DNA from: Nitrosopumilus sp.
GTDB taxonomy: Archaea > Thermoproteota > Nitrososphaeria > Nitrososphaerales > Nitrosopumilaceae
Assembly (NCBI RefSeq): GCF_965263415.1
Contig: NZ_OZ253671.1
Coordinates: 1,292,347 to 1,324,346 of the forward strand
DNA length: 32,000 nt
Direction: 5' to 3'
Both the position numbers and the translations under genes were made by a program. A model generated the notes under the pieces. It was not told the origin of the DNA. It did no database searches and saw nothing but the letters and a program-made list of their open reading frames with translations. How positions within the stretch are numbered: the stretch's first letter is position 1; every line of letters begins with the position of its first letter. This document shows, one piece after another, positions 1-32,000 of the stretch.

Positions 1-672
1 GTGCAAGTGCATCTGTCTTGTTGGAACTTTAATTGCTCTAACGTAAAGTGGTGCGTCTTTTCCAAAGTATAACTTTACATCATCTCCATGATGAGGTTTT
101 TCAGTCATTTCAATTGTATCTGAAAGTTTTTTGTCAGTTTGTTCAATGTCTGCCCATCTCCTAACAAGTGTAACATCAAATCGAATCAAACTATCTCCAA
201 ACTTGTCCCTTAATGGTTCAAGGATTCTGCCCATTCCAGTAACATTGCAACTGCCTTGCATGACATGATGTTTTCCTATTGCAAGATCAAAATTTGCTCT
301 AGAGTTAAACAACAAATCTGAAACTGCATCATCGCCCATTGTTGATTCACCACCTTGATAAATAGCAGGAAGGTTACGTGGTTCATACAAATTTTTCTTA
401 TTTTTGTATCCATGACCTCCAGGAGCTGCATCAATTACAAGATCAGATTGGTCTAATGCAGATTCAATAGAGCCAGATATTTTGAAATCTTTGAAATCTT
501 CAAGTTTCTTTTCAGGAACATAAACATTCAGTCCTCTAGAGAGTGCAACATTTACATCGTCATCTGGAGAGTATTTTCCAATTCCTATAACTGAAATTTC
601 AGGATCATCTTTGAGAAAGGCAGTGATTCTACTACCTATTGAGCCATAACCATTAACAAAAACTTTCTTCAT
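1..672 (-). CDS. gap: Glyceraldehyde-3-phosphate dehydrogenase, archaeal type (N-terminal 224 aa; C-terminus lies beyond window start)
   Basis: Own minus-strand translation from ATG at 670-672: MKKVFVNGYGSIGSRI (Rossmann N-terminus), QGGE, catalytic SCNVTG (archaeal SCNTTG-type), VRRWAD, HHGDDV, VPTRQMHLH. Absent from the ORF track because no stop lies inside the window. Confidence 0.8.
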   Translation of the reverse strand, partial: MKKVFVNGYGSIGSRITAFLKDDPEISVIGIGKYSPDDDVNVALSRGLNVYVPEKKLEDFKDFKISGSIESALDQSDLVIDAAPGGHGYKNKKNLYEPRNLPAIYQGGESTMGDDAVSDLLFNSRANFDLAIGKHHVMQGSCNVTGMGRILEPLRDKFGDSLIRFDVTLVRRWADIEQTDKKLSDTIEMTEKPHHGDDVKLYFGKDAPLYVRAIKVPTRQMHLH

Positions 673-890
673 ACCAGTTTACAAAATATCCTATTTTTTT
701 AGTTATTGATGTTGCACATTTGCCAAAATAACTTCTAGTCATAAATTTTGAAACTTTTTGAGAAACAATCGTAAACAAACCAATATGAAGAAGAAGTGAG
801 GCTAATTTTTGTTCTAGAAAATAAAAACAAGAATAATCATAGAATCATTTGATAAGAATTCTTTAAAGCAAGATTTTGAATAGAAACATT

Positions 891-1595
891 ATGAAAAATG
901 AGATAGCGGTAGGGATTTTTGTTTTAGTTTTTGGATTGTTTTTTAGCATACCTACACATGCAGAAGTAGACTCATTTTCAGAGATTTCATTTTTACAAAC
1001 AGGTGTGATAAATACAAGTGAAAATCAATTTCAAATAAGTAATGAAATTCAGACAAGGGAATTTTCTAATGGAAATATAATCAGAGTGTCTGGGCAAACA
1101 ATTGAAGGATTTCCCTATATCACATATTCAAAAATTTTAGAAGATAGTATACACACACATGGGATAATCTATGTAGGGGGCAAATTCATCACATTATCAT
1201 TTGAAGAAAAACCAACACAAAAAACAATAATAGAAAAAAAAGATGATTTACAAATTCTAGTGCAATATACACAAAGAGTTTACTCAAAACAAACTGCAAT
1301 ATTGGATATTAAAGTATATGATCCAGAGCAAAACAAATTGAATGATTATAATCTAAATTATGGATTTCTTGCCAATACTAACATAGAGGTAATTGTGTTA
1401 AACGAAAACAATGAAGAATTTTATTCTACAACAGGAATTACAAATGATGAGGGGTTGTTTGGAGTAAATTTTTCAATTCCTGAAAAATATCCTCAAGAAA
1501 CAATGATTATAACTATTAAAGCTGATGATGAAGATTCAGAATCATCAAGAATTTTACAAATGTTTACTTTAGGCGATACATCTCCTAAAGGATAA
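891..1595 (+). CDS. Secreted hypothetical protein (signal peptide, beta-rich C-terminal half)
   Basis: ORF track 876-1595. ATG at 891 gives MKNEIAVGIFVLVFGLFFSIPTHA/EV, a signal-peptide-like N-terminus. CTTTAAAG TATA-like box at 861-868 lies about 26 nt upstream of this ATG, fitting a leaderless start; TTG at 876 is the alternative. Confidence 0.55.
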   Translation: MKNEIAVGIFVLVFGLFFSIPTHAEVDSFSEISFLQTGVINTSENQFQISNEIQTREFSNGNIIRVSGQTIEGFPYITYSKILEDSIHTHGIIYVGGKFITLSFEEKPTQKTIIEKKDDLQILVQYTQRVYSKQTAILDIKVYDPEQNKLNDYNLNYGFLANTNIEVIVLNENNEEFYSTTGITNDEGLFGVNFSIPEKYPQETMIITIKADDEDSESSRILQMFTLGDTSPKG

Positions 1596-1639
1596 TTTTC
1601 ATCATAAAGACTAAATGAGATAAAAAAATTTCAAAACCA

Positions 1640-2350
1640 TTGATACATGGTCCATCATTAGCAATAGGTGCAGTAATTTCTGCAGCAGTTTTAGTTATTG
1701 TTTTTTGGAGTTTTGATGGAATTTCTAATGAATCAGAACTAGTAATGCAACCAACTCCAACAATTCAACCAGAAGGGCCTGCAAAAGTAACAATGGAGAC
1801 ATTTTTGGCCAATGGGTCTCCCATATTAGGAGATTCTAATGCTCCAATCACATTAGTTGAATTTGGAGATTATCAATGTCATTTTTGTAATGTTTTTTTC
1901 CATTCAACTGAGGACGATATTTTGAAAAATTATGTGGATACAGGTAAAGTAAGAATGATCTTCAAAGATTACAACATTATTGGTCCAGATTCCATTAATG
2001 CATCACATGGGGCACATTGTGCAAATGATCAGGGAATGTTTTGGGAGTATCATGATATTTTGTATAATAATTGGACAGGAGAGAATAACGGATGGGCCTC
2101 ATCAGAAAACTTACTACGATTTGCACAAGAAATTGGATTAGATGTAGATGTATGGTCTGAATGTATGATTAATGGTGTTCATTCAAAGACTATTGTTGCA
2201 AGTAATGATGATGCAAAAGCACTAGAACTTACGGGAACCCCTGCATTTTTTGTGATAGGGCCTGACGGTAAAGTTACAAGATTGTTTGGAGCACAGCCAT
2301 ATGAGACATTTGAGAATACTTTTGAGACAGAATTAGAAAAACAAAGTTAA
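1640..2350 (+). CDS. Membrane-anchored DsbA-family thiol:disulfide oxidoreductase
   Basis: N-terminal TM helix, then a thioredoxin fold with CHFC active site (FGDYQCHFC) and GTPAFFV near the C-terminus, typical of DsbA/Thioredoxin_4 proteins. TTG start. Confidence 0.75.
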   Translation: MIHGPSLAIGAVISAAVLVIVFWSFDGISNESELVMQPTPTIQPEGPAKVTMETFLANGSPILGDSNAPITLVEFGDYQCHFCNVFFHSTEDDILKNYVDTGKVRMIFKDYNIIGPDSINASHGAHCANDQGMFWEYHDILYNNWTGENNGWASSENLLRFAQEIGLDVDVWSECMINGVHSKTIVASNDDAKALELTGTPAFFVIGPDGKVTRLFGAQPYETFENTFETELEKQS

Positions 2351-2455
2351 GCGATCAGATTACGCATGACAAGTCAAAATAATTACCAAAATTTCCTTCC
2401 TAGTTATCTAGAATTTACCCGCTAACCTTATTAGTGAATTCCCGGAGCCAAGCTT

Positions 2456-3850
2456 ATGGCAGCTGGAATTGATGACATTTCGATATACATCCCTAGATTA
2501 TACATTGATGCAGCAGATTTCGCTGAAGCTAGGGGATTAGACCCAGTAAAATTGCAAAAAGGTCTAGGAGTTTCTCAAATGGCAATAGTCGATGCCAATC
2601 AAGACCCAGCAATACTAGCTGCTAATGCTTGTTTGAAAATTATGCAAAAAAACAAGTTATCACCAGAAGATATTGGCAGATTATACGTTTCAACAGAATC
2701 ATCATTTGATGAATCTAAAGCAATGAACTCTTACGTTATTGGAATGCTGGAACAGGTTTACGGTCAAGGTGCATTTGAGCACTGTGGAGGTGTTGAAACT
2801 AAATTTGCATGTGTTAGTGGCTCTTATGCCCTATATGACAACACAAATTGGATTAGAGCAGGTGAAGCTGAAGGAAAGCATGCCCTTGTAGTAGTATCAG
2901 ACATTGCAAAATACGATATGGGTTCTAGTGGTGAGATGACACAAGGTGCAGGAGCAGTAGTGATGCTTCTCAATGATGAACCAAGATTATTGGCATTTGA
3001 CCCAAAAGTAACATCTACATCAATTAAAGACGAATATGACTTTTACAGACCATTTGGAAAAGAGACCCCAATTGTTCATGGTCAATATTCTAACATGTTA
3101 TACATGATTCAAGTAAGAAAAGCACTTGAAGCATACAAGAAAAAAGTAATTTCCTCAAAACTAATCAACATAGAACCAGGGGAGACAATTCTTGATCATA
3201 TGGATTACATCAACATGCACTTACCATACAGCAACATGGGAAAAAAGGCACTAGCATATTTGGTAAGACATGAGTGGCGTCAACTTCCAAGATGGAAAAA
3301 AGTCTTACAAGAAATTGGATTGGATGAACCAATTCCAAAAGATCCTCGTGGAACTATAGAATCGGTATTAGGAGATGAAGAGTTTATGGCAAAAGATCAC
3401 GAGTTTACTAAACTATTTACAAAAACTCCGGAATATCAAGAAGTGTACGAATCAAAACTTGCAAGCTCATTAATTGCATCTAGCATGATTGGTAATTTGT
3501 ATACTGCATCATTGTATCTTGGTTTTAGAAGTAGTTTAGAATTTGAATATCAAAAAGGAATTCATCTAGAAGGAAAAAGAATTGGGTTTGGTTCCTATGG
3601 TAGTGGCAGTAGTGCAATGGTGTTTAGCGGTGTTGTTCAACCAGAGTTTGAAGAGATTGTGAAGAACATGAATTTAGAATCTGAGATTGGTGAAAGACGA
3701 AGACTAACTTGGGAAGAATATGAAGAATTACACGAGAATAAACTATCTCCTGAAGAACCAATGCTTCACTCAAAGAAAGAATTTAGTTTGGTAAATGTAA
3801 AAACCGAAACTGAATCTAGAGGCGAAAGACGTTACGTCTATAACGAATAA
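2456..3850 (+). CDS. Hydroxymethylglutaryl-CoA synthase (mevalonate pathway)
   Basis: 464 aa. N-terminus GIDDISIYIPRLYIDAADFAEARGLDP and the later STESSFDESKA, GVETKFACVSG and GFGSYGSGSS blocks match mvaS/HMGCS-type condensing enzymes. Confidence 0.85.
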   Translation: MAAGIDDISIYIPRLYIDAADFAEARGLDPVKLQKGLGVSQMAIVDANQDPAILAANACLKIMQKNKLSPEDIGRLYVSTESSFDESKAMNSYVIGMLEQVYGQGAFEHCGGVETKFACVSGSYALYDNTNWIRAGEAEGKHALVVVSDIAKYDMGSSGEMTQGAGAVVMLLNDEPRLLAFDPKVTSTSIKDEYDFYRPFGKETPIVHGQYSNMLYMIQVRKALEAYKKKVISSKLINIEPGETILDHMDYINMHLPYSNMGKKALAYLVRHEWRQLPRWKKVLQEIGLDEPIPKDPRGTIESVLGDEEFMAKDHEFTKLFTKTPEYQEVYESKLASSLIASSMIGNLYTASLYLGFRSSLEFEYQKGIHLEGKRIGFGSYGSGSSAMVFSGVVQPEFEEIVKNMNLESEIGERRRLTWEEYEELHENKLSPEEPMLHSKKEFSLVNVKTETESRGERRYVYNE

Positions 3851-4162
3851 TCATCTAGATTTACGTTTGTATCCTTGTTCTATTTTGCAATGCGACAATG
3901 ATGCATTTTGAGCTTTACTTGATGCCTTTTTCTTTTTTGACGTACCAATATTGTCTTTAATTTTAAAAATTTTCTGAGTCTCAGATTGAGTCTTTGTGTC
4001 TTTAGTTGGGATGATGTTTGTTGGAGAAATTTGTTTTTTCTTTTTCTTTTTTGGTTTGTTAGGATCTGAAGTATTCTTTTTTGTCCATTTGATATTTTTG
4101 ATATCGGCAGATGAAGACCGTTCAATGTTGTAATCCATCAAAGATTTGCCCATGCCAATCAT
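3851..4162 (-). CDS. Lysine-rich small hypothetical protein
   Basis: 103-aa ORF with KPKKKKKKQ and KKKKASSK runs, convergent with and abutting the HMGCS stop. Low-complexity sequence keeps a second frame open too, so coding status is uncertain. Confidence 0.3.
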   Translation of the reverse strand: MIGMGKSLMDYNIERSSSADIKNIKWTKKNTSDPNKPKKKKKKQISPTNIIPTKDTKTQSETQKIFKIKDNIGTSKKKKASSKAQNASLSHCKIEQGYKRKSR

Positions 4163-4242
4163 ACAGAACAGAGAGTTTAAGCGTATTGAATGAAAAACAC
4201 CATGAATTATTCATATAAGGTATGGTAAAAGTTTGAACAAGA

Positions 4243-4791
4243 ATGGATGAAGAAGCAAATCCAATTAAGGATTACTTGTTTGAATATATCAAAAATTCAC
4301 AAACAATATCAGAGTTAATTTCTCAGAAAAAATTTGATGTAGTAATTGATGAGATTATTACAAATTGTTATGATAAAGTAATTTTAATGGATCAAAAAGA
4401 TGTGGCATTAGGAATATTTGCTACAGGTATACTGCATTATTTACTAACTAATGCATTATTGAACAGTCAGAGAAAAATAGAACATAATGGGATGGAGGTA
4501 GATATTGTAGTACCTGACATAAAGACTTTGGAAAACGATTCCAAGATGAGCCTAGTAATTTGTATTCCAAAATCTTCAGACAAACAAGTTATAGAAGAGA
4601 AAATTGCACAACTCGAAAAAATTCAACCAACAAAAGAGAACATATGGGTAATTTTATCTGAAAATATATCATTAGACAAAAAGACGTTTGTATTATCAAA
4701 AGAAAACTCATCTTTTTCAAAAATTATCTTTGAGATAGCACAGTTTAGCAATGTTGGAGGAGCAAACAAGTTCAAAATTTTGCGAATATGA
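4243..4791 (+). CDS. Hypothetical protein
   Basis: 182-aa ORF with ATG start and protein-like composition. No family recognised by eye. Confidence 0.5.
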   Translation: MDEEANPIKDYLFEYIKNSQTISELISQKKFDVVIDEIITNCYDKVILMDQKDVALGIFATGILHYLLTNALLNSQRKIEHNGMEVDIVVPDIKTLENDSKMSLVICIPKSSDKQVIEEKIAQLEKIQPTKENIWVILSENISLDKKTFVLSKENSSFSKIIFEIAQFSNVGGANKFKILRI

Positions 4792-4832
4792 CACAAAAAG
4801 AGAATAAATATCAAAAAAATCATACCTAAACC

Positions 4833-5120
4833 ATGGCATCAATTATTGTAATTCCAATAGTCATAGTAGCGATAGTGGGATTAACAGGGTATTTGGTTTA
4901 CAAATATGGTATGTATGACTATATGTGTAAAAGATCAGTGAATCAAACACTGCAAAAATACAACATACAAAAGACTCCTTCTCAAATAATCAAAGAATAT
5001 TTTGAAGATAGAGGTGAGAAGAAATCTCCCAAAGAAATTCAAAATTTAGAGAAACACTATAGACAAAAAGAACCTGATCAATTCCTAGCAATGTATGATG
5101 CAATTAGAGAGAGAGAATAA
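4833..5120 (+). CDS. Small single-pass membrane protein
   Basis: 95 aa. N-terminal TM helix MASIIVIPIVIVAIVGLTGYLVY followed by a charged soluble tail. Confidence 0.5.
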   Translation: MASIIVIPIVIVAIVGLTGYLVYKYGMYDYMCKRSVNQTLQKYNIQKTPSQIIKEYFEDRGEKKSPKEIQNLEKHYRQKEPDQFLAMYDAIRERE

Positions 5121-5184
5121 CAGAGTTTACAAACTTAATTGTATTTTGATATCAATTATTTTTAGAGAAAACTTTGTGAATTAA

Positions 5185-6048
5185 TTATGGAGATACAGGA
5201 ATTTGAATAAATGGAGTTCCTCCCTCACCAACTACCAAAGGTAATTTTCCATCCCATGCTTGAGTCTTTAACCATTCCAAATAGTTTGGATTCTCCGCAA
5301 GGGCTTTGTTGATAATTGCAATTGCTTCAGCTTCACCTTTTGCCTCTGCAATGTTTGCATTAGCAAGACCAATTGCATTTGCTTCACGCTGTCGTGCTTC
5401 AACTTCAATTCTTCTCAAATCGTTTTCTGCTTTGAGTGCCTTTTGTTCTGCTTCTACTTTGGATTCAATTGCTTGAGCAAATAATGGTGAAAACTCAAAG
5501 TCAGTAATGGAAATTACTTCAGTAACTACATCAAACTGATTTAATCTATCTCTAATTGATGATTCAATGTCTGCTTTAACTAGTGGTCTTTTTGTGATTA
5601 GTTCCTCAGCATTGTAATTTGCAGTTACTTGTTTTACTGTTTCCTCAATTGCTGGTTGAATGACTCTGTTCTCATAGTCTAATCCCAAATTCTTGTACAG
5701 TCTATGTACTCCTTCTTTGTCAGGATGATAGTTTACAGTAACAGTAGTCTCTACTGTTTGCAAGTCTTTAGATGCACTTCGGGCATCATTTGCATATTTT
5801 AGCGTACGAACTTCAATATTAACAACTTCATCTTGAAAAGGAACTACAAAATGCAGGCCTTCTTCAAGTGGAGGTTGTGTTAAATCAACTGCATTCCAGT
5901 GGAGTAATACGCCTCTGTGACCAGAATCTACAATTTTTACTGAAGCAGTTGCTACAACTCCAACTATAATTAAAATTACAATTGCCACTGCAACTCCTTT
6001 TGCGGCACTCATATTCACATTCATGCTAGGAGATTGGTATTTTGACAT
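5185..6048 (-). CDS. SPFH/Band 7 (prohibitin-type) membrane protein
   Basis: 287 aa. N-terminal TM helix, SPFH core (VDSGHRGVLLHW..GLHFVVPF..V..IEVRT) and an Ala/Glu-rich coiled-coil tail, as in the prohibitin/HflC family. Confidence 0.85.
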   Translation of the reverse strand: MSKYQSPSMNVNMSAAKGVAVAIVILIIVGVVATASVKIVDSGHRGVLLHWNAVDLTQPPLEEGLHFVVPFQDEVVNIEVRTLKYANDARSASKDLQTVETTVTVNYHPDKEGVHRLYKNLGLDYENRVIQPAIEETVKQVTANYNAEELITKRPLVKADIESSIRDRLNQFDVVTEVISITDFEFSPLFAQAIESKVEAEQKALKAENDLRRIEVEARQREANAIGLANANIAEAKGEAEAIAIINKALAENPNYLEWLKTQAWDGKLPLVVGEGGTPFIQIPVSP

Positions 6049-6154
6049 CTATTCCAGTATGCATTTACTACTATTATACCATCTGTAAAATCCAATTCCA
6101 TGTACAGATCACATCTAAAATGAACAAATTTATCCCAGAATACCAAGTAATTAC

Positions 6155-6559
6155 ATGGCAGACCCAAACTTTTCTTGGATTTATCTAATAATTTTCTTGG
6201 CCATTCCATTATCGCGAATCATCCCAAGAATTATTGCAAAAAGAAGACAAGCAAATGGCAGTTATTCAACTTTTGAAAAACCAAATCAAGAAAACATAGA
6301 TGTAGTTAGACTAGAACAAAAACAGTCACCATCAAGCCCTCAAACAAAAGATATGCAAGTTTTAGGAATAATGCATCAAGGGGCAAATACATTTGAAAAA
6401 ATCAAAAGAGCAACAAAAATGGAAAATAAAGAACTTGATTCAATTTTGCAAGATTTAGAAAAAAGAAACCTCATCAAAGTAGTACAAAAACAAGGAATGT
6501 TTGGACCAAAAGTCGAACTTTATTCTACAGATAAAGGATTCAAAGAATATTATTCATAA
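6155..6559 (+). CDS. Membrane-anchored winged-helix protein (putative regulator)
   Basis: 134 aa. N-terminal TM helix (WIYLIIFLAIPLSRIIP), then a C-terminal segment TFEKIKRATKMENKELDSILQDLEKRNLIKVV..VELYSTDKG resembling a wHTH. Confidence 0.45.
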   Translation: MADPNFSWIYLIIFLAIPLSRIIPRIIAKRRQANGSYSTFEKPNQENIDVVRLEQKQSPSSPQTKDMQVLGIMHQGANTFEKIKRATKMENKELDSILQDLEKRNLIKVVQKQGMFGPKVELYSTDKGFKEYYS

Positions 6560-7246
6560 TCATTTAAGCAGTGTTTTCAAATCAATGTTCTTTTTGAAGA
6601 TTCTATTTAGGGATGCATCACTCATATCTTTGATAAATGGGATAGAGCCTAGAACCTTGACTCCTGTGAGATTCTGCAAATCTCGTTTCAAGTTTTTGAT
6701 TGGGTAACCACAATCATCAAAATCATTAATGATTATTCCTTTGACTGGGATTTTGTATTTTTCACACATCTTAATTGTCATTATTGTGTGATTTACAGTT
6801 CCAACCTTACTTCGAGTTACAATTACGGTGGGAATTTTCATTTCTTTAATCAGGTTTGTAATGTAATAGTCTTTGAGAATAGGAGTCATTATTCCACCCA
6901 TTCCTTCTACAAGAATCATTTCATGAAGTTTAGATAATTTTTTGAAACTAGATAGAATGGTAGAAATTTTTGGTTTTGTTTTTAGATTCTTCCAAGCAGT
7001 GTAAGGTGATGCAGGAATTGGAAAGAACTGGGGGTTTATCAAATTTTCAGGATCAGATGTTTGTGCAGCTCTTGCTAAAATTTCAATATCTTCAGATTTG
7101 TAACCTTTTTTCTGTGCAGCACCTGCTGCAAAAGGTTTCATTACACCAACATCTACATTCATTTTTCGTAATGCAACTGCCAATCCTGATGTGATGTATG
7201 TTTTACCAACATCAGTATCAGTTCCAGCAACAAAAATGGATTTCAT
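6560..7246 (-). CDS. bioD: Dethiobiotin synthetase
   Basis: 228 aa. N-terminal P-loop FVAGTDTDVGKT and a downstream EGMGG motif typical of BioD. Confidence 0.85.
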   Translation of the reverse strand: MKSIFVAGTDTDVGKTYITSGLAVALRKMNVDVGVMKPFAAGAAQKKGYKSEDIEILARAAQTSDPENLINPQFFPIPASPYTAWKNLKTKPKISTILSSFKKLSKLHEMILVEGMGGIMTPILKDYYITNLIKEMKIPTVIVTRSKVGTVNHTIMTIKMCEKYKIPVKGIIINDFDDCGYPIKNLKRDLQNLTGVKVLGSIPFIKDMSDASLNRIFKKNIDLKTLLK

Positions 7247-7326
7247 CAGAGATATTTTTAGAATATTCCATTGATTAACTCATCGGTTGGACTATATTGT
7301 TAAAAATATCCATGAGAAAGTGAATC

Positions 7327-7512
7327 ATGACAGAAAATTTTCAAGATTCTAAAAAATACGAGACAGTAACAATAGAATCCAAAGTCAGAGAAGGTGTTTT
7401 TCATAAAGTCATTAAAGACTTGGAAAGTGGAAAAGCAGTATCTTGTTCATGTAAGTGTTGGAGTAAAGGTAGAAAAGCCTGTGCTGCTATGAGAAGTATA
7501 GGGGTTGAATAA
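7327..7512 (+). CDS. Cys-rich small hypothetical protein inside the biotin cluster
   Basis: 61-aa ORF with a CSCKCWSKGRKAC cluster. Lies between bioD (divergent) and bioA. Confidence 0.35.
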   Translation: MTENFQDSKKYETVTIESKVREGVFHKVIKDLESGKAVSCSCKCWSKGRKACAAMRSIGVE

Positions 7513-7563
7513 TTTTCAACAATAATCGGATAATTATTAAGATCTGATATCCGAGTAAATCAG

Positions 7564-8877
7564 TTGAAAAGTTCTGTTTGGCATCCAAATACCCAAATGA
7601 AGGAATGGGATTCATTTGATAAAATTACCAAGGCCAAAGGTGTGTGGCTTGTAGACTCTAAAGGTCACAAAATGATTGATGCTGTTGCCTCTATGTGGTG
7701 TAATGTTTGGGGACATTCTAATCCTCAATTGGTGAGATCAATTACAAATCAAAGTAAAAAACTGCAACATTCTTCCATGTTCAACATTACAAACGAGCCT
7801 GCAGAACAACTTGCAGATAATCTTGTGAAAATATCTCCAGGAATGCATAAGGTGTTCTATTCAGATAATGGTTCATCGGCAATGGAGATTGCAATCAAGA
7901 TTGCATTACAATATTGGAAAAACATTGGAGATAGAAAAACAGAGATTGCAACTGTAGAAAATGGATATCATGGAGACACATTTGGGGCCATGTCAGTAGG
8001 GTACGTTCCGGAATTTTTTGGCAAGTTCAAAAAACAATTATTCAAAACAATACAATTTCCAGTTCCAAACAAATACAGATTACCAAAAGGATACGCAATA
8101 TTGGATTATCAAAATCAATGCCTTGAAAAAATAGAGAATGAGTTTTCAAAAAATGACAGTATTGCCGCGTTTGTGATGGAAAGCGGTGCACAGATGGCAG
8201 GCGGTGTTATTATTTATCCAAAAGGATTTCAAAAAAAGATTAGTCAATTATGTAAAAAGTATAACGTATTGTTTGTACTAGATGAGATTGCAACAGGATT
8301 TGGAAGATTAGGATCAATGATACAATATCAAGAACAAAAATCCATTCCAGATATTGTAGCATATGGAAAAATGTTGACTGGAGGATATCTTACAATGGCA
8401 GCTACTCTTGTAAATAAAAAAATCTATGATTCATTTTTAGGAGAATTTAATGATTGGAGGCATCTTTTCCATGGACATACATACACTGGAAACCCTCTTG
8501 CAGCATCAGTTGCAAATGAGAACATCAAAATGTACAAGAAAAACAATCTAATTAAAAAAATTCAAAAAACATCCAAAGTGTTTGAAGAATATTACAATGA
8601 AATCTCGGAAATTGACATCGTAGGAGATATCAGACACAAAGGAATGTTAATGGGAATTGAACTAGTCACAGACAGAAAGAAAAAGACCCCAATTCACCCT
8701 AAAAAATCAATCAACAAAATATTCTATGAGACAGGAAAGAAAAACGGAATTTATCTTAGAACTTTAGGAAACATAATCATGCTAGTGCCCCCTTTGGTAA
8801 TATCAGAAAAGGAGTTAAATTTACTCCTAAAGAACACCATCAAGACCATTCAAGATGCAAAATCACAAGTAATCTAA
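7564..8877 (+). CDS. bioA: Adenosylmethionine-8-amino-7-oxononanoate aminotransferase
   Basis: 437 aa. VWHPNTQM N-terminal block (compare IWHPYTSM of E. coli BioA) and class-III aminotransferase motifs (DEIATGFGRLG, YGKMLTGGY). Upstream in-frame stop at 7531-7533 leaves TTG 7564 as the only start before the conserved block. Confidence 0.9.
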   Translation: MKSSVWHPNTQMKEWDSFDKITKAKGVWLVDSKGHKMIDAVASMWCNVWGHSNPQLVRSITNQSKKLQHSSMFNITNEPAEQLADNLVKISPGMHKVFYSDNGSSAMEIAIKIALQYWKNIGDRKTEIATVENGYHGDTFGAMSVGYVPEFFGKFKKQLFKTIQFPVPNKYRLPKGYAILDYQNQCLEKIENEFSKNDSIAAFVMESGAQMAGGVIIYPKGFQKKISQLCKKYNVLFVLDEIATGFGRLGSMIQYQEQKSIPDIVAYGKMLTGGYLTMAATLVNKKIYDSFLGEFNDWRHLFHGHTYTGNPLAASVANENIKMYKKNNLIKKIQKTSKVFEEYYNEISEIDIVGDIRHKGMLMGIELVTDRKKKTPIHPKKSINKIFYETGKKNGIYLRTLGNIIMLVPPLVISEKELNLLLKNTIKTIQDAKSQVI

Positions 8878-8950
8878 CTGTTAACCCCCTATAGGCTCAA
8901 AGGTTAACCTTTCCATTATTGTTATAAATGGAAAATATCTGTGTTAGATT

Positions 8951-9931
8951 GTGAGCACACTAGAGTTCATCAAAGAATGTCAAGAAAAAGTATTTTCAGG
9001 AAATCATATTACTGCAGAAGATGCTGAAAAACTGTTAAACATTCCTGAAGAAAATCTCAAAGATTTAGCAAGATGTGCAAATGAAATAACTCGAGATTTT
9101 AATGGAGAAAAGGTAGATGTTGAACAACTAAACAATATTAAGAAAAATGCATGTAGTGAAGACTGTACATTTTGTGGTCAGTCTGCATTCTTTGACACAG
9201 GTATAGATACATATCAATTACCATCACCAGAAGAAGTTGTATCAAAAGCTCAAAAAGCAAAAGAAGAAGGTGCAGAATCATATTGTCTTGTTGCAGCATG
9301 GAGAGAGCCATCAAAAACGGATTTTGAAAAAGTTTGCAAGATTATAACTGAAATTAATGACAAAGTAGGAATCAGTGTTGAATGTAGTTTAGGATTTCTC
9401 ACACAAGAACAAGCAAACAAACTCAAAGATCTCAAAGTAAAAAGATACAATCATAATTTAGAGACAGCAAAATCAAAATTCCCAGAAATATGTACCACCC
9501 ACACATATGAAGACAGATTAAAGACATTAGGAATTGCAAGAGATGCCGGTTTAGAATTATGTACAGGTGGAATTATCGGGTTGGGAGAAACTAGAGAGCA
9601 AAGACTAGAATTAACATTGGAATTAGCAAGATTATACCCTGAAGAAGTAACAATCAATATTTTGGTACCCGTTCCAGGTACTCCTTTGGAATTACAAACA
9701 GACTTGGCAAATTCTGAAATTGTCAGAATGTTTTCAGTGATTAGATTTTTACTTCCAGAGTCAGTGATTAAAATCTCCGGCGGAAGAGAAACCAACCTGG
9801 ATGATTCAGGCGAGGAATTACTTCAAAGTGGGGCAAATGGAATCATTACCTCAGGATACCTTACCATGGGAGGTAATGAAGCTCAAAAAGACCTGCAAAT
9901 GATTGAAAAAATAGGTCTTAAATCACAATAA
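8951..9931 (+). CDS. bioB: Biotin synthase (radical SAM)
   Basis: 326 aa. CSEDCTFCGQS is the CxxxCxxC radical-SAM motif. Auxiliary-cluster positions present (YCLVAAW, VECSLG, LELCTGGIIGLGET, SGGRE). GTG start with a TATAAA box about 25 nt upstream. Confidence 0.9.
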   Translation: MSTLEFIKECQEKVFSGNHITAEDAEKLLNIPEENLKDLARCANEITRDFNGEKVDVEQLNNIKKNACSEDCTFCGQSAFFDTGIDTYQLPSPEEVVSKAQKAKEEGAESYCLVAAWREPSKTDFEKVCKIITEINDKVGISVECSLGFLTQEQANKLKDLKVKRYNHNLETAKSKFPEICTTHTYEDRLKTLGIARDAGLELCTGGIIGLGETREQRLELTLELARLYPEEVTINILVPVPGTPLELQTDLANSEIVRMFSVIRFLLPESVIKISGGRETNLDDSGEELLQSGANGIITSGYLTMGGNEAQKDLQMIEKIGLKSQ

Positions 9932-9984
9932 AAAATCAACAGTAACAGTTGTTGAAATAGACATTCAAAAAATTTTATTTTAAA

Positions 9985-10719
9985 CTAATTACACACGGTA
10001 AAGTTATCGTCATTATCATCATACAGATGTTGAATAGCATCTATATGACATTCAGATATGTATGGAATTTCAGTAAGAATCATACTTGACATCAAATCAT
10101 CTGAATCAATAGAATGGCCTAGACCAAGAGCATGTCCAAATTCATGTCTTATGATAGTTGTTAAATCATCAGCAGATAATTTTTCTACATCATAAATTAC
10201 AATATGAGATTGTAAAATTTCACGATCATGAGTCATGATTCTAGCATATCCAGAATATCCATCAGACTCTTTATAATTTGAAAATTGAATTACAATGTTA
10301 TTTTCATTACTTAATGTAGAAACAATGTTGAATTTTGCAGGAATATTGTTTTTAGTATCAATATTTTTAGCAGCAGTTAATGCACCTTCCCAACCCAAAT
10401 AATAGGTGGATTTTGAATTTACCAAGTTATCATTGGATGGATTATCTAATTCAATTGTGTCATGAGATGTTAACGCATAAACAACTGCATCAAGTTGTTC
10501 ATCAGTTAACAGATGACTACCTAAAAAGACAACATCTAGTTCTTCATGGGGTAAAACATTCCAAAATGCAGAAGTGATGATTCCGTTTTTTTCAAGAGAA
10601 AGGAATTTGGATGTTAATGGTGCAACTGCATCAGTATCTTGGATAAAACCAGATAATGAGATCATCAAAAATCCTGCCAACATACAAGAGAAGACTTTGG
10701 AATTTAGTCTGATTTTCAT
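9985..10719 (-). CDS. Secreted zinc metalloprotease, matrixin-like metzincin (M10)
   Basis: 244 aa. Signal peptide, then HEFGHALGLGHS (HExxHxxGxxH) followed by a Met-turn candidate DDLMS. Confidence 0.8.
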   Translation of the reverse strand: MKIRLNSKVFSCMLAGFLMISLSGFIQDTDAVAPLTSKFLSLEKNGIITSAFWNVLPHEELDVVFLGSHLLTDEQLDAVVYALTSHDTIELDNPSNDNLVNSKSTYYLGWEGALTAAKNIDTKNNIPAKFNIVSTLSNENNIVIQFSNYKESDGYSGYARIMTHDREILQSHIVIYDVEKLSADDLTTIIRHEFGHALGLGHSIDSDDLMSSMILTEIPYISECHIDAIQHLYDDNDDNFTVCN

Positions 10720-10726
10720 ATTTTTG

Positions 10727-10784
10727 ACCTATTTCCCAAAGTTGGGAATAAGGTATAAAGTTACCTATTTCCCAAAGTTGGGAA
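10727..10784. promoter_or_regulatory. Two identical 22-bp elements (ACCTATTTCCCAAAGTTGGGAA), 36 bp apart, flanking a TATA box; candidate operator
   Basis: Copies at 10727-10748 and 10763-10784. Each contains TTCCCAA-AG-TTGGGAA (7-nt inverted arms; cores 10733-10748 and 10769-10784). TATAAA at 10754-10759 (TTTATA on the minus strand) lies between them, about 37 nt upstream of the protease ATG at 10719. Confidence 0.5.
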
Positions 10785-10888
10785 CTACATTTAGGCGTAA
10801 AACAGCGTGCCTGAAATGGATGTAAACAGAAAATAGAAGAGATCGCCTTCCTATAGGCATATAAGATTTCAGCAATCAAAATTAGACC

Positions 10889-12013
10889 TTGAAGAAAAAA
10901 TTGAAATTTGTGGATGCAGAATTGCTTGAAATTAAACAAAACAACCTGTATAGAAAATTAAAGTTTGGGAAAATACAAAAGGAATCCATTACAATTAACG
11001 GTAAAAAATTATTAAATTTGTGTTCAAATGATTATCTTGGATTACCAGTAACTAAACTACAAACAAACCAACTTCAATCAAGTTCAAGATTAGTTTCAGG
11101 AAATGATGAATCATACTTAAAACTAGAAAAAGAGCTTGCAAAACACAAATCCCAACAAAACAGTTTGATTTATCCTACAGGATACATGGCAAATCTTGGT
11201 TCAATTTCTGCAATTGCAAAAAAAGGAGATTTAATTCTAAGTGACGAATTAAATCATGCAAGTATTATAGAGTCATGCAAATTAACAGATGCCAAAGTTT
11301 CAGTGTACAGACATAATGATATGCAAGATTTACAATCTAAATCAAAACAAAAAGCACAAAACAAGTTTATCATAACTGAAGGAATATTTAGCATGGATGG
11401 AGATGTATCACACTTAAAACAAATTACAGAGATTGCAGAGAAAACCAATGCGATAACAATTGTAGATGATGCACATGGCGATTTCGTAGTAGGAAAAGAC
11501 GGAAAAGGAACACCAAATTATTTTAACGTTGGGAAAAAAATTGATTTGTATGTTAGTAGCTTAAGTAAGGGATTAGGATCATTTGGAGGATACATTGCAG
11601 CACAAAATAATGTGGTTGATTTGTGTATAAACAAATCAAAGTCATTCATTTACACATCAGCACTGCCATCACTTTTAGTAAAACATTCTCTAAAGCGATT
11701 CAAATCAAATAGAGAAAAACAAAGAAAAAAACTAGAAAAAAATACAAAATCATTAGCAAAAGGCCTCAGAGAGATAGGTTTTGAGATAAACTCAGAATCT
11801 CAGATAATTCCAATAATTATAGGAAAAGAAAAGTTAGCCATGGACTTTGGTAAATTCTTATTTGAAAATGGAGTATTTGCACAGCCCATAAGATATCCTA
11901 CAGTACCAAAGAATCAAGCCAGATTGAGGATTTCAGTCACAGCATGGCTAAATGACAAGGATGTTGAGAGAGCCTTTGAGATATTTGAAAAAGCATACGT
12001 AAAATTCTGCTAA
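10889..12013 (+). CDS. bioF: 8-amino-7-oxononanoate synthase
   Basis: 374 aa. N-terminal ..NNLYRKL, PLP-enzyme blocks (SNDYLGL, DDAHG, SSLSKGLGSFGGY with the PLP lysine). TTG start with CATATAAG about 25 nt upstream. Confidence 0.85.
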   Translation: MKKKLKFVDAELLEIKQNNLYRKLKFGKIQKESITINGKKLLNLCSNDYLGLPVTKLQTNQLQSSSRLVSGNDESYLKLEKELAKHKSQQNSLIYPTGYMANLGSISAIAKKGDLILSDELNHASIIESCKLTDAKVSVYRHNDMQDLQSKSKQKAQNKFIITEGIFSMDGDVSHLKQITEIAEKTNAITIVDDAHGDFVVGKDGKGTPNYFNVGKKIDLYVSSLSKGLGSFGGYIAAQNNVVDLCINKSKSFIYTSALPSLLVKHSLKRFKSNREKQRKKLEKNTKSLAKGLREIGFEINSESQIIPIIIGKEKLAMDFGKFLFENGVFAQPIRYPTVPKNQARLRISVTAWLNDKDVERAFEIFEKAYVKFC

Positions 12014-12118
12014 TTATCTCATAGCGTCAAAGCCACCAAACATTGGAGATCCAATCAAAACAGCAGCCACAACTACGATACCCAAAACAATACCGACTAT
12101 CACAAATCGCTTATTCAT
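12014..12118 (-). CDS. Possible 34-aa single-TM micro-protein
   Basis: Own translation: MNKRFVIVGIVLGIVVVAAVLIGSPMFGGFDAMR. Below the ORF-track size cut-off; no further support. Confidence 0.25.
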   Translation of the reverse strand: MNKRFVIVGIVLGIVVVAAVLIGSPMFGGFDAMR

Positions 12119-12214
12119 ACCAAAATTAGTCAAACCCCAGTTAAAAACGGATTGTATGGATATTTGGTAAAAATCTGGAAGAATGCTTTAAAGTAAAAAT
12201 TACAACTTTAGTAC

Positions 12215-12949
12215 ATGGCAGAGATAAGTCTAGCAGTTGCAGCATTGGCAGGACTAGGTTCATTTGTTGCACCATGTATCTTGCCCATGATTCCTGCATT
12301 TCTTGCATATCTTTCAGGAACTACACTTTCAGAATTAAACCAAAAAGATGGAACAAAGACAGTTTCAATTAACAGAGCAAACATTATCCTAAACTCTGTA
12401 TTCTTTGTACTTGGATTTTCTGTAGTTTTTTCAACATTAGGAGTAATAATCAACAGTACACTTTCATCAACGTCAGGAGAGATAGTAGATGGATTTAACC
12501 AGATAGGGGGAATAATCATTATCGGATTTGGGATATTCTTACTTCTTTCAATGAAGATAAACAAATTAAATTTAGAAAAGAAATTTTTCCCAAAAAGATC
12601 AAAGGCAAGTTATCCAATGTCATTTGTTTTTGGTTTGGCATTTGCAGCAGGTTGGACTCCATGTGTTGGACCAATATTAGGAACAATACTTACGCTTGCA
12701 GCAACAACACCATCAGTTGCATTCAATTTACTTTTAGTATATTCATTGGGATTAGGAATTCCATTTATCTTAATTGGAGTGTTTTATTCTAGAGCAAGTA
12801 AAATAATTCGTTCAATGAATAAACATCTAAAATATTACAACATAGTTCTTGGCGGATTCATTATAGCATTAGGAGTTCTAGTATACACGAATCAACTAGC
12901 ATATATTGCAAACTTTCCACTTCTCAATGAACTGTTACTACTAGGGTGA
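12215..12949 (+). CDS. ccdA: CcdA/DsbD-family transmembrane thiol-disulfide electron transporter
   Basis: 244 aa, polytopic. The two signature Cys-Pro motifs are present: APCILPMIP and WTPCVGP. Confidence 0.85.
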   Translation: MAEISLAVAALAGLGSFVAPCILPMIPAFLAYLSGTTLSELNQKDGTKTVSINRANIILNSVFFVLGFSVVFSTLGVIINSTLSSTSGEIVDGFNQIGGIIIIGFGIFLLLSMKINKLNLEKKFFPKRSKASYPMSFVFGLAFAAGWTPCVGPILGTILTLAATTPSVAFNLLLVYSLGLGIPFILIGVFYSRASKIIRSMNKHLKYYNIVLGGFIIALGVLVYTNQLAYIANFPLLNELLLLG

Positions 12950-12953
12950 TGAA

Positions 12954-14054
12954 ATGAAATCAGAAATTAAAACAGCAATTATTCTTGCAGCAGTAATAGG
13001 AATAGGAATCACGGCCCTAAGTTTGTCATTTTCAACACTTGATCAGCCTAGTGTTTCACACATGTCAAATGATGACTCAAGTACTATAGACAAGTCTGGA
13101 TTCAAAAAAGCACCTGACTTGGTAGGAATTGCTCACTATCTGAATACAACTCCTGAAGAATTAACACAAGAAATTGAAGGCAAAGTAGTGCTGTATGACA
13201 TTTGGACATATAGCTGCATTAATTGTATCAGAACTCTACCATACATCACAGCTTGGGATGACAAATATGCTGATCAGGGATTGTTAATTGTTGGAGTACA
13301 TTCTCCAGAATTTGAATTTGAAAAAGTTCCTGAAAATGTACAAATGTCAATTGAAAAACACGGAATCAATTATCCAGTTGTCATGGATAATGACATGGAG
13401 ACTTGGAAAGCATTTGAAAACAGATACTGGCCAAGAAAGTACATTGCAGATCATGAAGGGTACATCAGATATGATCATATTGGAGAGGGAGGATATCAAG
13501 AAACTGAAAAAATCATTCAACAATTAATCAAAGAAAGATCTGATGCATTAGGAATTCAAATGGCATCTGCCTCATCACTAGTAGATATTGAAGAGTTTGA
13601 GCATTCGTTGTTTAGAACGCCAGAATTGTATTTCGGGTATTACTTTGCACAAAACAGAAATCAGTTAGGAAGTGAAGAGGGATTCCAACCAGAAAAAACA
13701 GTTGTGTATGAAGAGTCAGATAAAATAGAATTGCACAAGTTCTATCCAATTGGAACGTGGCAAAACCACGAAGACAGTATGGAGTTAATTTCTGAAGAAG
13801 GAGAGATAAAGTTACTGTACAATGCAAAAGAAGTAAACATTGTTACTGCAAACAATGCTGAACTTGAGATTTATCTTGATGAGGAATCATTACCAGCACA
13901 ATACTCTGGTAATGACATTACATCTGGAAATATTCTAAGTGTGTCTGAACCAGGATTATACAACATCATTACCAGTGAAGAGAGTGCGTCTCATGTATTG
14001 GAGATAAAAGTCAAGGGTAAAGGATTTCAAATATTCACATTTACCTTTGGATAG
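12954..14054 (+). CDS. Membrane-anchored thioredoxin-like protein, DipZ C-terminal type (Trx domain plus extra beta-rich C-terminal domain)
   Basis: 366 aa. TM anchor, WTYSCINCIRTLPY (CxxC), GVHSPEFEFEK and YWPRKYI blocks as I recall them from DipZ-type proteins, then about 170 aa of extra domain. Starts 4 nt after ccdA. Confidence 0.8.
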   Translation: MKSEIKTAIILAAVIGIGITALSLSFSTLDQPSVSHMSNDDSSTIDKSGFKKAPDLVGIAHYLNTTPEELTQEIEGKVVLYDIWTYSCINCIRTLPYITAWDDKYADQGLLIVGVHSPEFEFEKVPENVQMSIEKHGINYPVVMDNDMETWKAFENRYWPRKYIADHEGYIRYDHIGEGGYQETEKIIQQLIKERSDALGIQMASASSLVDIEEFEHSLFRTPELYFGYYFAQNRNQLGSEEGFQPEKTVVYEESDKIELHKFYPIGTWQNHEDSMELISEEGEIKLLYNAKEVNIVTANNAELEIYLDEESLPAQYSGNDITSGNILSVSEPGLYNIITSEESASHVLEIKVKGKGFQIFTFTFG

Positions 14055-14101
14055 TGTAACTACAACTATCTGTCACTCCAGTTACACTAGGCAGAGTGAC
14101 A
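14052..14101 (+). other. Two interleaved stem candidates (10 bp and 8 bp) at the 3' end of the DipZ-like gene
   Basis: TAGTGTAACT (14052-14061) pairs with AGTTACACTA (14080-14089). TGTCACTC (14071-14078) pairs with GAGTGACA (14094-14101). Each 5' or 3' arm lies in the other stem's loop. Confidence 0.3.
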
Positions 14102-14144
14102 AATCTCTTTAAAACAAAATTTTTGACCAATATCGATAATCATC

Positions 14145-14795
14145 ATGCTAAGTAACTCTTGGAACAACACAGGGGGAGAAAGTATTTCCCAAAAAGTCAT
14201 GGGAAAAGTAAAGCCTGATGAGCCACTAAAGAACAAAATCGACTTTGCGCAAAAAAAATTACAGTTTCAAATTACAAAATTAGATGGAATTAATGAAAAA
14301 TTACGAGTAAAACATGATCAGATTTTTGAAAAAATAGTTTCTGCTCATAAAAGTAACAAAGGTGCTTATGCTCAAGCATATGCAAACGAACTAGCTCAAG
14401 TAAGAAAGATGAAAAACATGGTAAGTGGTGCCAAACTTTCAATGGAGCAAGTCAAACTTAGACTAGATACAGTATCAGAATTAGGAGATGTAGTAGTCAC
14501 ACTCAGTCCATGCATGTCAATAATTAAGGGATTAGCCCCATCACTTAACGGAATTATGCCAGAGGCAAACGCATCAATGCAAGACTTGTCATCAGTACTT
14601 GGTGATGTAATGTCAGGCTCATCAGTAGAGTTAGGAGATTCTATGAGTGTCGGTCCAGAAACCAACGCAGATACATTGGCAATCTTAGAAGAAGCACAAG
14701 GTGTCATTGCCGGTCAAACAAAAGCATCAATTCCAGATGTTCCAGATTCTCTCAAACAACAAATTGTTGAGAAGAAAACAGACATCTTTATCTAA
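14145..14795 (+). CDS. cdvB: ESCRT-III / CdvB-family cell-division protein paralog (no C-terminal winged helix)
   Basis: 216 aa. IFEKIVSAH..AYAQAYANELAQVRKMKN...MEQVKLRLDTVSELGDV..LSPCMSIIKGL aligns by eye with my recollection of Sulfolobus CdvB (DLFEKVIRSQ..IYAQEISDIRKM..IEKVRLKLDTVQELQGV). Confidence 0.8.
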   Translation: MLSNSWNNTGGESISQKVMGKVKPDEPLKNKIDFAQKKLQFQITKLDGINEKLRVKHDQIFEKIVSAHKSNKGAYAQAYANELAQVRKMKNMVSGAKLSMEQVKLRLDTVSELGDVVVTLSPCMSIIKGLAPSLNGIMPEANASMQDLSSVLGDVMSGSSVELGDSMSVGPETNADTLAILEEAQGVIAGQTKASIPDVPDSLKQQIVEKKTDIFI

Positions 14796-15082
14796 AAAAT
14801 TATTTGAAAAAAAAATAAACCATTGGAAAATTGGATGTGGACGCTATGCCAATAGTAATACATCCATAGACGTCAAGTCAGGGCTAATGTAATATCCAAT
14901 TTTTCCAATGATTGATCTTGAATGACCTGTAAAGGAACGTCAGACATTGATTTCAAGATCATAGGTATTTACGAAATCAGATTATTAAGAAGGAGGGAAG
15001 TTTTATTTTGATAGTTTACAGATATAGAACAAAAATGCATATTCGTCAAATGATTTAATTAAAAAAATCATCAAGACATAAC

Positions 15083-15382
15083 ATGAGTGATGAGAAAAGT
15101 CCTTGGGTGCTTGTAAGTAATGTTTCAAAAGATACCAATCCACAAGATCTAGAAAGAATTGCTCCACAAATCTCAACACTTGTTGATGAATGGCAATCTC
15201 AAGGAAGAATTATGTGGTCAGGTGCGTTTGATAACCAAGTATCATCAATGGCCGTGTTTGAAGCAACAGAAGAAGAAGCAAAAGAGTTTTTCAAAAAATA
15301 TGAAAGTATTTGTTCTGGTGTTTTGGGTTATTATCTCTATAAATGGGATGCAATGCCAATTCTTTCAGTTCTAGCAAAGTAA
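15083..15382 (+). CDS. Hypothetical protein, possibly YciI-like alpha/beta fold
   Basis: 99-aa ORF. The pattern GRIMWSGAF...MAVFEATEEEAKEF is reminiscent of YCII-type proteins, but the similarity is weak. Confidence 0.45.
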   Translation: MSDEKSPWVLVSNVSKDTNPQDLERIAPQISTLVDEWQSQGRIMWSGAFDNQVSSMAVFEATEEEAKEFFKKYESICSGVLGYYLYKWDAMPILSVLAK

Positions 15383-15414
15383 CTGAAAGAAATTTTTTAT
15401 TTTTTTGATTTAAA

Positions 15415-15549
15415 ATGAAAGATGAATTATGTAGATTTTGTGGTTGTGAGATAAAAGAAAACACAAAATGTGATAAATGCAGGTTAGTGATTTCGACAAT
15501 TTGTAAATGTTGTAAGAAGATTACAGAAATTCAAACACATATTCATTGA
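15415..15549 (+). CDS. Possible 44-aa zinc-ribbon micro-protein
   Basis: Own translation: MKDELCRFCGCEIKENTKCDKCRLVISTICKCCKKITEIQTHIH, with CxxC...CxxC...CxCC. Below the track cut-off. Confidence 0.4.
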   Translation: MKDELCRFCGCEIKENTKCDKCRLVISTICKCCKKITEIQTHIH

Positions 15550-15565
15550 AAATATCTCTAAAACA

Positions 15566-15844
15566 TCATGTTTGTAATTTTTCTAGATAGTCTTTTCCAT
15601 GTAAAAATAAGATTCCTTGAATTTCTCGTTTATCCTCCAAAGTAGGATTTTTGTGAAATAATCTAAAGAATTGATTAATACAAAAATCTTCTACTTTTGC
15701 CATATGCCATCCATACAAAAAATCAACTTCACTCTTACAATTCCAAATTGATGAAATGTTTGAGTTTTTTTCATTATGAATTTCGTTTAAGGTTTTTTCT
15801 AATTCTACTTCCAATAATTTTCTAAATTCAATGTCTAATGCCAT
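15566..15844 (-). CDS. Uncharacterised small protein, paralog of 29747-30034
   Basis: 92 aa. Shares M-x-LD-x-EF-x-K, IWNC-x4-DFL-x-G and H-x3-PT-x-[DE] blocks with the 95-aa ORF at 29747-30034. Confidence 0.6.
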   Translation of the reverse strand: MALDIEFRKLLEVELEKTLNEIHNEKNSNISSIWNCKSEVDFLYGWHMAKVEDFCINQFFRLFHKNPTLEDKREIQGILFLHGKDYLEKLQT

Positions 15845-15941
15845 AATTAGATCAAAAACTTTGGGTTAATGACAATAATCATGATTCTATGATTTTAGAA
15901 TATAGAATATCATTATAGTATAATTTGAAAAAATTTACGAT

Positions 15942-16109
15942 GTGGGGTGCAGAGGTATTTGTGAAAGGTATAGATCAGAAAGAAAAAGATACCAAATAGG
16001 TGTAAAACGATGTACATCATGTGATGCATACATACAAACAGACAATGCACAATGTCCATGCTGTGGCACAGCATTAAGAACAAAACGTAAATCAAAATTA
16101 AAAAAATAA
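15942..16109 (+). CDS. Possible 55-aa zinc-ribbon protein (GTG start)
   Basis: Own translation: (M)GCRGICERYRSERKRYQIGVKRCTSCDAYIQTDNAQCPCCGTALRTKRKSKLKK, with four Cys pairs and a basic tail. TATA-like TTATAGTATAA lies about 25 nt upstream. The track's antisense ORF 15913-16149 looks non-protein-like. Confidence 0.45.
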   Translation: MGCRGICERYRSERKRYQIGVKRCTSCDAYIQTDNAQCPCCGTALRTKRKSKLKK

Positions 16110-16218
16110 AAAAATTTTTTCGAGAACCGATAATTGAGATAATTCTCATTACATAGAGTTAGAATAATTTCGAAGAATGTACCGATCGTTTAAATGAAAA
16201 ATTTCAAGTCAAGTTACA

Positions 16219-18525
16219 ATGACAAAAACTAGCCTAGTAATATTTATGGCAGCAATCATGGTTGTCGGTACAGTTGGAATGAATCTAATTCCAAATGCTG
16301 AAGCACTAAAATCTCAAGGTACTGTTTCATCAAGTACAGATATCTGTGGATTAATGCTATGTTCTGAATACCCAGGCGGAAAAACAGCATACGAAGATGA
16401 ATGGGCAAAAATGTTCATACCATCAATTTATGGAGTTACAGCAGAAACTAAAACTGTTGAAATAAAACAAGTTTATGTTTCAGATCACAATGCTGATAAA
16501 GAATTCCCAGCCAAGCTAGATGTTTTTATCCACAAATTTGAGTTGGACAAAATATCATCTGATGAAGCATTAGATGGTATAATGGAGACGCATCAACAAT
16601 ACAAATCTGCTAGAATATCTAATGATATTATTGATGGCGTAGGTGAAAAACTTAATCACTACAATAGAGGAACATTGAATGTCGAAGAAGCTATCGAATC
16701 AATCCATTTGACAGCTGAACCACAAAATGTCAATCCTGAGTATCAGGGTGCATTAGATGAAGTGATTCACATGTTCGAGAAAGATGCAATATCAGCTGAT
16801 GAAGCTATTGATGGAATCAAAGAGACACATGCAGGCTTTGTTGATTTGTACATCACATCTGATCTTATTGAAGCAGTAGATGTAATCATTGGTCACATCG
16901 ATTCAGGTAAACTATCTGGAGCAGATGCAGTTGAAGCAGTTCACTTGACAGCTGAACCACAAAATGTCAATCCTGAGTATCAGGGTGCATTAGATGAAGT
17001 GATTCACATGTTCGAGAAAGATGCAATATCAGCTGATGAAGCTATTGATGGAATCAAAGAGACACATGCAGGCTTTGTTGATTTGTACATCACATCTGAT
17101 CTTATTGAAGCAGTAGATGTAATCATTGGTCACATCGATTCAGGTAAACTATCTGGAGCAGATGCAGTTGAAGCAGTTCACTTGACAGCTGAACCACAAA
17201 ATGTCAATCCTGAGTATCAGGGTGCATTAGATGAAGTGATTCACATGTTCGAGAAAGATGCAATATCAGCTGATGAAGCTATTGATGGAATCAAAGAGAC
17301 ACATGCAGGCTTTGTTGATTTGTACATCACATCTGATCTTATTGAAGCAGTAGATGTAATCATTGGTCACATCGATTCAGGTAAACTATCTGGAGCAGAT
17401 GCAGTTGAAGCAGTTCACTTGACAGCTGAACCACAAAATGTCAATCCTGAGTATCAGGGTGCATTAGATGAAGTGATTCACATGTTCGAGAAAGATGCAA
17501 TATCAGCTGATGAAGCTATTGATGGAATCAAAGAGACACATGCAGGCTTTGTTGATTTGTACATCACATCTGATCTTATTGAAGCAGTAGATGTAATCAT
17601 TGGTCACATCGATTCAGGTAAACTATCTGGAGCAGATGCAGTTGAAGCAGTTCACTTGACAGCTGAACCACAAAATGTCAATCCTGAGTATCAGGGTGCA
17701 TTAGATGAAGTGATTCACATGTTCGAGAAAGATGCAATATCAGCTGATGAAGCTATTGATGGAATCAAAGAGACACATGCAGGCTTTGTTGATTTGTACA
17801 TCACATCTGATCTTATTGAAGCAGTAGATGTAATCATTGGTCACATCGATTCAGGTAAACTATCTGGAGCAGATGCAGTTGAAGCAGTTCACTTGACAGC
17901 TGAACCACAAAATGTCAATCCTGAATACATGGGAGCTTTAGACGAAGTTCTACACGAGTATGAGTTAGATGGCACATCAGCAGATGATGCATTAGCAGAA
18001 ATCATCGAAATTCATGAGGGATTTACAGGATTATACATTACCTCTGAAGTCATTGAAGATGCAGGTATACAACTTAACATCTACGATACTGGTAATGTTT
18101 CTGTAGAACATGTAATTCATGAAATTCATGAAGTGATTGAAGATGCAGAACTTGCTGCAGCAGCTGCAATGTCTGATACGGGTATTCCAGTAATGAAAGA
18201 ATTGCCACCAAATCATGTCGATATACCAGTAGGTTCTGGTGTACCAGGATGTGAGGTAGATGATTGGTGTTACATGCCAGCTGATCTACATGTTCATGTT
18301 GGAGACACAGTAACATGGGTTAATTCTGATTCACTGCCACATACAGTAACTTCAGTTAGTTCTACAGGAGCAGAAAAACCTACACCTGAGGATGAAGATG
18401 GATTGTTTGATAGTGGTTTCATGTCTGGCGGCGATGAATGGTCTTATACATTCGACGTTGAAGGAGAATACTACTACTATTGCCAATTGCATCCATGGAT
18501 GGAAGGCGAAGTAACCGTTCAGTAG
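16219..18525 (+). CDS. Secreted or membrane-anchored tandem-repeat protein with C-terminal type-1 blue copper (amicyanin-like cupredoxin) domain
   Basis: 768 aa. N-terminal hydrophobic signal/anchor (aa 1-29). Seven ~79-aa acidic His-containing units (aa ~94-640; the middle five are identical). C-terminal ~110 aa (18193-18522) has ligand motifs LPHTVTS and YYYCQLHPWMEGEVTVQ (C-x2-H-x2-M, as in amicyanin CTPHPFM). TTTAAAT box about 27 nt upstream. Confidence 0.85.
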   Translation: MTKTSLVIFMAAIMVVGTVGMNLIPNAEALKSQGTVSSSTDICGLMLCSEYPGGKTAYEDEWAKMFIPSIYGVTAETKTVEIKQVYVSDHNADKEFPAKLDVFIHKFELDKISSDEALDGIMETHQQYKSARISNDIIDGVGEKLNHYNRGTLNVEEAIESIHLTAEPQNVNPEYQGALDEVIHMFEKDAISADEAIDGIKETHAGFVDLYITSDLIEAVDVIIGHIDSGKLSGADAVEAVHLTAEPQNVNPEYQGALDEVIHMFEKDAISADEAIDGIKETHAGFVDLYITSDLIEAVDVIIGHIDSGKLSGADAVEAVHLTAEPQNVNPEYQGALDEVIHMFEKDAISADEAIDGIKETHAGFVDLYITSDLIEAVDVIIGHIDSGKLSGADAVEAVHLTAEPQNVNPEYQGALDEVIHMFEKDAISADEAIDGIKETHAGFVDLYITSDLIEAVDVIIGHIDSGKLSGADAVEAVHLTAEPQNVNPEYQGALDEVIHMFEKDAISADEAIDGIKETHAGFVDLYITSDLIEAVDVIIGHIDSGKLSGADAVEAVHLTAEPQNVNPEYMGALDEVLHEYELDGTSADDALAEIIEIHEGFTGLYITSEVIEDAGIQLNIYDTGNVSVEHVIHEIHEVIEDAELAAAAAMSDTGIPVMKELPPNHVDIPVGSGVPGCEVDDWCYMPADLHVHVGDTVTWVNSDSLPHTVTSVSSTGAEKPTPEDEDGLFDSGFMSGGDEWSYTFDVEGEYYYYCQLHPWMEGEVTVQ
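16708..17924 (+). repeat. Perfect tandem repeat, period 237 bp, 5.1 copies, in-frame within the CDS
   Basis: Landmark GCTGAACCAC recurs at 16714, 16951, 17188, 17425, 17662 and 17899. The printed sequence lines are identical after a 3-nt shift per 240 nt. Identity breaks at 16707 (T vs C) and 17925 (A vs G). Diverged units flank both sides. Confidence 0.95.
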
Positions 18526-18540
18526 AAATTATTTCCACTC

Positions 18541-18557
18541 TTTTTCTTTTTATTTTT
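18541..18557 (+). terminator. Oligo-T tract downstream of the cupredoxin gene (candidate archaeal terminator)
   Basis: TTTTTCTTTTTATTTTT begins 16 nt after the stop codon. Archaeal RNAP terminates at T-runs. Confidence 0.35.
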
Positions 18558-18607
18558 ACAAACAATTCTTTCGTAAAGCTAATTAACAATCATAATTTCA
18601 TAAATTC

Positions 18608-18970
18608 ATGCCAGCCAAAGGCCCTGTTAGTATGACATGGCAAACAATTTTCTGTTTTATTCCAATAGCAGACATTGTTGCATCATACAGAGTCAAAAGA
18701 TTTCGATGGTACATGGCAATAATGCTTGCATGGGCAGCAGTCTCAACAGGAATACAAATGGTAGTGTATCCATTTGAAGAAAATTCTATTTATTCAGCAA
18801 AAGTATTCTCAGAAGAAACAGGATTCAGTTGGGGATATGCACTTTTAGGACAAAATCCAGAATTAGGAATTGTTATGATAATAGTGCATAGTGTAGTCAC
18901 ATATGCAATTGCAGTCTATCTAATTAGAAGATACTCAAAGAAATGGAATCTTCAATTCAATAACCAATAG
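18608..18970 (+). CDS. Hypothetical multi-pass membrane protein
   Basis: 120-aa ORF with about 3 hydrophobic segments (TIFCFIPIADIV, YMAIMLAWAAVSTGIQMVV, GIVMIIVHSVVTYAIAVYLI). Confidence 0.5.
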   Translation: MPAKGPVSMTWQTIFCFIPIADIVASYRVKRFRWYMAIMLAWAAVSTGIQMVVYPFEENSIYSAKVFSEETGFSWGYALLGQNPELGIVMIIVHSVVTYAIAVYLIRRYSKKWNLQFNNQ

Positions 18971-18978
18971 GGACAAAA

Positions 18979-19125
18979 ATGGGAATATTTGATCAGTTAA
19001 GAAATATGAAAACGCGTACATATTTTCTAATTTTTACGCCTCCTGCAATTATTGGATTTGTGTTGTTGTTTACTTATTGTCTTAATGTGTATGGAGATAT
19101 TTGTTTTAGAACACCAATGATTTGA
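18979..19125 (+). CDS. Possible 48-aa membrane micro-protein
   Basis: Own translation: MGIFDQLRNMKTRTYFLIFTPPAIIGFVLLFTYCLNVYGDICFRTPMI. No other support. Confidence 0.25.
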   Translation: MGIFDQLRNMKTRTYFLIFTPPAIIGFVLLFTYCLNVYGDICFRTPMI

Positions 19126-19126
19126 A

Positions 19127-19465
19127 TTACTTTTTCTTTTTACTTTTTTGAATTAAAATTTTTTTTATTCTAGAAATTGTAGGGTAACTGTATCCTCTCC
19201 TTCTATAGTTTGCAATCATCATCTTCCAGTTTTTTAATCTCCATTGAGCTTGTTCAGTAGTTACAGAATGAACTTCTTTTTGGATAATGCTCTTTCTTCC
19301 AACCTTTAGAGTTCCTGCATCTTTGGCAGACCACCTATTTTTAGCAAATTTGAGTCCAGTAAGTATTTCATCAACAGGCATCTCTTTGAAATAATCTTTG
19401 AGTTTTTTTAGTTCAGCATCTGTTGGTTTTTTAGAAATAGGTAACTCAATAGTAGGTTTTACCAT
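19127..19465 (-). CDS. Basic hypothetical protein
   Basis: 112-aa ORF with ATG start and a basic C-terminus (YRRRGYSYPTISRIKKILIQKSKKKK). No family recognised. Confidence 0.5.
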   Translation of the reverse strand: MVKPTIELPISKKPTDAELKKLKDYFKEMPVDEILTGLKFAKNRWSAKDAGTLKVGRKSIIQKEVHSVTTEQAQWRLKNWKMMIANYRRRGYSYPTISRIKKILIQKSKKKK

Positions 19466-19537
19466 GAATAACCTAGTTTGTTATGTCTTAAGAAAATCAT
19501 GATAAATCAGAATTAACTAAAGATGGAAATTATTGAG

Positions 19538-19657
19538 TCAACATGGAAGTGGAACAAGAGCATTTTTGCACAATGTCATATACATTCCTGAACCAAGAAT
19601 TATTGCGGCAAATGCTGCTAACGGCATTAAAATAAACAGATTAGTTTTCTTGCCCAT
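19538..19657 (-). CDS. Possible 39-aa membrane micro-protein
   Basis: Own translation: MGKKTNLFILMPLAAFAAIILGSGMYMTLCKNALVPLPC. Confidence 0.25.
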   Translation of the reverse strand: MGKKTNLFILMPLAAFAAIILGSGMYMTLCKNALVPLPC

Positions 19658-19696
19658 GATCAAAATACAATTAATCACTATAAAATTGTCACAGTT

Positions 19697-20113
19697 TTAA
19701 TCAACTGTAATAGTAAAGGTTCCTTTAGTTTTAGGATCTTGTAACAAAGAAACCATTTCTCGTGGCAACAAATCAGAGGCCTTGTCGCATTTTACAGCCA
19801 AAGTTCTAGGACATACAAAATCACTTTTTCGAATTACAATATCCTCATCATGGGTAAGAATTAGATCAGGGTGGCCTTTTCCTTCCACAGTGAAATTGTG
19901 CTTGCCCACATCAATTGAGAATGTAATTTTTGAATCAGAATTTTTTAATTTCTCTTTTAGATCTTGTGGTAAATCAGCACATGCGTAATTTGCGTTTATA
20001 CCAACGATACAATCACCTTGAGGTGTCAAAGTAGACTCTTTTGTAATCTCGATAGTTTTTTGGTGATTTGATCTAATATTTTCATGTCCTGAAAATTCAA
20101 TTTCGAATCTCAC
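19697..20113 (-). CDS. Conserved archaeal protein, DUF371-like
   Basis: 138 aa. N-terminal FSGHENIRSNHQKTIEITKESTLTPQGDCIVGINA matches my recollection of the DUF371 pattern (GHxNIRAxHxTTxEITKE..LTxRGDCIIGV). Confidence 0.55.
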   Translation of the reverse strand: MRFEIEFSGHENIRSNHQKTIEITKESTLTPQGDCIVGINANYACADLPQDLKEKLKNSDSKITFSIDVGKHNFTVEGKGHPDLILTHDEDIVIRKSDFVCPRTLAVKCDKASDLLPREMVSLLQDPKTKGTFTITVD

Positions 20114-20165
20114 GGCAAATTAGATAGGCTAGACTTAAATTAAACTTTCAGAGCATTGGAATCAA

Positions 20166-20903
20166 ATGCTTCCTGCACAACAAGGTTATGATAGAGCAAT
20201 CACAGTATTCTCACCAGATGGCAGATTGTACCAAGTCGAATATGCAATCGAGACTGTAAGAAGAGGAACAATTGCAGTGGGTGTAAAATGTAAAGATGGT
20301 ATCGTAATTGCAGTTGAAGAAAAACCAAGAAAATTACAAATTTCCAAAACAGCACAAAAGATTTTCCAAATTGATGATCATGTTGGAGTGGCTGCAGCAG
20401 GATATATTCCAGATGCTAGAAGTCAAGTTGACAATGCAAGATTCTTTTCTCAAAGTAACAAAATGATTTATGATGAACCAGTAGAAGTTGAAACAATTGC
20501 TAAACACTTAGCTGATCAATCTCAACAATATACCCAATATGCAGGTGTAAGACCATTTGGTGTTGCATTAATTCTTGGCGGAGTTGTCGGAGGTAAGCCA
20601 CAATTGTATTTGACTGACCCAAGTGGAACATACATCTCATATGATGCAATTGCAATTGGTTCAGGTTCTGATGAAGTAACTGACTTTTTAGAAAAAACAT
20701 ACAAGAATGATCTTTCATTAGATGATGCATCTGCATTAGCAGCTGCAGGAATTTATCTATCAAGTGAAGACAAAGATGGGACAGGCCACATCAGAATGGC
20801 ACATATCAAAACAGATACTGGTTTATACGAAATAGTTTCAGATGAGCAAATTGCAAATTATGCAAATGCTGCAAAACAAAACTATCCACACGACAAGAAC
20901 TAA
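20166..20903 (+). CDS. psmA: Proteasome subunit alpha
   Basis: 245 aa. Signature YDRAITVFSPDGRLYQVEYA at the N-terminus. Confidence 0.95.
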   Translation: MLPAQQGYDRAITVFSPDGRLYQVEYAIETVRRGTIAVGVKCKDGIVIAVEEKPRKLQISKTAQKIFQIDDHVGVAAAGYIPDARSQVDNARFFSQSNKMIYDEPVEVETIAKHLADQSQQYTQYAGVRPFGVALILGGVVGGKPQLYLTDPSGTYISYDAIAIGSGSDEVTDFLEKTYKNDLSLDDASALAAAGIYLSSEDKDGTGHIRMAHIKTDTGLYEIVSDEQIANYANAAKQNYPHDKN

Positions 20904-20934
20904 TTATTTTATCTGTTTGTGAGACTCGATTATA

Positions 20935-21747
20935 TTGAAATTATCCGTTGCAATTCCTGAATCTTCTCTATCAGATGAATCCCTAAAGATAGACAAGACT
21001 AGAAAAATTTCAGTTCTAGCAAGAGCATGTGCAATTTTTAAAATTGAGACAATCTATGTCTATCAAGAAGGTAACAATAAACAAGATGGAAATTTAATGG
21101 TAATGATTCTAAAATATTTAGAAACACCACAGTTTTTGAGACGAAGGCTGTTTTCAAAAGTAAATGATTTAAAATTTGCAGGAGTTTTACAACCACTAAG
21201 AATACCAAGTCATGTTACACTAGCAAATCCAAAGAAAGTAAGTAAAGGAGATGTTAGAGAAGGAATAGTAGTAAGTGTCAAAGGAAAAAGGTTTGTAGAT
21301 GTAGGAATTAACCAATTGATTCCATTTTTTGGTAAAACATCAATGGGAAAAAGAGTAACAGTGCAATTCAAAGAAGGGTATCCAAATTTTTCAATTAAAG
21401 AAATCAATAGAAATGAAACGCCAGATTATTGGGGATATACAGTCAAAGAACGAGCAAATCTGTTTTCGTTATTATCAGAATGGAAAGGGAACATAATTCT
21501 TACATCAAGAAAAGGTAAAACAGCAACAAAAGAACAAATTGCAAAATATACAAAGTCAGATCAACCAACACTCGTAGTGTTTGGTTCACCTGAGAAAGGA
21601 ATTCATGAAATTCTGGGAGGGAAGATGAAAAATGTGCAAAATGCAAAGTCGCTAAACTTTTTCCCAAACCAAGCCACACAGACAGTACGCTTAGAAGAAG
21701 CATTACTTGGAACATTATCAATAATTAATGCACAAAATGTATCATGA
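20935..21747 (+). CDS. Putative SPOUT-class RNA methyltransferase (COG2106/DUF171 type with inserted OB-like domain)
   Basis: 270 aa. LSVAIPESSLSDE..KTRKISVLARACAIFKIETIYVY and C-terminal LVVFGSPEKG..LNFFPNQATQTVRLEEAL fit that family as I recall it. TTG start. Confidence 0.6.
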   Translation: MKLSVAIPESSLSDESLKIDKTRKISVLARACAIFKIETIYVYQEGNNKQDGNLMVMILKYLETPQFLRRRLFSKVNDLKFAGVLQPLRIPSHVTLANPKKVSKGDVREGIVVSVKGKRFVDVGINQLIPFFGKTSMGKRVTVQFKEGYPNFSIKEINRNETPDYWGYTVKERANLFSLLSEWKGNIILTSRKGKTATKEQIAKYTKSDQPTLVVFGSPEKGIHEILGGKMKNVQNAKSLNFFPNQATQTVRLEEALLGTLSIINAQNVS

Positions 21748-21860
21748 TCATGGCAGAAAGAAAAAATTTTTTGTTGTTGGCAATTGGTGTTGGAGCAGCA
21801 GGAATTGTTATTGGTACAATTACAATTTGGAACATGTTAAATGAAATTCTAAATATTTGA
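21744..21860 (+). CDS. Possible 38-aa single-TM micro-protein, ATGA-overlapped with the upstream gene
   Basis: Own translation: MIMAERKNFLLLAIGVGAAGIVIGTITIWNMLNEILNI. Its ATG (21744-21746) overlaps the TGA stop (21745-21747) of the methyltransferase gene. Confidence 0.3.
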   Translation: MIMAERKNFLLLAIGVGAAGIVIGTITIWNMLNEILNI

Positions 21861-21952
21861 TTTTTAGGCACAGTTGGTTAACTAGTATTTTTTTAGTGGT
21901 TAACCATGTCTCACAGGGTTTAATAGAGGGCAATCGATGATGCGTTTTAGTC

Positions 21953-22948
21953 ATGGGTGCTAGAAAAAGACATTCACCACGTAGAGGAAGCCTTGCGTAT
22001 TCACCTAGAGTACGTGCTAAAAGCATGGAGGCAAGAATCCGAGCATGGCCAAAATTAGATTCAGAAGAGCCAAAAATTTTAGCTCATTGTGGTTTCAAAG
22101 CAGGGTGTGTTCAGATTGTCAGTATTGATGATCGTGAGAAAGTACCTAATGCAGGAAAACAACTAGTAAGTCTTGGAACAGTTTTAGTTACACCACCAGT
22201 ATTGATTTTAGGAATTAGAGGTTACTCAAAAGATCATGACGGCCGACATGCAGAGTTTGATGTTTATGCAGAAGATATTCCAAAAAGCATTGCTAAAGAA
22301 ATTTCATTAAAGAACAAACAAGAAAATGCATTAGAGAATGCAGAAAAAAGTTTGAAAAAGATTAAAGAGATTTTTGCAATTGTTGCAATATCTCCTAGTG
22401 CTGCAGGACTTGAGCAAAAGAAACCATACATCTTTGAAGCTTCAGTAAGTGGAGGAGACATTCCAAAACAATTTTCACATGTCAAAGAATTACTTGGAAA
22501 AGAAATTAAGATTGATCAGATTTTTGAAACAGGAGCAAGTGTTGACGTTGCAGCTATTACAAAAGGTAAAGGATGGCAAGGTGTTTTGAAAAGATGGAAC
22601 GTAAAAAAGAAACAACACAAATCAAGAAAGACAGTTAGAGAAGTTGGGTCACTAGGTCCAATCTCACCACAAAGTGTCATGTACACAGTTCCAAGAGCAG
22701 GACAATTCGGATTCCATCAAAGAGTAGAATACGACAAAAGAATTATGATTATGGGTAACACTGATGATGATAAATTAAAAATTAATCCAGATGGAGGTTT
22801 CAAACATTTTGGTTTAGTTAAAGGAGACTTTATTATTCTAAAAGGTTCAGTTCCTGGAGCATATAGAAGATTAATCAAACTAAGAAGTCAAATCAGAAAT
22901 GTTCCAGACAAAGTCAACAAACCAAATATCTTGGAGGTAGTAGTATGA
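21953..22948 (+). CDS. rpl3: 50S ribosomal protein uL3
   Basis: MGARKRHSPRRGSLAYSPRVRA N-terminus and W..KKK.HKSRK block. First gene of the operon; TTTAATA box about 30 nt upstream. Confidence 0.95.
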   Translation: MGARKRHSPRRGSLAYSPRVRAKSMEARIRAWPKLDSEEPKILAHCGFKAGCVQIVSIDDREKVPNAGKQLVSLGTVLVTPPVLILGIRGYSKDHDGRHAEFDVYAEDIPKSIAKEISLKNKQENALENAEKSLKKIKEIFAIVAISPSAAGLEQKKPYIFEASVSGGDIPKQFSHVKELLGKEIKIDQIFETGASVDVAAITKGKGWQGVLKRWNVKKKQHKSRKTVREVGSLGPISPQSVMYTVPRAGQFGFHQRVEYDKRIMIMGNTDDDKLKINPDGGFKHFGLVKGDFIILKGSVPGAYRRLIKLRSQIRNVPDKVNKPNILEVVV

Positions 22949-23760
22949 CCAAGACAGCAGTATACACAACAACTGGAACAAAAGATGGAGAAGTAGAATT
23001 ACCACCAGTATTTTCTACACCATTTAGAAGAGAATTGATTCACAAAGCTTTCACTAATCTTACATCACACAAATTCCAACCACAAGGAAGGCATCCAACT
23101 GCAGGACAAGATGTAGTAGCAGATTCCAATGATCCACCAACAGGTCAAGGTGTTTCTCGTGTTGCCAGAGCACAAGGCGGAGGTGGTGGAAGACAAGGCC
23201 AAGGTGCGGAAGTTGCATCAACTAGAGGAGGAAGACAAGCACATCCACCTATTGTTGAAAAAGTAATTTACAAAAAATTAAACAAAAAAGAAAAGAAACT
23301 AGCATTGTGTTCTGCAATTGCTGCAACTGCATCAAAAGACAGAGTTGAATCAAGAGGACATAAAGTAGAAGGAATAGAGTCATTCCCAATTGTAGTTTCA
23401 GATGATATCGAATCAGTATCTAAAACAAGTGAAGTATCCAAAATACTTGATTCATTAAAACTAACACAAGATGTACAAAGATTAGAAACAAGAAAAGTAC
23501 GTTCTGGACAATCAAGACTTAGAGGAAGAAGTAAGAAAGTTGGAAAGAGTGTATTATTTGTAACTAAAGATGCATCAAACATTTCAAAAGCAATTGGTGC
23601 ACTACCAGGTGTAGAAGCAACAAGTGTTAAAGATTTGAGTGTATTAGATTTAGCACCAGGTTCTGATCCAATTAGATTAACCGTTTATTCCAAATCTGCA
23701 ATTGAAGAAATTGGAAAAATAAAATCAACACATCTAGAGGTAATGGCGAAAGTACAATGA
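22945..23760 (+). CDS. rpl4: 50S ribosomal protein uL4
   Basis: L4/L1e pattern (GRHPTAGQ...GQGVSRVARAQGGGGGRQGQGA...GGRQAHPP). ATGA overlap with rpl3. Confidence 0.95.
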   Translation: MTKTAVYTTTGTKDGEVELPPVFSTPFRRELIHKAFTNLTSHKFQPQGRHPTAGQDVVADSNDPPTGQGVSRVARAQGGGGGRQGQGAEVASTRGGRQAHPPIVEKVIYKKLNKKEKKLALCSAIAATASKDRVESRGHKVEGIESFPIVVSDDIESVSKTSEVSKILDSLKLTQDVQRLETRKVRSGQSRLRGRSKKVGKSVLFVTKDASNISKAIGALPGVEATSVKDLSVLDLAPGSDPIRLTVYSKSAIEEIGKIKSTHLEVMAKVQ

Positions 23761-24023
23761 ATGTAGATCAAGCAAGTAAAATCATACTCAAACCATACAT
23801 TACTGAAAAGACATTTGCAATGGTAGAAAATGAAAGTAAAATTTGTTTCATAGTAGAGAGATCAGCAAGCAAACCAGAGATTGTTGATGCAGTTAACACA
23901 CTATACAAAGAAAAAGTCACTAACGTCAACACAGCAAGAACCATTTACGGTAAGAAAGCATTTGTTCAATTCGAAAATACAGAAAAAGCAAGAGACCTCG
24001 CAACAAGGATAGGAATGCTATAA
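23757..24023 (+). CDS. rpl23: 50S ribosomal protein uL23
   Basis: 88 aa. ILKPYITEKTF...FIVERSASKPEI pattern; ATGA overlap with rpl4. Confidence 0.9.
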   Translation: MNVDQASKIILKPYITEKTFAMVENESKICFIVERSASKPEIVDAVNTLYKEKVTNVNTARTIYGKKAFVQFENTEKARDLATRIGML

Positions 24024-24050
24024 TAGGGAGCTAGAAGGTGAAGAACAAAA

Positions 24051-24446
24051 ATGGTTAAAGAATTTTCATACAGAGGCATTCCAAAAGAAGAACTTGATAA
24101 CATGTCATTAGAAAAATTATTCCAGTTATTCAATGCAAGACAAAGAAGATCTCTTACCAGAGGAATTAATGATGGTAAAAGAAAATTAATTGAAGAGATC
24201 AAAGCAGCAAAAGCAGGAAAATTAAAGAATCCAATCAAGACTCATGTTAGAGATTTGATTATCCTACCATACATGGTAGATGTTACAGTAAATGTTTTCT
24301 CAGGAAAAGAATTCCGACCAGTTACAATCAAAACTGAAATGATTGGTCACTACTTGGGAGAATATGTCATAACAAACAAGAAGGTTTCACACGGTGCACC
24401 AGGTGTTGGTGCATCAAGATCCAGCCTTTATGTGCCATTGAAGTGA
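24051..24446 (+). CDS. rps19: 30S ribosomal protein uS19
   Basis: 131 aa. FSYRGIPKEELDNMSLEKL..NARQRRSL.RG and GHYLGEY blocks. GGTGA Shine-Dalgarno about 10 nt upstream. Confidence 0.95.
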   Translation: MVKEFSYRGIPKEELDNMSLEKLFQLFNARQRRSLTRGINDGKRKLIEEIKAAKAGKLKNPIKTHVRDLIILPYMVDVTVNVFSGKEFRPVTIKTEMIGHYLGEYVITNKKVSHGAPGVGASRSSLYVPLK

Positions 24447-24910
24447 TTATTATGGGTAGATTCGGTTACGCTTTCCAAAATTATGATGCAACAAGACATG
24501 TACGCTCTTCAGTTAGAGAAAAAGACATGTCACACAAACATGCAAGAGAAGTTGCAGTTGCAATCAAAGGACTATCAATTGAGAAAGCAAGAGATTACTT
24601 GCAAGCAGTAATACACAAAGAAAGAGCAGTTGCATTTAGAAGATACAAAAACCAAGTAGGACACAAAGGAGATCCTGGTATGATGGCAGGACGTTATCCA
24701 CAAAAAACAGCAAAAGAATTCATCAAAGTTTTAGATAATTTAGAATCAAATGCAGAATACAAAGGAATGGATTTAGATAGATTAAAGATTGTAAACGCAA
24801 CTGTTCACAAAGGAGTTATTGTAAAGAGATTCATCCCAAGAGCAATGGGAAGAGCAACTCCAAAGAACAACGTATTGACACATGTAGAGTTGGTGGCTCA
24901 GGAGATTTAG
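24443..24910 (+). CDS. rpl22: 50S ribosomal protein uL22
   Basis: L22/L17e pattern ([34 protein letters not shown]). GTG at 24443 overlaps the rps19 stop; in-frame ATG at 24452 is an alternative start. Confidence 0.9.
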
Positions 24911-24912
24911 AA

Positions 24913-25668
24913 ATGTCATCTGTGAAAAACGTAATCAAAGACAACTACAACATGATGCTACTCAAAGATTATCTTAGAGCTGCAATCAAAGAAGCAGGGT
25001 TTTCACATGCAGAAATCTCAAAGACACCAACAGGAACTAGAGTTGCATTACATGTTACAAGACCAGGAATAGTTATTGGAAGAAAAGGTTCAGGAATCAG
25101 AGACCTTACTGACAAACTAGCAACAGATTTTGGATTAAAGAACCCACAAATTTCAGTAGTAGAAATCGAGAAACCAGAACTATCACCAAGTGTAATGTGT
25201 AACAGAATGGCTTCACATCTTGAAAGAGGAACTGCATTTAGAAGAGCAACTATGTGGACCTTAAAACAAATCATGGAAAATGGTGCCATGGGTGTACAAA
25301 TTACAATTTCAGGTAAACTAAGGGGTGATCGTTCCGCATTTGAGAAACACACAGCAGGAATTTTACCAAGAGCAGGTCATCATGCAGAAGTAATTGTTGC
25401 AGAAGACATTGCACATGTAGGAACTGCAATGGGATTAATTGGAATTAGAATTAGAATTGCAAGAAAAGAAAAATTTGTTCCAGAGTTTGAAATGAAAGTA
25501 GAGAAGCCAAAGAAAGCAAAACAAGTCAAAGACGCAGAAACAGGTAAGATGAGAGATGAAACTGCAGCAGAAAAGAAAGCAAGAACTGAATCTGAACAAA
25601 TTGCAATAGAAGAAGAAAAAATGAAAGAACTTGAAACATTAGAAGAAGAGGAGGCCAAACTCAAATGA
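24913..25668 (+). CDS. rps3: 30S ribosomal protein uS3 with Lys/Glu-rich C-terminal tail
   Basis: KH domain ([15 protein letters not shown]) and uS3 C-domain, plus a ~55-aa charged tail. Confidence 0.95.
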
Positions 25669-25868
25669 CCAGAATCAGTATGAAGACAATTAAACAATTA
25701 AACGAAAAGGATCTAAAAAGCAAGATTCAAGAATCACGAAGTGAGCTTTCAAAACTTAGAGTAGATGCAGCTAAAGGTACACTAAGAAAAGAAAGTGGAA
25801 AACTCAGACCATTGAGACATGATATTGCAAGAATGCTAACTAGACTAAACGAGATGAAAGAGAAATGA
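25665..25868 (+). CDS. rpl29: 50S ribosomal protein uL29
   Basis: 67 aa. [22 protein letters not shown] pattern; ATGA overlap. Confidence 0.9.
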
Positions 25869-26131
25869 TCACAGTAGATAACATAACATCACATGAATTT
25901 ATCGGATTGAACACCGAAATTGTACAATCAACTAATCCACAAGTAATAGGATTAAATGGAAGAATCGAAAATGAAACAAAATCAATGTTTACAATTAACA
26001 CAGAAAATGGTAAAAGATCAATTGCAAAATCAACAAGTAATTGGAAATTTTCAATTGACAGTAATGATGTTGTTGTCGAAGGTTCCAAAATTGCAAAAAG
26101 ACCATTTGATAGAATTGGAGGAAAGGCATGA
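25865..26131 (+). CDS. rnp1: RNase P protein component 1 (Rpp29/Pop4)
   Basis: 88 aa. HEFIGLNTEIVQSTNPQVIGLNGRIENETKSMF...RPFDRI, in the conserved operon position between uL29 and uS17. Confidence 0.85.
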   Translation: MITVDNITSHEFIGLNTEIVQSTNPQVIGLNGRIENETKSMFTINTENGKRSIAKSTSNWKFSIDSNDVVVEGSKIAKRPFDRIGGKA

Positions 26132-26451
26132 CTAGAAATATTGGATTAAAAGTCAAAGAGCCAAAAAGAGAGTGTACAGACAAACATTGTCCATTCCATG
26201 GAGAATTAGCAATTAGAGGAAAACTCTTTGATGGCAAAGTTACAGGAAGTAAAGCCAGACAAACAATTACTTTACAAAAAGATGCACCAGTTTACTTTAA
26301 CAAATTCAAAAGATATGCAAGAGGAAAAAGCAGTATTCATGCTCATGTGCCTGGATGTATCGATGTTGAATCAGGAGACAGTGTATTGACTGCAGAATGC
26401 AGACCAATATCAAAATCAGTCTCATATGTTGTTGTGGAGGTTAGATCATAA
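26128..26451 (+). CDS. rps17: 30S ribosomal protein uS17
   Basis: 107 aa. C.D.HCPFHG..IRG..F.G.V pattern of archaeal S17. Confidence 0.9.
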   Translation: MTRNIGLKVKEPKRECTDKHCPFHGELAIRGKLFDGKVTGSKARQTITLQKDAPVYFNKFKRYARGKSSIHAHVPGCIDVESGDSVLTAECRPISKSVSYVVVEVRS

Positions 26452-26873
26452 TGGCAAAACAAGCAGGTAAAGGGGTAGAAGAATTCCGTCCATATGTAAC
26501 TAAAGTAATTCCGGTTGGTGCAAACATTGTTTGTGCAGATAATTCGGGTGCAAAAATTTTAGAAGTAATTAATGTTCCAAGACATAAAACAAGAGCATCA
26601 AGACTTCCATCAGCATCAGTTGGAGACTTTTGTAATGTTGTTGTAAAGAAAGGACCAGCTGAATTAAGAAAACAAGTGTATGGCGCAGTTATAATTAGAC
26701 AAAAGTATGCAGTTAGAAGATTAAACGGTGTAAGAGTTTGTTTTGAAGACAACGCAGCAGTGTTGATTACTCCAGAGGGAGAAACAAAAGGAACAGACAT
26801 CAAAGGACCAGTTGCAGCAGAAGCTTCAGAGAAATGGCCAAGAGTAGCTAACTTGGCATCAATGGTGGTATAA
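26451..26873 (+). CDS. rpl14: 50S ribosomal protein uL14
   Basis: 140 aa. [14 protein letters not shown] and later conserved blocks. Confidence 0.95.
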
Positions 26874-26877
26874 GAAG

Positions 26878-27366
26878 ATGAAACCAACTAAAATGCGTAA
26901 CAAGATGATTTATCGTGCATCTTACCAAACAAAAAGTAAACAACTTGGAAGTGCACTATCAAAAGACCTTCATAAAAAATACGGAAAGAGAAGTGTCAGA
27001 GTAGTTGAAGGTGACAGTGTAACTATTGTAAGAGGAGAATTCAAAGGAGTTGATGGTAAAGTTTCAGAAGTATCTACAGAAAAAAGCAGTGTTGCAATTG
27101 AAGGGATTAAAAAAGAGAAAACAAAAGGCGATAAATTCGATGTTTTCATTCATACTTCAAATCTATTAGTCACATCACTTAACACAGAAGACAAATGGAG
27201 AATTGCAAAACTAGAAGGTAAAGATCCAAGAAAACAGCCTAAAGTAGCACCAAAAGCAGAAGAAAAACCAGCTAAAGAAGCACCAAAGAAGGAAAAAACT
27301 CCAGAAGAAGAGCCTAAAGAAACAAAAGTGGAGAAAAAATCCGAAAAAAAGGAAGATGAGAATTAA
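26878..27366 (+). CDS. rpl24: 50S ribosomal protein uL24 with Lys/Glu/Pro-rich C-terminal tail
   Basis: KOW motif ([23 protein letters not shown]), plus a ~50-aa KxE/P-rich extension. Confidence 0.9.
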
Positions 27367-28082
27367 TGGTAAGTATTTCAGGTAGTAAAAAACTCAAACG
27401 TCAAATGGCACCTCAATTCTGGGGAATTACCAGAAAAGACAAGAGGTTTGTAATCACAACAAGACCAGGACCACACAAGAAACATCATGCCGTTCCAACA
27501 GCAGTATTTCTTAGAGACATGTTAAAGATTGTTACAAGTCTCAGAGAAGCAAAGACTTCAATCTATTCTGGAAAAGTAAAGATTGACGGAGTAGTTAGAA
27601 AATCACTTCATCATGCAATTGGATTAATGGACGTAGTTGAACTAGAAAATGTTTCAGATGTTTATCGCCTTGTTCCAACAGATGGCAAATTACTAAAACC
27701 AATTAAAATTAATGAATCAGAAAAAACAAAAAAGCTTGTAAGAGTTACAAGTAAAACTACAATTAACAAAGGAAAAACACAAATCGGATTTCATGATGGT
27801 CGTTCGAAACTTTCAGATACCAAAGTAAATGTTGGCGATGTATGTTTAATTCAAGTTCCAGATCAAAAAATTCTTGAAGTAATTAAATTAGAAGCAGGTA
27901 ATAACGGACTAGTAACACGTGGAATTAACGCAGGACAAATTGGAAAGATTGAAAGTATTGAAGAAGGTACATTCATTCTTCCAAAAAGAGTTATTCTATC
28001 TTTAGGGGATAGAAAAATCGAAATTCCAGCAGACATCATTATGCCAATCGGAAAAGAGGAACCAGTAATTCAATTAAAGTGA
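27366..28082 (+). CDS. rps4e: 30S ribosomal protein eS4
   Basis: 238 aa. KKLKRQMAPQFWGI.RK...F...P.PGPHK N-terminus typical of S4e. Confidence 0.95.
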   Translation: MVSISGSKKLKRQMAPQFWGITRKDKRFVITTRPGPHKKHHAVPTAVFLRDMLKIVTSLREAKTSIYSGKVKIDGVVRKSLHHAIGLMDVVELENVSDVYRLVPTDGKLLKPIKINESEKTKKLVRVTSKTTINKGKTQIGFHDGRSKLSDTKVNVGDVCLIQVPDQKILEVIKLEAGNNGLVTRGINAGQIGKIESIEEGTFILPKRVILSLGDRKIEIPADIIMPIGKEEPVIQLK

Positions 28083-28086
28083 TAAT

Positions 28087-28608
28087 ATGTCTCAAACAAC
28101 AGAATCTCCAATGAAAAAAATCTCCTTAGAGAAAGTAGTACTCAACATGGGATTGGGCAAATCAGGAGATGTAATTGAGATTGCAAGTAGAGCATTAGAA
28201 CAAATTTCAGGTAAAAAACCATCAGCACGTAATGCAAAAGAAACTCAAAGAGATTGGGGAATACGAAAAGGCGAACCAATAGGTGTGGCAGTAACAATTC
28301 GCGGTGATGACGCAAAAGCACTATTGAAAAGATTGTTTGAAGCAAAAGGAAATACTCTAAACGGTAGATCCTTTGATAATTTTGGAAACTATTCGTTTGG
28401 AATTAACGAACACATAGACATTCCAGGTGTAAAGTATGAACCATCAATTGGAATTTTAGGTCTGGGAATTTCAGTTACACTAACTAGACCAGGTTATGGA
28501 ATTAGAAGACGAAGCAAACACAAAGCAAGTGTTGGTAAATCTCACATTATTACAAATCAAGAAGCAAAGGATTATCTAACAAAAGAATTCGGAGTGACAG
28601 TAGCATAA
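28087..28608 (+). CDS. rpl5: 50S ribosomal protein uL5
   Basis: 173 aa. EKVVLNMGLG and FGI.EHIDIPG blocks. Confidence 0.95.
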   Translation: MSQTTESPMKKISLEKVVLNMGLGKSGDVIEIASRALEQISGKKPSARNAKETQRDWGIRKGEPIGVAVTIRGDDAKALLKRLFEAKGNTLNGRSFDNFGNYSFGINEHIDIPGVKYEPSIGILGLGISVTLTRPGYGIRRRSKHKASVGKSHIITNQEAKDYLTKEFGVTVA

Positions 28609-28787
28609 TGGCAAAAGATAGATCATACGAATTTACTGGAAGAAAAAAACACGACTTTGGCAGAGGTTCAAGATGGTGTAAAAGATGTGGGGATTACACA
28701 GCAGTTATTCAAAAATATGATTTAATGATATGCAGACGATGCTTCAGAGAAGTAGCAACATCTTTAGGATTCAGGAAAAATCGGTGA
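28608..28787 (+). CDS. rps14: 30S ribosomal protein uS14 (zinc-binding type)
   Basis: Own translation, 59 aa: MAKDRSYEFTGRKKHDFGRGSRWCKRCGDYTAVIQKYDLMICRRCFREVATSLGFRKNR, with CxxC...CxxC. TAATG overlap with rpl5. Below the track size cut-off. Confidence 0.9.
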   Translation: MAKDRSYEFTGRKKHDFGRGSRWCKRCGDYTAVIQKYDLMICRRCFREVATSLGFRKNR

Positions 28788-28791
28788 TATC

Positions 28792-29184
28792 ATGCCAGCA
28801 ACGAACATTTTAGCAAATCTATTTGTCACATTATACAATAATGAAACAAGAAGAAAGGGTGAATGTACAATTCTTCCAACTTCAAAATTAGGAATTGAAG
28901 TTCTCAAAACACTTCAAAAAGATGGATACATTGGAGAGTTTGAACACATTGATGATAAAAGAGGTGGAAAATTCAAAATCAAATTATTGGCAAAAATTAC
29001 AAAGTGTGGAGCAATATCACCAAGATTCAAAGTAAAGACAGATGAGTTTAACAACTGGGAACAACAGTATTTGCCAGCATATGATAGAGGAATGCTTCTA
29101 GTTACTACTAACCAAGGAGTAATGTCTCATCATGAAGCAACACAAAAAGGAATTGGAGGATTTTTGATAGGATATGTCTACTAG
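28792..29184 (+). CDS. rps8: 30S ribosomal protein uS8
   Basis: 130 aa. LANLFVTLYNNE.RRK.EC...P.SKL...L..L.K.GYI pattern. GGTGA Shine-Dalgarno upstream. Confidence 0.95.
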   Translation: MPATNILANLFVTLYNNETRRKGECTILPTSKLGIEVLKTLQKDGYIGEFEHIDDKRGGKFKIKLLAKITKCGAISPRFKVKTDEFNNWEQQYLPAYDRGMLLVTTNQGVMSHHEATQKGIGGFLIGYVY

Positions 29185-29731
29185 TCAACTCGAAAAAATG
29201 CAAGACCAGGTGACAATTCCTGAAGGAGTAACAGTTACACAAAACAAAAACATGTTACTGTTTGAAGGCCCATTAGGTAAAACACATAAAAATTTCAGAA
29301 AAATTCCAGTAAAAATTGAAATCGCAGATGGTAAAATAAATCTCAAAACAATTGGTGAGAGAAAAAGAGATTATGCAATCTTACATACTGCAAGATCAAT
29401 TATTAGAAATATTTGTGAAGGTCTTATTGAAGGATATACAATAAAAATGAAAGTAGTCTTTGCACACTTTCCAATTACAGTAAAAGTGGAAGGTAAGAAA
29501 GTTCTAATTGAAAACTATCAAGGTGAAAGAGCACCAAGAAGTACACACATCATGGGAAACACAAAAGTTATTCCAAAAGGAGAAGACGTACTTCTTACTG
29601 GAGAAGTTTGGACAGATATTACACAAACTGCAGCAAATATTGAACTAAAAACTAAAGTAAAGAACAAAGATCACAGAGTTTTCCTAGACGGCATCTACGT
29701 CTATGAAAAGAAAAAAGGCATAGAAAAATAG
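29174..29731 (+). CDS. rpl6: 50S ribosomal protein uL6
   Basis: 185 aa. IPEGVTV......L.F.GPLG pattern and two-domain length. Confidence 0.9.
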   Translation: MSTSQLEKMQDQVTIPEGVTVTQNKNMLLFEGPLGKTHKNFRKIPVKIEIADGKINLKTIGERKRDYAILHTARSIIRNICEGLIEGYTIKMKVVFAHFPITVKVEGKKVLIENYQGERAPRSTHIMGNTKVIPKGEDVLLTGEVWTDITQTAANIELKTKVKNKDHRVFLDGIYVYEKKKGIEK

Positions 29732-29746
29732 ATTCTAGTTTTTCTA

Positions 29747-30034
29747 ATGACCCTAGACCCAGAGTTTGCTAAACAAACAACAGATTTGATCCTACAGACT
29801 TTGGAATTATACAAAAAATCAGGAGCTTCTCCAAGAGTGGGAGAGATTTGGAATTGTGAAAAAATTGGAGATTTCTTGTGTGGTTTTTTTGTTGGGGAAA
29901 TGGTAGGTTCAGCACTTAGTGCATTTCAAGTTGTACATCAAAGAGAACCTACGGCAGATGAACACTTGGAGATAATCGAATTAGTAGAAAGTCATTCAAA
30001 AGAAATCAAAGAATTTTTTGCCAAATTTAACTAA
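29747..30034 (+). CDS. Uncharacterised small protein, paralog of 15566-15844
   Basis: 95 aa. MTLDPEFAK.., IWNCEKIGDFLCG, HQREPTADE. Starts 15 nt after rpl6 on the same strand. Confidence 0.6.
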   Translation: MTLDPEFAKQTTDLILQTLELYKKSGASPRVGEIWNCEKIGDFLCGFFVGEMVGSALSAFQVVHQREPTADEHLEIIELVESHSKEIKEFFAKFN

Positions 30035-30074
30035 ACTACCAACAACTTTGGTCTAAATTGCATAGTCGCAAGGA

Positions 30075-30080
30075 TTAAAT
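30075..30080 (+). promoter_or_regulatory. TATA-like box (TTAAAT) for tRNA-Asn
   Basis: Centred about 29 nt upstream of the mature tRNA 5' end at 30107, close to the usual archaeal TATA-to-start spacing if a short leader is present. Confidence 0.3.
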
Positions 30081-30106
30081 CACTTTTGCCAAGGTACAAA
30101 CATGTT

Positions 30107-30183
30107 GCCGCCCTAGCTCAGCGTGGTAGAGCATCCGACTGTTAATCGGACGGTCGTCAGTTCAAGTCTGATGGGCGGCGCCA
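30107..30183 (+). tRNA. tRNA-Asn (anticodon GTT), genomically encoded CCA
   Basis: Hand-folded cloverleaf: acceptor GCCGCCC/GGGCGGC, D-arm GCTC/GAGC, anticodon arm TCCGA-CTGTTAA-TCGGA (GTT at 30141-30143), T-arm GTCAG-TTCAAGT-CTGAT, discriminator G, then CCA at 30181-30183. Confidence 0.9.
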
Positions 30184-30184
30184 C

Positions 30185-30213
30185 TTATTTCTAAACTCGA
30201 GTTTTGAAATATT
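30185..30213. repeat. Degenerate member of the 30-bp palindrome family, directly 3' of the tRNA
   Basis: TTATTTCTAAACTCGAGTTTTGAAATATT. Differs from the other two copies by a symmetric centre change (CTCGAG vs TTCGAA) and one arm mismatch. Followed by TATTTTATTTT. Confidence 0.7.
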
Positions 30214-30254
30214 TTATTTTGATACTAGTAACATAATTACTGGTGTAGAAAAAT

Positions 30255-30284
30255 AATATTTCTAAATTCGAATTTAGAAATATT
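30255..30284. repeat. 30-bp perfect palindrome AATATTTCTAAATTCGAATTTAGAAATATT (copy 1)
   Basis: Self-complementary over all 30 nt and identical to 30891-30920. Confidence 0.95.
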
Positions 30285-30371
30285 GATCGGTTGACAGCAA
30301 TTGGTTTACACTATTAGACAATATAGATCTAATAGATGATCGCATATTTAGAATAATGCAGGAGGTTTACA

Positions 30372-30620
30372 TTGGTCAGAACTAGAAGGGCCAACAGATA
30401 TTGTGTTGATTGTGGCGCAAGACTGGTGTATTACCCAAGATTATCAAATCCAAAAGCACCAAACGAACACAGAGTGTTAGTTTATGCATGTCCAGATTGT
30501 ACAGATGATTTTGAAAAACCAAAAATGTTCTCAATTAAACGAAATCAAGTAGAAGATCCACTAGAAACTGTAGAAATTGAGATTACACAGTTACAGAAAA
30601 AAGCAGCTACTACAAAATAA
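30372..30620 (+). CDS. Zinc-ribbon hypothetical protein
   Basis: 82 aa with CVDCG...CPDC. TTG start preceded by a strong GGAGGT Shine-Dalgarno at 30361-30366. Confidence 0.55.
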   Translation: MVRTRRANRYCVDCGARLVYYPRLSNPKAPNEHRVLVYACPDCTDDFEKPKMFSIKRNQVEDPLETVEIEITQLQKKAATTK

Positions 30621-30630
30621 TTTTAAGAAA

Positions 30631-30858
30631 ATGACATATCCAGAAAGACCAAGAAGTAATCTTTGGTTTTTGTTACCAATATTTTTTGGAATAATAGGAG
30701 GGATTATTGCGTATTTCATTTTACGGAAGGATGATCCAAAAAAAGCAAAAAATTGTTTATGGGTAGGAATTGCATTGATGGTTGCAGGGTTAGTTTTCAA
30801 TGCAATTATTGCATCACTCATACCCGAGTTTGGTCCTGGTTTTAGAGTAAACGTTTAG
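30631..30858 (+). CDS. Small two-TM membrane protein
   Basis: ATG at 30631 gives MTYPERPRSNLWFLLPIFFGIIGGIIAYFILRKDDPKKAKNCLWVGIALMVAG.... The track's longer 30577 start would overlap the upstream gene by 44 nt. Confidence 0.6.
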   Translation: MTYPERPRSNLWFLLPIFFGIIGGIIAYFILRKDDPKKAKNCLWVGIALMVAGLVFNAIIASLIPEFGPGFRVNV

Positions 30859-30890
30859 AAAAATTCGGTGTTTTACAGGTAAAGATTTGT

Positions 30891-30920
30891 AATATTTCTA
30901 AATTCGAATTTAGAAATATT
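30891..30920. repeat. 30-bp perfect palindrome AATATTTCTAAATTCGAATTTAGAAATATT (copy 2)
   Basis: Identical to 30255-30284. Flanking sequence is unrelated, so the repeat unit is the palindrome itself. Confidence 0.95.
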
Positions 30921-30979
30921 ATAAATTTAGTACTGTAATCATTGGATTTAGAATCATATAGAAGCACTTTCAATGATTT

Positions 30980-31432
30980 GTGATGAGTGCATCAAGAATG
31001 AGAGATAATGTAGAAAGATGGTTAATTCATGAGGGGTTAAAGTTTGAAGATGTTAAAAATCCAGAAAATACGTTTCAAATTCTTGTAAAACATGCAGGTC
31101 CTGCAGGAGTTCCAGTAGAAGTTTTTGAACCAAAAGCGCAACAAGGGATCTTAGTAGTTGGTTCCAAAGTAAATATGAAAAACAATCAGATTGCAAGATA
31201 TCTAGGGTTTAGTGAAGAGGAGAAAGAGAAATTTGAGAAAAAAGTAGCAGATTATTGTTATACGCTACAAGCAATTAATAAAAATACTACAGAAGATGGA
31301 AAACGAAAGATTGGCGTATATGTGGTGTTAGACAAGGAAGAAAATATCAATCAACAAGGATTGTTTGATGCCATGGATAGAGTCTCAGAAATGCATGAAA
31401 AAACTGCCAGATTCCTTTTGAAGACATTCTAA
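30980..31432 (+). CDS. Conserved hypothetical protein (possibly DUF2299/YbjN-like)
   Basis: 150-aa ORF with GTG at 30980 or ATG at 30983. The family assignment is a weak recollection only. Confidence 0.5.
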   Translation: MMSASRMRDNVERWLIHEGLKFEDVKNPENTFQILVKHAGPAGVPVEVFEPKAQQGILVVGSKVNMKNNQIARYLGFSEEEKEKFEKKVADYCYTLQAINKNTTEDGKRKIGVYVVLDKEENINQQGLFDAMDRVSEMHEKTARFLLKTF

Positions 31433-31464
31433 GAAATAGACGATTTATCAATTATACGCGGGCC

Positions 31465-31470
31465 TTATAT
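31465..31470 (+). promoter_or_regulatory. TATA-like box (TTATAT) for the 50-aa ORF
   Basis: Centred about 25 nt upstream of ATG 31493, consistent with a leaderless transcript. Confidence 0.3.
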
Positions 31471-31492
31471 CAAAAATTACCTTATTCTAATC

Positions 31493-31645
31493 ATGAAAAG
31501 AAAAACAACAAAATCAAAACCAAGAGAACTTACAATTTCTACAACAGAATTGTCAAGATTTGGCATGGGGGTTATGAATAAAGCCCTCAAAGTAGTTAAT
31601 ACTGCAAAAAAAGGCAAGATTACAATCAGAGTAGAACAACAATAA
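31493..31645 (+). CDS. Possible 50-aa basic protein
   Basis: Own translation: MKRKTTKSKPRELTISTTELSRFGMGVMNKALKVVNTAKKGKITIRVEQQ. Bracketed by a TATA-like box and a hairpin plus T6. Confidence 0.4.
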   Translation: MKRKTTKSKPRELTISTTELSRFGMGVMNKALKVVNTAKKGKITIRVEQQ

Positions 31646-31667
31646 ACTCAAGTTTTGTAATTTCAGC

Positions 31668-31689
31668 AAGGGGCATATGCCCCTTTTTT
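31668..31689 (+). terminator. GC-rich hairpin plus T6 (intrinsic-terminator-like)
   Basis: AAGGGGCATATGCCCCTT (palindrome GGGGCATATGCCCC) followed by TTTTTT, 23 nt after the stop of the 50-aa ORF. The T-run occurs on the plus strand only. Confidence 0.45.
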
Positions 31690-31756
31690 GTACATTTTCA
31701 AGATGAGTTTTTCCAAGATGTAACATGTTGATGCAATAATCGACAGTATTTTCATC

Positions 31757-31975
31757 CAAAAACCCCCCCTATTTTGACAGAAAATATGACCAATCATAAG
31801 AAATAATCATTCAAGTTTTAGAGTAGGTTATGTAAAGTCTCAAAAGTTCTAAAATGAGTAATTTTTCATAATTATGCCTAGGCGTTAAACCCCCCTCTAT
31901 TTTTACCCTAATTAGGCACAATACCATTTTTTCAAAATTAGGCGTTTTGATGGGGGGTTGAACACTTGTGCCTAG
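31757..31975. repeat. Cluster of C/G-string motifs in non-coding DNA at the window end
   Basis: AAAACCCCCCCTATTTT (C7 at 31763-31769), TAAACCCCCCTCTATTTT (C6 at 31890-31895) and, inverted, GATGGGGGGTTGAAC (G6 at 31952-31957). Also TAGGCGTT at 31879-31886 and 31939-31946, and TAGGCACA (31914-31921) / TGTGCCTA (31967-31974) as an inverted pair. Confidence 0.6.
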
Positions 31976-32000
31976 ATATGAAATGCAACCCTCAAACCAC

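Follow-up and report, generated by a model that had tools for sequence, protein, structure and literature searches.

Twin palindromic boxes around the TATA box of an M10 metalloprotease gene in Nitrosopumilus as probable copies of a genus-wide operator

Two identical palindromic boxes that bracket the TATA box of an M10 metalloprotease gene in Nitrosopumilus are probably copies of a genus-wide 16-bp operator, TTCCCA-N4-TGGGAA, for a dimeric winged-helix regulator. We put the probability of this reading at about 0.72, a figure that covers the operator and its regulon, and not the identity of the regulator. The operator would mark about a dozen other promoters, mostly of genes for secreted or surface proteins, and its further targets would include a second M10 locus, a surface protein of ~10,000 residues, small proteins of an adhesin region, an EamA transporter, a membrane pyrophosphatase and regulator genes. 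Genes with the site downstream of TATA appear to be repressed and those with the site 12–13 nt upstream of TATA activated, and the bound state would correspond to biofilm growth in Nitrosopumilus maritimus. Ammonia-oxidising archaea are among the most abundant marine microbes. To our knowledge they have no genetic system, and we know of almost no specific transcription factor in them with a known site or target. The element supplies a sharply defined putative operator, a shortlist of target promoters in agreement with the genes whose expression differs most between planktonic and biofilm N. maritimus, and two concrete candidate binders for the 58-bp fragment. It also corrects the annotation context, in which the M10 gene and its control region read as a lineage-specific insert and the biotin cluster has its own BirA-type palindrome.

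The window, that is, the whole stretch of 32,000 nucleotides analysed here, corresponds to positions 1292347–1324346 of contig C1 in a genome of the genus Nitrosopumilus (G000; 1.72 Mb, 33.8% G+C). The 22-mer ACCTATTTCCCAAAGTTGGGAA occurs at window positions 10727–10748 and 10763–10784 with centres 36 bp apart, exactly as the first-pass annotation had it, and each copy contains the inverted repeat which that annotation had given as TTCCCAA-N2-TTGGGAA and which reads TTCCCAA-AG-TTGGGAA in full (Table 1). Within 32 kb one would not expect any 22-mer to recur exactly, and the pair is beyond chance; neither the exact 22-mer nor the exact 16-mer has another copy in the 1.72-Mb genome. Tandem Repeats Finder did not report a two-copy repeat at the twin boxes. 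The ACCTAT flank of the 22-mer lies outside the general motif, the flanks of the other genomic sites being merely A/T-rich, and is common to both boxes because these look like a 36-bp tandem duplication. The half-site centres of TTCCCA-N4-TGGGAA are 10 bp apart, about one helical turn. The 36-bp spacing amounts to ~3.4 helical turns and places the two boxes on different faces of the DNA; being out of helical phase, it therefore does not imply simple cooperative binding. The protease TATA box does lie between the boxes, as had been noticed, but not at the exact centre that had been claimed for it, since 5 nt separate it from the proximal box and 9 nt from the distal one. With one box between TATA and the start codon and the other just upstream of TATA, the original description of operator-like boxes for a dimeric archaeal regulator holds up.

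Table 1. Features at the M10 locus (window coordinates) and promoter layouts elsewhere in the genome (contig C1)
Feature	Position	Strand	Layout or comment
M10 (matrixin) zinc metalloprotease, predicted target	9985..10719	-	ATG at 10719; 244 aa; signal peptide; HEFGHALGLGH; Pfam PF00413, E 5.3e-11
Proximal operator core TTCCCAAAGTTGGGAA	10733..10748	.	5 nt downstream of TATA, 13 nt upstream of M10 ATG (minus strand)
M10 protease TATA box TTTATA	10754..10759	-	sequence reading; invariant in three species; predicted
Distal operator core TTCCCAAAGTTGGGAA	10769..10784	.	inside 22-mer 10763-10784; 9 nt upstream of TATA (minus strand)
M10 promoter layout	window 10719-10759	-	TTTATA, 5 nt, site, 13 nt, ATG
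bioF promoter, context only	10850..10866	+	CCTATAGG then ATATAAGA; 22 nt upstream of TTG start at 10889
BirA-type palindrome GTTAACC-N15-GGTTAAC, context only	8880..8908	.	just upstream of bioB TATA (TTATAAAT, 8913-8920)
197-aa secreted protein	C1:1325111		TTAAAT, 0 nt, site, 7 nt, ATG; second site 10 nt upstream of TATA
352-aa secreted protein	C1:1234514		TTAAATA, 3 nt, site, 4 nt, ATG
TrmB-like regulator	C1:1384450		ATAAAT, 8 nt, site, ATG
Membrane pyrophosphatase hppA	C1:938589		TTTATAT, 0 nt, site, 12 nt, ATG
HEAT-like protein	C1:1639504		TTTTATAAA, 7 nt, site, 2 nt, ATG
EamA transporter	C1:1638677		site immediately upstream of start
Receiver-only response regulator	C1:1637411		two mismatches; TTAAATA, 3 nt, site, 7 nt, ATG
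208-aa adhesin-region protein	C1:1033		site 12-13 nt upstream of TATA
~10,080-aa surface protein	C1:1030069		site 12-13 nt upstream of TATA
47-aa ribbon-helix-helix gene	C1:606806		site 13 nt upstream of TATA

The strict pattern TTCCCAANNTTGGGAA matched only at this locus, and the motif was at one point taken to be unique to it; relaxing the two inner bases disposed of that idea and revealed the regulon. A scan of contig C1 with TTCCCA-N4-TGGGAA at no more than one mismatch gave 16 matches, 10 of them intergenic on a crude ORF map, and 14 of the 16 fall in promoter regions once start codons are corrected. The null was formed by 59 composition-matched control palindromes built from a permuted half-site, which yielded a mean of 2.8 matches each and a mean of 0.57 intergenic ones, with a maximum of 3 intergenic. 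Genome-wide recurrence had been named in advance as a check on the first description, and the motif indeed occurs almost only in promoters. The mismatched sites carry their change in a single arm with no compensating change in the other, which fits base-specific protein contacts and not a hairpin constraint. Only the 16-bp core, and not the whole 22-mer, is the general motif. Across the genus, the exact palindrome is present in 52 of 151 genomes as opposed to 1 of 151 for a reversed control, a control that understates the background because TTCC and GGAA words are common in coding DNA; the 59 permuted half-sites are the better null. In other genomes some exact palindromes fall inside coding sequence, such as that of EF-1 alpha, including some in genomes without the TrmB-like subfamily described below. 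Separately, the promoter of a NirK-like multicopper oxidase (470 aa, ATG at 910004) carries TTCCCAAATTGGGAA at C1:909955-909970, upstream of its TATA, with the same arm pair as the motif and a 3-nt spacer.

Eight promoters, that of the M10 gene included, share the order TATA, 0–12 nt, site, 0–14 nt, ATG, and the spread in the distance from TATA to site is more in keeping with an operator than with a core-promoter element at a fixed position. The promoter type of Nmar_0790, the N. maritimus ortholog of the 197-aa gene, resembles the M10 promoter in having two sites that bracket TATA; their spacing is 31 bp, and the distal one is 10 nt upstream of TATA. Matches to the core motif number 15 in N. 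maritimus SCM1 (G063) and 14 in a third Nitrosopumilus genome (G172). In both, orthologous sites were found at the adhesin-region pair, the TrmB-like gene, the 197-aa/DUF4352 pair, the 352-aa gene and hppA, so that conservation at orthologous promoters, the other check named in advance, was borne out. The arms are kept at these orthologous sites and the centres vary. The site at the giant-protein gene is confirmed in SCM1 only, the closest match in G172 lying in a different context.

Several features of the promoters and genes concerned deserve a record of their own. The 47-aa ribbon-helix-helix (CopG-like) ORF at C1:606864-607007 lies between a receiver-only response regulator gene and a TPR protein gene, and this arrangement is kept together with a TTCCCA-type site in five other genomes (G063, G172, G062, G030 and G080). 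The C-terminus of the EamA transporter (C1:1637444-1638673) consists of six perfect tandem copies of the 11-residue unit SKPRELETFHI. A second, GATC-rich motif, CGATCAA-N2-4-CGATC, was seen at C1:1384400-1384450, C1:1234530-1234560 and C1:359800-359835. It is found upstream of TATA at the 352-aa gene and, across many genomes, at the TrmB-like gene and paralogs of it; at another TrmB-family gene (C1:359832) it stands between TATA and ATG. A second regulator may use it as an operator.

The protease gene, whose SCM1 ortholog is Nmar_0820 by exact look-up, stands among biotin genes, and Pfam also confirms bioD, bioA, bioB (radical SAM and BATS) and a bioF-type aminotransferase around it. In most relatives bioF directly follows bioB, the two genes overlapping; an M10 gene was found between them in only three of the genomes examined, namely G000, SCM1 and G172, the protein being 88% and 80% identical to that of G000 in SCM1 and G172, respectively. 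As read from the sequence, the protease gene with its control region is an insertion into the biotin cluster that is specific to the lineage. The insert, consisting of the M10 gene together with both promoters, spans ~950 bp (window 9932-10888), and about 20 nt of the old bioB/bioF overlap (AAAATnGGnCTTnAA...) occur at both junctions, resembling a duplicated target. In RefSeq, the N. maritimus ortholog begins at Met19 (226 aa), so that little of the signal peptide is left; conservation of the earlier ATG and the sequence around it (window 10665-10719) across the three species speaks for the 244-aa form.

In the alignment of the three species, 61 of the 68 columns running from the ATG to the end of the distal box are identical (90%), against 27 of 69 (39%) for the neighbouring spacer towards bioF. 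The arms TTCCCA and TGGGAA are unchanged throughout, and the central four bases vary (AAGT, TAGA, GAGT). In SCM1 the proximal box reads TTCCCATAGATGGGAA, which is still self-palindromic and is no longer complementary to the distal box at the changed position. The 27-nt length of the repeated unit in G172 suggests that a 36-bp tandem duplication took place long ago. A DNA search of relatives with the intergenic region as query returned 33-nt matches that lie in the coding sequence of an unrelated gene, and these were dismissed as chance. The bioF promoter element is itself invariant at 20 of 21 columns, and it is independent of the twin boxes, because G009, in which bioB and bioF are separated by a spacer of ~90 bp, has the element (CTATAAGCATATAAGATTTCA) with neither the M10 gene nor the boxes.

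Three other readings of the pair have to be set against an operator. The possibility raised at first sight, which places the boxes in a regulon of the surrounding cluster that responds to biotin (through BirA) or to metal, draws on the location between bioB and bioF and on the zinc-protease target, and on nothing else. It fails on the insertion and the box-free bioF promoter of G009, and further because most relatives, in which bioB overlaps bioF, lack both the M10 gene and the boxes; upstream of orthologous bio genes there is either that overlap or a short box-free spacer. No TTCCCA-type site was found at any bio promoter (bioD/bioA and bioB were checked), the twin boxes do not match the BirA/bioO pattern GTTAACC-N14-16-GGTTAAC, and the other genes carrying the motif have no biotin link. 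What stands upstream of bioB instead is the palindrome at 8880-8908, the only perfect copy of GTTAACC-N15-GGTTAAC in the genome. A BirA operator consensus is reportedly given by Rodionov et al. 2002, and the palindrome is presumably of that operator type; it is likely the real, if putative, biotin operator of the cluster. Its spacer contains CCTATAGG, which recurs in the bioF promoter at 10850. A biotin link of the twin boxes is thus rejected, and a metal-responsive regulon is as good as discounted with it.

A neutral origin of the pair is a more serious contender, though an unlikely one. According to it, the pair is a by-product of a 36-bp tandem promoter duplication in which only the proximal box works, or neither, the distal copy being a passenger. 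The identity of the two 22-mers, the 27-nt repeated unit of G172, the ACCTAT flank outside the general motif and the spacing out of helical phase all speak for such a history. On the other hand, both boxes are kept in three species next to a spacer that has fallen to 39% invariant columns, and the proximal box of SCM1 has changed both inner bases and is still palindromic, which indicates that each box evolves as its own unit; the unrelated Nmar_0790-type promoter also has two sites bracketing TATA. For the distal box taken singly, a passenger origin keeps some likelihood. Far less probable is a role as nucleic-acid structure, either a 58-nt cruciform at TATA or an RNA hairpin in a read-through transcript from bioB to bioF. 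The single strand does fold into a long hairpin (-27 kcal/mol, z-score -4.4), but any palindrome present twice in tandem will fold in this way. In SCM1 each box still pairs within itself, while the altered position of the proximal box no longer pairs with the distal one, and the genome-wide sites tolerate uncompensated one-arm changes and are mostly single copies. Moreover, most sites lie upstream of the expected transcription start and would hence be untranscribed, and no T-tract follows the element.

For the operator reading, published expression data from the sister species N. maritimus give the sites a possible direction. Log2 fold changes of biofilm versus planktonic N. maritimus were taken from Dataset S4 of a biofilm study (ISME J 2025, PMC12448741), Nmar_0820 being identified as an ortholog by exact look-up and the remaining genes by their order; no Nmar locus tag was found for the 352-aa gene. 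Where the site is downstream of TATA, values are negative for the TrmB-like gene Nmar_0705 (-5.46), for Nmar_0704 in the same operon (-4.49), for Nmar_0790 (-1.73) and for the M10 ortholog Nmar_0820, whose -5.87 (adjusted p 6e-5) is fragile because the gene is nearly silent in both conditions, with very low counts (PMC12448741). The M10 paralog Nmar_0706, a neighbour of Nmar_0705, stands at -2.35, its link to a site of its own being unclear, and hppA (Nmar_1231) breaks the pattern, since it too has a site downstream of TATA but changes by -0.29, which is not significant (PMC12448741). Where the site is upstream of TATA, Nmar_0455 (+3.05), Nmar_0456 (+6.04), Nmar_0459 (+4.11) and the giant-protein gene Nmar_1073 (+3.31) all rise, and these rising genes rank among the most significantly changed in the data set (PMC12448741). 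The pattern would fit a regulator that is bound to DNA in the biofilm, repressing from downstream of TATA and activating from upstream.

Regarding the protein that binds, the wHTH protein at 6155-6559 that had been suggested has a sub-threshold wHTH match only (E 6.5e-4) and no link to the motif, and it was set aside. The most likely binder, with a likelihood just short of even, is a TrmBL2-like protein (hereafter candidate A) of 276 residues encoded at C1:1384466-1385296 and orthologous to Nmar_0705. It has a TrmB wHTH domain (PF01978, E 4.5e-14) with no Pfam match beyond it, and a C-terminal sugar-binding effector domain was not found with Pfam. Its similarity to the TrmBL2 structures (5BPD, 5BOX) extends over the full length (residues 29-273 versus 8-263, E 2e-9), and it is the sole member of the TrmBL2-like subfamily in G000. 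The operator lies between the TATA and the ATG of its gene in three species, and in the same position at 47%-identical paralogs beside an EamA gene in five genomes (G019, G083, G102, G123 and G067); in G020 it abuts the start of such a paralog. The recognition helix of these paralogs is nearly the same, PR(T/S)ETYH, but its comparison was uninformative, as paralog groups with and without the autoregulatory site are nearly identical there (PRTETYH). The TrmB-like gene and an M10 gene form a divergent pair in at least seven genomes. In the distant soil ammonia oxidiser Nitrososphaera viennensis, a TrmB (arCOG02037) and an M10A peptidase are likewise paired (NVIE_000920/000930), mirroring Nmar_0705/0706, and the pair lies directly beside a biofilm-induced adhesion region (NVIE_000920-000950; PMC12448741, Dataset S2).

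The distribution across genomes is of mixed bearing on candidate A. The mean number of exact palindromes is 1.5 for the 45 genomes that encode the subfamily and 0.2 for the remaining 105, a tally that overstates the case because related genomes are not independent samples. Intergenic sites are absent from G087 and G010 and number one or two in G032, all three being complete genomes without the subfamily. Evidence against candidate A comes from G080 and N. piranensis (G065), where three or four promoter sites, at hppA, the response-regulator/RHH locus and the HEAT-like gene, persist although no member of the subfamily is encoded. Likewise, the promoters of the 66–68% identical orthologs in G071 and G072 are without the site, and a search of them for variant palindromes gave nothing consistent. 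The known TrmB motifs (TACT-N3-AGTA and TATCAC-N5-GTGATA) differ from the boxes in sequence and spacer length. TrmB of N. maritimus is described as uncharacterised in a 2014 review of the family (PMC4158304).

A competing binder for the same operator, plausible to some degree but doubtful, is the ArsR/HTH_20-like arCOG03067 ('MPGLD...') protein, which would work with adjacent receiver-only response regulators and leave the TrmB-like gene as a mere target. Three paralogs in G000 (C1:1639432, 606402 and 15636) each lie within ~1.5 kb of sites, and two of the three are divergently paired with a REC-only response regulator, a pairing described in thaumarchaea (Galperin et al. 2018, PMC5847659). 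G080 and G065, the very genomes that keep sites without the TrmB-like subfamily, both encode the family, and in G000 and SCM1 a site lies 7–8 nt upstream of the gene's TATA. Nevertheless, these proteins have no Pfam DNA-binding domain match, and their own promoters are without a site in the TATA-to-start position; distant paralogs (32–37% identity) occur in G087 and G032, which have almost no intergenic sites, and Nmar_0453 is unchanged in the biofilm (PMC12448741). A slightly slimmer chance still is given to a binder outside both families.

Taking the twin boxes again as operators, we infer the following arrangement at the M10 promoter. One dimer would occupy the stretch between TATA and the M10 start, and a second would sit 9 nt upstream of TATA, so that the two would bracket the TBP/TFB site and keep the gene tightly shut. 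The proximal box, in the stretch from TATA to the expected transcription start, would hold the classic position for blocking recruitment of RNA polymerase, and TFB would probably be blocked as well. The distal box is 3–4 nt closer to TATA than the sites of the seemingly activated promoters, and it therefore probably hinders TFB at the BRE and does not recruit it. Two sites bracketing TATA fit the near-silence of Nmar_0820. A more far-reaching proposal, which we hold only tentatively, is that one position-dependent regulator, with the TrmBL2-like Nmar_0705 family as its candidate, switches marine ammonia-oxidising archaea between free-living and attached states. This family, encoded beside an M10 protease from Nitrosopumilus to Nitrososphaera, would bind TTCCCA-N4-TGGGAA, turn its own operon and the secreted M10 proteases off through sites downstream of TATA, and turn giant adhesins on through sites 12–13 nt upstream of TATA; the twin-box M10 promoter would be the most tightly repressed target.

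Searches of the literature on the motif, Nmar_0820, thaumarchaeal TrmB regulons and N. maritimus start sites returned nothing specific. Better-known archaeal systems serve here for comparison. In archaeal promoter-proximal repressors such as MDR1, LrpA and Phr, sites over TATA and the start, or between them, block RNA polymerase or TBP/TFB. TrmB acts in a similar promoter-proximal manner at malE (PMC4158304). The element here is like all of these in placing an inverted repeat between TATA and the predicted start region, but it differs in that two identical sites bracket TATA and in that the motif also occurs upstream at induced genes. The thaumarchaeal pairs of a REC-only response regulator with an arCOG03067 protein adjoin several copies of the motif in both G000 and N. 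maritimus (Nmar_0452/0453); they have no reported DNA binding or target motif, and no such pair lies near the M10 promoter. Among solved structures, the nearest to candidate A is TrmBL2 (PDB 5BPD, 5BOX and 5BQT), which has the same short architecture and is likewise without a C-terminal sugar-binding domain (PMC4158304). The recognition-helix tyrosine of TrmBL2 is conserved in candidate A, whereas the residue after it is His in candidate A and Asp in TrmBL2; moreover, TrmBL2 is abundant, chromatin-like and of little sequence specificity, in contrast to a sharp motif at few promoters. TrmBL1/Tgr of the Thermococcales, with its operator TGM (TATCAC-N5-GTGATA), differs from the system proposed here in the sequence and spacing of the operator, here TTCCCA-N4-TGGGAA, in that the candidate here has no recognisable sugar-binding domain and its binding is putative, and in that the targets here are secreted or surface proteins and not sugar metabolism. 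The likenesses are a TrmB-family winged-helix protein as the candidate binder and operators that are in both cases 6-N-6 palindromes of about one helical turn. TrmBL1/Tgr represses from downstream of TATA and activates from upstream of BRE/TATA (PMC4158304), and the effect in Nitrosopumilus also seems to depend on the position of the site.

Follow-up and report, generated by a model that had tools for sequence, protein, structure and literature searches.

Why should a chromosomal gene of Nitrosopumilus carry five copies of a 237-bp unit that do not differ at a single nucleotide, between homologous copies that have diverged strongly? We addressed this question for the window, a 32,000-nt stretch of the genome of a Nitrosopumilus sp., a marine ammonia oxidiser among the archaea. 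A preliminary description of this DNA had reported five perfect tandem repeats and had attributed them to very recent unequal crossover or ongoing gene conversion. Base-by-base comparison of each position with that 237 nt away delineated a perfect tract of 1217 bp (5.14 copies, 0 mismatches), and Tandem Repeats Finder agreed, returning a single array (16708-17948, period 237, 5.2 copies, 99% matches, no indels). A chance origin is out of the question for 980 matches in a row at one constant spacing. As assembled, the five interior units (16708-16944, 16945-17181, 17182-17418, 17419-17655 and 17656-17892) show 0 differences in all pairwise comparisons.

The units at both edges are exactly in register with the interior ones. 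They are homologous and diverged, as had been described, although the boundaries proposed for them (about 16495-16707 and 17925-18140) were slightly off; the register places them at the positions listed in Table 1. The N-terminal edge unit differs from the interior unit at 108 of 237 nt (38% amino acid identity) and the C-terminal edge unit at 77 of 237 nt (52% identity). The first 32 nt of the latter match the interior unit exactly; these nucleotides lie inside the perfect tract and encode a conserved junction motif, LTAEPQNVNPE.

Table 1 Features of the repeat-stalk cupredoxin gene in the window.
Feature	Position	Strand	Basis or remarks
TTTAAAT, archaeal TATA-box-like, ~24 nt 5′ of the ATG	16189..16195	+	Read from the sequence
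Repeat-stalk cupredoxin, complete CDS, 768 aa and stop	16219..18525	+	ORF and translation
N-terminal hydrophobic segment, aa 1-29, MTKTSLVIFMAAIMVVGTVGMNLIPNAEA	16219..16305	+	Kyte-Doolittle and conservation
Cys pair C43-x4-C48 (CGLMLC) followed by YPGGK, N-terminal head	16345..16362	+	Conservation
Unit 1 (N-terminal edge, 79 aa)	16471..16707	+	Diverged from interior; in-register HMM match; orthologous to first units of other genomes
Units 2-6, five nucleotide-identical 237-bp (79-aa) units	16708..17892	+	Pairwise comparison; AlphaFold2
Whole perfect period-237 tract, five units and 32 nt of unit 7	16708..17924	+	Exact self-match
Unit 7 (C-terminal edge)	17893..18129	+	Diverged from interior; orthologous to last units of other genomes
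Ala/Glu-rich helical extension and low-confidence linker, aa 638-661	18130..18201	+	Connects stalk to copper domain; AlphaFold2
C-terminal type-1 copper cupredoxin domain	18202..18522	+	Pfam, PDB matches, Foldseek
Predicted copper ligand H708	18340-18342	+	Alignment
Predicted copper ligand C755	18481-18483	+	Alignment
Predicted copper ligand H758	18490-18492	+	Alignment
Predicted copper ligand M761	18499-18501	+	Alignment

The tract is in frame within a gene whose product is identical to WP_428324237.1, ‘cupredoxin domain-containing protein [Nitrosopumilus sp.]’, and a 100% match to P0001 in our set of homologues. From its N-terminus onwards the protein has a hydrophobic stretch that is a signal or anchor, then a row of seven units, each 79 aa long and all-helical, and last a type-1 copper domain of plastocyanin/amicyanin-like character. 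The TTTAAAT upstream of the start codon is a putative promoter belonging to this gene itself. A scan for sigma-70 promoters, a bacterial model applied to an archaeal host, gave 13 sites, fewer than the shuffled-control mean of 21.1. Residues 6-24 reach the Kyte-Doolittle maximum of 2.37 and form the sole stretch of the protein with a mean >1.6, while A27 and A29 are near-invariant among 74 homologues. The N-terminal segment may serve as a Sec-type signal peptide, for which it has an A-x-A motif, or stay uncleaved as a membrane anchor. A C-terminal sorting signal is absent, the last part of the protein being the cupredoxin domain. In the N-terminal head that follows the hydrophobic segment, C43, G44, L45, C48, S49, Y51, G53, G54 and K55 are conserved in at least 90% of the 74 homologues, and the CGLMLC/YPGGK motif recurs in two divergent relatives (P0098 and P0101).

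The C-terminal domain is a cupredoxin of the plastocyanin/azurin type (PF00127; aa 683-768 score 46.8 bits, with a gathering score of 21.2). AlphaFold2 places beta strands at aa 666-767 in a Greek-key beta-sandwich, preceded by a linker that is helical up to aa 651 and then coil at lower pLDDT. Residues H708, C755, H758 and M761 are invariant in the 74 homologues and align with the ligands of N. maritimus cupredoxins as a His...Cys-x2-His-x2-Met set, and the predicted roles of the domain are copper binding and electron transfer; it also contains a conserved Cys pair, C678/C684. The NCBIfam equivalog models for amicyanin proper (49.8 against 110) and plastocyanin proper (44.1 against 88) fell below their cut-offs, and these two assignments were rejected. 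Both PDB sequence matches are N. maritimus small blue copper proteins, the C-terminal domain of a multicopper oxidase (9cck, 7.9e-15) and a purple cupredoxin (5fc9, 1.2e-14), and Foldseek superimposed the copper domain on 5fc9 with a TM-score of 0.87 (E 6e-7). The likeness extends to sequence (E ~1e-14) and the His-Cys-His-Met ligands; the architecture differs, since 5fc9 is a single-domain protein and 9cck a domain on an enzyme, whereas the cupredoxin of the window caps a 553-aa repeat array.

Each unit of that array is modelled as four helices in two helix-turn-helix hairpins (AlphaFold2, full-length model, pLDDT ~90). In the full-length model helix 4 continues into helix 1 of the next unit, unlike a two-unit model, in which the junction (residues 81-90, pLDDT 67) is a six-residue loop. 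The array is strongly acidic, with 119 Asp and Glu against 23 Lys and Arg and a net charge of about -96, and contains 30 His. Within the unit H21, E24, E76 and H79 show little or no variation and make up HxxE and ExxH pairs. The most conserved part is the junction motif HLTAEPQNVNPEY, which is unexpected for a passive spacer and counts against a spacer role. Conservation of synonymous codons at the junction was not above that in the rest of the unit, and we rejected the notion that the junction DNA is selected as a recombination site.

Single units gave Pfam matches at E >=0.04 only, none above the gathering score. Matches of the whole protein to DUF6892 (38 bits), AAA_29 and others were discarded, since they add up weak matches of successive repeats, each below threshold, and no stretch is significant by itself. 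A resemblance to SHOCT-like bihelical domains (Pfam PF22746 and relatives), suspected by eye, was not significant (best E 0.14, 12.2 bits against a cut-off of 27, unit 1 only). Foldseek of the two-unit model against the PDB returned no usable match (best E 0.4, to designed PPR and helical-repeat proteins).

The number of units differs widely among relatives. In 80 homologues, the full-length family members of a first search, we counted 3 (40 proteins), 4 (16), 5 (10), 6 (8), 7 (5) or 8 (1) units, and genome loci and more distant relatives extended the range down to 2 and 1. The period is 79 aa throughout, and homologue lengths change in exact steps of 79 aa. This repeat-stalk cupredoxin family is confined to Nitrosopumilaceae, and its carriers include one in culture, Nitrosopumilus sp. 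Nsub (L011). Comparison at orthologous loci, the check that the preliminary description had suggested, gave 2, 3, 7 and 7 units in genomes that share synteny. Outside the array, the members of the pairs P0043/P0068 and P0002/P0007 share 100% identity, yet they are one unit apart, though assembly collapse might account for some of these differences. In a tree of the non-repeat part, changes in copy number arise at scattered points, and the 7-unit proteins P0001 and P0081 each pair with a 3-unit protein. The four closest lineages (P0001, P0081, P0015 and P0017) are about equidistant, at 78-83% identity, and two of them have 3 units and two have 7. A cassette of the middle unit agrees with the pairing in the tree, VIIGH being found in P0001 and P0015 and absent from P0081 and P0017. 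The variability that had been anticipated between strains is supported across the family, including pairs identical outside the array; none was seen within the species of the window itself, and L001, its nearest sequenced relative, has the same seven units.

The syntenic L001 locus is informative about timing. Its flanks are 84.5-91.7% identical to the window at the nucleotide level, and its five interior units differ by 0-1 nt among themselves and by 16-17 nt from the unit of the window; its first unit is 45 nt and its last unit 19 nt away from the counterpart in the window. A comparison of the two interior units gives 11 changed codons and 16 nt changes, of which 5 codons and 9 nt changes fall in a patch at aa 59-63 that reads VIIGH in the window and ETITL in L001. 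Had the five copies changed as fast as the two genomes have (0.034 per site per lineage), we calculate that their 1185 sites would hold ~40 substitutions. As 0 are observed, homogenisation last took place in about the most recent 7% of the time since the window and L001 diverged. Nucleotide-perfect interior units between diverged edges are also present at L022 (5 units), L023 (5) and L002 (3). Across the family the nearest neighbour of a first unit is another first unit in 74 of 74 cases and that of a last unit another last unit in 73 of 74, while the nearest neighbour of an interior unit is a paralogue in the same protein in 66 of 109. Interior units mostly show no difference inside one genome and vary from one genome to another. 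Perfect interiors in several genomes, an L001 array homogenised to its own variant and orthologous edges all support the earlier proposal of recent unequal crossover or gene conversion.

That description had also held that a relative with five substituted copies would argue against recent expansion. One relative corresponds to this in part: P0005, a protein 90% identical to that of the window, whose five interior units are heterogeneous by protein comparison (86-94% identical) and mosaic, with the pattern oHoHooo. Its first unit is nearer to L001 and its last unit nearer to the window, and it may be a chimeric assembly. Taken at face value, this array makes homogenisation of an older array as plausible as first-time expansion.

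We consider it likely that these observations have a joint explanation, in which recent expansion or homogenisation gave rise to the perfect tract in the middle of a helical array of seven units. The array would belong to an extracytoplasmic blue-copper protein, be resized by recombination and act as a spacer. The commonest form of the gene, with three units (first, middle and last), would be ancestral. The middle unit would be amplified, contracted and homogenised as units undergo unequal homologous recombination with one another or as replication slips between them. An initial event would make use of brief stretches of exact match, the 32-nt junction for instance, and subsequent ones of entire 237-bp units. 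Three-unit genes contain exact tracts of 24-64 nt at a 237-nt offset, at the LTAEPQNVNPE junction and at an IHKFELDKIS motif, and these are plausible crossover substrates. The edge units would stay diverged because each has unique flank on one side. The protein would in consequence change length in 79-aa steps over very short evolutionary time-scales.

The pattern could alternatively reflect an old array whose count is under stabilising selection, its length fixed within a clade and its identity maintained by continuous intragenic gene conversion. L001 shares the 1+5+1 arrangement with the window despite flanks that are 8-15% diverged, and has its own homogenised variant; exactly five perfect interior units occur in L022 and L023 too, so that four lineages share five, and no perfect array with more than five was seen among family members. 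The mosaic interior of P0005 is what an older array caught between conversion events should look like, if the chimera suspected above is set aside. Against a fixed length stand the split of the four closest, about equidistant lineages into 3 and 7 units, the different counts in proteins identical outside their arrays and the range of syntenic orthologues. We regard stabilising selection on the count as doubtful; it is not exclusive of recombinational resizing, because unequal exchange resizes and homogenises at once.

A perfect repeat of 1.2 kb is a typical point of failure for assemblers, so an assembly or polishing artefact might lie behind the unit count or the perfect identity. The warning that short reads would handle this tract badly was well founded: contigs of three k-mer-assembled MAGs (L014 and L009, L018 and L019, and L015) end inside the array, and the 90% cluster of the window protein holds truncated fragments. 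A metagenome scan returned two loci. L025, on a contig of 1.7 kb, has two units, one of them a hybrid; L024 has five, and over its first 913 nt it is 99.5% identical to L025. The window protein, on the other hand, is encoded on a 1.64-Mb contig, and the same pattern with other unit sequences recurs in the independent chromosome-scale assemblies L001 (1.59 Mb), L002 (1.67 Mb) and L022 (1.85 Mb). The frame stays open throughout, lengths in the family come in whole units, and L001 retains a single-base difference in one unit, which indicates that its consensus was not forced to identity. An artefact is on these grounds very improbable.

Neighbouring genes offer few clues to function. The window is core chromosome, with biotin synthesis genes, CdvB/Snf7, a proteasome alpha subunit and a ribosomal-protein cluster, which rules out a mobile element or island as the origin of the gene. 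Neighbours vary between lineages, and a function deduced from an operon was likewise discarded. The sole companion that travels with the cupredoxin gene across lineages is a 99-aa ORF with no Pfam, NCBIfam or PDB match.

What might the array do? The energy metabolism of ammonia-oxidising archaea depends on copper proteins in the narrow gap that separates the membrane from the S-layer. In this pseudo-periplasm, blue copper proteins are seen as the electron carriers (PMC13475601). Under the recombination and spacer reading, the array would be a strongly acidic all-helical stalk or tether from the N-terminal signal or anchor to the copper domain. Copy number would set the distance or reach of that domain from its attachment point in the membrane-to-S-layer space, as well as the number of His/Glu-bearing hairpins displayed. 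The tether is a weaker proposition if the N-terminus is cleaved, as it would then be without a demonstrated anchor.

The conserved hairpin residues invite another reading, in which the units are primarily metal-binding modules that hold Cu(II) or Zn(II) through their His/Glu pairs and whose count tunes capture or buffering. Outside the repeat-stalk family, a profile search that covered 1.84 billion proteins exhaustively matched ZnuA-family proteins only (P0100, P0102, P0109 and P0111; Pfam PF01297 at 1e-64 to 1e-77). These carry 2-6 copies of the module where the His-rich loop is located, with HGHxH linkers separating the copies. The similarity spans both hairpins and is significant in hmmsearch (E 1.4e-15 and 2.4e-13) and in hhalign (probability 97.6%, E 3.5e-12, 144 columns). 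It is not compositional, as real sequences scored 39-85 bits against a maximum of 6.6 bits for 300 shuffles each. By sequence comparison, the two-hairpin module is homologous to the repeated His-rich-loop inserts of bacterial ZnuA proteins. In P0100, P0102, P0109 and P0111/P0112 (Chloroflexota and others) it shares the motif [LI]D.[VI][IV]H.FE.[GD].IS[AS][ED][ED]A[IL]..I[KE]E with the archaeal units and is, like them, tandemly repeated, sometimes near-identically. The settings differ: the ZnuA module sits within a loop of a metal-binding protein with HGHxH linkers between copies, whereas the archaeal module forms a free-standing array with HLTAEPQNVNPEY junctions and an attached cupredoxin. 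The ZnuA loop binds zinc. A regulatory role in zinc transport has also been proposed for it (Wei et al. 2007, cited in PMC3872050). The charge and His content of the array and its near-invariant HxxE and ExxH pairs would suit a metal-binding role. The archaeal units nevertheless lack the His-rich linkers, between which the ZnuA hairpins may be mere scaffolding, and His and Glu residues in helices may be conserved for structural reasons alone. Metal binding alone, moreover, does not explain the pattern of edges and interior, and as the primary role of the units we hold it to be unlikely.

Length variation could also be a form of surface antigenic variation that evades viruses, grazers or a host. 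A Nitrosopumilus protein attached by its N-terminus would probably sit beneath the S-layer, which counts against this, and the head is a predicted electron-transfer domain, not an adhesin. The concentration of changes between the window and L001 in aa 59-63 might suggest diversification, yet the VIIGH and ETITL variants are both old and common to several lineages, not lineage-specific novelties. Although variable-length surface proteins of bacteria have been discussed in relation to immune evasion (PMC8201768), we find this explanation highly unlikely here.

These archaea have many small blue copper proteins. A stalk whose length steps by 79 aa between otherwise identical genes would be a natural ‘ruler’ for the position of an electron carrier. 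The link to ZnuA reveals an unannotated helical module in widely separated proteins, for which metal binding is worth testing. The locus can also serve as a marker of strain heterogeneity and is a predictable point of breakage or collapse in short-read MAGs.

Concerted evolution by unequal crossing-over is the classical model for satellites, rDNA and repeat-protein genes. The array resembles such systems in its homogenised interior, its escaping edges and within-genome paralogues that are closer than between-genome orthologues. We see no difference in principle, and the window adds an instance in an archaeal protein-coding gene.

In behaviour, the closest known counterparts are the bacterial Periscope Proteins (SasG, Rib, Sgo_0707 and CdrA; Whelan et al. 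2021, PMC8201768). Both they and the window protein are tandem arrays of folded domains encoded by identical or near-identical DNA, placed between an attachment end, putative in the window protein, and a functional end domain. In the bacterial proteins repeat number varies among close relatives and the most identical repeats show the most variation; the archaeal family may well behave likewise, with pairs one unit apart in which assembly collapse could play a part. Long folded-domain repeats of very high DNA identity define the bacterial proteins, and the window has five 237-bp units at 100% identity, modelled at pLDDT ~90. Whelan et al. mention archaea 0 times, and the literature that we searched held no Periscope Proteins in archaea, papers with both words concerning bacterial biofilms and adhesins, and no link of Nitrosopumilus plastocyanin-like proteins to tandem repeats. 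The family would extend recombination-driven length variation, described in that literature for bacterial adhesins only, to an archaeal redox protein. A bolder version, which we think improbable, is that this is the first archaeal ‘periscope’ counterpart and has a functional stalk as well, its His/Glu hairpins capturing or buffering copper beside a tethered blue-copper carrier; ammonia oxidisers would then be able to retune the reach and metal capacity of a respiratory component in very few generations. The differences from the bacterial proteins are clear. Polarity runs the other way in the window protein, the signal or anchor being N-terminal and the head C-terminal. That head is a redox domain of the type-1 copper kind in place of an adhesin or ligand-binding domain, and the repeat is an unclassified four-helix unit, whereas Periscope repeats are Ig-like, beta-grasp or three-helix-bundle domains. 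Surface anchoring and an extended rod, with termini ~180 degrees apart and short rigid linkers, are part of the Periscope picture; in the window protein both would be putative. On account of its archaeal host and redox head we do not class it as a Periscope Protein, but it would work like one.

Tandem Repeats Finder detected one strong array in the window, at 16708-17948 (period 237, 5.2 copies, 99% matches, no indels). Comparison of each base with that 237 nt downstream gave an unbroken identity run at 16708-17924, a perfect tract of 1217 bp or 5.14 copies, and the five in-register units across 16708-17892 are identical in all pairs. The flanking units are diverged: 108 of 237 positions differ from the interior unit in the preceding unit (16471-16707) and 77 of 237 in the following one (17893-18129), the first 32 nt of which match the interior unit exactly. 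The two methods confirm the five nucleotide-perfect 237-bp copies of the preliminary description, which was also right about the diverged edge copies and slightly loose in their coordinates. Two short imperfect tandem duplications were reported at 517-572 and 8041-8085 (periods 28 and 22, about two copies each, 78-82% matches).

The tract lies in frame within an ORF with a TATA-like TTTAAAT about 24 nt 5′ of its ATG. The 768-aa product, P0001, has the same sequence as WP_428324237.1, "cupredoxin domain-containing protein [Nitrosopumilus sp.]", on a 1.64-Mb contig. The identity of its copper domain is well supported: it matches Pfam PF00127 with 46.8 bits (cut-off 21.2), its top PDB sequence matches are Nitrosopumilus maritimus 9cck and 5fc9 (both ~1e-14), Foldseek gives a TM-score of 0.87 against 5fc9, and the putative type-1 copper ligands H708, C755, H758 and M761 show no variation across 74 homologues.

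Features of the repeat protein, its gene and the surrounding window
Feature	Position	Strand	Remarks
Biotin synthesis genes	window 6560-12013		BioD-like, BioA-like, BioB-like, BioF-like
Matrixin-family metallopeptidase gene	window 9985-10719	opposite	between BioB-like and BioF-like genes
DsbD/CcdA-like membrane protein gene adjoining ResA-like thioredoxin gene	window 12215-14054	+	two to three genes upstream of repeat gene
99-aa ORF	window 15083-15382	+	directly upstream of repeat gene
~55-aa Cys-rich ORF	window about 15942-16109	+	immediately upstream of repeat gene; start would be GTG
Repeat gene	window 16219-18525	+
CdvB/Snf7 gene	within window
DUF371 gene	within window
Proteasome alpha subunit gene	within window
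Ribosomal-protein cluster with tRNA-Asn	within window
Hydrophobic segment	aa 1-29		only stretch with mean Kyte-Doolittle >1.6; conserved A-x-A motif at its end
CGLxLC...YPGGK motif	between hydrophobic segment and array		conserved
Seven 79-aa units	aa 85-637
Ala/Glu-rich linker	between array and copper domain
Plastocyanin/amicyanin-like domain	C-terminal

AlphaFold2, with a 74-sequence alignment, predicted the array at a pLDDT of ~90, with four helices per unit forming two helix-turn-helix hairpins. A two-unit model (pLDDT 86.6) and the full-length model disagree at the inter-unit junction, where confidence is lower. A single unit matched no family in Pfam, and the two-unit model had no significant match among solved structures (best E-value 0.4). 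The array is extremely acidic (119 D+E versus 23 K+R in 553 aa, with 30 His), and HxxE and ExxH pairs are kept in every unit. A patch at aa 59-63 (window 16882-16896, recurring in each interior unit) occurs as either of two old cassettes, V[IL]I[IL]GH or E/D-x-I-x-L. With the former ("GH"), each unit gains a fourth His; this cassette is fixed in the window's five interior units; those of the sister genome L001 all have the other form.

The search for relatives returned 80 homologues, in every one of which the units repeat at exactly 79 aa. Unit counts from a unit HMM were three (40 proteins), four (16), five (10), six (8), seven (5) and eight (1); two-unit genes were added from species-representative genomes and one-unit relatives by exhaustive profile search. 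All 21 genome loci are from Nitrosopumilus or Nitrosopumilaceae. Interior units are 100% identical within many proteins and 54-97% identical in others. First units were closest to other proteins' first units in 74 of 74 cases, last units to last units in 73 of 74, and interior units to a paralogue within their own protein in 66 of 109, the classical signature of an array homogenised from within, with orthologous edges. A divergent relative, P0098 (276 aa, JGI/IMG; source name "LytR/AlgR response regulator", an apparent mis-annotation), keeps the N-terminal CGLxLCSEYPGG motif and has ~96 aa of related helical unit in perfect tandem duplication, without the cupredoxin domain.

The syntenic L001, a chromosome-scale sister MAG with flanks at 84.5-91.7% nucleotide identity to the window, shares the 1+5+1 arrangement. 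Interior units there are 0-1 nt apart from each other and 16-17 nt from the window's unit; between the two genomes, 45 nt separate the first units and 19 nt the last. The 16 interior-unit differences affect 11 codons (6 synonymous, 5 non-synonymous), and four of the five non-synonymous changes lie within aa 59-63 (VIIGH versus ETITL). Had the five copies evolved independently at the between-genome rate, their 1185 sites should by our own arithmetic have accumulated ~40 substitutions. They show none, which dates the latest homogenisation or expansion to roughly the final 7% of the period since the window and L001 lineages separated. Two loci in different genomic contexts, L022 and L023 (70% and 66% amino acid identity to the window protein), have five nucleotide-perfect interior units each, and L002 has three. 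This comparison of genomes supports the earlier interpretation of the repeat as recently expanded or homogenised.

A tree computed by neighbour joining from the non-repeat parts has copy-number changes scattered across the whole family. The tree pairs the seven-unit P0001 and P0081 each with a three-unit protein (P0015 and P0017, respectively), a weak topology since all four are roughly equidistant (78-83% identity). The middle-unit cassette agrees with this pairing, with "GH" in P0001 and P0015 and absent from P0081 and P0017. This agreement favours either two contractions or two independent expansions of one middle unit. P0005, at 90% identity to the window protein, has five interior units that form a mosaic of both cassette types plus a recombinant unit. 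This fits an older heterogeneous array, although P0005 may be a chimeric assembly, as its first unit resembles that of L001 and its last that of the window. Whether by expansion or by conversion, several events among few close lineages are required, and the two readings are not exclusive because unequal exchange resizes and homogenises together. The genetics are those of ordinary, textbook concerted evolution of a tandem array.

Copy number, predicted in the preliminary description to vary between strains, is variable among relatives. P0043 (four units) and P0068 (three) share 100% identity over 393 non-repeat residues, as do P0002 (six) and P0007 (five) over 380, and the count differs in three of four further pairs at 97-98% identity (P0073 and P0074 both have three). 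Among syntenic orthologues, L006 has two units, L012 three, and L001 and the window seven. Part of these differences could reflect assembly collapse; in P0002/P0007, however, the protein with more units comes from the shorter contig and the one with fewer from a 1.67-Mb chromosome. The warning that short-read assemblies are at risk here was borne out, as three short-read MAGs break exactly within the array (L014+L009, L018+L019 and L015) and the window protein's 90% cluster includes truncated fragments. L025, on a 1.7-kb contig, is a two-unit version with an interior-unit/last-unit hybrid (565-1038); over the first 913 nt of this contig, which take in the gene's 5′ part, it shares 99.5% identity with the five-unit L024, where one unit is truncated in frame to 68 aa (3742-3945). 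Either out-of-register recombination or assembly collapse accounts for the short unit and the hybrid. A systematic artefact in the window's own assembled count appears disfavoured, because the same architecture recurs, with other unit sequences, in independent assemblies at chromosome scale, and L001 retains a single-base difference between units.

Three-unit genes contain exact tracts of 24-64 nt at a 237-nt offset, at the unit junction and the IHKFELDKIS motif. These would provide a foothold for homologous recombination in the first duplication, and the window's 32-nt overlap into unit 7 may be such a site. Synonymous sites at the unit junction showed no unusual conservation, and hence no sign of selection on the DNA as a recombination site. 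In L005 (Nitrosopumilaceae MAG CBDCCK010000002.1), a 1.3-kb insertion (7128-8469) splits the orthologous gene inside the array; it encodes, on the opposite strand, a DDE transposase (Pfam PF01609, E 2.6e-6).

The surroundings of the repeat gene are core chromosome, with no sign of a mobile element origin. The DsbD-type and thioredoxin neighbours may be related to the repeat protein's two conserved Cys pairs. At the non-syntenic L023, genes for a DsbD_TM protein and for a thioredoxin/glutaredoxin (9993-11337) lie 1.7-3 kb downstream of the repeat-gene copy. The 99-aa ORF, which has no match in Pfam, NCBIfam or PDB, keeps its place in syntenic L001 and L014 and in L003, L005, L008, L013 and L018, whose other flanks have no similarity to the window; it forms a conserved gene pair with the repeat gene. 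The ~55-aa ORF has a zinc-ribbon-like Cys pattern, CxxxC...CxxC...CxCC.

A two-unit profile searched against 1.84 billion representative proteins recovered only 28 clusters. Among them, alongside Nitrosopumilaceae proteins, are four members of the ZnuA family of metal-binding proteins (Pfam PF01297, E 1e-64 to 1e-77), named at source as zinc ABC-transporter substrate-binding proteins, one of them from Chloroflexota. Here, two to six copies of the two-hairpin module, set apart by HGHxH linkers, occupy an insert splitting the ZnuA profile match, presumably where ZnuA carries its His-rich loop. Module similarity was 39-85 bits for real sequences versus ≤6.6 bits for 300 shuffles per insert, hhalign gave a probability of 97.6% (E 3.5e-12, 144 columns), and both share the motif [LI]D.[VI][IV]H.FE.[GD].IS[AS][ED][ED]A[IL]..I[KE]E. 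The similarity is specific, and a module common to ZnuA inserts makes the archaeal array a possible metal binder, although the archaeal units, unlike the inserts, lack His-rich linkers. In the ZnuA-family proteins P0100 and P0102 the module occurs as nearly identical tandem copies between His-rich linkers, so it is prone to tandem expansion in the ZnuA context too.

The feature is the repeat stalk of an archaeal copper redox protein, nucleotide-perfect and labile through recombination; its building block, a helical module that lacks annotation, is also present in ZnuA loop inserts. New, and accessible to testing, are the architecture, its confinement to Nitrosopumilaceae and the connection with ZnuA. 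In ammonia-oxidising archaea, blue copper proteins are considered to carry the electrons of the pseudo-periplasm (PMC13475601), which gives tether length a plausible physiological meaning. A literature search found no description of Periscope-like proteins in archaea and no account of the Nitrosopumilus repeat-cupredoxin family. Functionally, the nearest described class is the Periscope Proteins, bacterial variable-length surface proteins whose folded repeats are identical at the DNA level and change rapidly in number, and whose stalk projects an end domain, in a paper from which archaea are absent (PMC8201768). By organism and head type the archaeal repeat cupredoxin falls outside that class; in its behaviour, known here from sequences and predicted models, it resembles them.

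Follow-up and report, generated by a model that had tools for sequence, protein, structure and literature searches.

ZnuA, a zinc-specific solute-binding protein of cluster A-I (PF01297), bears a His-rich loop that binds extra Zn2+ at micromolar affinity and has been proposed to feed the primary site (PMC4542158). Classical loops of this kind comprise 12-50 disordered residues. Amicyanin and the Nitrosopumilus cupredoxins 5fc9 and 9cck are single domains of about 100 aa, or a domain of a multicopper oxidase, without an N-terminal repeat array. The Pht histidine-triad proteins of streptococci are extracytoplasmic, contain repeated His motifs and hand Zn2+ to a ZnuA-family binding protein. Spectrin-like, HEAT-like and designed helical repeats are built of helical tandem units that run nearly continuously from one neighbour to the next.

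Here we describe a gene of Nitrosopumilus sp., located in a 32,000-nucleotide stretch of DNA (the window), that joins a long helical array to a cupredoxin. Like the ZnuA loop, the array is rich in His and Asp/Glu; however, it lies outside a solute-binding protein, has no poly-His runs, is fused to a cupredoxin and has neither a znu gene nor a metal transporter gene nearby among the ORFs scanned. While classical ZnuA loops are disordered, the modules considered here are predicted to be structured helix-turn-helix elements in tandem, and they span 553 residues in the archaeal protein against 110-290 residues in the bacterial proteins that carry them. The likeness to Pht proteins is a functional analogy only, with no relationship in sequence or fold, since their HxxHxH motifs lie in beta-rich domains. 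The array resembles alpha-helical rods and solenoids in the near-continuity of its units, but each unit has four helices arranged as two hairpins and matches none of these proteins significantly. A literature search returned no paper describing the 79-aa repeat.

Architecture of the Nitrosopumilus gene

The gene and its parts, in positions of the window, are as follows.

16219..18525, + strand: whole gene of the predicted secreted repeat-cupredoxin protein WP_428324237.1 of Nitrosopumilus sp. (ORF, 768 aa)
16219..16305, + strand: predicted Sec-type signal peptide, aa 1-29 (K3, hydrophobic aa 4-21, N-A-E-A; -3/-1 rule, conserved Ala)
16336..16410, + strand: small Cys-loop domain, aa 40-64, C43-G-L-x-L-C48-S-E-Y-P-G-G-K...W62 (conservation; pLDDT 65-73)
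16411..16470, + strand: low-confidence spacer, aa 65-84 (pLDDT <50)
16471..16707, + strand: first, diverged 79-aa unit, aa 85-163, with H21, H41 and H79 retained (unit HMM, sequence)
16708..17892, + strand: five DNA-identical 79-aa units, aa 164-558, four predicted helices each (0 mismatches in 1185 nt)
17893..18129, + strand: last, diverged unit, aa 559-637, of a five-His type (columns 21, 41, 73, 76, 79; ...VEHVIHEIH) (unit HMM, sequence)
18130..18213, + strand: linker, aa 638-665 (last helix 629-652, then a disordered tether; pLDDT <50 at aa 649-659)
18214..18522, + strand: amicyanin-like type-1 cupredoxin, aa 666-768 (PF00127, ligands, Foldseek)
18340-18342, 18481-18483, 18490-18492 and 18499-18501, + strand: Cu ligands H708, C755, H758 and M761, respectively (alignment to amicyanin ligands)
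18608..18970, + strand: 120-aa membrane ORF, a possible partner (same strand, 82 nt past the stop codon)

The ORF, P0001 in our protein set, encodes in order a Sec-type signal, a Cys-loop domain, seven 79-aa units, a flexible linker, of which about 15 residues form the disordered tether, and an amicyanin-like type-1 cupredoxin. An earlier note on this DNA had proposed the same layout (N-terminal secretion/anchor helix, acidic His-bearing repeats, amicyanin-like cupredoxin); its reading of the N-terminus as a signal anchor has to be revised. Residues 4-21 are the sole hydrophobic segment of the protein. Among homologues A29 is invariant, A27 is nearly invariant and an A[ED]A motif occurs in 65 of 80; this conservation suggests a cleavable Sec signal, probably cut after A29. 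Because the AxA site is invariant, the hydrophobic segment is predicted to be removed, and the protein has neither a C-terminal anchor nor a cell-surface anchor motif.

The Cys-loop domain that follows has six invariant residues (C43, G44, C48, Y51, G53 and W62) and was seen by sequence search only in the repeat-cupredoxin family; when this N-terminal domain was used to look for a repeat-less orthologue, all matches were fragments of the same family. Downstream of the gene, the 120-aa membrane ORF has no Pfam match and is kept beside the repeat-cupredoxin gene in L005, L010, L013 and L016. The neighbours are otherwise housekeeping genes, with no metal transporter or regulator among the window ORFs scanned, an observation that counts against a role in metal handling.

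At the other end of the protein, the type-1 copper domain with H...C-x2-H-x2-M ligands announced by the earlier note is borne out. PF00127 matches aa 683-768 with E = 4e-12 (46.8 bits, gathering cutoff 21.2). In 48 homologues the ligand set H708...C755-x2-H758-x2-M761 never varies, and it can be aligned with that of amicyanin. The domain also holds a Cys pair (C678/C684). AlphaFold predicts beta strands across aa 666-767, consistent with a Greek-key beta-sandwich, and Foldseek retrieves 5fc9, the Nitrosopumilus purple cupredoxin (E = 2.8e-6, target TM 0.82), together with amicyanins. Sequence comparison to the PDB gave 9cck, a C-terminal cupredoxin domain (E = 3.5e-16), 5fc9 (5.5e-16) and amicyanins (about 1e-12), all of the same fold, with the amicyanin ligand loop C-x2-H-x2-M shared; 5fc9, however, has Arg at the axial position, where WP_428324237.1 keeps Met. 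The best NCBIfam match is amicyanin TIGR02657 at 49.8 bits, below the curated cutoff of 110.2, so that the domain is not an amicyanin equivalog, though amicyanin-like by ligand spacing. No methylamine dehydrogenase (mau) gene was matched among the window ORFs scanned.

The repeat-cupredoxin family was found in 21 of 185,579 species genomes, all of them Nitrosopumilaceae. N. maritimus is absent among these 21. Nmar_0815, which lies next to cdvB, was considered as a putative repeat-less orthologue. It encodes a plastocyanin whose level goes up when Fe is limiting (PMC12974425).

The 79-residue repeat and its bacterial relatives

Over 16708-17948, Tandem Repeats Finder detects 5.2 copies of a 237-nt period (99% matches, score 2438). 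Each identical unit contains 4 His, 1 Met, 9 Asp, 8 Glu, 3 Lys and no Cys, a recount that reproduces exactly the composition first noted (about 17 acidic residues). In the AlphaFold model the identical unit has helices at unit positions 5-24, 30-45, 52-65 and 71-82 (pLDDT 95), and two units in tandem give a well-ordered, all-helical array (pTM 0.83) in which a break of one residue is all that separates helix 4 from helix 1 of the following unit. The four helices form two hairpins: hairpin A is the canonical form of a helix-turn-helix module whose core reads [IV]-H-x-[FW]-E-x-[DG]-x-I-S-x-[DE]-E-A-[LI]-x-x-I, and hairpin B appears to be a degenerate copy of it.

Does this repeat belong to a described family? 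It has no match among Pfam families, the sequences of solved structures or solved folds, in agreement with the earlier remark that no named domain covers it, and the module is a small domain new to Pfam and to solved structures. The nearest folds, DHR4, BRIC1 and the HEAT domain of eIF2B-epsilon, are non-significant (best E = 0.36, TM <=0.29). The loop H-E-W-E-D-G-D-I-S-A-E-E recalls positions 5, 6, 8, 9 and 12 of an EF-hand (D-x-D-x-D-G-x-I-x-x-x-E), yet no Pfam EF-hand appears at E <= 1, calmodulin gets about 0 bits from the HMMs of both the unit and the module, and the fold match to CDPK1 is non-significant (E = 0.48). SHOCT and SHOCT-like domains (PF20612, PF22746) reach 15.9 bits (cutoff 24) and 14.4 bits (cutoff 27), with no single stretch significant. 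DUF6892 (PF21832) collects 38.1 bits summed over the repeats while none of its stretches passes alone; the sub-threshold summed matches of DUF6468 and similar families are likewise caused by repetition.

We searched a HMMER profile of the repeat exhaustively against 1.84 billion representative proteins and obtained 28 matches. The archaeal family or its fragments account for 23, and the remaining five are all linked to Znu systems: P0098 (E = 1.5e-12), P0099 (2.9e-11), P0102 and P0103 (both 8e-5) and P0105 (9e-4). The first four are ZnuA proteins, matching PF01297 with E about 1e-75. Their module arrays occupy the position of the His-rich loop, immediately ahead of the DPH[IV]W ligand motif, with runs of the HDDHGDEH type alongside. 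P0105, a small protein of two modules, is the product of a gene in a fur-znuACB operon with the order fur-znuA-ABC_tran-ABC-3-P0105 (L001). The order at the P0098 locus is fur-P0098-ABC_tran-ABC-3-L33 (L004), and in a third case znuA is followed by P0108 (L027). Small proteins encoded beside znuA consist of the module as well, and the adjacent 490-aa ZnuAs also bear degenerate copies of it. A word-indexed search with the bacterial module gave eight matches, all of them small stand-alone proteins.

The match between archaeal and bacterial sequences depends on the order of residues and not on composition, since the bacterial inserts score 37-68 bits compared with <=7 when shuffled and <1 when reversed. 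The archaeal unit has this order-specific similarity to a ZnuA-loop His-hairpin module, [IV]-H-x-[FW]-E-D-G-x-I-S-A-E-E-A-L-x-x-I, whose hallmark His is present in 17 of 17 bacterial modules. Aligned by hhalign with half A of the archaeal unit, the bacterial module reaches 30.1 (null 7.0 +/- 1.6); with half B it reaches 18.5 (null 6.4 +/- 1.4). We take the archaeal half-unit, on these sequence comparisons, to be homologous to the hairpin module in some bacterial ZnuA His-rich loops; convergence on a helix-turn-helix is still conceivable for a likeness that extends over about 28 columns.

The same result bears on the proposal that each 79-aa unit is an internal duplication, giving about 14 half-repeats. 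Compared directly, the two halves are only marginally similar (hhalign 9.1, null 5.5 +/- 1.2; 1 of 100 shuffles reached 9.1). Since the bacterial module matches both halves, the duplication and the count of 14 are supported indirectly, by transitivity.

Conserved histidines and the role of the array

Of the four His per unit, those at columns 21, 41 and 79 are conserved, whereas H63 is lineage-specific: among the unique middle units of the archaeal family, 115 in number, it is present in 12. H21, H79 and E76 occur in 115 of 115. The two His that the earlier note calls module-terminal do not occupy equivalent positions of the two halves, being offset by three residues. Tyr takes the place of H41 in 19 of the 115 middle units (17%), in step with a change of Y48 to Thr, and this swap from H41/Y48 to Y41/T48 looks like packing compensation; the replacement of H41 counts against a metal-binding role. 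In one clade of 18 proteins all five His of the terminal unit are replaced, by Y, Y, F, E and D/V. This loss also speaks against a metal-binding role. We do not take the joint loss as proof that the five His form one site: the zero-His form is confined to a single clade and so counts as approximately one event.

The array may be a low-affinity His/carboxylate metal recruiter tethered to the cupredoxin, a reading to which we assign a probability of roughly 0.45. The idea of a His/carboxylate buffering or delivery module had been raised in the earlier note, and the finding of the module in ZnuA loops and in a znu-operon protein gives it independent support. That the same module builds ZnuA loops suggests that the array, whose copy number varies, is an arm for catching metal and not just a spacer. 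By analogy with the ZnuA loop, the array would offer a low-affinity, high-capacity His/carboxylate surface recruiting a divalent metal in the pseudo-periplasm. The fusion partner favours Cu(II), although the metal could be Zn(II) instead. It would then be passed on to a high-affinity acceptor, which may be the cupredoxin itself, a transporter or a different copper protein. Capacity or reach would depend on how many units there are, and this number could shift quickly by recombination between identical 237-nt units. A complication is that the bacterial hairpins are flanked by poly-His runs that the archaeal protein lacks; these runs could be the true ligands and the hairpins only a scaffold.

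A second reading, which we consider unlikely though the nearest competitor of metal recruitment, is a length-tunable rigid stalk whose units space the cupredoxin from an attachment point (membrane, S-layer, or a partner complex to which the Cys-loop domain binds), the His serving in packing or capping. The well-ordered predicted array with its near-continuous helices, the apparent packing compensation at H41/Y48, the loss of His from the terminal unit in one clade and the resemblance, however non-significant, to designed helical repeats and HEAT-like domains are all consistent with it. So is the variation in length: relatives carry 3-8 units and differ by exact 79-aa steps with the reading frame kept (80 homologues). 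Against a stalk, the invariant AxA predicts that the hydrophobic segment is removed from a protein with no C-terminal anchor. Moreover, P0091, a member of the family that is complete, consists of the N-terminal domain and units and has no cupredoxin to hold out, which indicates that the repeat has a role of its own. The stalk also leaves unexplained the homology to ZnuA metal-loop modules, the znu-adjacent genes and the invariance of H21, H79 and E76.

Could the length variation itself be what is selected? The gene would then be a contingency locus encoding a rapidly varying exposed protein, involved, for example, in evasion of viruses or grazers or in adjusting surface properties, without a specific ligand. 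Middle units are often 100% identical inside one protein and on average about 77% identical between proteins, which indicates either that the expansions were recent and independent or that gene conversion has taken place. Insertion sequences disrupt the gene in two species, so that it appears dispensable in some lineages. We nevertheless hold this explanation improbable: the between-protein identity and the many invariant columns would be unusual under selection for length only, there is no cell-surface anchor motif in the protein, and the Znu-linked homologues find no place in it.

Still less probable is an electrostatic role, either as a reservoir for NH4+ or other cations or as a docking surface steering the cupredoxin to a basic redox partner. 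The protein is certainly acidic, with 153 Asp+Glu against 31 Lys+Arg (35 His, net charge about -122), and the acidic columns are conserved. We found no specific evidence for such a role, however; it does not account for the conserved His or the Znu link, and the bacterial relatives occur in metal-uptake proteins, not in ammonium systems. Finally, it is hardly credible that the five perfect copies stem from mis-assembly or over-collapse: short reads cannot resolve perfect 237-nt repeats, and several short-read contigs (L013, L018, L019, L022 and L023) do end inside the array, yet two independent complete chromosomes share the structure (L005, seven units with adjacent-unit DNA identities of 0.996, 1, 1 and 1; L006, five units with identities of 1 and 1), the exact 79-aa steps and kept frame of the 80 homologues argue against it, and such an artefact would alter the unit count only, not the finding.

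Copper and the ammonia-oxidising archaea

Marine ammonia-oxidising archaea carry out nitrification with copper enzymes in an environment where free copper is extremely scarce. The routes by which ammonia-oxidising archaea take up Cu are "not well understood" (PMC7785015). Metal recruitment by the array can be given a more specific, and rather doubtful, form: the His-hairpin module may be a previously unrecognised metal-binding domain common to bacteria and archaea, and the Nitrosopumilus array an extracytoplasmic copper antenna or chaperone that captures scarce Cu(II) and either loads its tethered type-1 domain or is redox-serviced by it. If this were true, no component dedicated to copper acquisition would have been identified before this protein in marine ammonia-oxidising archaea, and it would have a capacity set by a fast-evolving number of units.

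Whatever the metal, a blue-copper carrier joined to a repeat otherwise found only in bacterial zinc-acquisition proteins is a concrete and testable candidate for extracytoplasmic metal capture. The new domain turns the normally disordered His-rich loop of ZnuA into a structured array. Because the 237-nt repeats of the archaeal gene are perfect, the number of units is a natural variable at the strain level, one that may be compared with the availability of metals in the ocean.

Architecture of the repeat-cupredoxin protein

The repeat-cupredoxin protein (WP_428324237.1, on a contig of 1.64 Mb) was already present in the databases under a generic name, 'cupredoxin domain-containing protein [Nitrosopumilus sp.]'. 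Its gene has a period of 237 nt according to Tandem Repeats Finder (5.2 copies at 16708-17948, 99% matches, score 2438), and in the LTAEPQNVNPEY register the protein divides into seven 79-aa units. The first (aa 85-163) and the last (aa 559-637) are diverged; the five between them (aa 164-558) are identical at the DNA level, with 0 mismatches in 1185 nt. Our recount of each identical unit (4 His, 1 Met, 17 Asp+Glu, 3 Lys, 0 Cys) agrees with that of the earlier note; the whole protein contains 153 Asp+Glu, 31 Lys+Arg and 35 His.

The N-terminus, with one Lys, a hydrophobic stretch of 17-18 residues (the only one in the protein) and then N-A-E-A, is a predicted cleavable Sec signal by the -3/-1 rule; the A[ED]A motif occurs in 65 of 80 homologues. 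Invariant positions in the full-length family alignment are A29 of the signal peptide, C43, G44, C48, Y51, G53 and W62 of the N-terminal domain, C678 and C684, and the copper ligands H708, C755, H758 and M761, a set of the H...C-x2-H-x2-M form given for the cupredoxin in the earlier note. The only Pfam domain is PF00127 (aa 683-768, E = 4e-12), and the best NCBIfam model, amicyanin, reaches 49.8 bits where its cutoff is 110.2; among solved structures the domain is closest to 9cck and 5fc9 of N. maritimus, with amicyanins coming next. DUF6892, SHOCT_2 and other Pfam rows were discarded, being weak scores summed over repeats with no single stretch passing.

No Pfam or PDB entry covers the repeat, in line with the earlier note, whose author recognised no named domain in it: a profile search of PDB sequences gave no match with E < 0.01, and Foldseek, whose use the same reader had suggested, found at best designed helical repeats among PDB folds (E 0.36, TM 0.29). 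A two-unit AlphaFold model built with a 42-row alignment (pLDDT 95, pTM 0.83) has four helices per unit, at positions 5-24, 30-45, 52-65 and 71-82, and one residue between helix 4 and helix 1 of the next unit. The full-length model (pLDDT 77, pTM 0.49), for which cupredoxins were the sole Foldseek matches, is laid out as follows.

Predicted layout of the full-length protein
aa 40-64: small N-terminal domain, moderate confidence
aa 65-84: disordered stretch
aa 92-652: helices
about aa 653-665: disordered tether
C-terminal, after the tether: beta-sandwich cupredoxin

The 80 homologues all keep a period of exactly 79 aa. Counted by the unit HMM, 40 proteins have three units, 16 have four, 10 have five, eight have six, five have seven and one has eight; exhaustive profile search added 1-unit and 2-unit forms. 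Within one protein the middle units are frequently 100% identical, while their mean identity between proteins is 77%, which argues for expansion or homogenisation of the arrays separately in each lineage. The same pattern on independent complete chromosomes indicates that the repeat is real: L005 has seven units (adjacent-unit DNA identity 0.996, 1, 1, 1) and L006 has five (1, 1). Several short-read contigs end within the array, and unit counts from short-read assemblies are unreliable. Among 185,579 species-representative genomes the family was found in 21, and every one of these is Nitrosopumilus or Nitrosopumilaceae. In two Nitrosopumilaceae genomes the gene is interrupted in its last unit by a transposase-like ORF (L009, 5157-6404, - strand, 415 aa; L025, 4811-6256, - strand, 481 aa), which parts the array from the cupredoxin. 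The two inserted ORFs are different, and the gene was disrupted independently in the two genomes, at similar positions.

A hairpin module shared with bacterial zinc uptake

Scoring the unit profile on all 1.84 billion representative proteins returned 28 matches. Of these, 23 belong to the archaeal family, as members or fragments, and five lie outside it: P0098 (E = 1.5e-12), P0099 (2.9e-11), P0102 and P0103 (8e-5) and P0105 (9e-4). The first four belong to the ZnuA family (PF01297, E about 1e-75), two being titled 'zinc transport system substrate-binding protein' in IMG. Their modules, two to six in tandem (for example IDHIIHEWEDGDISAEEALEEIDELIH) with HDDHGDEH-type runs on the flanks, immediately precede the conserved ligand motif DPH[IV]W, in the classical position of the His-rich loop. 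P0105, a 157-aa Chloroflexi protein, has two modules between a signal peptide and a C-terminal hydrophobic helix. Gene orders support the link of the module with zinc uptake: P0105 comes last in fur-znuA-ABC_tran-ABC-3-P0105 (L001), P0098 lies in fur-P0098-ABC_tran-ABC-3-ribosomal L33 (L004), and a divergent stand-alone relative, P0108, follows a 490-aa ZnuA (L027). Long ZnuAs of this 490-aa type carry degenerate modules ahead of DPHLWLD.

The L33 gene of L004 (5761-5925) immediately follows fur-znuA(P0098)-znuC-znuB. An L33 gene in this position is typical of Zur-controlled zinc-sparing paralogues, and it strengthens the zinc-limitation context of P0098.

Bacterial inserts score 37-68 bits on the archaeal HMM, their shuffled versions (200 per insert) at most 7 bits and reversed sequences below 1 bit. 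Profile-profile scores were calibrated by 100 column shuffles.

hhalign comparisons (score; P; probability; null; shuffles reaching the score)
Bacterial module against archaeal half A: 30.1; 1.5e-7; 94%; 7.0 +/- 1.6; 0/100
Bacterial module against archaeal half B: 18.5; 1.6e-4; 51%; 6.4 +/- 1.4; 0/100
Half A against half B: 9.1; 0.042; 1.25%; 5.5 +/- 1.2; 1/100

At the level of sequence profiles, these comparisons show the archaeal module to be homologous to the ZnuA-loop modules and to proteins encoded beside znuA. The similarity could conceivably reflect convergence on a short helix-turn-helix motif; however, chance is hard to invoke when every non-archaeal match in 1.84 billion proteins is linked to zinc uptake. 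The register is identical in all three comparisons, and matches to both halves in one register argue that the unit is two copies of one hairpin module, best read as a canonical half A and a degenerate half B. The 14 half-repeats of the earlier note thus gain support by way of the bacterial bridge.

Histidine conservation and genomic neighbourhood

Histidines occupy columns 21, 41 and 79 family-wide. All 115 unique middle units have H21, H79 and E76. At column 41, 96 of them carry His and 19 carry Tyr, and the column-63 His of the window protein is present in only 12. H21 is equivalent to a His invariant in 17/17 bacterial modules. Columns 41 and 48 covary almost perfectly (H41/Y48 in 92 middle units vs Y41/T48 in 19), which implies that the two side chains would be in contact, a useful restraint for structural models of the unit. 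The switch looks like packing compensation and weakens the reading of His as ligand. So does the terminal unit, in which columns 21, 41, 73, 76 and 79 are either all His, as in the window protein (VEHVIHEIH), or hold no His (Y, Y, F, E, D/V), with a few intermediate forms; the zero-His form is confined to one clade of 18 proteins and so counts as about one event.

Features of the window
517-572: imperfect tandem repeat, period 28 nt, about 2 copies (Tandem Repeats Finder)
1640-2350, + strand: DsbA-like protein, further upstream
6560-12013: biotin-synthesis cluster (dethiobiotin synthetase-like AAA_26, class-III aminotransferase, radical-SAM/BATS BioB-like, class-I/II aminotransferase)
8041-8085: imperfect tandem repeat, period 22 nt, about 2 copies (Tandem Repeats Finder)
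9985-10719, - strand: matrixin-type peptidase, within the biotin-synthesis cluster
12215-12949, + strand: DsbD/CcdA-like membrane protein, 2-4 kb upstream, syntenic in a subset of genomes
12954-14054, + strand: thioredoxin/redoxin protein, 366 aa, 2-4 kb upstream, syntenic in a subset of genomes
14145-14795, + strand: Snf7 (ESCRT-III/CdvB-like) gene, about 1.4 kb upstream
15083-15382, + strand: 99-aa ORF, upstream, no Pfam match
16219-18525, + strand: repeat-cupredoxin ORF, 768 aa
18608-18970, + strand: 120-aa multi-pass membrane ORF (m120), 82 nt downstream, no family assignment

The neighbours are housekeeping genes (biotin synthesis, DsbA-like, DsbD-like membrane protein, thioredoxin-like, Snf7, DUF371, proteasome alpha subunit, ribosomal proteins), and among those in the window no metal transporter or regulator adjoins the gene. 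The order DsbD-Trx-Snf7-...-gene-m120-...-DUF371-PsmA is conserved in a subset of genomes. The 99-aa ORF, a possible functional partner or regulator, lies upstream of the gene in L005, L007, L009, L012, L017, L018 and L022, even where wider synteny differs; m120 is conserved beside it in L005, L010, L013 and L016. In N. maritimus, cdvB (Nmar_0816) presumably adjoins Nmar_0815. The latter, a possible orthologue of the repeat gene, is a plastocyanin reported to rise under Fe limitation (PMC12974425). Two Cys pairs are invariant in the repeat protein, and Dsb/thioredoxin-like genes lie upstream; in N. viennensis, dsbD is up under Cu limitation (PMC7785015).

Putative function of the array

What could such an array do beside a copper protein? 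In ZnuA, the His-rich loop binds extra Zn2+ at micromolar affinity and is a proposed feeder of the primary site (PMC4542158). We give slightly less than even odds (about 0.45) to the archaeal array being a His/carboxylate surface that recruits metal with low affinity and high capacity and is tethered to the type-1 copper domain. The main rival, a rigid stalk, seems to us unlikely, and the two are compatible, neither precluding the other. A pure spacer is improbable on the single case of P0091, which has units and no cupredoxin, hence nothing to hold: this complete gene (L031, 4001-4831, within a 22-kb archaeal contig) encodes a signal peptide, a Cys-loop domain (CGLELCSEYPGG) and a pair of identical ~88-aa units that contain HH motifs. 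Its neighbours are archaeal housekeeping genes, and its IMG label, LytR/AlgR response regulator, is wrong.

Sites of the His/carboxylate type generally prefer Cu(II). For this reason, and because of the fusion partner, Cu(II) would be the likely metal of a recruiting array. Our literature search found no paper on the repeat. The array, its function putative, is akin to His-rich metal-recruiting appendages and not categorically new; what is new is the definition of the hairpin module, its presence in ZnuA as a structured stand-in for the His-rich loop and its tandem fusion to an archaeal cupredoxin. Copper uptake is poorly understood in ammonia-oxidising archaea (PMC7785015), and in a recruiting array of this kind the number of units would set its capacity or reach.
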